Source: Epithemia pelagica
Lineage: Eukaryota; Protista; Bacillariophyta
Assembly (NCBI GenBank): GCA_946965045.2
Contig: OX337231.1
Location: 1,054,001-1,118,000, forward strand
Direction of reading: 5' to 3'
DNA length: 64,000 nucleotides
The position numbers and the translations under genes are program-made. The notes beneath the pieces were generated by a model that was not told the origin of the DNA, did not search any database, and worked only from the letters and a program-made list of their open reading frames with translations. Of the stretch, positions 1 through 64,000 are shown in pieces. How positions within the stretch are numbered: the first letter of the stretch is position 1; each line of letters opens with the position of its first letter.

Positions 1-1076
1 AATGCCAGCATCTGTCGAAGACCGCTCAATTCGAGCACTTCAAAATCATTCTGGTCATATTGAAGCATATCCTTTTTCTTGCGGTACTTGTTGCGTCCAC
101 GCCCTGCCATGACTACCGACATTTTCTCACGCAACAACATGAAATGTGGTTCGTGCGTCACCAACCCAAGCATGATGAGGTCTGCATCCAAGCCATACAA
201 GACGTGGGCATAGCCCGGTCGGTAGTGGGGACGCTCAAGATTTTTCTCAGACTTTACAAGACGAAGAAAGTCCATTACTTTGTGTTCCCCTTCGCCTGGC
301 ACATCCGGTCCACTAACAATGACATCAGCACCCTGTTTCCAGAAATCATCCGTTTTCATCTTAAACTCCACCCACTTTGGGAGGGAATATCGTTAGATGG
401 GAACAAATAACACGATTCAAGAACAGGTAGAACACGGGGCTCATCTTACCTTACGCATAGCAAATGAGAGTTTAAGCATGAAGTCTGTTCCTGGAGTGAT
501 GCAATTGCTGTCAAAGCGCTTTCTCCCATCGAGCTCATTGAATTTTCCTTGGGCAATGAGTTCCGAGGCCGTAACTTCAGCTTCCTTTGCGGACCGGAAT
601 CGACGAGAACGCTGTTGATTCATTTTTGCACGAGGGGCCACACCATCCACAGCCAGATACAAGACTTTAGTTGGTCGAACCAACTTGTACAAACGATCCA
701 CGTACAAGAATATCTTCTTAAACATGGCGGCTTCGTCCAACACAATGATTTCGCCTTCAGCGTTACCATGAGTACAAGGATGAATGATCCCGTTCATATC
801 CAGATAAAAGTTTTCCACCTGAAGATCTCTACTGATTCCTTCTTCCAATTGTCTATTCAGTATATCCGGATATTGGTCGGTCAACCATCGGAACATTTTC
901 GGTATTCCGAATAGCGTCGTCTGGGAGACGGGAGCAGAACGAGGTTGGAATGTGGCCTGCTGAAAGCCACTCATAGAGGGCATGAAGCACAAGCTGCCTC
1001 GCCATAACGATATCGACAGTAAGTAGATCAAGTGCCATAATGCAGTGGTTTTCCGACTAGATAGAATCACCTTCAT
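1..1076 (-). CDS. XRN1: XRN-family 5'-3' exoribonuclease, 5' part; N-terminal bipartite (signal + transit) presequence; runs off the left edge
   Basis: Exon 1 is 1076-450 (GIPKMFRWL, FYLDMNGIIHPC, AVDGVAPRAKMNQQRSRRF, FDSNCITPGT). A 75-nt GT-AG intron lies at 449-375. Exon 2 from 374 reads WVEFKMKTDDFW..SGPDVPGEGEHKVMDF..YGLDADLIMLGL.THEPHF. These are hallmark XRN_N motifs; the XRN1 versus XRN2 assignment is uncertain. Confidence 0.95.
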
Positions 1077-1520
1077 TTTCGAGCTGTGCCATCAGAATCG
1101 GGAAAAAGAAAAAGTGATGGAAGTGATTGATGGACATGAAATGCCAACCATGTACTGTGAGCGTTTCTGTACCCCAGGTGGGGCTGTGGGTGGGGCACAT
1201 TCAGTCCGCAGCGGGGCTGCCCAACGTCACGAAGCCAATAAGCAATAACGTTGTTGTGCCATTCAACTCTCGGTGTTTGTCTTTCCTCTTGGGCGATCGA
1301 CTTGATCTTGACATTGGAATAGCAGCAATCGATTGTAAGTGCTTTTGCCTCCTTTCAGCTTATTCGGTCCACAATGAAAGGCGTTCTTCCGATGAACGAG
1401 AAGACCTGAGAATACAACATTGAACGCAAATATCTCCGTTAGCCATGATCCGAATCACCGCACTCATCATGTTGCTTTCCTTCTTCTTAGGTTTCTTTTT
1501 GTCAGAATACAACGATAAAG

Positions 1521-1918
1521 ATGTCGGACGTGAAATTGAGTAAGGTAAGAAAACGCCAGTGTGGGTGTTTGTCCAAAGATTAATTCTCAATTGCGTTTTG
1601 CCCTCTTCGTAGCTTTTCAAACCCAGTAATGTCGAGTTGACGAAAGAGCAACAAGCTCGTTTAAAGGTTCTGGAGAATACCGGAACAACACCGCGTGACG
1701 ATCGTTTCCCCGGTACCAATCAGGCATTGCACTGCTGGAATCGCTACAATGAATGGGTTTTGTGCCAACAGCAGTCTGACGAGGAGAAATGTGTGCCCCT
1801 TCGCGGTTATGCGGATTCTATTTGCCCCACTACCTGGACGGAAGAGTGGGATGAACAACGTGATGCGGGAACTTTCAGTGGAATTGGAAATCGAATCGAT
1901 CAGGGCCTCAAACATTAA
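1521..1918 (+). CDS. COX6B: Cytochrome c oxidase subunit 6B (two exons)
   Basis: ATG at 1521 (MSDVKLSK), GT-AG intron 1545-1612, then exon 2 TTPRDDRFPGTNQALHCWNRYNEWVLC..C..YADSICPTTWTEEWDEQRDAGTF, matching the COX6B/Cox12 twin-Cys pattern. Confidence 0.93.
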
Positions 1919-2725
1919 TAAAACGGATGAATACTTCGCCTCGATAACTCTACGCGAGGGCAGACATGCGGTAGCGTAAATATGAGACCGATTGAGAATT
2001 ATTTCATCTTCTTTCAATGGTTTATAGCATATTTTTATTGTGGGTCGCTCTGCAAAGTTCACGCCTCTTATACATTCCATTTAAGTTTGGTATCTCTGAC
2101 ACAGATATCCTCATCGGCTGTTTGGTGAGCCAAGAAAAAGAGACACAACCAAGTAGTCCCTGTAGCCGTGAGACACAAAATTCTTTCAGTGAAGCATCAT
2201 GGACTTTCTATTGTCAAAATAAATTGAAGCTACAACTGACATTTGCAACTTTTATGAGCACACATTGATCATTGTCGAAGCCCGATTAAACGAAGGGACA
2301 ACGCGTCTTGCTGAAGATGAAGAACAATCAAGTCAAGAATATTTACAAATCAATGAAATAAAAACCACCAAAAAGACATCAGTAATTGTGGTTGTTCGAT
2401 TGTGTCGAGGAAGTATTGTGCACTGGAGGGACAGGAAAGCGGACTCTAAATCATAGTATCTCCAATATTCCATTCTGCGCGGTCTCCTCTGAGGTAGCTT
2501 GGACCTTCTTTCAACGAGTAAGATGATGATGGCATGCATGATGTAAAGATGCGCTTCTCATGATGGTTTCACTGGATGCACATGGAAGCAGGAACCAACG
2601 AACCCTGAACGTGGAAGAAAACTCTCTTCCGCAACGGTTGAAGTTGGACCATCTTGTCAACTTTGCCGTCAAAAAGGAAAAGTGACACGACAAGCACCGA
2701 CACAAAAGTGATACGCAGATACACC

Positions 2726-3013
2726 ATGCAGTTCCCTTCGGCTATCGTCTCTTGCATGGCTGCTACTGCCTCTGCCTTTGCGCCCTTTACTACGTCATTA
2801 CTAGTACGGCCTTTCTTGCGACGAAGTATTATCAGGGCTGCTCAGAAAGCTCTTCAACTCCTTCATATCATCAGGACTTCCCAGAAAACAGGGGCTTTTT
2901 TGATGAATTCGTTCAGGTCGCAGCTCCAGCAGATCCTCCGACCCATCCGTACCTACTCCTCCCGCAATGTGGACAACAAACGCCATAGGCGCAATCTTGT
3001 ACAGAAGCTGTAA
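2726..3013 (+). other. Orphan ORF or 5' gene remnant starting with a canonical ASAFAP plastid presequence; mostly antisense to the FBPase-like 3' end
   Basis: acaccATG at 2726 gives MQFPSAIVSCMAATASAFAPFTTSLLVRPFLRRS; from 2801 it overlaps the minus-strand CDS; no mature domain recognised. Confidence 0.4.
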
Positions 3014-4180
3014 GTTCCCACTGGGATGATTCAAAGAATCTGACGGATACGCGAACAATCCCCCATACAACAATGTTCGATGTATATCTCCAACCATACT
3101 TCCAACATAACGATGAACATACCGCTTCTTCGCTTGACCGGTGCCCGTTTTCAATGACAGCAAGTAATCCTTGTACCGTTGATCCCACCCTTCACTGTTA
3201 GCTTCATTACAGCTATAAACATTTCCTCGAGACGGAATGGTCATATTGCGGTGCGTGAGAACAAAGTCTTGTGTTTGAGAATCGAGCGTGAAACCCTGTA
3301 CTGTGTCACCCAACGTAAATACCAAAACCGTGGCCGACGAGTACATGCAATAGCCCGCCGCCTTCATATTTCGGGCGGGTTGCAACACTGAATCTATTAA
3401 TTCTTCAGTTCTGTCCAATCGTCTTCCACTTCCAAGTAAGGATGATGTCTTCCTTGTTTGCTCAGATTCAGTTCCTTCACTTTGTTCATCATCATTTTTC
3501 TCCTCAAATACACCGAAGACCGTCCCAGTACAGATGCTTGCATCGGCGTTGCCACTTCCGTCAAGTGGATCAAGACAAGCAACAAAATTGCTATCTATGG
3601 ATTTGGCAATCAGGACACCAGGCTGATGTTGGGAAATCGCCTCAGGTGTTTTGGCGGGAGCGACAACTTCACACTTGCCCGTGTATTTGAGCGCGTTTTT
3701 CAACACGATAGTCGAGAGTTGATCAAGGCGTTGCATGGAGTAATATCTCCCGTCGGTTAAGTCAGTCCGAGATTCTTCGCCAGGGTACACAAGAGCAGCA
3801 CGATTTACAAGGTTGGCAATTGTTTTGCACGCCATTTTTACTGCGAACAACAGACTAACCATATCCTGCAAATCGGGATTTTCTTTGACAGCTTCATCCA
3901 AATATCGTGTCATTGTGACTCTCGCCTGTGATGAGCCTTGTGTCTGTACGGGCGCTTCAATAAAAGAGTAGTATTGCGAGTCCGTTTGAGGCGAAGACGA
4001 CGAGGACAACCTATGAAGGAAAGAAACCCTCCCCGTATCCAGCCTACTCCACAAGGGCATATGATTGCTCGACGGCTTTCTGAGTCTTCCATGAAAGCTT
4101 GGATAATTCAATCCATCGATGCATGTAAGCCTCAGGAAGAAAATTGCGATCAAAGGAGAAATTTGCAAATTCATCATCAT
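2801..4180 (-). CDS. FBP: Class I fructose-1,6-bisphosphatase-like protein with probable plastid presequence and degenerate active site
   Basis: Intronless ORF with DPLDGSGNAD, AAGYCMYSSAT, CNEAN, RYVGSMVGDIHRTLLYGG and LGSPDD motifs. Likely start MMMNLQ at 4180, followed by a hydrophobic signal peptide. Confidence 0.9.
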   Translation of the reverse strand: MMMNLQISPLIAIFFLRLTCIDGLNYPSFHGRLRKPSSNHMPLWSRLDTGRVSFLHRLSSSSSPQTDSQYYSFIEAPVQTQGSSQARVTMTRYLDEAVKENPDLQDMVSLLFAVKMACKTIANLVNRAALVYPGEESRTDLTDGRYYSMQRLDQLSTIVLKNALKYTGKCEVVAPAKTPEAISQHQPGVLIAKSIDSNFVACLDPLDGSGNADASICTGTVFGVFEEKNDDEQSEGTESEQTRKTSSLLGSGRRLDRTEELIDSVLQPARNMKAAGYCMYSSATVLVFTLGDTVQGFTLDSQTQDFVLTHRNMTIPSRGNVYSCNEANSEGWDQRYKDYLLSLKTGTGQAKKRYVHRYVGSMVGDIHRTLLYGGLFAYPSDSLNHPSGNLQLLYKIAPMAFVVHIAGGVGTDGSEDLLELRPERIHQKSPCFLGSPDDMKELKSFLSSPDNTSSQERPY

Positions 4181-4419
4181 GGTCAGGGCTGTGTAATCTG
4201 TCCGATCCGGCGGGTGTATAACCTCTGTCATCCATCCGACATTTTTCTTTTTTCATTTTAGTTTTTACTTGAAATTATAACTCAGTTTTTTACTCTAAAA
4301 GCAGTATTTATAACGTCCATACCAACTGTCATAACTGGCTTTGCGCGCTTCGCCCTGGCTTTGGCTTGATAAGGGGAGCACGACGCGAAGAAATCCCACA
4401 CAAGGATGAACAGTGAACA

Positions 4420-4580
4420 TGCTAAAATTTCGTGTTTCAAAGAGATTATAAGATTATTTTCCACTTCTGTCGTTGTCCAATTTGGCGAAGACGGCCAGCT
4501 CGCAATCGCTGACCGTTTGGAACGGTTATACAATTTGACATACAATTAGATCTCTCACGGATACATGCACAATTTCAACA
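4420..4580 (-). repeat. 3' LTR of copia element 1
   Basis: Identical to 10900-11060 except 4466 t versus 10946 a. Confidence 0.97.
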
Positions 4581-4592
4581 CTCCTCTCAAGG
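4581..4592 (-). other. Polypurine tract of copia element 1
   Basis: Minus strand reads ccTTGAGAGGAG immediately before TGTTG of the 3' LTR. Confidence 0.8.
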
Positions 4593-4731
4593 TGATCCCA
4601 CCGCATGGGGTAACCTTGCAACCGTTCCCACAATTTCGTATTTCAGGTGGTTCACCAACATGGCTACGTCCACCGCATTCTAGCCGAGTGGTTCCGCTCC
4701 GTACGTAATCCACTCGTCACCCATCTGTGTT

Positions 4732-7700
4732 TTATCCAGTTCTGAAAATGTGGTGTAGGAGCTTCATCACAAACCCTCTCCTCTTTTCACCGCTCGGCAG
4801 AAGTTTCGTCAACAGATCTGCCTCATTTTCATGGGTATTCACATAAGATGTCCGCCATTCGTCTCTGGCAGATCCTTCTCTGACAAAATGATACGCAATC
4901 GACTGGCTCTTCTTCTTCAAAGCAGAGTCGGGTATCGTCGTGTTGGCTAATACCGATTGGTTGTCGCCGTAAATAAAAGCAGGTCCCTCACATGGGATCC
5001 CCATCATGCGGAGCTTGTACCTCAAACCACGTAAGTACTCACAACATTGCTTCATGGCAATGAACTCTGACCCGAAAGACGAGGACTCAACACTCGTCTG
5101 TTTCTTACTCCACCAAAAGACCAGGGCACTGTTCAGGAATACAAAGAAGCCCGTGCGGGATCGGCGGGTAACAGTGTCCGACGCATGGTCGGCGTCAACC
5201 TTCGCTCGCATCACAAAACCCATGCCGCGAGGCTCAGGCATGTTTGGCGGATATTCTTCCTTACCCTCTATACGGCCAAACTCGCTTGCCGTCCAGTCTC
5301 TCCTCTCAAAATCACTCATCTCCACAACGGGGTCGCTCGGGTCATAAATCAACTCGGCATTGTGGTATTTCTTGAGATAGGCAAAGATTTGGAAGACTTG
5401 CTCAAGGTGTCCTTCCCTTGGTAGAGCCAGATGTGAAGACATTACGGACACTTCCAGACAAATGTCGACTCTCCCCAGCTCGACAATCCATCGCAACACA
5501 CCAATCAACGACTGATAGTATGATGCCTCCTCTGGACCAAGCTCAGGGGTCACATCGAGCTCCGGACGATATGTCGACCTCATCGGTGTTTCGGCCTTTG
5601 CTGGCAGCTTCCAACGATCATCAGCCCGCTTGCTTATCCATTCTTCCACCCCTTTCACAGCGGCTTGAACGTATTGCGACGAACTGAAGGCCCATGCATA
5701 CACACCGTTTTCCAATTGTACCTTTCGTACCCTTCCACCAAGGTAGAGCGTTGGCGCTCCGATGGACTCTTCCTTGAGTTCAAAATATCGACCGATTTCC
5801 TCTCGTAGGATTCTTTCGGCGTTCTCACTGATAACCAGTGCATCGTCAACATACAGAAGCACAAATTCATAATATGGGGTACTATCAGCTTTTTCAGCTG
5901 GTCTCATCCACACATCAGGGTCGGCAGGGCATGACTGGAATTTCAAATAATGCATGCACGACCGCAGATGGTTACGGAAATCTTTTCCGGCTGTCTTTCC
6001 CCCGTAGAGTGCCCGATGTATCAGCGCAACTTGTCCCACATTCTCGAGCCCAAACTCGGGGCCACAAATAATGTAATCCTTGCGCGATGATGGCGCTTGG
6101 AGATAGGCATTCCTAATATCGGCCGCAAAGACGTCCAGCCCATTCAACGCAGCATAGGTGAAGGAAATCCGAACACTCTCTCTGGATACAACTCCAGCAA
6201 AAGTGGATCCCTCAGGGTCTGGTGTCTTGTGCCCATCCAATACCCATCTGGCTTTGCGGGTAAAGTCCATCTTCACGTCCCACACCAGATGGCCTGTCAC
6301 CTTATGCCAGCCTTTCGGCGGAGGCTGGCCAGGTTCCAGGATCTCAAAAGCAACTCCCACATTGTACATTTCCTTTGCAAGAGCTTTCATCCAGTAATCG
6401 TCTCCGTTCTTGCGATCTAGTTCCTTGGCATGCTCCACACTCGTGGGAATCTCAATCCCATATTTGTGTCGGATTTGTTTTGCACGCGTTTTCAGGGCCG
6501 CAATTATCGCATCCCTTCGTCGTATGGTGTATCGAGCCCACCATATGAAGGCCGGTTCGTCGTCTATTCCTCTTGCGATCGCAAATTCTGCCGTCTCAAT
6601 TGGATATGACTCCTTCATTTCGCACAGCCTCATCCAGGACTCAGACTGGTCGCGCCACCGTACGAGTAGCCACCAGCCAGCTGTGGTTTTCTGTAGCCGT
6701 CGTCGTCCATGCTTATTGTAGACGTATTTGTCCGCCTTAGACACGGCGACCGACTCATCTCTCTTGTAGTCAATGATGCTTTCCAATAGCTGAATCGTGA
6801 CTCCGTCTGAGTCTACCTGTGAGAGCATATTCTCTGCAATCACATTCGCGGCATACTCTTTCACCGTTCCATCATCGAATTCTACTTCATATATGATGGA
6901 GTTGTTTGTTGGGTTATGGTCGTATTTCCCTGATACTTTTTCATCAGGTCCCAGTGCACGACACTTGACCATACCTTTCGCCATTCGTTCATCAAGCTGC
7001 AGTTGGACTTCTGCATTGATCAGCCTATCATAGACCGGTGCTTGATCCAGCAATTTACCGTTAAAGTCGACGGCGTCTTCAATCTCTGGAATTGGTCTAG
7101 CTGGTTCTTGATCATCTTCATACGGATCAAAAGTTTCGGAATTTTCTGAGATGGGGTGTGGTGGAGGATTGATGGAGTTCCCATACCTCCTCTCGATCAA
7201 TGCGTCAAAAGCTTGTCGCTTTGATTGCTCACTGGAACTCGTTTCTTCAGCGGGGTGCAAGGCACGCACGGAACGCCGTGGGACAATGCGTCCATTCGCC
7301 TTCAATACCCACTGAGCCATCTCATTTCCCTCGCCTCGTGCAGGGCCCAAAACTCGTCCAAGGACCTCTTGGTTGTGGGGAAATCGAGCGGTGTGTTCTC
7401 TGAAATAACACCACTGGTACCATTGGAACTGACATAAATTTGATATGTCGCCCTCCTCCCCAAGAGTCAATGTGTACGGGTTGGAGCCTCGTACCTTGTG
7501 ATAATTGCGGGCCGTCAGATTGTAAATCCTCACCCTCCTCTCAAGGCAATAGTCCCAGAAAGGGAGAGGGGAGTGGGATTCCCGCATATCCTTGCGAACG
7601 GCCTCTTTCATCAATTTGATGTAGAGTTCAGCCTTGTTTGCCCATGGTGTCCCTTCCTCCAACGCGCGAAGGGTCGTTCCTATGTCATTCAGGAACATTC

Positions 7701-9246
7701 TTAGGTCTGACGAGACCTGTTCCTGTGCCATATCACAGATGATGGCATCGGGAGCTCCAATTTCCTTGGCAAATTGCTTGACAGCAGACATCACCTCGGA
7801 TTTGCGTTTCATCGGTACTACGTAGATGAAACCTTTGTCCGTCACAAACAGTTGGCAGCACATGTTTCCACGAGAAGATTTACCCCCGTGCTTTGTAGCA
7901 AAGAAGGTATCCATGTAGAAGTATTCGTGGATTCGGCGGTATCAAAGCATGCGGTCATTCGTACCATAATTTTGGGTGAGAGTTGGGTCAGTTGGACGGG
8001 CACTATGCTGTGACGTAGCTTGTATTGTCCTTTTGGCATCGTCATGACTGATTCGCCACACTTTTGACAGATGCGCAGCATCTACTCCATGTGATTTACC
8101 AGCAGTCACACCGGAAACAAAGAATTCATCGAGATCCATTTCACTTGTGATGCTCACCGACTCATGCGAGCCATCACTCATGGACCTGTCATCATCGTCC
8201 GTTATCACATATGGGTTTTCGTCCACATCTGTTGCCCCAATTGCCATGCAGTCATGGCCAAACTCTGCCCTTGCTGTCAAGGTATTGATCATGGTTTCTT
8301 CGGCAAGCACAGCTGAGATTTCGTGGAGTTGGGAATCGGCCGTTCTTATTTGCCGCTTACTCCTCTCTGGCCTGCCAGCCTCTCTTTGCCTACACGTGCA
8401 GTCAATTGATTTTGCTTCCAAGGCAGATGCCACATTAGCTGTCATTGTCGATTCGTCGACTGGAGGCAAATCATCCAACACAACGCGGATGGACCAATCT
8501 CTCTGCTCCTTGATATTCCCCTCCCAATCCACTCTCCCAGCCTCGTTGTCTGCATAGACCGTTGAATGAGGCTGCCAGACAGCAGGTCTTAACACATAGG
8601 TGTCGTACCCAGCCTGAAGATCATCTTCTGTTGGCTTGTCCGAAGGGAAGAATGAGAATACGCCATGGAGAGACAGGGGGATTCGGAAACCTGTCGATGG
8701 GAAAACAATCGAGTGGTCATCAATTGTGGGCTCACTCGTGTGTATCTTGGCTCTTTCGTTGACATGGATTCCTGCTTCTCTCATCATGAAAGGAGGAATT
8801 AGGTTGTTGTTCATGGTTGGGACGTATATAGCGTTTGGTATTACCAGAATATACGTTTTGCCGTTATATGGTGACTCGTACCGTACGGCAGCATGAACCA
8901 GTTCGGCCGTCATGGCCTTGTAGTCATTTGAAAATGGCTTGACATCTACTGTCCTTTCAAGCCTCTCAATCACGTAGGAGTTTCGGCCTACGACCGGCAT
9001 ATTTGCATGACTGTCTAAATCCGTTCGAGGTCCGTCGAAGGATGTTTCATTGTCATCCATGGTCTCATCGCTGTCGTCACCATGGGTTGCAGCCGACGCA
9101 ACATTGCTATCAACGTCGCGCGCGCTGTGAAAATTTGAAATGTGGGCCACCCCTGGGTCCCACGTCGTTGTTGAATCCGGCTGCAGCACTTCTGTCTCAC
9201 TCTCTCCTCTTGATGAGAGCGAGGAGATAAGGGCCGCCGGACGCCA
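4732..9246 (-). pseudogene. pol: pol (PR-INT-RT-RNaseH) of copia element 1, with one in-frame TGA at 7942-7944
   Basis: PR LDSHAN; INT FYMDTFF..DMA..AELYI; RT ADIRNAYL and LYVDDAL; RH VDADHA..SRTG..SKKQ..ADLLTK. The 7942-9189 and 4732-7914 ORFs share a frame and are split only by NDRML*YRR. Confidence 0.93.
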
Positions 9247-10842
9247 TCAATTTCTAACAGACTTCAGGATGGACTGAAGAGTTGTTTGCTTCTTTGCAGG
9301 AGGCTTCGAATCTGCCTCTTGTGCTAATGCGTTCTGAACCATGGATGCAACCTGGGCGTCTAGGCTGACTTGGTCGTCATTTGTCGGTTGGGATTCCTTT
9401 GCCAATTTCTTGATTGCTTTTGCGACTGCCGACGAGATTTGGCGTTGTGCTGCTCGTTTGGCCTTTTGGTCAGTCTTGCCTTTCCCTTCTGACTTCTGAG
9501 GATTGGCTTTGCGCCACTCACGGAGCTCATCCTTTTGCTCATTGGATAGGGTGTGATATTCATCGGGTGTGTGGTATCGAAGGTGGACGCCTGTTTTGCC
9601 AATGCTCGGCTTGGCTGTAGGCTTTCCACCACCAGCACTGGCCCCACTGACCTCAGCAACGGTTGATTCACTGGTTTCATTATCGACAGAAGAGATCTGT
9701 GCCGACTGTCGTTTGGCTCCAGCATCAGCCCTTTTCTTAGCAACGGGGTCATATGGCAGTAAATGTGCCACTGCTGCTTCAAAATTATTACGCATTCCAA
9801 TCGGGCCGTCATCGGTCCGCACACTGGCCATAGCAGCCTGTAATCCAGCATCCGAACATTGGATGCCTTCGAGTAAATACCCTACTCGGGTATGTTCATT
9901 GGGCAGTTGGTACTCAACGTGCTCAGCACACTGCTGCATAGACACGAATGCATTTCGGTGTTGGGCCAAAAATCCCTCAAGGGGAAAATTGATTTGCCCT
10001 TTCCAGATGCGGGTATGGAGTAGATCATCTTGTTTCTTGATCTCCGACTCCCATTTGTCTTTCCCCGCATATTGATTTGTTAGAGCATTCCAGGCTCCCC
10101 TTCCATCTTTTGTACGTTGGAAAGGTTTGATCGACGCGGCATAGGACGTACCACGCGTCGCCTCTTCCAAACTGTAGTACACGGTAGCATTGTCCTCACG
10201 ATACAATTCATGTCCATGTGAGGCACGGGCAACTAGTGTCGCCTCAACAGAACCATGTTGTTCCGAATGGGGCTTATTTGTTGCCTGGGGAGGAGCAACA
10301 ACCGGGACATCGACTTCGGGCCTGATGACATATGAAAGGGGGATCATTCTCGCACCGATCACGCGGTTGGCATAGTCGTGAAATGCTTCCGTCCATTTGA
10401 TGATCGGTAGGGCTTTGGTGATTTTAGGAACTTCTGGATCGTCACCATCCTTTCGGTCCCGCAAAGCCTTCCACTGGACCTCGAAATTCCTTACAACATG
10501 CGTCCAACGCATATTACCAGCCGATGGATCACGCCCAACCGTTTCATAGAATCGGACCAGCTCACAGGCTACGCCCAGGCGGTGCTGAGATTTCGCGCCG
10601 AAGGTAAACGGTGGTGTAGGTATCGTTGCGCCAGGGGCAGCTCCAGGGTTGGGATCGGGGATTCTCCCTGCCGGCTTACGAAGGTTCTCAGCCAACTGCT
10701 TAAGAGTTTCCGAGTCGAAGTCGGCCAAATCAAGAATCGTCGTAATCCCTTCAACTTGAAGCTGGACCACTGTCGCATGGGGAATGCCCATTTGATCAGG
10801 GTTCTCGAAGAAAGCAGTGTTCTGGGCAGCGGTGAGGACCAT
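9247..10842 (-). CDS. gag: gag-like protein of copia element 1 (531 aa)
   Basis: ATG 57 nt after the 5' LTR; PLSYVIR, GRGAWNAL..QYAGKDKW and LRYHTPDEYHTLS motifs of CoDi gag; in frame with pol. Confidence 0.9.
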   Translation of the reverse strand: MVLTAAQNTAFFENPDQMGIPHATVVQLQVEGITTILDLADFDSETLKQLAENLRKPAGRIPDPNPGAAPGATIPTPPFTFGAKSQHRLGVACELVRFYETVGRDPSAGNMRWTHVVRNFEVQWKALRDRKDGDDPEVPKITKALPIIKWTEAFHDYANRVIGARMIPLSYVIRPEVDVPVVAPPQATNKPHSEQHGSVEATLVARASHGHELYREDNATVYYSLEEATRGTSYAASIKPFQRTKDGRGAWNALTNQYAGKDKWESEIKKQDDLLHTRIWKGQINFPLEGFLAQHRNAFVSMQQCAEHVEYQLPNEHTRVGYLLEGIQCSDAGLQAAMASVRTDDGPIGMRNNFEAAVAHLLPYDPVAKKRADAGAKRQSAQISSVDNETSESTVAEVSGASAGGGKPTAKPSIGKTGVHLRYHTPDEYHTLSNEQKDELREWRKANPQKSEGKGKTDQKAKRAAQRQISSAVAKAIKKLAKESQPTNDDQVSLDAQVASMVQNALAQEADSKPPAKKQTTLQSILKSVRN

Positions 10843-10885
10843 ATTACTTCGTACTTCACAACAAAAACAATCTCAAAGCAGACGA

Positions 10886-10899
10886 TGGGTCTGATAACC
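10886..10899 (-). other. Primer-binding site of copia element 1 (GGTTAT type)
   Basis: GGTTATCAGACCCA directly after the 5' LTR; partial match to the copia half-tRNAiMet PBS (GGTTATGGGCCCAG). Confidence 0.55.
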
Positions 10900-11060
10900 T
10901 GCTAAAATTTCGTGTTTCAAAGAGATTATAAGATTATTTTCCACTACTGTCGTTGTCCAATTTGGCGAAGACGGCCAGCTCGCAATCGCTGACCGTTTGG
11001 AACGGTTATACAATTTGACATACAATTAGATCTCTCACGGATACATGCACAATTTCAACA
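10900..11060 (-). repeat. 5' LTR of copia element 1
   Basis: 161-bp copy at offset 6480 from the 3' LTR. Confidence 0.97.
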
Positions 11061-11191
11061 AACACACACGTGAAACAGAAAAAAAATGCACAAACACAAG
11101 ACAACTGGCAATGGCCCACAACAAGGAAAGCTCTTAGTACATTGACTGCAACTAGAATACAAGCATAGTCAACTCTATATGTATCTAGGTA

Positions 11192-11215
11192 CACGTTTAA
11201 TACCTAATGACAAAA
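11192..11215 (+). repeat. Left TIR of pogo-like element
   Basis: CACGTTTAATACCTAATGACAAAA preceded by TA. Confidence 0.88.
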
Positions 11216-11462
11216 TGCGTCATTTTCATCAAATGACACGGAAAATTTAGGTTTTTTAAAAAAAAAGTTTTTTCGTTCTTTGGAATTCAAGCAGCACCAA
11301 GATACCGTCCAAGGAAAGAGAGCAACACCTCCACTGCCGTAGATAGAAGAAAGGAATTGACATCACCATGTGGAAGTGTGTTTTTCTCATGATCCACAAG
11401 TTTTGATGTGAGAACGAGGAATCGATCCAAGACATTGAGCAGTGACGATACAAGGCGAGTGA

Positions 11463-12141
11463 TTGGCTATTGCTGCTGGTCTTGTGTCGAATCTTGGTCA
11501 TGGTGGTGGACAAGTTGATTCGCCAAGAGAGGCTCGACAGAGAGCACATCTTCAACAGCAGCATTCGGCCTTTTTGGAACGCATGGTTTCGTCACGCCAC
11601 CAACAAGAGAATGACGACGACGAAAACGACCAAGACGAGCCGCCGCCCAGTTCGACCATCAGTACTTGCGTCCAAGAATCGGTCGTTCAACTCTTGTTGG
11701 AATGGAATCCTTATCGTCACGCCGCCAACAAGAGAATGACGACGACGAAAACGACCAAGACGAGCCGCCGTCCAGTTCGACCATCAGTACTTGCGTCCAA
11801 GAATTGGTCGTTCAACTCTTGTTGGAACGGAGTCCTTGGAGTGCCTTGATGGTAGATGCCAAGGATGGTCGATTGCCCTTGACCCATGCCTGGGTTGGCA
11901 TGCCAGTATTGCACCCCTGATTGCCGCCTATCCTCGAGCCTTGGAATGTCACGATCCTGTGACGGGCTTGTACAATTTTCAATGGGCGGCCGTGTGTTCC
12001 CCCCAACTCGATACCGTGTACAGTTTGGTCCGACCCCTCCCGGCCCTCTTGTGTGCCTGTCGGCGTCCTCGTACTACTAGTAGCAGTAGTTGTCGGGACG
12101 AGAACTCACTGACAGGAGGCATCACCAAACACACCACATAG
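11463..12141 (+). pseudogene. Frameshifted relic of a diatom ankyrin-repeat-like gene inside the pogo element, containing a 125-bp tandem duplication (11590-11837)
   Basis: AKDGRLPLTHA and LIAAYPRALECHDPVTGLYNFQWAA..LDTVYSLVR resemble the C-terminus of diatom ankyrin-like proteins; the reading is split over several frames. Confidence 0.5.
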
Positions 12142-12205
12142 GAATGCACGACAAGTGCCAATTCCCACAAAAAACCCGCACCATGATACCGTGTCGCTCG
12201 ACTCC

Positions 12206-12416
12206 ATGACAACCTCTGCTTGTGGAAACAACAACGAAGCAAAACAACGAAGCAATGGGTGCCAAACGACAAAAGACATGATTGGAATGGATACAACACG
12301 TTTTCATGTAGATGGAGCATGACAACCTCTGCTTGTGGAAACAACAACAAAGCAATGGGTGCCAAACGACAAAAGACATGATTGGAATGGATACAACACG
12401 TTTTCATGTAGATGGA
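12206..12416. repeat. Two-copy tandem duplication (about 100-112 bp units)
   Basis: catgacaacctctgcttgtggaaacaacaac...ttttcatgtagatgga occurs twice; the second copy lacks a short internal segment. Confidence 0.85.
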
Positions 12417-12803
12417 TCACCGCAGACACACAAACCCCAGGAGGACCGTGGATTTGGTTCACAAATGACAGTACAATTCCCTCTGTCGTGGGGTGTTCTG
12501 GAGAACACCAGGAATCCAGAAATGGCACGGTGCGTTTGACGCTCGCTTGGATGAACCGGAGCCGCAGACACTGGTACAGAATCGACATGCGCGGACGCGC
12601 AACACGAGAGAGAGAGTCTGTTATAATAACTCATTGATTAGTGTTATTCAAATAATCAGAGGCTTTTATATTGCTTAGGGAGTCGACGAATACTAGAATA
12701 TGTAGATATGCAGTGCTGCTGGGAAAGATGAGTCTCGACATCCGAGGACAATTGGTTACATGTGGTTTTCAACATTTTTCTTCCACAAACCAGAATCGTT
12801 GTC

Positions 12804-15800
12804 TCAAACACATCCCTTGGGAGCACCACCTCGCGGGCGCTTGTACTTGCCATCAACACCCAACGTAGCTGGGTGTTTGGGTTGGACAAAATCCCACTGT
12901 TGATTGCTCTCGGCAGATTCCATTTCACCCATGCAGTCCTCCCCGTTCTCGTCACAATTATTTGTGCATCTATGGTCAAGCCGATCAACATGGTCAGTGG
13001 CGCATGTTCTGTTGGTGGGGCTGGTACTCTCATTGTGTTCTTGTGTATTGTTGTCGTCATCAGTGACAGAGTGAGGCTCGTCCAGACCACCATCATCAGT
13101 GCTGGTGGAGTCGAAGTCTACGCCTCCTGCATCTTCTGCAGCAGCATCGAGGCTACCATCATCGGTGGTGGTGTCCAAGAAGTTCAAGTCACCACCAGCA
13201 TCAGCGGTGGTATCCAAGAAGTTCAAGACATCCTCCTCCTCAGCAGCAGTGCCATCGTCCACCAGGCTTCCACCAGCAGAGTCCAAGACATCATCCTCTT
13301 CAGCAGCAGTGCCATCGTCTACCAGGCTACCACCAGCAGAGTCCAAGACATCATCCTCTTCAGCAGCAGTGCCATCGTCCACCAGGCTACCACCAGCAGC
13401 ATCCAAGACATCCTCCTCCTCAGCAGCAGTGCCGTCATTCAGGGTGCCAGCAGAATCCAAGCCTCCAGCATCATCATGATCATCAGCAGATGGATGATCC
13501 AGGTTGCCGAATGGCCTCCCTGTCACTGCTGCACCGTCAATCCCAAGGATTGTGCCCAAAAACGAATGAATTCGACGAAGCTCTTGCTCTGGAATAGAGC
13601 CAAAGACTGTCGAGAGAATATGTTCCATCCTTTCAGTTGATTGCTTTTGGAGTTGGCCAACCAAGAATGCATCGTTTGCTTGGACAGCACGGCTATACAA
13701 GGCAGACTCTGAATATGAGTTGATCTGGCCAGACTCAAGTTGTGAGAGCTTTTGCTCGTCACGTTCCGTCCAAACTACATTCGAGGGAACGGCCATGTTC
13801 TTGTATTTTTCATAAAGCTCTTTCAATCGAGAGTTGGTCATATTGCTAAGGGCCTCTCCTCTCGGTGACTTGAGCCCTTGCTTGTACCGAATAAAAATGC
13901 GCAAGTCGGGGTTTGATTGAATAGGACGACCCGATGCAATCAGTGCATCAAATTTTTCTTTGATTGGTTGGAACTTACTGGCAAGTTCTTTCTGTTTCAG
14001 CATCGACTTATGCTCTTCCTCCATGTTGGCCCGTGCATAGGCGAGGAGCATATCGGTGCAGTTCAATGCATCCCCACCCATGGTATACCGAAAGAACTGC
14101 CCAGCTGTCTTCACAGTGCCAAGAAGGTCCTGGCGCTCTCTTGTATTTTGCATCGTTGAAACTGCATTGCGCCCAGACACCTGTGCTTCAGTGATGCGAG
14201 GTGCATCCCGACGCAAGGAATTCACAGCCGTCTCGGAATAGCCGGCTGAAATCAAGGCTTCGGCTGCATGGTGATTGTCCTGCTCCATCATTGAGATGAG
14301 AGAGCTGTAGGGATCACCGCTCTCAACTTCAGTACCTTCCGTCTCAACAATCTCATGACAAAGCCTGTCACTCTTGAGAGCATTGCGAGTCGCCGGGCAG
14401 TAGCCACACTTTTCACGGGCGCTTCGGATGTTTTCTGGACGAAGGCCCATGGTGAAAGCGGCCTTTAGGTGGATCAGCTGACCATTTGGCAATGGTACAT
14501 CACCACCAAAAAGGATGTAGCCAATATCATCGAGGGAGAGCGTCGCTTTCCCAGCCCCCTCGATAAGAAGACGCTCCTTGTACAAAAGATCACGGTTCTC
14601 GTACAGAACCTTTTTCATTGGACCAAAGATCTGGTCCATCTCTTGACCAATCTCAGTTCCATTTGGAAGCCCGGGGTAAAAAAAGAACCCCATATCCCTT
14701 GCTCGTGCAGTAAAAGAAGCGCTGGCTGGTCCGAAGCTTCCACGCCCAGTCCCACTGTCGAGCTTAACCAGATAGGGATTGGCAGGACTCGCATCGGGGA
14801 AGATCTTTACCAATACCTCTAAGCTCCATTTGGCCCACAGTTCACTTGTCATACCACCTTTTGGTGTGTATGCAATTGTTGCATCAACGAAGTTTTGCGT
14901 GCGATTGAACCCCCATTGTCCGCAAATCTGCTGGAACCCTTGAAGCATAGCTGGGTTCACCTTCACCTTGTCTTTTGCTGATGTCGGGAATAATATGAGT
15001 GGTGGAATTGCCTCGTCTGCAAATGTCACACCCGCAAGGATTGTACATTTAAGACTGGAGCGTAACACTGGCTCCCCAGCATCAGGAATGGAGTGCACAG
15101 TGTAGACAAGTGAAGGGCGTCCACCTGCATGTTTGTCCTCACCATTGAGGGTGAACGCCATCTCATCCAGCTGCAAAATTTTGGATGTGTCATGGAAGAT
15201 CACATTTCCATGCGCTTTGCGTTCTTGATCATTCATATGCCATTTGGCAAAGCCGTTATCTACCACAAAGTGCTCCCAATTCTTATAGTGCTGTTCCTGG
15301 GCTTGGTAGGTCAGCCAACGAACACGTCGTGCATCTCGTTGGTCACGTGCTCCAACGTCGTTCATGCGTGCATTGTCCTGCGTGATCCGCCGGTAGAATA
15401 CAGTGTCATCGAGGTCGTGCTTGCTATTTACAACGGCACCAACTAACGAAATGCATTCTGACCTGCTGAGACGAATGTCCACATTTGCTTGCTCCAATGC
15501 CAAGCATGTATGCAGAAGAGTAGCAATATCATTGTACTCTTTCTCTGGGATCACACTTCTTCGTCCTCTCCTTGCTGGCGAGACACCAACCTGCCCTTGT
15601 TGCACTGCACTCTCAAGCGATCGTCCCGAAACAAGCTGCATAGTCTCGCCGTTGGGAAACCTCACACCAAAGATGTCACTGACCTTTTCGGCGCAGTGAT
15701 CTTTCGTGAAAGTCCTCTCCAGCGGAATCTCCCCATTCTTGGAACAGTTGAGAAGCACCGTCCCAACCTTGTGAGCAACTTTCCGCAGATCATCCAATTC

Positions 15801-16589
15801 CTTTTTCGCACGGACTTGTGCGTGTGCTTGCTGGGATGTCTTGCGATGGGCAGTGCTGTTGCATGCCAAACTAATGGCTGACAAAACTGACCCATTGTCT
15901 TTGTTGAGGAGACGAATGCGTGGTATGTCACGGTTGTTGCTTGATTCCGTTGTATTTTCTGTTGTTGTTGAGTTGCCACATGCAGTTTGTGTGAGTGGTG
16001 ATGCTAGAACCTGCTCATCACCCCACTCCTCCGCATCAACATTAATGAGCATGTTGACAGGATCATTGGATCTGTGGCTGTCCTGGTTGTTATGTTGATA
16101 TCCCTCGCCATTCTGGTTGCGGTGGTAACAGTGTCGAGTATTATTTTTGTTGCGTCGAATGGGTTTGGGGATAAATCCTTCATTTTGTAGCTGTCGTTGG
16201 CAGCGCTTGTAGACAGTAGAGCCACCCTTTGTGTCTGGATGGGGATACCCAGCAAGTCGCATCATTTCTGAAAGAGTCTTCCGTTGAGGATGGAACTTGT
16301 TACCCGGGTTGAATGTTGCAAACTTGAACAGAGTTGTTGCTCTGTACTGCATGGAATCTGAGTCAGTTGAATAGTCTGGCTCTCCATCTTTAACAGATGA
16401 TGCCTCTTGAAGTGCTGCGAACAAGGTTTTTGATCCTTGCAACTGCTCTGCACTGATGCCAACCATTGTCATGGCATCTTCTCCCGACGGACTTGTGCCG
16501 GGGACAAGGCGTGATATCTCCACAGCCTTTTGAACGCTCTTTAACATGACATTGTCCACCATGGTATCTTCTGCATTTTGGTCTGTCAC
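12804..16589 (-). CDS. pogo-like DDD transposase (1261 aa) with long N-terminal HTH region and acidic repeat tail
   Basis: Uninterrupted ORF; putative triad ILQLDEM / VKLDSG / QEMDQ; TPKGGMT and PNGT motifs of DDE_1 transposases. First ATG near 16562; upstream exons are possible. Confidence 0.85.
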   Translation of the reverse strand: MTDQNAEDTMVDNVMLKSVQKAVEISRLVPGTSPSGEDAMTMVGISAEQLQGSKTLFAALQEASSVKDGEPDYSTDSDSMQYRATTLFKFATFNPGNKFHPQRKTLSEMMRLAGYPHPDTKGGSTVYKRCQRQLQNEGFIPKPIRRNKNNTRHCYHRNQNGEGYQHNNQDSHRSNDPVNMLINVDAEEWGDEQVLASPLTQTACGNSTTTENTTESSNNRDIPRIRLLNKDNGSVLSAISLACNSTAHRKTSQQAHAQVRAKKELDDLRKVAHKVGTVLLNCSKNGEIPLERTFTKDHCAEKVSDIFGVRFPNGETMQLVSGRSLESAVQQGQVGVSPARRGRRSVIPEKEYNDIATLLHTCLALEQANVDIRLSRSECISLVGAVVNSKHDLDDTVFYRRITQDNARMNDVGARDQRDARRVRWLTYQAQEQHYKNWEHFVVDNGFAKWHMNDQERKAHGNVIFHDTSKILQLDEMAFTLNGEDKHAGGRPSLVYTVHSIPDAGEPVLRSSLKCTILAGVTFADEAIPPLILFPTSAKDKVKVNPAMLQGFQQICGQWGFNRTQNFVDATIAYTPKGGMTSELWAKWSLEVLVKIFPDASPANPYLVKLDSGTGRGSFGPASASFTARARDMGFFFYPGLPNGTEIGQEMDQIFGPMKKVLYENRDLLYKERLLIEGAGKATLSLDDIGYILFGGDVPLPNGQLIHLKAAFTMGLRPENIRSAREKCGYCPATRNALKSDRLCHEIVETEGTEVESGDPYSSLISMMEQDNHHAAEALISAGYSETAVNSLRRDAPRITEAQVSGRNAVSTMQNTRERQDLLGTVKTAGQFFRYTMGGDALNCTDMLLAYARANMEEEHKSMLKQKELASKFQPIKEKFDALIASGRPIQSNPDLRIFIRYKQGLKSPRGEALSNMTNSRLKELYEKYKNMAVPSNVVWTERDEQKLSQLESGQINSYSESALYSRAVQANDAFLVGQLQKQSTERMEHILSTVFGSIPEQELRRIHSFLGTILGIDGAAVTGRPFGNLDHPSADDHDDAGGLDSAGTLNDGTAAEEEDVLDAAGGSLVDDGTAAEEDDVLDSAGGSLVDDGTAAEEDDVLDSAGGSLVDDGTAAEEEDVLNFLDTTADAGGDLNFLDTTTDDGSLDAAAEDAGGVDFDSTSTDDGGLDEPHSVTDDDNNTQEHNESTSPTNRTCATDHVDRLDHRCTNNCDENGEDCMGEMESAESNQQWDFVQPKHPATLGVDGKYKRPRGGAPKGCV
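13224..13460. repeat. Four 60-bp in-frame tandem repeats encoding DSAGGSLVDDGTAAEEDDVL
   Basis: Units start at 13224, 13284, 13344 and 13404. Confidence 0.92.
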
Positions 16590-17300
16590 CCGTCATCCCA
16601 CCATCACGTGTGGCGCCATCTCGGTCACGTTCGGGTTTATGCTGGGTCATCACACATACACATGTTTGGCATGGGATGGACGGGTTGATTCCATGTGGGA
16701 GGCGTGAATCCATCATTGTGCTGACCCCCAAACAACAATCAGCATCTCCGATGCCTTTATCCGTGACAACAAGGTGCACCTGCAGTTGCTGCCTCCGAAT
16801 GCCATTGTCATCCTATCATGTTGGACGAGGAGGGAACGAGATTTCTCTTCAAAATTTGATTCCAACGGTGCCAAGCCTGTCAGGTCGTGTGTGACTGACT
16901 GTGGTTGAAAATGTAGAACCTGGGGGATTTTGGTCTTGTTGGGGGGTGTTTTGTGGTCCCAGTCCCAGGGCGGGCGCACATTTGGATGATGATGGCTCCT
17001 CACATCTATGTTTCTTCGTGGGAACATCCAATCGGGGATTGTTGGCCTGCCTACCATTGACCATGTACATACTGTACCATAACGTCTAACACACTGTTTC
17101 ACTTGTCTGTGCACAGATGGCTATTCTCCGGATGACATTGGATCATCGTCGTGTCCACCAACCCAAGTCGGCACTATAGAAATATCCACAAAGGGGACCT
17201 GGTGACCCATAAAAACGTTCTATCTCATATCTAAGCTTAGCTACCTAGTTTGCCATTTTACCATGGCTTGCTCGTGCATTGACATACCAGAGTTTTCGTT

Positions 17301-17954
17301 TCAGAAAGGACTAGACAGCATTCGGTCCTGAGTTTCGGCAAACTGAAATGAAAGGTCACTCTCCATGGAAGCCACACTGCTTTCACCAGAATCCAAACTG
17401 TCATTCGTTTCGATCTTGATATGCTTCTGGGCAAACGAAACAGCCTTCTCCACAGATGCATTAACATTATCCTGACCACCACCAGCATGCTTCTTGTTGT
17501 TGGTCTCCTGGACGTCATCACCAGTTAAATCAATCAGTGCAGGAGAACTGATATCATCAGTTAAATCAATCACAGCAATGCCTTCCGTGATTTCTTGAGC
17601 AAGATCCAGCTTGATGTTGTTTGTGTGGGGGGAAGAGTTGTTGGAAGTAGCAGTCTTCTTGGATCCACATGCGCTGGTTTTCTTTGGCGGTGGAGTCATT
17701 AAATCAATGACTTCTTTGGCTGCAGGCATTGCTCTACCCTTCTTGGTCCGCTTCTTCTCTGCGGCCTGATTCATAGCACCACCAGCAGCTGCAATCGGAG
17801 CACTGGCACAAGCTGCAATCGGAGCACTGGCCGAAGAGTCCACAACCTTATTCTTACCAACCACTACGTCCTTCTTCTTGTTGGTAACCTCCTTGGTGTT
17901 CACTCGGTTCTTGTTACGGACACTGAGGCGACGGCCTCCAACAAATTCAGACAT
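17301..17954 (-). CDS. Transposon cargo protein with three VIDL-type SUMO-interacting motifs, a psi-KxE site and basic NLS-like patches
   Basis: atcATG at 17954; EVIDLMT, AVIDLTDD, LIDLTGDD, HIKIET, KKRTKK; otherwise low complexity; no stops or frameshifts. Confidence 0.65.
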   Translation of the reverse strand: MSEFVGGRRLSVRNKNRVNTKEVTNKKKDVVVGKNKVVDSSASAPIAACASAPIAAAGGAMNQAAEKKRTKKGRAMPAAKEVIDLMTPPPKKTSACGSKKTATSNNSSPHTNNIKLDLAQEITEGIAVIDLTDDISSPALIDLTGDDVQETNNKKHAGGGQDNVNASVEKAVSFAQKHIKIETNDSLDSGESSVASMESDLSFQFAETQDRMLSSPF

Positions 17955-18332
17955 GATGGATGATTCTGATAGAATGGACAAAGGCGTGCCGATTTCTGCT
18001 GTGCTTCCTTTTGTGAGAACATGGCAAACGTTCATCACTCACATGAAGAGCTTCACAATTCACGAGTCACTCATACAAAACTACAGAATACCTAGTTGAA
18101 CAGACAACAGTCCGCCAACTGGCGCCAAGAATTGCTGGCCTGCAGGCGTGGGATGTGGGACGTGTTCGTCAAACTCGACAAGACTCGAAACGCTTCCCAC
18201 CTTATCTTTTGCGACGATTGAGAGGTCACAAAAGAAGAGGTAAGTCAACATGTTGAGATCAAGAATAGAATCGCATTTCCATTCCTCTCTCTCACGCACA
18301 ATATACTGCAGCTTTGGATATAGAAAAGAATA

Positions 18333-18827
18333 ATGCAGTTGCCAAATGGTTTTTATATCATTCCTGAACAGGGACAAGAACTCCGACCAGGCGAAAGCTC
18401 CACTCTGTTCGCCGAACTGGACGTGAATGTCTATGTGAAAGACGACATTCCTTCAAGACCAGGCGATGATGATGGGCGTCTGATTGTTGATTGTGGTATG
18501 CTCTTGGTACAGCGTTCTGCACCAGACAACATTCTCTCAATCCGTGCTTTTGGTCGAGAGAAAACAGATCAGCATACCTTGCCTGACCTTGTCGTTCCCT
18601 TTTTCTACATAAATCAGGCATACGACAAGAAAATCTGCTCCAAGGGTGGATCTGTTACCAAGGGTAAGATTGTTATTTCAACCCACTGGTCTCTCAACAC
18701 CCAAATGACTATGAACCCGATGGTGATCACTCTCAAAATGTCTACGAATGGTCGGAAAACTTTTAAGACAGCCTGCCATAATGGAATGTGCAATTGGCCT
18801 CAAGAGACAGGTTTAGCCTTCGTGTAA
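18333..18827 (+). CDS. Hypothetical 164-aa cargo protein, divergent from the SIM ORF
   Basis: ATG-initiated intact ORF with globular-looking composition, inside the TIRs; no family recognised. Confidence 0.55.
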   Translation: MQLPNGFYIIPEQGQELRPGESSTLFAELDVNVYVKDDIPSRPGDDDGRLIVDCGMLLVQRSAPDNILSIRAFGREKTDQHTLPDLVVPFFYINQAYDKKICSKGGSVTKGKIVISTHWSLNTQMTMNPMVITLKMSTNGRKTFKTACHNGMCNWPQETGLAFV

Positions 18828-19872
18828 TTTGAATTGTTCGTAAGAATCTGAACTTGATTGTGTTTATTTTAATCTAGTGAACGTAGACTTTTGCATGGTT
18901 ATAAGTCGTCTTGCCATCCGAGCTCAACGAAGAGCCGCCGCCGGACAACGACTGACATCCTCTACCACTGCAGTGCCTTGCACAAATAGCACAATCTCTG
19001 ATTGTCTGTGTCTTCTACCAGCTTGTTGTCGTCTCTCATGGGTTCCTTCACCAATACACCTACGACTGAAACCACCACCACCTCTCCAAACAGTCCAACC
19101 ACCTTCTTGCATCCTACGTACACAAGGAACCAACCCCCACATTGGATTTGAAATTCTTGGCAAATGTGACCCAAAACAATAGACAGCATCGGATGACATG
19201 GGAATGTTGGCCATCCAAGATGAACCATCCTGTCGTGCATCTTCTCTCGTCCTTGACACGACAACGACGCCCAACAGCAGCGGCGAATCGTCGTCGTCCC
19301 CCCTGCAATTCGCCACCACTACTCCCCCGTCAATTGGCCAGTCAGTAGAGACTGGACCATCATCAATGAAGACAAGGTTAAGCCATTGACAAGCCCAACA
19401 CTGTTTTGGTAATTGTTGTAGTTGTGGTTGTGGTTGCGGTTGCGGTTCGATATTGGTTGATTGGTGAATTTTGTTGTTTTTGATGGGCGCATCGGCCAGC
19501 AACCAATCCCTTGTGCAAGGTGCCTTGGGCAGGCTATTTGCACAATATCAACTGTTGTGATCCACTAAGAAGCCCTGGGTTAGGATTCAACAAAAGCAAG
19601 CAAGGAAATGGTGAGTTGTATGGCAGAAGACGTCGATGACACAAAATGACACGAATCTCACCAAAATTTGCCTTCTTCTCTGGCTCTTTTTTGGATGCCA
19701 CAACCACAACCAACTCAAAGATGGAGCTACATACTTTCTGAGAACACTATTGTTGGGAGTTTAGAGGCCTTACTTGACCCATGGTGCTCAGGAATCGGTC
19801 GAGAACGGCCGACAACAACGGTCGAATTTCTAGAAACCTTAATGTGTACGAAAAAAATGTCATTTTTTAGGG

Positions 19873-19896
19873 TTTTGTCATTAGGTACTAAACGTG
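19873..19896 (-). repeat. Right TIR of pogo-like element
   Basis: Reverse complement CACGTTTAGTACCTAATGACAAAA; followed by TA. Confidence 0.88.
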
Positions 19897-20508
19897 TACT
19901 CCTCCTATTTGTTTAGGCTTCCTGGCCCTATCCTTTGTATTGTGTCCTTCCTTAGACTCTGATGTTGTCCACACACTGGTTGATTGTCATCTTGTCATTT
20001 TTTATCCTTCTTCTAATTCGGTTGATAGCCGCGTTTACTGATGATCCAGGGGGTAGATCTTGACAGTAGTATTCATGCTATGGTCATTCATTTTGCTGGA
20101 TTGTTGGATTTTGTTGCAGCCCCATTGTCATTTCTTGTGGTTTGTCGAAAAGTGAGAAGTTAGACGATTCATGGCACAAAATATGAGGCGAGGCCGGCGT
20201 TCAGATTTCAACGATCGAAGGCAGGCTGACGATTTAACATGGCAGGCGCTTTGGAAAAAAAAACAAGAGGCCAAAGTTGCGCAACGCACGAAGGACAGAA
20301 AATATACACCTCTTGAATCGTTTCCTTTAATCTCTAGGAGTATATTCCAAAATTGAGTAGTGGCAATAAGGGGGTAAGTAAGTTATCGGGCGCGCGGAGC
20401 ATGTGCGGAGTCGGAGTGTGATATTGATATGGGCGGAGAAAGGCCAAACCAACCCGGATATAGAGCTTTCCTCCGCAAAATTTACACTGTAAACTTATCA
20501 CCGGAACA

Positions 20509-20561
20509 TTGATGCGCGTGAAGGTGCAAGTGCGGGGGGTAAGCCCCCGCACTCGCATCAA
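20509..20561. other. GC-rich composite hairpin
   Basis: 10-bp stem AGTGCGGGGG/CCCCCGCACT with GTAAG loop (20529-20553), plus outer 8-bp stem TTGATGCG/CGCATCAA with a 12-nt bulge. Confidence 0.7.
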
Positions 20562-21022
20562 CGAAACTTAACAGTTATCCGTAGTTTTGTAACGCGAGTG
20601 TGCTTCAACGGATAGAATGACAGACGATTGTCGGGCCCACACGCACTCCATATATGACGGCAACGACGACAGCTCTACGATCTACGAAGAAGAAAGACAA
20701 TCTTTCTCATCCCCGATTCGGTTGCAGTAGCGTCTGTTCTACTTGGCATTCTCTCTTCTCCTTGAGACGACGACAACGATGATAAGACGAGTCCTCTCCA
20801 TTACACTGCTCTTGTCTGGCCTCCATCTCTCGGGGTTCGTTGGATCAAATATCCAAACGTTACATGAATGACTCTGTAAAATGTGTTGTGTTTCCATCGC
20901 CCGTGCATCATCGATTTGTAAGTGCCTTTCGTACATCCATATCCATGGCGACATGCCAATAGCACAACGTCGTGTCTGCGGAACGTCCAGAACCTTGACA
21001 AGCCTCTTCGTAATGATCCTCT

Positions 21023-21428
21023 TGTTGAAGCCAGGCGCTCAGCGTTCAGCGTATGCGTTGGCACGTCCGTAAACCGCTTACTAAACTTCACTTTTCCTAT
21101 AGAGTGAGCACATTTTGCTCATTACTTTCTAGTCTTACTTTCTTGCTTGACCCGGACTTCCCGATCAGGATGTCCCGGTAGGACGGTCTTGTTATGACTG
21201 GCTTACCACGGCCCTTTTCGGAATCCGTGTTGCTTCTCGTAGTCGTAGTCAATTCTTCTTGGTCATCTCGGGTCTTACTTGGTTCCATTTGGTCATCCCG
21301 GTCTTCACTGTCCAAACCGGATGACTTGCTGTCCTTGAAATGGACAATGTGAGGATTCGTTCCAGATTCGTCAGCTTTTGCTTCCGAGTCCGATCTTGCT
21401 TCCGAATGCTCCAGCTTGCGTTCCAACA
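21023..21428 (-). repeat. 3' LTR of copia element 2 (about 406 bp)
   Basis: Minus strand begins TGTTGG after the PPT-like AAGGAGTG (21429-21436) and ends CTTCAACA at 21023. Confidence 0.8.
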
Positions 21429-24400
21429 CACTCCTTGGTTCCGTTGTCGAGTCCAACTGCGGATCCATTCCCATGATGATATTGCGTAGTTTGTAAAACA
21501 AACTCCCTTGTAGAGGCTTTGTAAAAAAATCCGCCACCATGTCGTGAGTTGGGCAGTAATCGATCCAAATCGTTCCGTTCTTGACATGATCCGTTATGTA
21601 GAAATATCGGATATGCATATGTTTTGTCCGCTTGGTACTGGACTTTCGTCCATTCTTCTCAAGAAGGATAGAGCTCATATTGTCCTGATAAACAATATTT
21701 TCCCCTACCACAAATCCCTGTGCCTCGAGGAAATGTTTGGTCCATAACACATGTGGTAGTACATCGTGCACCCCAACAACTTCGCTTTCCGTTGAACTCC
21801 GCGTAACCAACTTTTGTTTCCAGCAGGCCCTGCTAAATATGGCCCCTGTTCCCATGGACAACGCAGCTCCTGTGTACGATGCATCAATCCACCAGTGCAA
21901 TTATCCGCTATCATCAATCCGGATAGTCAAAGGGAGATTGACTGTGCCTTGCAGGTATCTCATCATTCTTGTCAGCTTCTTATAGTCATCTTCATCAGGT
22001 TTGGTTAGCCTCCCACATAGGAACGACACAGCTGTTCGAATATCCGGCCTTCCCCTCTGACTGAGATAGAGTGCCTGCATCACTAGATGCACAAAGATCT
22101 CCTTTTGCTCGTCATTCAGCAATTTTGGGCTTTCTTCGTTTATCTTGAACAATGAATTTGATGCAGGTGTTGCTGCTGTTCCAATCATTTCGTTCGGCAT
22201 GTCATTCAGCATATTCTTGACATACGATTCCATTCTAATTTTCATCGCCCCGTCTGTTTCGTAATCCAAAATCATGCCCAAGTAATCGTGTTTCTTTCCT
22301 CTGGAGATAGAGATAGGTCCTTCCTTACCAAATTCATCCTGCATTTGATTGATAAAATCGTCCACCGCCTTCGGGTTGACATGGGACACTTTCAGGTCAT
22401 CCACATGCCAAGTTACAGTCAACTGTTCACCATCTACAATCTTGTTTCCAACACAATCATCATACGGGTTCATGATGAACCCCCACTCCTTCAGTTTCGA
22501 GGTGAGCTGTTCCCAGAACAACCATGCAGCCTTCAGTGTCCCGTACAATGCCTTTAAAAGCTCAACATAGAGAATCATCTCTCCCTTCTCATAGCAAACA
22601 TAGGCTCGATAGCTTTCGTCGATGGCCAATAGAATTCCCACCATTTCACCTGTAAATCTGACGTGTACTATTTCATCCATATCGGCCTGCATAAATGCCC
22701 CAGGGACATCAATTACCGCAACCTCGCGCCGTTCCTTTGCGTCTACAGCTGCTGTTAACAGCACTGCTTCTGTCTTCACGGTTGGTGATGTAGACTCTTC
22801 TTTTCCAATGTAGTCGCGCTGTTTTCGACCATCCGCGCAACCGCGCCCCTTGATTTTCCCCGTCCTTTTTCGCTTGAGAAACATTAAATATGCGAGAGCG
22901 TCTCTCCGCTGTTTATAGGACAGAGTGGATCGATGAACAGTCTTCATGACCTTGCGATCATGCAGTTGTTGCATTTCTTTCTTGATCGCTTCCATACCCA
23001 GTTCTCCAAAATATTTGAGCCTCAGTTTCATGCTCATCTGAGGTGTCTCCACCGTATCCTCCAAGTTAGCAATTTCGGCCAGGAGTGCACCGTCATCATC
23101 GCCAGTCTCGAATGTATCTGGTCTATACCGATGATCATAATTCCGGTCACGGCGGGTTCTCAAACTGTATCCGTGAGTTGGTTCCTCAATAAATCCAGGC
23201 TCATTGGCACCGTCGTTTGGTCCATCTGCTTCAGCCACAAGATCATCATCATTATCGGCATTGTTGTCACCGTCATCAACCGAGCCATCTTCTTCCTCTC
23301 CCTCATCATCGTCATGTGGTGCTTCTGGCTGGTGGTCGACAATCGGTTCAGCCTTGTCGACAATCTCTTCGGGCACTACTTGATTTGGAATATCTTCCTC
23401 ATGCTCATTGTCCTCATCTTCAATGGCATCCAAACTGGCATCCTCCCCGTACTCGGATTCATCGTTTTGTCCTTCCTCGCCATCCCGAGGATCAAAGTCA
23501 CTATCATCGTCGTCATCATCATCATCGGGCCAGTCATCCACTTGAGCCAAATTATTTCTGTCTCCAAACATCAACCCAGGGTTCACCTTTTGACTTCGGG
23601 CCATACGATGCACTCTGTCTATCACATCATCAGGCATTGGCAATGGTGTTGCATGCAGCCGGTTGATTACCCTTCCCGTTGATAATCTCAAGACGTAAAA
23701 ACTTCCTTGTGCATTACCTGTAGGGAGAAGAGCCAGGGCGCCAATTGTCCTTGGGTTCATTGAGTTGTCATGCTCTTCATGAGTTTGACAATACTCTCCG
23801 AATTGGAATTTGCAGTGCTTAGTAGCGTAATCTAACTTTTGCCCTGTAACAATTGTTCTTGGGCTTGATTCTCTGGAAACCCCTCTTGCATGCGGGAACC
23901 CATTTAACCAGAATACAGCGGCTTTTGCCATTTCAATCACCAATCGGCCTGGCATCTTCTTGAATGGTAGGGTATTGTAGGTGGCTCTCATTCTCTCTTT
24001 AATCACGCGGATATATCGTTCGATATCACCAACGTGTTCATCTCGTGAAGTATCATTGAGGGCCACACTCATGTCCGCCAAATTGCCCCTTAAATAACTA
24101 AACGCGCCGTCCATCAGAGATGCCACCACTCGGAATCCTCCCCTCCGATAGATTTGACAAATATGCTTGAGACTTTCCATCATGTTGTTCCTGTTTAGAC
24201 TTGGCATAGCCTCGATGGTCCCAAAATGAATGTCTCGTGAGACGCTACTAGCCAACATAGCAATCTTGTTCACGTGTAATACTTCCACACAAATCGTGAC
24301 TCGTCTGTACTTCTCCAGAATGGACTGAGGCACGGGAGTCACAGGTGAATCCACGATTGGAGGACGCCGTCTTGTAGTTTTCCCTTTGAGGGCCCCGATG

Positions 24401-26156
24401 TCTTGACCAAAAATATACTCAGCTGCCTTAATGTCTGCCTTTGTCACCGGACAATTGGGTAGAGCGTTCTCTTTAATGATCTTTATGTAATCTCTTGTAC
24501 TTGGGCGGCCAATCTTAATTTGCACTTCTCTTGCTCTAAGTGCTCAAAGATAGTCGTTGTTCGTGAATCTAGATTTATTGCCCTGCACGGTATTCACAAC
24601 GAACAAGTTCTCGGTCGTATTCTTCTCTTCATGCTTCTCTTCTTTACTGAGACTCTCCGTAGTATCTAGGTAGTGTAGACCCGACTGTGATTCCTTGAAT
24701 ATAAATTTCTTTCCGTTGGGCTTGGTCACAACGAACATTCCACCTTCTGTTCCATCTTGATATTCAACTTGATATTTTCTCCGTACTCGACTTAAGCTTA
24801 AAACATTAGCTATCCCGTTTGGATCAAACCACACTTCACCATAGCCCTCTAGATCGCCTCGTAAGGTAGTAGTTCGTTTGCCAGCATTACAATGTATAGT
24901 CATCTTGGTATTTCCTTTTCTTATGTTCTTCAGTAGTTGTCTGTTACAAAACACATCAACGGTGGATTGACTATCCAGAAGTATCCACTTCTTTGGAATA
25001 GTTGCGTGAGTTTGTGAGAACGAAAACATTACAGCGTCGAAACCAGCTTCCTCACCGTTGTCGTTGTTGTTATTACTGTTCTCTGCATTATTAGGACAAT
25101 CACGGGCGAAGTGAGACCACAGTTGTAACAGGTGACATTGCTCATGTCCCGATTGTTACCAGTCGACGACTGCGCAAATGCAATTCCGTCATTTTCTGTA
25201 AGATTAACCACGTTGTCCTCCTCGCGACGACGCAAGATGTTGTAAGCCTTGTGTACTGTCTTGGGGTAGTTGTCGTTCCCGTCCAGTTGACTGTTCCTTA
25301 AGTGCTTGATAAAGCCTTTATGGTTCTCATTAGTTCCGCGGATGAATCGCACAGCCGGTGCACGTTGCTTAGCCTCTTCTCTATCATCATCGTTGGGATC
25401 TTCTCTTCCATTGCCATCAGCTACCTCTTCTACCATGGCCTGGTCCCAAATTGTGACCCTAACTTCGTCTAGCACTTCCACCTGTGCTAAGAAGATCTCG
25501 TGATACTTCTCTAAACTCATGTGTTTGCCCTGACGTAACTTGTGGAAGGATTCCTTCACGTCGCACAATGCATCGGCCAGATTACGTCGTTCCTCGAAGG
25601 TGTGAATAAGTGACCTCACGATAATTAGTAGGGCGATTCCATCTTGACTTGCTGCCGCAAAATCTTCATGGGACTTTAGACGTTCTTGTAGTGCATCGGT
25701 ACATTGCCCATATACCATATTATAGAGACCTGCCCGGAAGTTTGCGTACTCTTGAATCTTTACCCTGTGGTCCTTGATATTTAATTTCCAATATTCAAAG
25801 GCAATCTGGTCATTAGGGTCCGGCTCATTGGGAGGGTCAGGGTTGTTCAACTCGAGACTTTCTACCGCTGATGCGAAGTCGGCTGGGTATTTGGAATAGG
25901 TACGCCCAACGAAATTTGCAATCTCCTTTGTTGTTCGAATGTACCTGTCTGGGGTTCTCTCCCCCGTGTAATCATAGATGTGTCCTGCCAAGGACGGTTC
26001 ACGCCCCTCAAACTTGCCCGGTCTCCCTGTCTGGTTGTTTTGGCGTCCACGGAACCGATTACCTCGACCAGCCCTGCCGCCTCGATTGCGGCTATTTCCT
26101 CGGCAATCGCTACCAACATCTCCGGAGGAAGGAGGCGCATTTTCTTCAGAAGACAT
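21097..26156 (-). pseudogene. pol: gag-pol of copia element 2 with a frameshifting deletion in the CCHC knuckle and two in-frame stops
   Basis: Frameshift near 25115 (CYNCG...HFARDCP), TGA at 24544-24546, TAA at 21901-21903; the ORF reads on into the 3' LTR. Confidence 0.92.
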
Positions 26157-26157
26157 G

Positions 26158-26171
26158 CTCTATAGGAAAAA
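26158..26171 (-). other. Non-tRNA primer-binding site, exact complement of LTR positions 26240-26253
   Basis: Minus strand TTTTTCCTATAGAG directly after the LTR-terminal CA; the LTR carries CTCTATAGGAAAAA 68 nt upstream of its end. Confidence 0.7.
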
Positions 26172-26392
26172 TGTTGAAGCCAGGCGCTCAGCGTTCAGCG
26201 TATGCGTCGGCACGTCCGTAAACCGCTTACTAAACTTCGTTTTTCCTATAGAGTGGTGAGCATATTTTGCTCATTACTTTCTAGTCTTACTTTCTTGCTT
26301 GACCCGGACTTCCCGATCAGGATGTCCAGGTAGGACGGTCTTGTTATGACTGGCTTACCACGGCCCTTTTCGGAATCCGTGTTGCTTCTCGT
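26172..26392 (-). repeat. Truncated 5' LTR of copia element 2
   Basis: Matches 21023-21240 with about 5 substitutions and a 3-bp indel; the U3 end is replaced by unrelated repeat sequence. Confidence 0.9.
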
Positions 26393-26402
26393 CACCAATG
26401 AC

Positions 26403-27274
26403 AAACATACAGTTTTCACTTTGTCCATAAGTCCAAGTTAAAATCTTTCCCTTGACTGCTATAGTTGGAATGCACCCACTTTGCAAGCTTGGTTACTTAT
26501 TTGCAGTCAGGGGAGTGCTGGATCATTTAACAGCAGCCCAAGGAAGGTAGGCAACAGGGAAAATTGTATCTCTGATGAGCAGGATGATCCATCACCCCAG
26601 GTATAAATCCATGTAAAATAGAACAGTTGCTTCTGACAGAGGCCTCATTGGATTGAGGAGCTCGGCAGAAAGTTCTGAATTGGGGTTGTTGTTAATACAG
26701 TTGAATACATCTCCATATTGATTTAAGATTACATATATTCCAAAAATCTAGAACTGAAATTGCAAGATCTCACTCAAGACTGCAATGGAATTTTACAAGA
26801 ATTTACAGGACTACTAGTTGACTTGGTGTTTTGTACTAACAAAAACTTACATGCATGGTCAACAATTATTACAAAATGGCACAACAGCACTCAAAAAGAA
26901 ATTCAACAGCACAAACACTGTGAAATAACTATGGAATGGAAATTTTCCTACTCAAGATGGCCTCATATCCCATTAAATGTCGCCACTGGACAAATGCACA
27001 GATTAATTCCAAACTCTAATGGATCTCGTGCATGACACATGTTGATCTAGGATGACTTGATCTGACTGATCAACCATCACAAGTTTAAGTCTTGAGCGTT
27101 AGATCGTCGTACTCCCAAGATTGTTTTTTACGTGAAAAATTCACCTACGTAACACAGCAGAAAACAGTCCAGATGGTCACTCAATATCAGTAGCAGAAAG
27201 CACCCAAAACTGTTCTCCAACTACCAAGTATGTAATTTCCTATAACTTTTGAACGGTACGTACCAAGCCTTTCA
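26403..27274 (+). repeat. Direct repeat copy A (about 870 bp, offset 3216)
   Basis: Near-identical to 29619-30490; identical shadow ORFs 26760-27035 and 29976-30251. Confidence 0.93.
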
Positions 27275-29618
27275 TATTTCCTTTCTGTTTCCAAAACTGT
27301 CTGTTCCACATTGACCACATCCCATGACCATGGGGACTGTGGTTGTTGTCAAATGGGATATTTGATCCGGTTATCCCAAGCCTTATTCACTATATCATGG
27401 CACAATACAGTTATCATTCCATTTAAAGGAAGATCCTTCTTATTCATCCAAACAGATTTTGATTCAACTTGACTGGCACTAGTCTGATCTGAGAGTTGAT
27501 ATTGATGTCTGATTGGAACTTCAATATGGTAGCATTAGCTTGCACAGTTCCTCCCAGAACAACTGCTGCAGAATGTTCCTTTATACCACAATTTGTCCCT
27601 TCATGACTAGTGTATGTACAATCATCATAATGTCAAAGATTCTTAGGGTAACAATGGACAAGGTGTCGGTCATGTATAAAAACATATACTGTAAGGAAAC
27701 ATTGAATTTTCCTTTGCAATTCTCTTGAAAGAAACTTGCGGACATTTCTGGAATGAATATAAGCAAGTAATAATGACTATGATGTAATTAATTCATCTTG
27801 AGTCTCACAATACCTGGTGTAGCACCACTGTTTGACAGTGAAGCAAAAGAGATTGTATTACCAAAAGAGCAATATCATCCTTTATGGATGACAACCTTCT
27901 TCAACTTCTGTGATTTCATGCAAATCTCCATCAGTGATTATTGCTTTTAGCTCATTAACCCATTCCCCACCAAGAAGCTTTGGCAAGGCCCAGGAGAAAA
28001 CCCATCGAATTCTTGCTTGTTTTGATACCAAACATGGCAGAGACAGGAGGAACTTCCGTCGAGATGAATGTTGAAGAATGTTTCTAAGGAGGGATGAGTT
28101 TTGAAGAGATGCTGAGCATTGATTGTAACCTGATGTCTATGACACCACTATCGTATTTTCCAAAGGATGAGCGAATTGAAGACGTCTAGATTCCTTGTTG
28201 GTTACTTCAGTAACATCCACCTTGAGAACAACATGAGGAAATAATCAGAACATATGCTTTTCCTTGTTTGTGATCCAAGCACAAGCAATAAAGAAATTTT
28301 GGTCTGGTTGGATTTCCAATGTATCCATATCTGCGGAGTACTCATCAAGTATTTCTACACAAAAGGCAGTCATGTACATTTTGTTGGCCATCATCATATT
28401 TGTTCTCACTGAATATCATACCAGCTTGACGCTGGAGTCTTACATTTATTAGTATCTCAATTCAGGAGTTGACTGTGACTATTCCAAGACAGCTTCTGCA
28501 CTGACTTTAATCAGCCAATGCCAACAAAGATGTTGCCAAAGATGTTTGTTGGAAGTGGCTCTTGACGACTGGTACAATTCTGTAGTTGATTTCTTATCAC
28601 ATCTGGTAACTATCCAGAGCATTTTATTGGACATTGCTGCGAATTCAGACTACATCGGACAGTACAAACCAAAACTAGCCATCAAAGTATGGATGGGAAA
28701 GCAAGTATCGATGAGACAAGGTGTATCGAAAGGATTCCTTTTTTCCCCGAAGTTAAGCCTATTTATCAATTCACCAAAACCACATGAAGTCGACATTCAC
28801 ACAATTGGAGAAGTGAAAGGCAAAAATGCAATGAGCCTGTATCTTTTCTTTTTTGAGTGTGCGATTTGTAAAGACCTTCTGTGGACCCTTTCCTCACCAA
28901 TTCTCCTGCTGTTGCCTCTCTTGTCATTGTGTAATGATATTTTTTGGTATTCCATTTCAGTGCTATTCCCTGGTGGCTGTTTACACTTCTTGTTGTACCG
29001 TGGGTAGCGGTCATGAATGTTCTTGACATGTATGGAGGTTCACTTCCCATTGAAAGAGCCTTGTACCGCCGGTAGCAGTCATGAAAGTTCTTGACATGTA
29101 TGGAGGTTCACTTCCCATTGGAAGCGCCTTATGATTAGCCAATGCCTTCTTGTTTGTATTACCATGTATTACCATTCATTAAAACCAGTCACATTGGCAG
29201 CTCTGAAAATACTGGCCAGTAAGATTGAAAAAGACCCTTGTTCATCAAAAAACAGTGCTGGGGTTGCTACAAGGAGGGAATTCATTTCTGCTGAAATATG
29301 CATAGTAGCCTTTGATGTGGTCTGCTTGAGGGAGCCATCCAATGAATGCACAAATGTCAACCTCCATTATTGTCGCAGTTGAAATACAGTCATCTCCAGT
29401 ATGCATTGAGAATATGATAGGTGAGATCCATTCTGTTTCTAAGGAGTTAAAGTATCAGTCAAATTCTATCATGCATTTTGGCAGGCAGAATTGTGAGGCA
29501 CGGTAGTTGGCTTGATAACAAGATAGGGATGAGGAAAAGTCTGTGCGTCTGTCCAGTATTTTGGGGACCTATAATGGGATATGAAAAGAAATGACTTTTA
29601 GACTGATCACCACTGACC

Positions 29619-30490
29619 AAACATACAGTTTTCACTTTGTCCATAAGTCCAAGTTAAAATCTTTCCCTTGACTGCTATAGTTGGAATGCACCCACTTTGC
29701 AAGCTTGGTTACTTATTTGCAGTCAGGGGAGTGCTGGATCATTTAACAGCAGCCCAAGGAAGGTAGGCAACAGGGAAAATTGTATCTCTGATGAGCAGGA
29801 TGATCCATCACCCCAGGTATAAATCCATGTAAAATAGAACAGTTGCTTCTGACAGAGGCCTCATTGGATTAAGGAGCTCAGCAGAAAGTTCTGAATTGGG
29901 GTTGTTGTTAATACAGTTGAATACATCTCCATATTGATTTAAGATTACATATATTCCAAAAATCTAGAACTGAAATTGCAAGATCTCACTCAAGACTGCA
30001 ATGGAATTTTACAAGAATTTACAGGACTACTAGTTGACTTGGTGTTTTGTACTAACAAAAACTTACATGCATGGTCAACAATTATTACAAAATGGCACAA
30101 CAGCACTCAAAAAGAAATTCAACAGCACAAACACTGTGAAATAACTATGGAATGGAAATTTTCCTACTCAAGATGGCCTCATATCCCATTAAATGTCGCC
30201 ACTGGACAAATGCACAGATTAATTCCAAACTCTAATGGATCTCGTGCATGACACATGTTGATCTAGGATGACTTGATCTGACTGATCAACCATCACAAGT
30301 TTAAGTCTTGAGCGTTAGATCGTCGTACTCCCAAGATTGTTTTTTACGTGAAAAATTCACCTACGTAACACAGCAGAAAACAGTCCAGATGGTCACTCAA
30401 TATCAGTAGCAGAAAGCACCCAAAACTGTTCTCCAACTACCAAGTATGTGATTTCCTTTAACTTTTGAATGGTATGTACCAAGCCTTTCA
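29619..30490 (+). repeat. Direct repeat copy B, followed by internal sub-repeats to about 30870
   Basis: Matches 26403-27274; 30455-30562 recurs at 30637-30741; 30763-30869 matches 27280-27386. Confidence 0.9.
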
Positions 30491-31879
30491 CGTTTGGCTC
30501 ATTCCACAGTCCATAATGTGATGTTTCTAATGAGCTATTGGATCCTTCTGTGGCACATCCAGAGTGAAAGTTATTGTCGCATCGACATTGGATGGCCTGA
30601 ATTCTGCCTGTCGAGTTTTCAATTCTTTGACTCGCTATAACTTTTGAATGGTACATACCAAGCCTTTCGGATTTGGCTCATACAAAAGTCCGTAACATGA
30701 TGATTTTAACAAGCTATTGGATTCTTCTGTGGCACATCCAGCGAAACATGATGGAGGTGCTTCCTTTTGGTTTCCAAAACTGTCTGTTCCACATTGACCA
30801 CATCCCATTACCATGGAGACTGTGGTTGTCATTGAATGGCATATTTGATCCGGTTGTCCCAAGCCTTATTGACAAGATGTAAGTCATGAACATTGCATAG
30901 GTCATCGTCCTCATTTGAAGGAAGGAAATTCTGCTTTCGAATCTTCACATGCAAGGGATACTGCATCATACCATTCTTCTCATTTGAAACACAAGCAGAT
31001 AAAAGCTTACAACACACATCACACAGTGCAAACTATTCAATCAAAAATTTCCAGCTACAAAACACAGATCAAATAGTACTATCTGATAAGCCATCAAATA
31101 AGCTACACCATATGAAGATTACAGTTGTCTACCTGGGTACAATTGTGGAGTTGTCTTTGCCTCATGCTTGGCTCCACTTTTGTCTTTATTAGTCATTGGA
31201 ATGGAGAGGGCCCAAAAACCCAGATGCTGTTTTGCAGCTGATGCCAGGAGGCTTTTGCAAAAGCTACTTGTGTCATCATTGTCGTTTCAATGGAACGTGA
31301 GTCGACTTTCAATATTTTTCCCATTGGCGTTTACTGATACCATAAGCAACTAGGTGGAAACCACGGGGCCGTATTAAGCTAGCTAGGAACCCTAAACCCA
31401 GCGACTCCCATATATATTATGGAAGCTTTGCTTTCAGTTTCGGTGGAGGATTTTTCTGGCCATAGGCCGTGGCAAAGTACCATCAAAAGACCCTAGTAAG
31501 CCGAAGAAGCAAATTTCTTATTACCTGGTATCGATGCTCACACCCTCCCACACTAGATAACGACTGAGGATGCTGTTGATTTTGCCGAAGCCAATTACTA
31601 CTGTAAAAGTTGATGACATAGAACCATACGTTGAATCTTTGTTTGCCTGTTACTATAACATCAAACAGTGAGACCCAACGCACTCGCGGTTATACTTTCA
31701 AATCGTTTGAAGAAATAGTTTGAAATATGTTTTAATTAATAACTTTCACCCAATCTGTCACCTCCACTTGTCAAAGCTTCTGGTTCCAATCCATCTGACG
31801 CTTGCGGGTCTCTGGGAATATCTTTAGGGACTTTGTCATCGTTGTTTGTCCCAACAACTTGATGCTCTTCGGGTGCATC

Positions 31880-32200
31880 TTGAGGACCTTGGGCATTGAA
31901 ATGACTAAAACCGCCATCAATAGACGGCTGAATGAACAAAAGGAAAAATTGCATCTGGCCGAACAAAGTGGAGACCGACCCACAGCAAAGGCAATACGAC
32001 ATCGAATGACTGCCAAGAGAATAAAACAAGTGTACCAGAAACTACGACAATACAGAGGTCAAGAGAAAGCAGGAATCTCACGTCTCACTGTCACATCCGA
32101 TCCCAACAATACCGACTATGAAACAAACACTGCTGAATGGATCACAATCGACACACAAGAGCGGTTACTATGAAGGAATCAATGCCATTTTGGGCAAGCG
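31880..32200 (+). pseudogene. Non-LTR retrotransposon (Ambal-like LINE) ORF2 fragment
   Basis: IKQVYQKLRQYRG..GISRLTV..DP...EWITIDT resembles the EN-RT linker of diatom LINEs; recognised from memory only. Confidence 0.5.
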
Positions 32201-32269
32201 AGCAACACTTTTCCAACGACACCACCCTTTTCAGAATGAGTGGATTGGAGATCATGATTTTCTGAACCA

Positions 32270-32500
32270 TCCAAGATCTGTTCAATGACCACTGTGGATA
32301 CTTATTTGTCTGGATGTGGACTGGTTGCATTGTTGCTGCTAGTTGTCTCTCAACAGCTTGTTCAGTCCATACGTTCTCATGGATGCTTGACCCTTCATCC
32401 CCTGTTCGGAACAACCCTTCATTGATGCAATAGTTATGCAGATTTGCTATTGCACAAATAATCCTTGAAATGTTTTCAACCTTCACACTCAAAGGTCAAT
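32270..32500 (-). pseudogene. PIF/Harbinger transposase C-terminal fragment
   Basis: ISRIICAIANLHNYCINE matches the DDE_Tnp_4 IIxACxxLHNFC motif. Confidence 0.65.
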
Positions 32501-33049
32501 TAGGGATACATCATTTCTTTGTCATCCATCCAAATGTCATTTCTATCCGAATCCGACAGTGTGACGCAAAAAAGTTGAAATTATCATGATCCTTCATAAG
32601 AGCTGCACTGCCACCGGTATGCAATGCTCTGTATGTAGGTAGGCACAGTCTTCAATGGCACGAAACAAACCAGGCAAGTTCTCAATTTTGTTTGCTTAGC
32701 TGCACTCATGCACTGCATCATGATCTTCTGCAATTTTTTACTTGAGTTTCAGAAAGACTTGGGTCGCCGTTGCCTCGTGTTCTTATCGTCTGTCTCAGAT
32801 GCCGTGGCGACAGCCCAAACATGCCAGCATTTCCTTGGTCATTTCGATTGCCTAGGTAGGTGGGTGGAAAGACTGAAGAATCTGGTATTTTGACTTGCTC
32901 CTTAAACAATGGCTCTTGCAAGAATTGGAGACGACAATGATGAGGCCGAACAAGCCATGTGGGACCATGCTATCTTTTCAGAAACAGAAAGAAGAAGGAA
33001 AAGATAGTTTGTGGCATGGAATGTCCAGCAAAAAGTATTTAATGAATGC

Positions 33050-33419
33050 TGGACACGTTGTAGGAGATCTTCTGAAAAAAGACAGGGACGGTAAGCATCT
33101 GAAAACTACGGCGATGGTCCCAGTCGTGGCGTCATGCAAACCAGAATTGGATGTGAGTCTGGAATTGAATGCAAACATGACATCAAGGTTTCATCAGTTG
33201 ATTGGTGTATCACGTTGGGCCATTGAATTGGGTATAGTCGATATTTATCCGGAGGTTTCACTCATTTTGCAATACTTGGCCAACCTGAGAGAGGGTCACT
33301 TGGAAGTGGTGTACCACATTTATGCCTTTCTTAAGTCACATCAGAAGTTGGAGTTGGTTTTTGACCCAATTGATGTGGTGCTTGACGAGACATGCTTCGA
33401 ACACATCCCAATAACCTGA
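33050..33419 (+). pseudogene. Copia RT thumb fragment
   Basis: KPELDVSLEL..RFHQLIGVSRWAIELG..DI..EVS....LA..REGHLE.VYHIYAFL, homologous to pol of element 1. Confidence 0.85.
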
Positions 33420-36400
33420 GATTGCTAGAATTCTTGCTGACTACATTTTTTGCCCTGTTCTGTTAGCTTTGGCTGATGTTGCATCTCCCATTGAAGCTGC
33501 TGTATCCCAGTGACAGAAAGGTCCAAAATATCATCATTGGATCACAATTGATGTGTGCATCTAACATTAAGATCCCCTGGAGTAATATGCAGTGACCAGT
33601 AACACAAAATCTGGTGTCGACTTTCCGGATGTCAACAATATAGTCTTCTAAGACATACTCCTTCTGTATGATAACAATATAGTCTTCCATGGCTTTTCCC
33701 AGAGCTTGGAAGATTGCTTCAGCCCCAATGCCACCCCTTAGACATCCTCCTTCTGTATGATCATTTCCTTAAGACACAAGACGATGCAAAGCAGCGTGGC
33801 TTCTAGAAGTCGAGATGAAGAGTGTTGGGAAAGTGGTGTGGGGGATCCTTGCCATGAAAGGTGTTGAAAAGTGTTTCGTCCGGTGCTGAAAAGTGTTTCG
33901 TCCGGTGCACCAAAAGAGGGACCAAACAGGTGATTGATGTGCTATAAAAAGGGTGCATCTGGTGTCTGGTGTGAAAAACACGTCCCATGAGCACCTAACA
34001 GTACGTTGTAGTTCATAGTAATAAACCAAACTCATGCATGGAGGACGGACCGGAGCAGTCATTTGAGAGAGAGGGGATATAGAAACAGAGCCTACAGCTA
34101 CTACACTACATAAAAAGTTGCCATGAGGCCCATTTGAGTACAGTCCCATATTTGAATGGAAATTGGCAAAGGAGCCGATGGACAAGAGAAGGAAAGACAC
34201 TGGCAGTGTGCGGAGTAGATTGGAAACAGTGGCAGGAGCTGCGACTGCTGGAGCATCCTGTGATGATGGTGAACTGGGCTGTGACAAAGAAGACATATCA
34301 TTCCTCTGTGGACCGGGTGATGGAGCAGCATCCGGTCGACCGAGCAAAGGAACAGATCCAGCTGAAGGTACAGCTCCCTCTAATGACAAGACAGGAGGAC
34401 CAGGGACTCGGAAAGGAAAGAGAGCTGCAATGCAGAAGATTCTCAATGGAATGAAGAATTCAATAATGAGAATGACGATGCATGCTGGAAACAACATTAT
34501 CCTACAGGAAGTCTTGTGAGTAAGTGTTGTGTGCAATTGATGGAGGACTGCAATAATCATGCCAATTGCTCTAATGAGGGTGCTTGTTGGATGAAGTTAG
34601 TAGGTGAAACACTTGCTTATGACGTTTTGCTCCTTGCGGACACGTCTTCATCCAAGGTTTCCACAGGAACTGTGGACAGGCAATGTAAAACTGTCTGCAA
34701 GATGATAACCATTGTGAAAAACCCAAGTGCAACCATCATGTGAGAAGTTGCTCCCTGTTAGAGATGAAGTATTCATTCTGACCATCCCTGTAGATTGTTT
34801 GGATTTGTGGTCCCACACAGCGAGGGAAAGTGGCCAAGGAAAAATCAGTGATTTGAATGCAACGTGACATAAAGAAATTTCATTCAGACAACGATTGATA
34901 TGATGGCATCAAATCATTGAGAGGCATGAATGAGGAGGGCATGGACTTTCTTGAATCTATGGAAATGAAACTCGCACAAAAGGTCAGATGTGGTGATTGT
35001 AGTAACATGTTCATGACGTTTCTGTGACAGAGTTACTGCACGCGGATTTGGTACGCTCCTGAAGACAATTCTGGGGGTAGATTTCAAAAAGAGTAAACAT
35101 ATACTCACAAAATGCATTGGAATTCACCCGTTTTCACCAACTCCTCTATATAGATTGATGTATATTGCACGCCTCATTCATTTTTGCCTGGTTGCTGGAA
35201 GCTTTTGCTTGAGGCTGGGAGTATGCGCATGATGGTGATGCGGCATTAATATTGATGAGCGCATGAACTGGAAAAAATGCGCCTGTTGGTTCTTGAGTGC
35301 ACATGAAGTTGAAGTCGGTGCTATGTGGTTCGTGCGCTTGCTGATTTTGGACATGCGCGTGCTCTCAGTAGGACGCGCGGATGATCCCAGTAGGTTGCGC
35401 TTAGGGGTGCTTTCTTCTCGATAATTAAACCGCCGTAAACCGGCGTACCGTTCCCTCCTTAGATGGTTGCATTGCATGGTGTCAAGGAGGGGTTAACAGC
35501 AGAAACCATAATGTGGTGATCTCTGCAACCATAATGTGGTGATCTCTGTAATAGGCCAACAAAATCATATTCAAAAACTGAATGCATTGTTTTTCTGAAG
35601 CATTTAAACAGCTCTCAGAGACGCAATCTTCCTTCTTGACGTTGCATCATATCCAAAATCAAAGGCTCATCATGCTGACCAAAAGATGTTGATAGATCTT
35701 TCAGAAGGAGAAACCAACGGCTATATTGTTGATATCCTGAATGAAGAGGACAACCCTTTTGTTTGTTACTGGTTTCTTGTATGTTCCAAAGAATGGCACT
35801 GAAATCAGTATAGCCAGACCAACAAGAGCCACCCACTCCCAGCGGCTCACACCGGTGAGTGTGTGCTGAAGCACTCCCAGTTTGTGCATATAATGTGCTT
35901 ACCAGTTTACAACTAAGTGAACTTTGTTTAGCACTTTTTTCTATCTCAATACAGGGCTACTGTAGTCTTCATGTGATTGTCGAGTATCACTTCTTGGGGC
36001 TTCTGTATCACAGATTGTTGGGCATTTTAAAATCCTCAGTGAGGCTTCAGCAGTCGCTTTCAGACTCACTGAGTGAATGCCCAAGCAGCATGTGATTCTC
36101 ATTGTTGCTTCCAGTATCTTGCTGTTGCTGAGCCAGTTGTCATGGCTCACCATGATGATGTACATGCATGCCAATTTGCAGATAACTGGACAAGACGATT
36201 GAAATGGTGACGACCACCTTCCCCCAGAGCACCCGGCAGCCATGGAATTTTGGCGTTTTCTAAAATTTCTTCGGACAGTATTCATCCAAGACAATGGCTG
36301 CCATGATATGTCTCATACAGTCCTCTGAGGACCCCCGTGCACAGAGAAGACTTTCATACAGTCCTCTGAGGACCCCTGTGCACAGAGAAGACTCTCTCAC

Positions 36401-37434
36401 GTCCCCTACATTTTGGGAATTCACCAAGTCTATGAGTGAGCAGTTGCTCAAAGAAAACGGCATTAACAACAACCCCGGTGTTGTTCTTATTGGTGATTGG
36501 TGTATTCCTGGACTCAACAAACAATTTGACCAAGTGGCAGACGGTAGGCTCACGGAAATGTCATCTGCAAAGAATGGCATCTATCATCTGGTGTTGTGTC
36601 TGCATTCCCATACGTGTTCCACAGCAACAACCCAGTGTCCCTGTCCGGCATAATGTCACTCACAAATGACACTGGGGTGTCCCCAGCATCTATAAACTGG
36701 GTTACAAAGAGATGAGATTTGCAATAATTTGTCTTGCCCATTCTTGTCCTGCTTCCCTGGTGTTCTCTTCTTATGTGTCAAAGTGGTACATGAATTGTTT
36801 CCAATACCTCAACTCGTTCACAAGAGTTTTTCTTCACTTACCAGAGATCAATGAATGTTCTTCAGAAATGGATGCATAAATGCTGCCTTGGATGACCCAC
36901 TTGGTGTAACTGTTTTCATGTACATGAAAGCCAAATCATTTCCACAGACCTTGTTGTATCACATTGTTTGCATTATCATCATTGACTTGATTCTCCTCAT
37001 ACCCAATCACTTGCCAATGTTTAGAATTCAATGCATCCATGATTATAGCACCAGACTGTTTCCGATCAGCTAACACCTTCAACTCTAAGTCTGCCAATCA
37101 ATGTAGTCCATGTTCATTCATCTTCCTTGACTCACCCACACCCCTCAAAGACAATGAGTGAAGTCTAGATATGTTGGAATGGAGTTCCAAGATTCATCAT
37201 TCAGAAGGTTGAGGCAGAATCCTAATGGAGGTCATGATGGAATTGTTGAGGGGAAATGATGAGACATTGGTCAAATTGGTGGAATGAATGGAACCTGTTT
37301 TTTACTCATCAAATGTACCCTGGCACAGCTGTTCGGTAAAGATCTAGATAAATCAAATACTTTCCATCAGGAATTCTTAAAGATATGATGGGCCTCCCCC
37401 TGGTGACGACCACGATCCAAACAGGCTTATGCCT

Positions 37435-37700
37435 TCAATCCCTTGGTTCCCTCAGGTACTTGAGCTGACTCTGGTAAATCCACATGTCTAAGTCGCCCTT
37501 CAGCACATGGCTCTTAGTCCCATCCTGTTGGATTCGGATTGATATGTGATTGTGGTCAGAGACAGGCCAGTTACATACAATATCTGGTACAATCTTCTCC
37601 AGTAGTATACACCTGTAACATTCTCGATCGATTGATTTGTTCTTTGACACCAGGGTGCCCTTGGGTTGGTTTACTGAACACCTCTACGCTGGAACCCAAT
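37435..37700 (-). pseudogene. Mariner (plant/Stowaway-type) transposase fragment
   Basis: IDRECYRCILLEKIVPDIVCNWP...IRIQQDGTKSH matches the V.KE.YR..L..KV.PAI...WP....IQQDNA.PH pattern. Confidence 0.7.
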
Positions 37701-38002
37701 CATCTGCTATCAGCCAAGCTTCTTTAATTCAGCCATTGTTACACGACCATCATACTGGCTACATTGATTGTTGTGTCTACTAGCAGGCAGATTGTCTGCC
37801 TCAAAGCCATCTTTCTCCCACTGCAGCCTCCACAATCATTGGCACCACCTCTCCTGCCATGGAAGTGCAGAACACAGATTGTTGTTGTTGGGGTTGGGAT
37901 TGCTATCCTTTGGAGACAAAAATTAAAATCAATATTGAGATCTGTGATTTGTTCAAACTATTTACCATACAATACTCTGCACTGCCATGTTGCGACACCA
38001 GG

Positions 38003-38200
38003 TTGTTTGCTTTGATTCTTGTTCTTTGATGACGTAGTTGACGCAACAAACAGTCTTTATTTCGTGCCAGGCCAAAATCTCAGCCAGGACAAGCACGATT
38101 TTTGTTTGCTTTGATTCTTGTTCTTTGATGACGTAGTTGACGCAACAAACAGTCTTTATTTCGTGCCAGGCCAAAATCTCAGCCAGGACAAGCACGATTT
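38003..38200. repeat. Two-copy 99-bp tandem repeat
   Basis: ttgtttgctttgattcttg...caagcacgattt occurs twice, identical. Confidence 0.92.
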
Positions 38201-38657
38201 TTGTCTGTCTGTCACACCAAACTTTGGCCCAGGCCAATGGCCGGCCATAAGTAGCATGCTTCTATTCATAGGATAATGGGTCGTTATTTTCACCAGGCCA
38301 ACGGTCTGCAAGTCATCCAATGCACCGTGACTAAGCGCATGCCCTCTTCACGTACATAGGTGAAATATCTACACTTGCGCCCAGACGTTATCGCCAACCT
38401 ACGCTTTCTCTTGTCATTGCCGACGCGCATTGGTCCAATAACAGTGTATTCTTGAGCATTTTTGTTTCATTGGTGTGCCAAACGACAACAAATGAACACC
38501 AAACGATCCATTGAACAAAAACCATCCTATGTAGGTCCATTCTATCGTAGGACATGTAGGAGCAGTAGGAAAAACTAGAACTAAACGAAATAACAATGCC
38601 TATGTTGTTGTTATCATAATTTTGGGCAAGGACCAGTTGTTATCATCCACAACAACA

Positions 38658-41385
38658 ATGCCATCGCCTCCATCACGTCGTCGTCGTGGTACTCCCCGCA
38701 ACGAGGACCTCGACTCTGTCTCACCCCAGAGCACCCCTGAGCAAACATCCACCCCCAGTCCGAGACGAACTCCCAGTCCGAGACGATCCGCGACCCGAGG
38801 AAAAACCTCCACTGACGATGCACCCGTGACTCGTGACCAAAATACTGGTGGTGGCCATATTCTGGAGGTAAATGCGTTTATGGACCATGACGAGTTCGAC
38901 CGAATGATGGATGTGTTTACGAGTTCTGTGCGTCGTACCCTCGATAATGCGAACACTCGGAAGGCTTACGCGAGCAAGATCAAAGAGTATTTGAAATATT
39001 GCAAAAGTCCTTACCCAAACCACCTGACACTGTCGGAACGATATCTCGTGGACGAGCCTGGGTTGGCCTATTTTATGTTTTATATTGTTTTTCGTGAAAA
39101 ATCCTCTGGTAAACGAAAAAAGGTGTCTTTGACTACGAAGATTTTCAGCTAGTCTTACAGACATATGGAGCTTTGTACAGTCGGATCAAGCATGATCCTA
39201 AATGCAAACTTCCCCCCGACCAGGTTGACCCAAAGAACCCTCTATCGGAAGCTACTGCCTTGTTATACAAGAGTGCTCTTCGGCGGCCGGCGAGACATCA
39301 TGGGACCAACATTTAGACACTTCGCCTGTCAAGAGGCTTATCAAAATAGCAAAGGTCAGTACCGCATGTCACGCATCCCTCCTAAGTATACATGACGTCT
39401 CTCACCAATCACTTATATTTCCAGTGCCGCTAGACACGTGTCCGTAAGAGGAGTTACAAAGAAAAAGTGAATGAGACTTCCCCCTTCGAGCACTTCGAGA
39501 TGATTGATAAGATTGAGTTTTCGTTTTGGTCCCGTGGCTGCAGCGAATCAGATTCATTCAATTCGAAGAAATCTCTGTTTGCATCTCTCCACCATCGATT
39601 CTCGTTCCTGATGAATTAGTATGCCTCGATCTTACGAAGCGAGAGTCTACATCTGGCAGAACTGTCGGACCTACGTGTCTTTGCCATCAAGCGACCGGCT
39701 AATATAGACAAAATGGCAGTGGTACTTATGGAATGTCAAACTGGTAAGACGATCAAAGCCGGATCTCCCTCGCAGTTTGCCCGTGCCACGCGCCACAAGA
39801 ATGTCATGTGCTGTCACATTGGTGCGTTGGCGATGTATCTATTCCTGCGTTTTCATGTCACCGAAGAATTTAATGGACGTGCCGACCACCCCGACCTTCG
39901 ACAGAATTCTTCTTGGTTCGATTTCAAGATACTGGTGTCAGGAGAAGGTTCCCCTACCACTTCCGTGAAAGTTTCGAACTTTCGCTCAGAGATTGACTCC
40001 ATTTTTGGAGAGTTAGGAATCGTGTCGGACTACTCAACTCACTGGTGCCGGCACATTGCCCCCACACATTGTGAGTTCAAAGAAGTAAGCCCCGAGTTTA
40101 TCAAGAAACTTGGTACATCCCTACTGATATTCACACGATCATTTATAACCCTTACCGATTACTAACCATTCCCTGCCATTCTCCCAGGAAACTGGGATCG
40201 CGACACCCAAGAGACCCGGCACTCATCTAAAATCCCTATCACCGCAATACGATGTATGGCTGGATTCGAGCAGTCTGACGGGTATTGGCTGCCTCGGGGT
40301 AGACTGGAAGTCCCCAAAGAGCTATCAGATCAAATATGGCCATGGCTAGAAGAGAAAGAAGAATGGGTACTTAGTGATTTAACAGATTCAGAGAGAACAC
40401 AAAATGTCAACGCGCGGAAAAAGCACCCTACTGCTGTATGCTTCCTTCACTTTCTTCGGTTCTTAAGAGATGTTCTGATCCAAGACATGGCTGCCATCCT
40501 CAGTCAACTGGAGAACTGTGACGACACAGACAAGGACGAATGCAAACTTTGAAGAGCCACGTACTGTTCACTGATTTCGACATTTTCAAGTCCGCTTAAA
40601 GACGAGATGCACATGCATTTAACTAAGCCCGCGAACAACGAAGAAGACCAGAAAGCCAAGTCCATAGAGAGAGCACTCCAATGTGGAGAACAGTATGTTG
40701 AAACAGACGATGGAGAAACTCTTTTTCGAGATCGACCACACTAAGGAGTCCATCACCCAGAACACGCAACAATCCATCGTCCAGTATCTCCAAGACATGG
40801 AAGCCCGGATCAACTTGGAATCAGATCGAAAGTTCCGAAGGTACCAGGAACACATCACACAGTCTTTCCGAACGATTATTGGGGGAAGTGTGAATGCATT
40901 GTCAACAGCGCACGAATTGGCGGCAGATGCTACCTTGGACGGAAGCGAGCCCCAATGACGACGACCATCCAATGCCGGTTCCCGAAAACTTCACCGACCT
41001 GACCAATCACATCTCTCCAACCCAACTGCCCTCTCCCGAACAGCACCCCCCCCCCCCCCCCCCCCCCCCAACCGATCCATTCGCAGCTGCTTTCCCAATG
41101 TCTCCTCCGCCGAATCGTTCTCCTATACTTGATTCTACAAATCCGAACCCATCTTCACTAATCACAAATGGCAGAGAACTGATACAACCAAATGTGACAA
41201 CTCCGTCTCCACCAATCGCCAATCCGCAAGTCACTCCCGCGCAGTCACTGAACGACGCAGATGCCTTCATCGGAATGAAACTACCATGCACGCTGGTGGA
41301 TAAAGGCCGACTCATGATGAGGCGTGTATACGAAGAATTCTTCGGACTCCGAGACCAACAGGACGTACCCATTCCTCTTGGGTTC
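38658..41385 (+). pseudogene. Crypton tyrosine recombinase (Ndc10-II-like) with C-terminal GCR1-like domain; frameshifted, 3' truncated
   Basis: aacaacaATG at 38658; RKAYASKIKEY; ILRSESL; GKT; RHK.V.CC.IGALA.YLFLRF; THWCRH; intron 40113-40187 (branch actaac) joining LG/NW; MAGF..Y.LPRG; VYEEFFGL..VPIP. The catalytic Tyr position reads His (40220-40222). Confidence 0.85.
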
Positions 41386-42179
41386 CATGGACCAAAGTCT
41401 ATCTGTCCGTCACCGTCACATGGAACATTCCCCATCATGGGTGGAGACCATGCTGCATTCGGTATGTCCATAGAAGCACAGAACGTAGGAATTCTCCGAC
41501 GCCCACCAGGCAGTGGCGACCTGTCTTCAATCCCAATCACCAAAGACACAGAGACACCCATCTGGAGTACTTTTTGAGGGTGAGTAGTATTAGCGACACT
41601 CTCCAAATGTGTGACTGACTCCAACACCCAGTCGTTCCCAGTGAGCGGTGAGGTAGCAATGCGAAGGATCGGTTGTCCAGAACAGTACTGGAACCACGTG
41701 CACATTACCTGCATCTTGTAGTAGTCCTGACACTGTGTCTCATTGAAGTTAAAAGGTGAGTATTTAAAAAAATCAAGTCTCACTAAATGTGCCCCATCTA
41801 TAGGTGCGACACGGAACTCCTGACGTTCATGCCAAAACCTCTTTAAGGGCGCTTCGGGTTGTACCGCGTCACAACGATCTTCCCAGTCACCAGTCACGTC
41901 TTGGCCCAAATACCTTAGCGTTTCAAATGTAATCTTCTTCGAACTTCTGTAGTCACCAGGAAACATCCCATGAAAGGTGTAATACTTATTGATATGTTGT
42001 TTCTGATCATGGTCGTGCTTCTCCCAAAATACACGCTGCTCCATACCCCGCACATCCGGAAACAACGTAGGCAACGGAGCAAGTGCAGTATCATTCAGCG
42101 TACTATCCGTGCAGACCATACGACCCATCTCGCCTGGGTTGTTTTGGGTCGTAAAATTCTCGTCAATTTCTGCTTCCAT
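41007..42179 (-). CDS. Orphan ORF convergent with the Crypton gene; the last ~125 codons are antisense read-through into Crypton sequence
   Basis: ATG start; about 265 codons of globular, aromatic-rich sequence before the junction near 41385; no family recognised. Confidence 0.55.
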   Translation of the reverse strand: MEAEIDENFTTQNNPGEMGRMVCTDSTLNDTALAPLPTLFPDVRGMEQRVFWEKHDHDQKQHINKYYTFHGMFPGDYRSSKKITFETLRYLGQDVTGDWEDRCDAVQPEAPLKRFWHERQEFRVAPIDGAHLVRLDFFKYSPFNFNETQCQDYYKMQVMCTWFQYCSGQPILRIATSPLTGNDWVLESVTHLESVANTTHPQKVLQMGVSVSLVIGIEDRSPLPGGRRRIPTFCASMDIPNAAWSPPMMGNVPCDGDGQIDFGPWNPRGMGTSCWSRSPKNSSYTRLIMSRPLSTSVHGSFIPMKASASFSDCAGVTCGLAIGGDGVVTFGCISSLPFVISEDGFGFVESSIGERFGGGDIGKAAANGSVGGGGGGGGCCSGEGSWVGEM

Positions 42180-42348
42180 ACTCTTATTTTATGACAACAG
42201 AAATTTATATTCTATCAAATACCAACACAATCGTGTAGACCTATCGTGTCGGATCATAAAATATGTGTCGACATATTTGTCGAATACAGTGAATCCTATA
42301 GCTCAATATTACGGGTTTCCTTCAAGACTCGCCACTTGTGCTTCGAGA

Positions 42349-42846
42349 TCACTCACACGTACTTTCTAAGGCCTGGAACTCGGCGATCATCTCGGCGATC
42401 ATCTGTTCGATATCAACATCCTTCTTGACGTCATCCTTGACTCCTTGGTGTTGAGACTGTGACAAACCGTCGTCAGATGTATGCCATGGCTCCTTCCCCT
42501 TGATTTTGCAAACGCCACGGCACTGACTCCAAAATTCATAGATCTTGTCAGAAGCTAAGTAGGAAGGGGCATATGCCCCAGGGTAGGCTTCCACATTCTT
42601 CGGCAAGAACGAACCATACTTGTTCTCCGCGAACGTCACCGTCACACGACTCAGAGACTTGCCAGGTTCTTCTTCCTTTTCTGTTTTATGAAAGGTTCCA
42701 TCCGTTGGCTCTCCTGAGTGCGAGTTTAGAGCCGTCGGGCTCACATTCACATAGGCATTTCTGTAAGCCTTAACTATTGAATAACAGTTAGATGTAGTAT
42801 ACTTAGATAGTAAAGAATGCAGCCTTCTCTGTCGGCGTGCATCCAT
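42349..42846 (-). CDS. Orphan 165-aa ORF
   Basis: Intact ATG-to-stop ORF, tandem with the 42179 ORF; no family recognised. Confidence 0.5.
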   Translation of the reverse strand: MDARRQRRLHSLLSKYTTSNCYSIVKAYRNAYVNVSPTALNSHSGEPTDGTFHKTEKEEEPGKSLSRVTVTFAENKYGSFLPKNVEAYPGAYAPSYLASDKIYEFWSQCRGVCKIKGKEPWHTSDDGLSQSQHQGVKDDVKKDVDIEQMIAEMIAEFQALESTCE

Positions 42847-42898
42847 CTAAGAGGGCCAAAACGACCAAGAACAAAGAGCACGGAAAGACATCTTCACC

Positions 42899-43446
42899 AT
42901 GACGGACCACCGCGAATCTACAATGACAATGCTGGCCTGGATCAAGGCATCAATTGTTAAGGACGACGAAGAAGGCTTGCCCACAGACTACCTTTGGGGG
43001 TACATCGTTGCCTTGAAGGAAGAGTTGGAAGAAGAGATGTAGGAAGAACGCAACAAGCAACGAAAAAAGGACGACCATGGCAAAACCAACGAAAAAGCAA
43101 CGAAACAACGAACAATGGCACCAACAGCACAACTAGAAAGGAAGAAGACGAGTCCGTTTTCACGTTCCAAAAGATTCTGAACGTGGATATATCGGACGAC
43201 AAAGAGAAGGACGACGACGATCTGTTCAAGAAGCTCTGTAAAGAAAGAGACGAAAGCAAGCACAATGACGTAATCACCCCCCTCGAAGAGTACGACACGG
43301 GCATGATCGTCCTACACTACGGTCGCAAACGTCGTCGCAAGATCCATCCCAACGAGGGCCATGTGCCGAAATCACTGAAGCAAACCACGATGAAGTCTTT
43401 TTTCGGTGATAGCGCAAACAACAAAGGCATTCGGAAGGACGGATAA
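42899..43446 (+). pseudogene. Orphan basic/acidic protein with NLS (RKRRRK) and C-terminal PIP box (QTTMKSFF); interrupted by TAG at 43040-43042 and a frameshift
   Basis: caccATG at 42899, 52 bp from the divergent ATG at 42846; PIP box at 43381-43404. Confidence 0.5.
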
Positions 43447-43827
43447 GATGTACTAAAATATTGATAGTTATCGCAAATCTTTTATATAATTTAGTCTTGT
43501 CTTGGTTTACTCTGTGATTTTTTGTATCAGAGTGATAGTCTTGTGTAGTGGAGAATTTTGTCCACCGAATTAGTCCAGTCATTCACGGACAAATGTGTAG
43601 GGAGGCAAGACTAAGAACAAAACAAGATACAAACAAGACATCTGAACAAGACATCGGAGTCCAACATTATGTGTGACGCCTCTTTTGTCTTACTACGACA
43701 AAATTGAATCACTATCAAGACCAATCTTAACGGTTCCAGGTTTGAATCAGATTGTACTGGTCTGGAGGAGGCGGGCGCGGAGGAGGAGAGCAAGCCTATG
43801 AGTTTCGAGCCGAGCCATTACTTCAGT

Positions 43828-43850
43828 GGGCCAATCTTGCAGATTGGCCC
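43828..43850. other. Perfect inverted repeat GGGCCAATC-TTGCA-GATTGGCCC
   Basis: 9-bp arms with 5-bp spacer, downstream of the orphan ORF cluster. Confidence 0.7.
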
Positions 43851-44282
43851 CGTAGTGCGACGAAGGTTAACCTGAGCTAAACTCCAAAATGCCGAAGAAA
43901 ATAATGCCTCTTTTCTTTGTTGGTCACAATGTCCTCATTTGACTCATTTGAAAGTGAACACCATTCCAACAATGACATGCTAGTGAAGTTTTGGTCAAAG
44001 TTTGGGTTGTTAATCGGATTTTGGATCAAGTTGGATGAGTGAGGGGTGCTGCTTGTTTGTTTAAAGTCACATTCCGTGATGAAAGCACGCTGCTTGTTTG
44101 TTTAAAGTCACATTCAATGATGAAAGCACACAGATCCAAGTCACGTGTTGTCGTAGTCAAGGTCCCCTCCTTTGAGGGACATGTAGTCAGGGAGATCCTT
44201 CCAGTCATTCTTCTCATTGGAGTTGTCTTCATGGCCGTCACACAAAACACAACAATCAAAGTCTGTCTTCCAAGCTGCAACG

Positions 44283-44495
44283 TCAAATTCGAGTTTGTAT
44301 AAAAAGAACGTGCTTTGCAGTTCCGTGGGTGTCATTGCAACGCTTGCACACAGCGCACCAGTAGTAAGTGACGCCGTCCACAATCGTGGTTTCCGGCTCA
44401 TGGAAAGCCGGAAGAACGAGTTTCCAGGGATGGGCCTTCGTGCAGTCAAATCGAGTAAGGTTTGAATCGAGTAAGGTTCTTCTCACTGACTTCAA
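44283..44495 (-). pseudogene. LTR-retrotransposon gag C-terminal fragment
   Basis: WKLVLP..EPETTIVDGVTYYWCAVCKRCNDTHGTAKH resembles the WC-x2-C-x5-H-x4-H motif of diatom copia gag. Confidence 0.6.
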
Positions 44496-46899
44496 TGATG
44501 GTGTTATTGAAATTCTTTGCTAGATACATCAGCTGGTTTGTCGAAAAATTCGTCGAGGTTATTTGGCTACGGTAAGTGCTGACATCGTGTGTCTTTTACC
44601 TATACAAAACATCGTCAGTCTCACATATACCTTTGATCTCTGCTTGTATTGTCTTTGCAAAGATATTGGTATAGTTGTTTCTAGTATATCGCGCAATCAT
44701 AGCTACGGTATTGACGAGAAGATTTTCAAATTTTTTGTTAGTTCGTTATTTTTCGATGCTGTTATATTTTTTAAATCATTGGGAACTGATTTTGATGTGG
44801 ACATGAACGACTACTTGGTTACGCCGTGGTTACCAGGTTGTTTAACCCTGCCAAGATCTCAAAATTTATTCGGTACAATGCTGATTTTTTGATTGAATTT
44901 CCGAACTTGCAGTAAAAAGCACTTTTTCCTAGGACGTTCGTGGAATCGGTGCAAATGGATTGGAGTGATTCAGTATGAAAAAAGCATGATTATTAATTAT
45001 ATCTTTTATTCTTCTGTCTCTTGATTTCCAATATTTGAAATCCGTGTATTCTCTTCTGTCCAAGGGCGTAGCATCATCCTTGCACTTATACTCATCAAAT
45101 GTTCTGCGACAGCTGGATGGCGTTATTGTTTGGTGCAATTGCCTGCTGTCGTCAAAGCTTGGTAGCACTTGTTGGTGTTGATAGTGATAGAAGACTATCT
45201 CTCTCTCTGATTGGTTGTCGCTGGCAGGCTTGCTGCCAGGAGCCAACCAAAAGAGAATGCTGAGATGTAGAAACACTATCTCTAGCGTGTAGACCAAGGG
45301 AGGGAGATGTGGGAGCAACAAAAACAACAAGCGTCTTGATGGTTGCAAAGTTTCAAAAGCATTGAGCCTTTGTTGCTTTCTCCCTTTCTCTATCGCCAAA
45401 GTCTATGTACTCTTTAGGTTTGGTCTCCTAGACAAAGCTGAGTGTATCAACAAGACTAGTGACAATATCATTCTCATACCACAATCGCCACGATTGTAAA
45501 TCCACCAAATTTTCCATTCTTGTACAAATGATAGCAATAGTACGTTGGCCCCCACATTGTTTGTGGGTCACCGTGATCCAAGTGACATCGGGCAGTGTCG
45601 GACGAGTCCAACCCGAAGGCAGGCGTAAAAGCACAGTCCAATCTAGTTGTAATGTTGCGAGGTAAGAAAAATCAGGGTCGCCTTCCAGGAGGACAGCCGA
45701 TATAAGATCTCGACCCAGTACCATGTCAATACTGGGGGCCAAAAATAACTTTTCCTTGCCTCTTCAAAACTCTTCCCGGATAACTTTTCCTTTGCTGTCC
45801 AAAGCTCTTCACATGGACAAATCAGTGGATTGTTCCATTCTTGAAACAACGAAGAATCAAGCCTTCTTAGATATCCAGATGCAGTATACAGCTTCTTGAA
45901 ACTTGCAAATTTCTGCTTCTGAACCCCCAGATGTTAACTGTAACACGAAGGAATAATTGGGCAACTTCTCCCATTTTTTATCTAGCTGGGGCCGGAGAAG
46001 AGGAGGTGGTGAGATGCTCATTGGGGAGAGCGGCAATGAATGACGGAAGACACATGATTACTTCGTGAGTGGTGAAGGGGCGGAAACTGTAGTTGACAAG
46101 TCGGGACTGGGCCGCGGAGGTTAAAAAGAAAGAGAAGGTATGTTTGGCGAGAGTCAGGGAACGGGCGTTCACGATGCTGGAACATAGTGGGGTTGCATTC
46201 GAGTAATGTGTTCTTTTTGGTGGTGAAGAACGATTGGAATTTTGGTAAACGCAGGTCGCGCTATTCAGACAATGCTGTCTGTACCATGTCATCTAAGGAT
46301 ATTTCAAGTGCTTTGGTGACACTGTTCATGTAACGACAAGTAGTGTGTACATTAAACCTTCCAGTCACCATGTTATGGAGACATCAGTGAATCCAACTAT
46401 AGCAAAAATTTTCTCTCGCAAATAAAACACAATTGAAGCCCAGATGCAAGAAGATGCAGAAGCACCCGTTGATACCACCTCCACAGATTCTACAGATTCC
46501 ATTCGGTTGAACCAATAAATTGATCAAAACTATCGTGAGAAAATATTTCCATGCAAAATGCACGTCATTTGGTGGATCAGAAATTGGCGTTCTTTCCAAA
46601 GCAATGTCAATTGCCAAAATCGTCGACAGTTATAACTGTAACGGTGTTCTTGCTGTCATTCGGAGCAACGAACAAGCAAACAACACTACAGAGATGAACA
46701 GTCTTCTACGGAAAGCAATAAAAGAAAATATTCATATACTTCACAGACAAAATCAGGATCACTTCTCCTGTGTTGAGCACTCAACCATCATTCTCATTTA
46801 CATGGTGCATGATTGGGAGTATGCATTCTGGAATGGAGAGTGCAAGCTGTGTTTTGTGTTTGACTGCTTGGGTGGGGACTCTAACAATGATGGACCCCT

Positions 46900-47330
46900 C
46901 CTTGTCCTCCAAAATTTGGTTTCCCAACCACCAAGATGCTGGATTATGCTTCCCCCCCCCACCAACCAGCTCACTTTTTTCCTAACCCTAGTGGTAGAAA
47001 TTGTGAATCTTTCAACCACCACCCAGGTAATGGGTAAATCAAACTTTTACACATCTCTTCACGTCTCACGCAGACCCTGACACACTCAATTATGACAAGG
47101 CCATGAATGACAAAGATCTAGTTAAATGGCAAGCTGCAGCTAGCAAAGAAATTCGGGAAGTGAAGGAAAACAGCACGAAGCAACTATGCCAATTTTGCCC
47201 GACACCTGTGTCTTTAAACCTAAAAGAAACCCAGATGGAGAGATTTATTGCGTTCGATGTGATCTCCAAGAGTCAGAACAAGAAAACTACTCACCTGTCA
47301 TGAACTGGAGCAGTATTTGTATTATGCTTA
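46900..47330 (+). pseudogene. Decayed copia INT-RT junction fragment
   Basis: KWQAAASKEI, ILPDTCVFKPKRNPDGEI, YCVRCDLQE..YSPVMNWSSI; homologous to RT of element 3. Confidence 0.75.
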
Positions 47331-49521
47331 CCCTTTTTTGGGTGGATGGACCAGCATGGATTTGGTCGTCGCGGTGGTGGTGTTGGTGTTTTTTTTGTAC
47401 TTTAGGCGTATTGAAAAAACGATTCCCGCCATTCGAGCATGGGAGCCAAAATGATCACAGCCGTGTCCAGCAATTTCTCATACACCCATTCCTGGACGTG
47501 ATCAATCTCTGTCTGACATTCCCTGGTCCAACAAGCATTTCAACAAGAAATGTAGAATCCAATGTTTGGACAGGACAGCACCCATGACAATGTTCAACAA
47601 TATAAACTACACACCTTGTAGTCGTGTGGAGACACCAAGGAGTTGGGTGTCGGAGACTCCTTGGAACCAAGCGGTGGAACTGGATGTAGGAGCAGTAAGG
47701 GTAAACACCAAGGATGATCGTGATGTTGGTCATGGTGGAGGCCGGTTTGGTTTTAAAACTATTGGAAGGGCGTGGACTGGGGACTGTGTCCAGATTCTGA
47801 ATTACGTGTTGCCTCATCCGAACAAGGTAGGGACCTGCTTGGTGCAGTAGCTCATGTTACATAGGCACGGTACATGTTTGAACCGATAGTTGACAACTTG
47901 TCCAACAAGGTTTCAGTATTGTGGAAGTGGATAGACAGTGATGACGCGATCAACAGATGTTTGCGCCATTTAATGGAAAATAATTAAGTTTGTAGAGGAT
48001 GGTTAGTTTTTAGGGAAGGGACATGCTCGTCCGGCAGGAGGAAGGATTGCAGCAATAGTCAAGCAAATCAAAGAATGTGATGTCATTGTTTGTCAACGTA
48101 CCATCAGACACCGAGTACAAGTGTACCTGTACATACCATTTTTGGAATGTTGCCTTCCAGAGGACCTATGGGGATTTGTCAATCCCATTTTCGGTGCATT
48201 TGGACAATTTGTACAAGATTCCAAAACCAGAGACCTATGGATTGAAACTCACATGAATTTCACGGTACAAAGACTCAACAAGGACCAGCAGAAACTCTTT
48301 CCTAATAGATCCGGGATTCACGACCTGTACAACAACTTCCTACGGATTTATCGGAGTTACTGCAGTTCCTCATCATAAAATGGTACTACTAACGGTTTAC
48401 TACGTATCTCTTACAAGTAATATGGAATGGTTCTTTGGACTTTGATTCATTGCCTTTATTTTCACGCATTGTAATTTCTCTTGGTTTTTTTTTTCCAATT
48501 TCTCTTGGGTGTTTTTATGGGACTTGTCCGAAAAGCTTGCAAACATTCTTCGGGAGGAGGGTTCTGCCCTTTTCTGCCCTTGGATGATTTGCTGGAGGCG
48601 GGAGTTCTTGGTGTTGGTACTTTGTTTTGAATTCACCGCTGAAGTTGCAATCACGGCAACCGATGTGGTAATGGAGACTGACAGGGTTAACTCTTCAAAA
48701 TCCTCAGATATGATGTTCCAGTTGTCAAAGACATAGAGTTTTGGTGCAGAGGATTTGTACAAAACAAGTTTTGGTGCAGAGGATTTGTACAAACAGATGG
48801 TGGCTTTCTCTACTGATTGATGACATCTGTCAGTTTCACGTCAACATCTCGAAAACTTACATCCAACCACTGTTCTCTGTTCTCCGACTCCAGCAAAGGC
48901 AAACCCAATACTTCCTTTTCAATGGAAAACTCTGCTAGTATGAACAAAGAAAACTGAAAAGCATGTGAGTAAGCAGAAATTGATTGCACCGCCGACATAA
49001 GAGACTCCAATGTAATTCATCTTCCATGTTGCCTCCCTGTTCTACTGCAACTGAACGAGAACAACAACAACAAGTAGGTCAACAACAACAATAAACTGCA
49101 TTGGTTCCACAAATGCATACAATCAAGGAGAGGATGAGGGCAGCGCGGTACAGTGGAAAGGAGCAGTCAAAGTCAATGTTAACATGCTAACATCTTCTTT
49201 GACCCAATGACAATGTTAACATCTTCTTTAACCCAACGATTTCCTCACCATCACAAATTCTGGCTACGATGGTTGGCCTCAAGAAGTACTTTCCCCGCTA
49301 TCCCTAAGACCGCGGGAGGTCCAGTGTATCCTTTGGTTCATTTAGGTCACACCAAACTACAAGTGATGAAGCATTCATCCTCCCGGTGCTTGAAGATTTG
49401 TGGGATAAATATCTATGGCATGATTTGGATATATGATGACGTAACAATAGATGGGAAGTTACAACATCGTTGCTATGACAGTGAATGAACTGGCAGTTTG
49501 AACTCTGGCTAGGCCCAAGCG

Positions 49522-49756
49522 ATGGAAGACATTTTTCTTGTGGTCACAAATCAGTTAGGTTGGCGGAATTGTGTTTTCCAAATGCAAACAACGACAAGGA
49601 TGCTAGACGTCTTTGAATCCTACACACAACAACTTGGAGTGGATAGGAACAGTTTGTGATTCCAGCTGAATGGAAACCAGAAACCAAATTCCAAACGACA
49701 GTACGCCCGAAGCCCTACAAATGGTAACACCGTACGAAATTGAATGCACGTTGTAA
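49522..49756 (+). pseudogene. Decayed SUMO/Rad60-SLD-like ubiquitin-fold domain
   Basis: Reading TGA 49657-49659 as Arg and removing the 7-bp duplication gaaacca (49673-49686) gives MEDIFLVVTNQLGWRNCVFQMQTTTRMLDVFESYTQQLGVDRNSLRFQLNGNQIPNDSTPEALQMVTPYEIECTL, which aligns by eye with SUMO. Confidence 0.7.
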
Positions 49757-50069
49757 GTCACTGGTGACTTACTCAGCCTGGACCTTACTCCTACACAAGA
49801 AGTCATTGTTACTGCTGTAAAATGACAAAGTCAAGAGATACCCAATGTGGGAAGAATCATTGAGTGTTTGCCAAATGTTAGTGCAGACGACCTATCTGAC
49901 AAGACGTCTGCACAAAAACCTTGCCAGAAAGGTCAACCTTGAATGCCTCTTTGATAACACAGTACCGGCCTTGATTTGCTGTGTGACTGTTAAAGAGGGG
50001 ATGCCATTGATAATGTTTCTGTCTGGTCTCAAGGAACGTTGGATTTCGAGTGTAAAGAATTGTTGTCAG

Positions 50070-50177
50070 AGTACCTCTGAACCCTCTCAAAGAAACGCAG
50101 TAGTGACGAGAGATTCAAGGTACTAGTACCTCTGAACCCTCTCAAAGAAATGCAGTAGGGCTGAGAGATTCAAGGTA
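50070..50177. repeat. Two-copy 55-bp tandem repeat
   Basis: agtacctctgaaccctctcaaagaaa...gagagattcaaggta occurs twice. Confidence 0.85.
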
Positions 50178-50289
50178 ATGACTCGGATTGCTTTTGACAA
50201 AACAACCAATACACTGGGCGTCCTAAAATTCAACAACATACAGATTTGCAAGTTCTGAAGCATATCAACGAGCTGTTGCAACTATGCTT

Positions 50290-50600
50290 GTTCGATGAGA
50301 AAGAGATTAGTCTGTGGAACAGCTCTATTGGATTCTATTGAAAAACAATAGAGATGCTGAGGAAGAGGGAGCATTTGATAAGGGATTAATTGTGGGAGTA
50401 GCATCACGCACGGACAAGCAGTAGAGGGCAAAAGGAAGAAGAAGAAGGGACCTGTCCAGTATGTCGATGGAGAACCTCTTTGCATACCTCAAGCTGCCAC
50501 TCTCTTGCTGTCTTCCCGTGCCAAGCTTTGAATGTAAGCTTGATAAATCATAAACACTCAACTCAATGATTTGCAAAGTTTGTTTATGATCAATTTCTGA
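50290..50600 (-). pseudogene. Possible Ulp1/SENP (peptidase C48) relic
   Basis: YDLSSLHSKL..LRYAKRFSIDILDRSLLLLPF..LLFFNR and AVPQTN echo the FNSFFYxKL..RWTKxxDIFxKDLIxxPI..ILxFDS..VPQQxN order; the catalytic HW segment is not present. Confidence 0.35.
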
Positions 50601-52513
50601 AGTCTGTTGGTCATAGCTGTGAACACTTTGTTGCTATGAGAGTAGAAAATGCAGTCTCCATGCCACCTCACATTGGCAAATATGCAACGAGAAATCTCAC
50701 TGTAGCGCAATGATCCCAGTCCTGTAGCATGAAACTCCAGTTCCAAGTAGTAGATCTACATCCGCTCGGCGGAGTTGGTCCGCTCGGCGGAGTTGGGAGG
50801 CACGAGGAGGGGCTATTGACTCCTCGGCGGGCAATAGCTCCTCCTCGTGGACTGCCAAATCCGCTTTGACTCCGAGAAGGGCAATAGCCCCGACAAGTGC
50901 CCCCACGACCAGGAGGTGATGTCGCTTGCTTCTATAATCTCCGAGTCCCCCCCCCCCCCCTAATTAACTGTCACACTTTTTCCCAGGACTGTTTTTTTTG
51001 CTCCGCACTACCTTTTTACGAGCTTGTAATCCTCCGCATTTGCTCTCGCCACCGTTGCGGGCAATATAAGGCTATATTAGACGAAAATCCTACTTCCATT
51101 CCGAGGAGCTATAGTAGGATACAACAACGTCAATATTAGTTCAACTCGACACTAAAGTCATTTTGATCTCCCCAACAGACTTCCATTGAAAGGACAACGG
51201 ATACCTACGGCCAAGCAGATTGACCTTGGTGAGTGAAGCAACCACCTTTTCAAAAATTGCTGCAATGACGGTAGACCACCTTTCAAACTTGATCAAGTAA
51301 CTATGCACAAGGATGCCATAGTTTACTTGGAGTGACACCTTGCTTCAAGAGGGCATTAGGGACTATTTCTTGAGCCTCCAAACAGGCAGAATCATCAACC
51401 GCAACAGAGCAACCATCGTGCCAATGCCAGAAGGGGTTGAACAACAAATTAAAGCATTAGCCATTAGTCAAAATGTGGCACCAGGTCTCTGGTAACAGAG
51501 ATTACTGTATCCTGGCTCTTGATTTTGATGGTGAGACAGATAGCCAAGATGACAACTCGTATTGATGATGACCTCCGTGATGATGATTATATTGATGAGG
51601 AGCTTGATGAACCAGATGAAGAGGGCCAACATGTACATTGGGAGAATCCATGTGCGGGGGATGCTATCCTTCAACAAGATGATCTTGATGATGCAGATGA
51701 GATTGAAGTATGAATGCAAGGAGTGGTGGATGAGTCGGATCTTGTGGATGATGGTGATAGTGTGGCTGTTATGCCCCTTATTACTGTCTCAGTATCGGGT
51801 TAGGGTTACCTTGGCCCGAGTGTTGGAGTTGCAGCAAAAAGAGCGGAATGAAGAGTACTTAAGGGCCACATCATTGGGAAAAGATGTGATTATGTAGAGT
51901 AAAGGGAGGTGAGAAGTAGGTGGAGTAGATCGTCAATTTCCTTGGATGTGGTGATTTTTCCATTTTTGTGAAGCACGAGAGGGCCTCTTGATGGCAGCTC
52001 TTCTTACCCACTGCCTGACTTGGAGTCCGCTTGATGTAATGATGACCGAAGCAAGGAGGTGGGTACATTCTATGTGTTCTCCCTTGACCTGACCCCAGAG
52101 TACAATGATGATGGTGTTGTTGTGAGATATAGCATCACTATGTGTGATGATTCTTTCAAGATCGGGAGCAGGGCCTCAGTCCTCCTGGCACTCCAGCATG
52201 GTATATTTCGTAAAATAGGTTCCAACATATCCCAATTACAACTGAATTTACATGGTAGGAGTTGGATGTATGAATGAGAATGCCATGATGGGAATGGTAT
52301 TGGAGAGTAAGTTGGAGTGACAATAACATACTCTTGTCAGTTGCTTTGTGAAAGTGTCTAGTTGGGTGGAACCAATAACAGCTACCATCCTTTGCTGGGC
52401 CCAACTTTCGACATAATTGACCGGATCTTGATTATTAGCGTACATGGAAGCTGTTTCATCAAGATGCACTGCTAGTAGGACACATTTCCTGCAGCCGCCA
52501 ATCGGTGTCAGCC

Positions 52514-52846
52514 TCAAACTTGTTCCACAATTACTCGGGGGTCAAGGAAAATTTTGATACCATCATTGTGAAATACCGGAAAGAAGAACAACTTCAGTGC
52601 CATTTTTTCTTCCCTCGAATCATGTGGCACTTTCTCCGAAGTTGCCATCTTTTCTTCCCTTGAATCATGTGGCACTTTCTCCGAAGACTGTTCATAGCGC
52701 TCATCAATTGCACTCCTGGACACAATATTCATTCTGTATAAGCACTGATTATCATATTCAACAGCATACTTCTGAATAATAGTCTTTCTGATACCCATGT
52801 TACGAATAGGCTTACTCCTATTCGGAAGATACAATATCCTATTCAC
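52514..52846 (-). other. Hypothetical ORF with a 45-bp internal duplication
   Basis: 110 aa; SEKVPHDSREEKMA occurs twice; no family recognised. Confidence 0.3.
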
Positions 52847-53322
52847 ATCAACATGTTCCCTAAACAGATGTTATGTACGTCATAATACCTTATTCAGATT
52901 ATAGAAAAATATTCAGAAGACTCTAATCAGTATGTAGAACACCTATTCAACATTGAATTGTTTAGTCAACAATCCTCGATCTGAATAACGCACCAACCGT
53001 CACTCATTTCTACGGATATTTAATCAACAAGCTTTTGTTGAATAGTAAGAATTTATACAGACACACCCTGTTGAATGCCTTACAACCCAAACTTTCAACC
53101 CAAACTTTCGATAGAGTGTTTATCCAAACTTGAGTGATTTTCACGTTACCACCACACAATATATACATCCCGATCGGCATACAATCAATATAGTATATCC
53201 TATTTCCACAACACCCTTATATCCAATTCGTTCCTATCAACATGTTTCACACCAAATGACCAAATTTAGATTATTTCTTTGACCTACGACTCTGTCGAGT
53301 TTTTGCGACGCCAGTATCTTTA

Positions 53323-53889
53323 TTAGCTGCATTGCGCACAGTATGCAAAGTTGCATGAATCGTCATGCTTTTTGGCATTAGGACAAAGCATTACCGGATT
53401 TTTTGTATTCACCTTGATCCCACTACATTCTGTTCCAAATCTCTTGTTGCAAGTCTTATTTTTACAATACCTGGGCCAGCGTTTGTTGTGTTCATAATAT
53501 GCCTTTGTAAAATAGGATGGCATATCCTGGACTACGAACCACGATAGATTTTTATGTTCCTTACATACCGAATCAATCTGTGACACAAAGAATAATACTT
53601 ATTCACCGGTTGACGTCGAACATCTGTTGTCGACAATGGCCACATCCATCTGGCAATTGTCTTCCTCCGTGTCACTTGGATCACTTTGTTTAATAGCCAA
53701 TGGAGCATCCATGTCCCTGGTATGTTCTTCATACACCTTACCAACCTCATACTCAATAGCGTTTTCCATACCTGGAGAAAATAGAGGCACACTCGAATTG
53801 TCTTCTATGCCATTCTCCACTCCACCATTTCCAGTTTCACCTCCACCAATAGCACTGGTTTCTATTGTCTGTCGTTTCTTTGATGACAT
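53323..53889 (-). pseudogene. Accessory gene ending in a Cys-rich putative zinc finger
   Basis: MSSKKRQ.. acidic N-terminal part and WPRYCKNKTCNKRF..VMLCPNA..CNFAYCAQC share a frame, separated by TAA at 53599-53601 (intron or nonsense mutation). Confidence 0.5.
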
Positions 53890-54034
53890 GGGTGCGTCGG
53901 GTGGCTGCTTCCTTGTTTTTTTGTGCCTTTTTTTTCCATTTTCGCTATCCTAACCAACTTCCTCATCGATATGTGTATACAAAATAGTTAGAAACATATC
54001 ATTCACTGTAACTCCCAATTCTCCAAATAGGAAT

Positions 54035-55188
54035 TTGTGTGTTCTTTCCATATTTTCCTTACAAAGTAATCAGCTCGACGAAAATCGTGAGGAGACCATT
54101 TCATCACATGCATCGAAGTTATGTCATACCCGGCAAGCTTACCTTAGTCAGGCTGCGTCCAACACCTGTTTGATCTTCACTCTCTTGTGTTTTCCAAGTC
54201 ACCACATAATACATCTCTTTTGAAGTGAACCAAAATTTTTCATATTGGTTCTCTTGAGACTGTCCTTCTGTCAACGAGATACTCAATCCCGCTTTCTTCA
54301 ACATAGGGATCATAAGACCTCCGACTGTTTGTGATTTGGCGGAGCTCCAACAGCCAAAAATCCACCCCTGTCTGTCACGCTATTCCGTGTCCTCTTTTGG
54401 TTCGCGTTGTACTTGGGCTTTGTCTGTTTGAGGAGATACATTTTGTTCTCCCACAGCCACCCATCAATCACTGTCGACAACCAAGATCTGTCACGATGAA
54501 AACAATGATGTACCAACTAGTGGACAAATTCCCTGTTTGCGTCATTTAATTCCAAGTGGATAAAAATATCCCGTTAATCCACCAGATGGACAGGAGAAGC
54601 CGATCGCCCACGCATCGAAAGATCCTTTTCACGGGCAACTTCACAAATTCCTTTCTTGAATTCGTTAAGCACATCTGTTCGTAAACTTTCCCTTGTAGCT
54701 TGAATTTCTTCCAGCATCTTCGCGCCGTCCGGTATGCTTCGATCACTCAATCCATCCGTTTGTCTGTTCTTCCTGTTGCAACCTGTCAGTGGATGGAAGT
54801 AATCATTCGGATAAGGCAAAAAGTCGGCGGGGTACATGCATGCCTGTTGATTAACATCGTTGGGTAGGGTCCCAGTAGCTGCTTGCAAATTTCGCGTTGG
54901 TGCACCATTCTGCTGTGCATTGTTACGCACAGATTGCGCTAGTCCCTGTCGAGGCAGTCCGTTGGTAACTGTTGGCACACTTCGGTCCATCGTCGTCCAA
55001 CCTCTTTTGCTCACCGTTGTGATACTGATTAAGAAGGGGATAGGTTTTCTCGTACTACATCCTAGACATACAAAAAAGAGGCGTGATTGACTGCCTCGCT
55101 GACAGGCGTTTCTGTGACCATTCCGGATACCAATTACACAAATAATTACAGATATATTACCTGCATGTCTGTGGATTGAATGGTTCAC
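54035..55188 (-). pseudogene. Fragmented accessory ORF(s) divergent from the CMC-like transposase
   Basis: Coding-like segments MDRSVPTV..LEEIQATRESLRTDVLNEFKK and IPMLKKAGLSISL..EKFWFTSKEMYY in different frames. Confidence 0.4.
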
Positions 55189-55483
55189 GGCTTCCAGCGG
55201 CTAAGTTGACTTTTGTGGTTTGATTCTCGTTGTCTTAACGCTCAAGCGCGGAAGTGAATCACGAGTCACAATCAAACAGGAATTGAATCTTGGGTGTCAT
55301 TCGATGATCGTGATCCAGTTCATCACCAGATCACGATCAGAAGTGGTCGCACATCCTAGAAAATGAGGTGCACCCAAAATGGCAACGAAAAAATGGAGGA
55401 GGTGCGCCCTCTTTCTTGTCATTGTCATCAGATGAGAAGTTTGTTCCTTGCTCATCGATCAAACCAACGATCAAATCTAAATT

Positions 55484-58408
55484 TTGGCAGCGATGGACGA
55501 GGGATTCGAGTGTGTAAAGTGCTCCAAAAAGGCCCAAATACGCGTTCAGCCGAACTGTCCTACCAACTATCGGTATGGTTTATACCAAGGCATTTGTCAG
55601 AATCCAGAATGTTCCGCTGCCAAAATCCCTTTCTATATATGCCTTCCCTGTCTCAATCACCAGCAGTCCCACAAAGGTGGCCAGAAGGGGTATATATCCC
55701 AGTGGAAGGTGGTGAATCGAGATGCCATGTCAAAATTTCACCAAAAAGCCATGGAAAAATGGCACCCGACAAATGATCTGGCTATGGAACAACTTCCAAT
55801 AACAAATGACATTGCACCTGACGACAGTGATTGCCATTTGGGTGCGAATGAACCCACCGATGATACGTGGGATGGTTTTTTCCAATCAAATTGTCCTGAA
55901 TCTTTTGACGAAACCAGTGACTCAAGCCCAACCATCTCTCAAGAATGTCTCCGATCAATGGGATCCCATAAACAATCCAAAACTCCGGCCTTCGAATGGG
56001 AAAATCTAATCCCAAAAGGTCGGGGTTTGAAATATCTCACAGCGAGAGCGTTGAAGATATCAGTCAACAAGAGGCCCAATTTACAATCTTGTTCTCCTCG
56101 CTACTAATTGAGTTGACAGGTAAACAACGCAGTGTACATGCCGAGATCCTGTTACTGGCAGGGAATGCGAGCAATCAGGAACTGTCCATATTTCGTAAGA
56201 CACGACTTCCAACTACCGTTGAAGATTTTGATCTTTTTTACCTAAAATGGAATGATTCCTTTATGCAGAACCTACCGATTCCTGTCGTACAATCGACTCC
56301 CGATATGGTCAATTCCTACGTTTCCCTTGCAGACTTGATTGCCAATGAATTGGGAAAGGCCCAGGAATTTGACAATTTGAAAATTTCAACGGAATTGATT
56401 ATGCAGGATATAAATTGTGTTCCCAGTGTCGCAGCCACGGAAAACAGACGGCGCTTATATCTCGATCTCCAACAAGATCCAACTGACAAATCTTGCACCT
56501 TACACCTATGGCTACTACGTGAATGGAGAGACGATTTCGATCCCAACAATACGAAATCGTCTCGCAATCAGGTGTGGGTGAACACTTTCACGATTGGCAT
56601 CGAATCTAACAACCAAACCGGATCTACGACGTATTTCATGGGTCTTGGTGCAAAAAACGATGACCACTCGCAGGTCGAGAAAGCTCCTCTGAATGAAATG
56701 GAAATTTTCAACACGACCGGGTATGATATATTCCATGGTGGAATGCAGAGGATTGTGCGAGTGAAACTTGGGAAACGAGTTACCGGAATTGACCGACCAA
56801 AACGTACGTCTATGTTCGCAGTGGGGGACCACAAGAATGGGACGTTTTCTTCTTGTTGGGGAATTGCTTCGAAGATTGATCCTAAACAACAAGAAAACAG
56901 ACTCCCCTCATGTCAAAAATGTAGGAAGTTTAGATTATCCCAGATGGGGATCATGCGAACGGACGAGAATGCTGCCAACATTACCATTACGGATTGTCAA
57001 GACTGGAACCTGTTTCATCCACAGTTCCGATTCCAATGTCCTAACAATTATCCAACAGAATACGATAAGAGACCTGGGCCCCCCAGTCCCCCGGCACACC
57101 GGCCAATTTTTCATCAGGAACGCATTGAGCCCACACAAGTATCATTGCAGAACTCATCTAGAAATCAAGGACAGGCTAATACAACCAAAGCGTTCTTGCG
57201 AACGTGTGGATGCACCAACAAGCTCATCAACTTGGTATAGCAATCTGCCAAGAAGAATGAAAAGGAACCTCCATTCCCAGAATCCTGGAAGGACTTTAAG
57301 GGAATCGAGCGTTGCCATTATGCACCTATGTATATGATATTTTTTGGGGACGATAAAGACTTTTGGGAAGCAACTCGATGTGTACCTTTCCGATATCAAG
57401 TCATTGCGGTGTACAAGATTCTTTTCCGCACAGCCTCTTTCCACGTCGAGTTGGGGAACGGGAACCTGGGTCAGCGAAAACTATCTATTCGCTGCCAGAA
57501 TCATGAGGTTTGTATTGTCCCTACCATGTTTCTACAATAACAGAATAACCCGTCACGAAGGCTTTGTCCAAGAAATCAAGATTGTTTAGCGATTCCTAGA
57601 CTCGTGTGCCGTTGCATGGATAATGACGAACCAGAAGCAAATTGAGCATATGGATAACGTCGTCAAGATTTTCATTGACAGCTTATATGAAATGGAAAAC
57701 TTGGGGACCAACGATTTAGGCAGTCAAGATGATGGGAGGGTGGAGGGAAGAAACCGACCCATTCCAAGGATGAATTGTATACTGAAAAGCAATTCGTTAG
57801 GATTGCTGTCTGTCAAGAAATACCACGACGAGATGGGAACGGCAGTTCTTCACTGGGAGGGTGGGTTTGCAGGAGAACGCAAAATACAAGAAGTTAAGCC
57901 GGCATTGTACATCAAAAGATCCAATGTTGATTTGCCGAAACTGACTTTGAAAAAAATGTATCAACATGATGCATTGGAGTGGTTGCGTGAGAATGCCAAT
58001 TTGCCTAAGTTTTCTCAAAAAAACAGGTTGATGGATGGTATAGTACGAGTATATGCTTCATGGCATGTTCTTGAAACCCAAATCAAAGTGGAAAACAAAC
58101 CACTATCATGTCTAATTGCACAGGATGGAAGACGTGTGAGCATCGCTGTCAGGACAAAGAAATCAGAACATGGTAGCAACGATGGCAGTATTGGCCTAAT
58201 TAAGCTTGATTTCGATGACAGCAAGGGAATGTTCCTTGCTGACATGTGTTGGGTGGCTCCAATTGGATTATCATGGGATTCGAAATTCTACTCTACAATG
58301 AAGGATCTGTTCGATGGTTGCGACTACCGTGATTCGGGACTCTTACTCCCCACTATGTCACCAGATACAAAGGGATATGAGAATCAATACTGCGGGATTG
58401 GTAGTTGA
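55484..58408 (+). pseudogene. EnSpm/CACTA-Mirage-Chapaev (CMC)/Plavaka-like DDE transposase, frameshifted
   Basis: N-terminal Cys cluster; EWRDDFDPNN..VWVNTFT; GIDRPKR; LPSCQKCR; AIMHL; SNSLGLL; LHWEGGFAGERKIQEVKP. Split over ORFs 55484-56107, 55996-57240 and 57623-58408. TIRs not found. Confidence 0.7.
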
Positions 58409-58519
58409 TGGACACAAAGAACTACTGGTGGAACTTTCGAAATACCACAGTTTTCCAGTCAACTATACAAAAGTTGGTTAAAACCTATGAGCTATAAGGA
58501 TAGGTGTTACTTAAACTCG

Positions 58520-58990
58520 TCACAGGAAGGCATCTTTGTGGGCGAGCTTTTGTGTTTTAGATAAATATCCTTTGTCGCGTAGAAGGCCTAGAACATTGGT
58601 GGTGCGTCGAATGTTGAACCTATCCTGGTTGACAACTTGTTCGTGAAAAAAAATTGAACTCTTCCAAGTATTCTCCTCGGCAGTGTCGATGAGGTAGAGA
58701 ATAACACTGTATAGAGCGTGCCGGTCGTCTTCCATGTCATCTTTTTTTATGAAAGGACACACAGGTCGTCCAGTGTTAAATGTCAGACATTGTCTTCTTG
58801 TTAACCTTGTCCTTTTCCCAAGTTGGCTCGGCGGATGTACGGATTTTGTCAATGGGTGTATTGTTGATTAGTGGTAACAATCGGTTTTTCAACGGACGAT
58901 CGGTGCGGCGCCGACGATTGTCTCGAGTGTTGCGACGACGGGGGAAGAAGGTAGAATGGGGTGGACCGACTGAACAGCTGGGACATTGTA
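58520..58990 (-). pseudogene. Probable gag N-terminal relic directly downstream of the 59.1-59.5 kb LTR
   Basis: Leader ending caactacaATG; segments AEPTWEKDKVNKKTM and VCPF..DD.EDDRHALYSVILYLIDTAEENTW; family call tentative. Confidence 0.4.
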
Positions 58991-59058
58991 GTTGTGTTGG
59001 TGGGTGAGAATGGTAGGGGCAGAGTCAGGACTACGCGTATACTCGTGCTTGGCAAGCT

Positions 59059-59480
59059 TGTAGGCTAGCGCAGTATCGCGAAATCACTGGGGAGGTTGAT
59101 CAAATCTCCACAGTAACCTAGAAATTGTTTCGTTGCAACAATCTCTGTTTTCAATACTATAAGATGATTACGACTATCAGAATGAGTGATTTTGCTCATT
59201 CGATCCATGTTTGGATCTGTCCTTGGGCATCTTAGGACTGTCTTGGTTCCAACTTAGTCCAATTGTTCGAAGTGAGATAGCTAGTGAGCCATACTCTAGA
59301 GCATGGTCCGGTGCGCATGATGACTCAAGACCATGCAGCGCAATTAGCTTGCTTCCAGGACTGGGCAGACATGGTCATTTGACCGATCACACTGGTAAGT
59401 TTGTGCGACTCAGTGTAAGCCCCCAGATTTCCCAATAAGATTCTCAACGGTCGGAAGCAAACTTTGGGGGTGGACTCTGA
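59059..59480 (-). repeat. Probable 3' LTR of copia element 3
   Basis: Follows PPT AAGAGGGAGAG (59491-59481) and ends ..CTAGCCTACA at 59059. There is no second copy in the window, so the boundaries are inferred. Confidence 0.55.
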
Positions 59481-62400
59481 CTCTCCCTCTTGGTCTTGCA
59501 GTCACCATCCTTGGTTCATTTTTCGAATCGACTCAAAGATCTTTCGGTTCAGTCCTTTGGTGAGATAGTCTGCTCGTTGGAGCGACGTATCGATCTTGGA
59601 CACGGTGACTGTCGCATCGGGATTCTTCGACTTGTTGGCGATGGTGGCATTGGTGTCCTTCACTTTCTCCCAGAACCAGTGCCACTTGTTGTTCAAAGAT
59701 CGCGATCGAGACGAGACACGTTGGTTGTTGGCGACAAGGTAAGCGCTGTTGTTGTCTTCGTGTACCTTTGCGCAAATCTTTGGAGCCTTCGGATCAATTC
59801 TCACATGCTTGTTTATTTCATTTAGCACGTCTTGAATCCAAACAACAACTCGCATCGCTTGAGACAAGGCCACGTATTCGGCGTGGAAGGTGCTAGTGGC
59901 TATCTCACTTTGAAGCTGAGATTACCACACCAGTGGGCATCCGCCGAAGAAAAGGATGTAGCCGGTCCGGCATTTTGCGCTTGTTGGGTTGTTCTGTGGT
60001 TCTCGGCCATGAAGGCCCATAAAATCGGCGTAAACAAAACAATCAACGTGGAAATCTTTGTTTGGGTCGAAGATCGTTCCATGGTCGATTGTTTTTGACA
60101 GGTATCAAACGATGTGTTTGATTGCTTGGGCATGGGATTGCTTTGGGTAGTTGCTGAATCGTGCAACTTGACTTACGGCATAGCTGATGTCCGGTCTGGT
60201 GTTGGTGGACAAATACAGCAACATGCCAACTATCGAACGAAAGTTCCAACTTTCAGTCATTGGTTTTCTGTCGGGGTCGCTCCCAATTCCAACTTGGGAC
60301 GTTGGAGTATGACACCCATTACAATCCACCATATTCGTTTCTTTTATCACCTTCTTGATCAATCCTGGTTGTGTCATGGTGATCTTGCCCTTGTCCTTCT
60401 TGAAATTTATGCCGAGGTATTGAACGAAATCTTTGTCCTTGGAGAGTTCGAATCCTTTCCTTTTTAATCTACACACAAAGTCGTAGATGCGTCTCATCGA
60501 TGGTGCGAGAATTCCGCAGTCGTCTACCCAGATGAAGAGGAGCATGTCTTGTTTGACAAACAAGCATTCGTCGTGGCTACTCTTGGTAAATCCGTCTTGA
60601 AGTAGAGCCTCAACCAATTTTTCGTACCATAGTCTTGGAGCTATGGGTAGTTCATAGAGGATTTTTTAGGATACGTAGACACGTAGGTTCTTCATTCGTA
60701 GACTTGAATCCTCGTGGAACATGTATCCACACGGGGTCAGACAGTTTGGCTTGGACGAAGGCGTTGCTAAAGTCTACGCAGACCATTTCCCAGTTGTAGG
60801 TTAGGGCAATGATCATGCATATTCTGATGGTTGCCCAGTTTACGACCGGTGAGTAGGCATCGGTTGTGATCTCCTGCAAGTCGCCACGTACGCAGAATCT
60901 GGCCTTGTACTTCTTGATTGACCCGTCTGGATGGCGTTTTCTTTTGAAAACCCATGTGCCGGGGAGAATTATGGTTGTGGCCTCCAGTATTTCGGCTTGA
61001 GCTGCTTTCTTCCATTTGCTTGAGTCTGGTGCTCGAATGGCTTCATCGTAGGAGAGAATGTCGTGGTTGGTGACGGCGGCCTTGAAAAGGTGGCCGAGTT
61101 CGATGAAAGAAAAATTGGCTAAGTGGCGTTGTAGGTGCGTCGACTTGTGTTCGTGCTGTAGCTGCGTTGTTGTGGGTCCATGGTTTCGACCAAACGCTCG
61201 CGTGGTTTGCGTGAACGGGTGGAACAAAGGAGAGGAGACTCCCTCTGAGGAGGAGATTTCTCCCTCTGAGACAAGGATTGCTCCCTCTGAGGCGAGGCTG
61301 CGGAGTTTTGTGGGTTTTCCTCCCTCTGCACTGGCGGTATGGGGTCATCTATGTCGTCGGGTATGGATAGAGGATCGTCGTCAGGTAGATTTAGGTTGTC
61401 AAAATATTCTGGTTCGGGCGATAGAGGTGTCGCCATGCGCGCTGGTGCTGTCTGTTGGGGGAGTTGAGTTGCCGGAGTGCTCGCACGTTGTTGGACTGTG
61501 GATGGTAAAGTACGTGATGGGTCGGCTGGTGGTACTGAGCTTGGTGGTGGTGCGGCCGGCTGTTCAAAAGTGAGTGGTGCTGGAGGAGTATTTTGGTGAA
61601 GTGCCTCATAGATTTTGGATCGGGCAGAATCAAAAGCAGCGGCAGTTGTGGCTTCGTTGTTGTCGTTGTTCTTGTCGTCGTATCCTGATAAGTGGAGAGT
61701 TGTCCCGAGTTCACCGAAAATGTCGCCCCATATTTGTGGGTTGTCGTAATTGTTGTTTTTGTCCTTTGGTGCTGTCACTGTTGCGAACCAGTCGTCGAAG
61801 ACGACGTGGTATTGGGGCGTGATGGCGCCTGTTCCAAGGTTGAGTACGAGCGGTGCTGTTGTTGCGTGTCCGGGAGAGAATCCCATAAACATGGCTCTGT
61901 CGCTTCGTGGTGCCCATCTTGGCAATTTCTTACCGTCTGCTACTGTTTTGTGGAGTACGTATACAGGTGCACCCCACACGTGCATGTCATGAAATCGCAT
62001 TTGCTCCCATCTTGTTCTCGTGAAGACGTCGTGTGGTGAGATGCCTGTATTTGGATTGGGCATTCTGTTGAAGATGAACACCACGTGGTCGACGGCCATT
62101 GGCCAGAGTGACGGATCTGCGGTGTCGGGCCAGTGGATGGCGGCGTGTAACATCATCGTCCTTGCCATGGACATGATGGTTTGGATTGCACGTTCTGCCA
62201 GTCCATTTTGATGATGGGCTCCGACTCCTGCAAAGGTGTGGATTTGCTTGAAGGCAGACAGGTGAGTAGCAAATTCTGCCGAGGTGTAGGCGGTGCCATT
62301 GTCTGCTTGGTACTTTTGTGGAATCACTCCGAATGTCTGACACTTGTTTTCGTATTCTTTCTTTGCTATTAACGTTTCGTGTGTGTTGAGGTGGGCTTGG

Positions 62401-64000
62401 AAGTGGATGAAAACGTGTCCACTGGCATGGTCGACGAAGATGCAGCCACCGCTGTACATGTGTTCTGGTTTTGTTTTGCCTTTGGACGTGTAGAGGCGTC
62501 CTTTTGTTGTGCATGTAAAGTGGTCGGAGGAGACGCATTGACCGGGAAAAAGGTGGTTGTTTTTCAGGATCCCGTCTCGGTCCGCCACTTTTGTTGTCTT
62601 TTGCCCCGGAGCATGTCGGAGTTTTTGTTTGCCGTAAAGGCAAGCCGCACAGAGAGGTGGACTCGACAATTTACAGATTGCTGTGTGCAATCGACTTGTC
62701 TCTTCTGTATGCGACAATACACCAGTCTTCATCAGGAATTGAATGGTTCTGAAACTTGCGTGTCCCAGACGTTGGTGCCATCGTAACCATTCTTTTTGTG
62801 TGGCCGATAAGTTGAGGTTGTGCTCGTGGACATTGGTGAGGGTGGTGGCAAGGGCGTTGATGGACTTGTTCACGCCTCGATGTCCATAGCATAGGCTTGT
62901 GGGAAGGTTGTTCATCGGATTGATTGGGAGATGGATGGGTCCTCTTTTCATATCGTGTTTGACTCCACTGAAGCTGAGGCCGTTCTTGGTAAGTTTGATG
63001 GTTTCTCCAGAGTGGTGATGGAGGAAATGACTTGTGCTCAACAGTCTGCAGTTTGCTTCCGGTATACTCCTTGTACTACTCCCGTGAGTTTGAGGTTTCT
63101 TTTAACTTTCTTGATGCTGGGAAGGAAGTCTTCTTTGTTGTTAGACACAGCAATACTCGCCCCAGAATCCCAGCAGATGATTGGGAAGGTGGTATTCTTG
63201 GGCATTTCCGATCGAAATTTGGCTGGTGCTTGGAGTGCCATTTGGAATGCAACGCTGTAGCTCATCTTAGAGATGAGGACATGCAACTGGGAATAAGGTA
63301 TTGGAGGAGGCTTTTTCTTCTCGTTGGTTTTGTTTTTTTTTCTTCTTGGTGATTTGGTGGCGATTTGGTGGCAACGCTGTGAGTATGGATGTTGTTCTTT
63401 GCGTTGGCACGGTGGAAGATGGGGAACAGTGACACATTGAGTTGATGGTTTTGGAGGAGGTGCCACAACAATGATTGCTATTTGAGGTTGTTGTTCTCCC
63501 TCTGTTGTGGTGGCTCGGCCAATTAATCCATCAATCCACGAGAACAGAGACGGCATCGTGGTTCCCATGTTGGTGGGGGAGAGAAATTGAAACGGAGACG
63601 TACCAATCAACCCCCGTGGAGGTCAAATTCGGCTGGATGGGTTGGATATGGTGGATGTTGTCTGGACCTGGGGTGGAATCTTGGTTGGGTTCCTGGTGGT
63701 GGTTGTGGAGGGATCGCCCGTCGTGGTGTTGGTTTGTACCTGGTTTGTGGTTTTACAGGTTTCTCGATGGGATGTTTGATGGGAACAAACTTGGTTGGAC
63801 GTGGTTTGATTTTGGGATTGACAATTTTGGTGGTTGGCATGTCCTATTTTGTGAGTTCGTCCCATGGGGTTGGTGTCGCTGGTGGCCGGAATTGTGGTTA
63901 AAATCTCGGTGCTGGAGTGGGTGTGAGCATGGGCAACAGCGGTAAAGCCTTCTGTTTTGTCGATTTCTTGTTTTTGTTGTGCCTTTTTGTGTGTGACGCA
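59059..64000 (-). mobile_element. Ty1/copia LTR retrotransposon 3 (CoDi-I-like), frameshifted, 5' part outside the window
   Basis: PR CWDSGAS (63038-63610), INT WHQRLGH..SSDHF..ADNG..AERAI..HVVFDDWF (61119-63041), RT ILPGTWVFKRKR, VDFSNAF and WVDD, RH FVDADF..ADYLTK. Confidence 0.93.

Follow-up and report, generated by a model that had tools for sequence, protein, structure and literature searches.

The 217-aa open reading frame (ORF) on the minus strand at 17301-17954 (start ATG 17954, stop 17303-17301) of the window analyzed here, a 64,000-nt stretch of DNA from the diatom Epithemia pelagica, raised the question of whether a DNA transposon may carry a gene of its own that engages the SUMO system of its host. 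SUMO is central to heterochromatic transposon silencing in animals and fungi, and viruses target SUMO as well. Silencing pathways in diatoms are, to our knowledge, poorly known, and we know of no transposon that encodes a dedicated SUMO-chain binder; a full-text literature search likewise brought up no poly-SIM protein described as encoded by a transposon. The original prediction, made from the DNA letters, had described the ORF as transposon-encoded, rich in SIMs, and a candidate anti-silencing factor. We examined the carrier element, the ORF and its copies, and the origin of the motifs, and weighed the SUMO reading against other explanations.

The carrier transposon

The ORF was located within a whole DNA transposon of 8,705 bp (11192-19896, minus strand), flanked by TA at 11190-11191 and 19897-19898. 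A repeat search placed the left terminal inverted repeat, of 24 nt, at 11192-11215 (plus strand) and the right one, with one mismatch to the left, at 19873-19896 (minus strand); the inverted ends measured 24-27 nt, and the ORF lay between them as had been predicted. A second insertion was present on another contig of ENA assembly ERZ21939226 (L001:8134-16557), an assembly in which the window's own locus is L002. The two copies were 98-99% identical, the match stopped exactly at the ends of the element, and both copies were TA-flanked within unrelated flanks. As two such closely matching insertions carried TA duplications in unrelated flanks, the carrier element is mobile and recent, and the claim that the ORF is transposon-borne was upheld. 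Inverted repeats together with TA target-site duplications, seen here at both insertions, are as expected of a Tc1/mariner/pogo element.

Within the element, tandem repeats occupied the non-coding DNA on its 3' side at 11589-11837 (units of 124-125 nt) and 12205-12419 (units of 100-113 nt), and the copy number of the 125-nt unit was unequal between the two insertions. A simple-repeat stretch at 19319-19515 (translated PQPQPQ...) showed a Logan depth 10-25 times that of the rest of the element, and this repeat was also found on unrelated contigs, biofilm-metagenome contigs among them. The inverted-end sequence itself gave no matches to metagenome contigs.

The transposase

The transposase gene occupied 12804-16562 on the minus strand, in an open frame of 1,261 codons with a probable start at ATG 16562, which stands in an ACCATGG context. 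No Pfam family matched the window transposase, and its family returned no solved structure by sequence; the fold search alone succeeded. An AlphaFold2 model of the transposase core (pLDDT 75, pTM 0.77) gave the Sleeping Beauty (E 8.6e-4) and Mos1 catalytic domains as the best fold matches, with a probability of 0.99. Twelve relatives of the transposase, 37-44% identical, were recovered, two of them from Seminavis robusta and Cylindrotheca closterium; all named relatives were diatoms, and the remainder lay on metagenome contigs. PF03184 (DDE_1) was detected in one of 11 family members (E 2.2e-5), and an ESM Atlas feature search pointed to DDE_1 clusters at 0.86-0.89, a lead only. Three aspartates, D475, D611, and D652 (numbered from GTG 16589), were invariant in 11 aligned sequences, giving a DD41D arrangement. 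As modeled, the transposase belongs with the RNase-H-like DDE/D enzymes and has a predicted Tc1/mariner-type fold.

The inverted ends, the TA duplication, the RNase-H-like DDD core, and the DDE_1 match in one relative are shared with pogo and Tc1/mariner elements. In contrast to those elements, the carrier encodes a protein without a Pfam match. It also departs from them in its DD41D spacing and in a long, conserved C-terminal domain, to which is added an acidic tail encoded by 60-nt tandem repeats (13220-13496). A description of the carrier as pogo-like is reasonable, and strict pogo membership is not proven.

The position of the ORF, on the same strand and directly 5' of the transposase, suggested an alternative in which a longer isoform of the transposase takes in the ORF as an upstream exon and thereby carries the SIMs. 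The shared frame of several open stretches in the 5' region would fit such an exon. However, the N-termini of most relatives, including the Seminavis and Cylindrotheca gene models, begin just upstream of one conserved block, as does ATG 16562 in its good start context, and the two ORFs are set apart by 711 nt in which every frame contains stops. Because the transposases of the relatives start at the same conserved block, the ORF is unlikely to be a first exon or the N-terminus of the transposase, and we regard the upstream-exon explanation as very improbable.

The ORF and its product

The ORF lies in an enlarged 5' region of 3.3 kb (16590-19872, minus strand). Each of the features listed in the original prediction was found in the translation. 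VIDLM, the first motif, corresponds to residues 82-86 (17697-17711); VIDLT, the second, to residues 128-132 (17559-17573); and LIDLT, the third, to residues 140-144 (17523-17537), all on the minus strand. The acidic flanks claimed for the last two motifs were also present, as DD after VIDLT and GDD after LIDLT. IKIE (17409-17420, minus strand; residues 179-182) fits the psi-K-x-E sumoylation consensus as a motif match only, KKRTKK (17739-17756, minus strand; residues 67-72) is a basic, NLS-like patch, and PPPKK occupies residues 88-92. Charge was split along the product, with 22 K/R and 7 D/E in the N-terminal half vs. 7 K/R and 20 D/E in the C-terminal half.

No Pfam family matched the product at E values up to 1, and it holds two Cys and three His in total, consistent with the claim that it has no RING domain. 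Single-sequence AlphaFold2 predicted a disordered chain (mean pLDDT 49) with a single helix at residues 167-177; the SIM-type motifs had no predicted secondary structure, which is weak evidence as such models are poor.

The frame stays open upstream of the ORF, to ATG 18035 and GTG 18038, which would extend the product to 244-245 aa. A fourth and weaker SIM-like stretch, LSILSESS (17958-17981, minus strand), is present only with the start at ATG 18035. Four open pieces shared one common frame on the minus strand (19547-18927, 18452-18084, 18038-17304, and 17120-16716), and an 84-nt in-frame GT..AG interval at 18091-18008 could join the 123-codon piece (18452-18084) to the ORF. The gene that holds the 217-aa ORF may thus be longer or spliced. 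Repeat units of 36, 24, and 47 nt were observed inside the DNA of the ORF.

Related elements and the absence of the cargo

The carrier, at 8.7 kb, is larger than its relatives, which are about 5 kb. Termini of the type TACACGTTTA... bound L003, L007, and L008, and the same type opens the contig of L006; the ends of L005 were more diverged (TACCAGTTTAAG...). The element of Seminavis (L003) measured 5.5 kb, L005 5.0 kb, and L007 5.24 kb; in the Cylindrotheca locus (L008), a similar left end was seen and the right end was not located. The distance from the end of the element to the transposase start was about 420-480 nt in L003, L005, L007, and L008, vs. 3.3 kb in the window. None of these four elements had an upstream ORF, and the cargo DNA had no similarity to the related loci. 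Since four related elements of about 5 kb are without it, the ORF is a young, lineage-specific cargo, and for the same reason it is dispensable for transposition.

Searches beyond these elements gave the same picture. A word search of proteins returned the ORF's own 90% cluster and nothing else; its two members are the window copy and L001. HMMER, run exhaustively against 1.84 billion representative proteins, likewise returned just that cluster. A tblastn scan of metagenomes found no homologues of the ORF, and the ESM Atlas gave no usable match, its recognition score being low at 1011. With only its own copies found, the ORF is an orphan. Conservation, which the original prediction had listed as a check, was not seen, as the ORF was absent from the four related elements and had no homologues in protein searches.

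An ORF of this kind could have been captured from the host, in the manner of Pack-MULEs, as a fragment of a SUMO-targeted ligase or PIAS-like protein that contained the SIM region; this explanation concerns origin and is compatible with the other readings. Host-fragment capture occurs in DNA transposons, and an extra 2.8 kb that four relatives are missing is what such an event could leave behind. Yet no parent gene appeared in the protein searches, although the collection includes proteins of the same assembly, and Logan depth was equal over cargo and transposase. Because of this equal depth, there is no extra near-identical copy of the cargo outside the element. A host origin of the fragment is therefore unlikely in our estimate.

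State of the copies

Divergence between L001 and the window copy was uniform, at 1.1-2.0% in coding and non-coding parts alike. Within the ORF, the two copies differed by three synonymous changes, five non-synonymous changes, and one nonsense change (codon 202); the transposase showed 10 synonymous, 30 non-synonymous, and one nonsense change, plus a 175-bp deletion. These differences are neutral decay after insertion, and selection is not readable from these counts. Purifying selection, which the original prediction had hoped to detect by dN/dS across copies, did not emerge, as the 3:5 ratio and nonsense change of the ORF followed the same pattern as in the transposase. The motifs were unchanged in L001, an uninformative result since this copy is 98% identical.

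Logan contigs from three DNA runs of one organism contained the element, and low-depth fragments of it were also found in two biofilm metagenomes. The main Logan contig differed from the window within the ORF only at the synonymous site 17538, leaving the protein the same; this contig could represent a third variant, or else two copies collapsed into one path. A minor Logan variant, making up 22% of the depth in one run, carried a 4-nt deletion at 17444, at about codon 171. Both disruptions, the nonsense change and the deletion, lie downstream of the motifs. The ORF was thus intact in the main Logan contig, which encodes the same protein, but not in the two variants that are broken 3' of the motifs.

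Chance, codon usage, and origin of the motifs

The matches to [VIL][VI]DL[TSM] exceeded expectation by a wide margin, with three observed vs. 0.003 expected in the 217-aa product, and at least two copies were obtained in none of 200,000 composition-preserving shuffles. The stricter pattern [VIL][VIL]DLT occurred twice in the 217 aa, vs. two occurrences in all the remaining six-frame ORFs of the window and of six related loci (108,668 residues), and it was not found in about 12,600 residues of the related transposases. The open frame itself also stood out. When the 3.3-kb region was shuffled 300 times, no stop-free run reached 245 codons, the longest being 199 codons, and the 217-aa ORF is too long for chance. 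Its codon-usage score was 0.27 bits per codon in frame, vs. at most 0.10 in the five other frames, while the remaining long ORFs that were taken as coding in the window scored 0.11-0.26 bits per codon in their own frames. ORF 33769-34560 had a negative codon-usage score in its listed frame.

The motif copies are not independent of each other. Motifs 2 and 3 derive from a 36-nt tandem duplication with 25-nt cores that are 88% identical (17517-17577), and the codons ATT-GAT-TTA were common to all three motif copies. TTA makes up 10% of the Leu codons in the window, and within the ORF it was used at the three motif Leu only. One codon set with a window-rare TTA points to growth of the motif array by internal duplication, a process for which selection would not be required.

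The same repeats open the way to an explanation in which the ORF is a young frame of little or no function. It would have arisen as the 5' region of the element expanded by slippage and short duplications, with the xIDLT motifs as a by-product of copying a 13-36-nt unit and with no protein of consequence. This explanation gains from the internal 36-nt, 24-nt, and 47-nt DNA repeats and from the shared codons of the three motifs. It also gains from the lack of relatives in any search, the absence of the ORF from four related elements, the neutral decay of copies with two variants disrupted, and the wholly disordered predicted structure. It is weakened by the failure of 300 region shuffles to yield a 245-codon run, by in-frame codon usage on par with the accepted genes of the window, and by the fact that the duplicated unit yields an optimal SIM with acidic tails and RNF4 spacing. 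We consider an inert frame a serious possibility, with a likelihood clearly below even.

The motifs as SUMO-interacting sites

VIDLT and LIDLT are exact matches to the SIM consensus [V/I/L][V/I/L]DLT, which represents a type optimized for SUMO and found in RNF4 SIM2 and SIM3, Arkadia SIM2, and the VIDLT of PIAS; high SUMO affinity needs the Asp, Leu, and Thr of this consensus (bioRxiv 10.1101/2021.06.17.448718). Peptides of the (I/V)DLT form bind SUMO2/3, and the change of VIDLT to AADLT is the standard SIM null mutation (PMC4907222). With their acidic tails, motifs 2 and 3 fit this consensus exactly, so the assignment of the motifs to the best-characterized SIM class stood for these two. VIDLM appears to be a weaker SIM candidate because it is without the Thr and is followed by the basic TPPPKK in place of an acidic flank.

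The arrangement of motifs 2 and 3 resembled that of RNF4 SIM2-SIM3. In both, two [V/I/L][V/I/L]DLT motifs lie in a disordered acidic stretch, and the distance between their aspartates is 12 residues, from Asp130 to Asp142 across an acidic linker in the ORF product and from Asp8 to Asp20 in the diSUMO3-binding RNF4 peptide. Given two SIMs with RNF4 spacing, an acidic linker, and predicted disorder, bivalent SUMO binding would be the natural prediction if the protein is made.

The xIDLT motifs could instead serve a role apart from SUMO, such as beta-strand docking of a co-repressor (CtBP-type, PxDLS-like, or EAR-like), or the 10-mer TTAAATCAAT that underlies them could act as DNA or RNA. This 10-mer was found in three copies within 210 bp, vs. 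0.32 expected in the entire window, and the use of the same codons is compatible with a constraint at the nucleotide level. IKLDLA (residues 114-119) is similar to an LxLxL motif. However, the canonical CtBP motif requires a Pro at position 1, which is missing in xIDLT, and the match to the SIM consensus was exact, acidic tails included. As the 10-mer was found neither at the ends nor elsewhere in the element, it was ruled out as a transposase-binding or subterminal repeat, which also weighs against a nucleotide-level role. A non-SUMO role seems improbable to us.

The reading that we favor is that the ORF product is an expressed SUMO binder, which we put forward tentatively and at only a little less than an even chance. 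The ORF would be a young accessory gene, limited to one lineage, within the expanded 5' region of a pogo-like transposon that was active recently. The 36-nt duplication would have produced the VIDLT-DD and LIDLT-GDD pair at the SIM2-SIM3 spacing of RNF4, with one or two weaker motifs upstream. The product is predicted to be intrinsically disordered, with a basic, NLS-like N-terminal half and an acidic C-terminal half that holds both optimal-type SIMs. If translated, it would most likely act in the nucleus by binding SUMO or its chains in a non-covalent and multivalent manner, without ligase activity. Translation, nuclear localization, and SUMO binding are what we infer for it from these features. 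The SIM prediction appears good and the gene is probably real, as a very young orphan; the hypothesis rests on two duplicated pentapeptides.

The proposal of a SUMO-pathway factor thus held in part: the status as transposon cargo, the SIM-class motifs, the predicted disorder, and the lack of a RING were supported, but conservation and purifying selection were not. To go from the motif match to a role in anti-silencing or in chromatin tethering is speculation. Such a role would make the product a stand-alone poly-SUMO binder without a RING, encoded by the transposon and acting either as a decoy that blunts SUMO-dependent heterochromatic silencing of the element or as a tether of the transposition machinery to sumoylated chromatin, and we give this a slim chance.

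Comparison with known systems

In the SUMO-targeted ubiquitin ligases (RNF4, Arkadia, and Slx5-Slx8), a RING lies C-terminal to the SIM array. As the 217-aa product has no RING domain, it is not a SUMO-targeted ligase. It further differs from RNF4 in that it has no sequence homology to it, is encoded by a transposon, and is known from sequence alone. Motif 2 is the same pentapeptide, VIDLT, that is found in the SIM of the PIAS family, and acidic residues follow in both; unlike PIAS proteins, the product has no SP-RING, SAP, or PINIT domain, and the likeness is at the motif level only.

Among other genetic parasites, HSV-1 ICP0, KSHV K-Rta, and HIV-1 integrase contain SIMs with which they engage the SUMO system of the host. 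Those proteins contain enzymatic domains and are backed by experiments, whereas the ORF described here predicts a stand-alone orphan peptide. Among transposons, plant Mutator-like elements (KI-MULEs) carry Ulp1-like SUMO-protease cargo, and the ORF, by its candidate motifs, would similarly be a SUMO-pathway-related passenger gene in a DNA transposon. In contrast, the Ulp1 cargo of KI-MULEs is a conserved catalytic domain that is recognizable by homology, while the window ORF has short motifs and no homologues.

If the ORF is expressed and its product binds SUMO, it would provide a compact natural poly-SIM module and a first handle on a conflict between transposons and SUMO in diatoms. Should the decoy or tether reading hold true, it would represent a counter-silencing strategy undescribed for any transposon.

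Other candidate cargo genes

Other ORFs were observed in the cargo region and in related elements. On the opposite strand of the cargo region, a 164-aa ORF (18333-18827, plus strand) had a coding-like score of 0.18 bits per codon in frame and no Pfam match, and it may represent a second gene of the cargo. Among the relatives, only the closest one, L006 (transposase 44% identical), likewise showed an enlarged 5' region, of about 1.95 kb. It contained a same-strand ORF of 166 codons (L006:655-1155, plus strand), acidic and Ser-rich, which is not similar in sequence to that of the window. This ORF includes the phospho-SIM-like AIELYSSDEDESE and two psi-K-x-E sites, IKQE and VKSE, and could be either a chance likeness in composition or a fast-evolving positional analogue. 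In L007, a 284-aa ORF (L007:4338-5192, plus strand) was located 3' of the transposase and within the inverted ends; it gave a weak FYVE/B-box zinc-finger signal (E 0.002) and may be a different passenger gene of a sister lineage.
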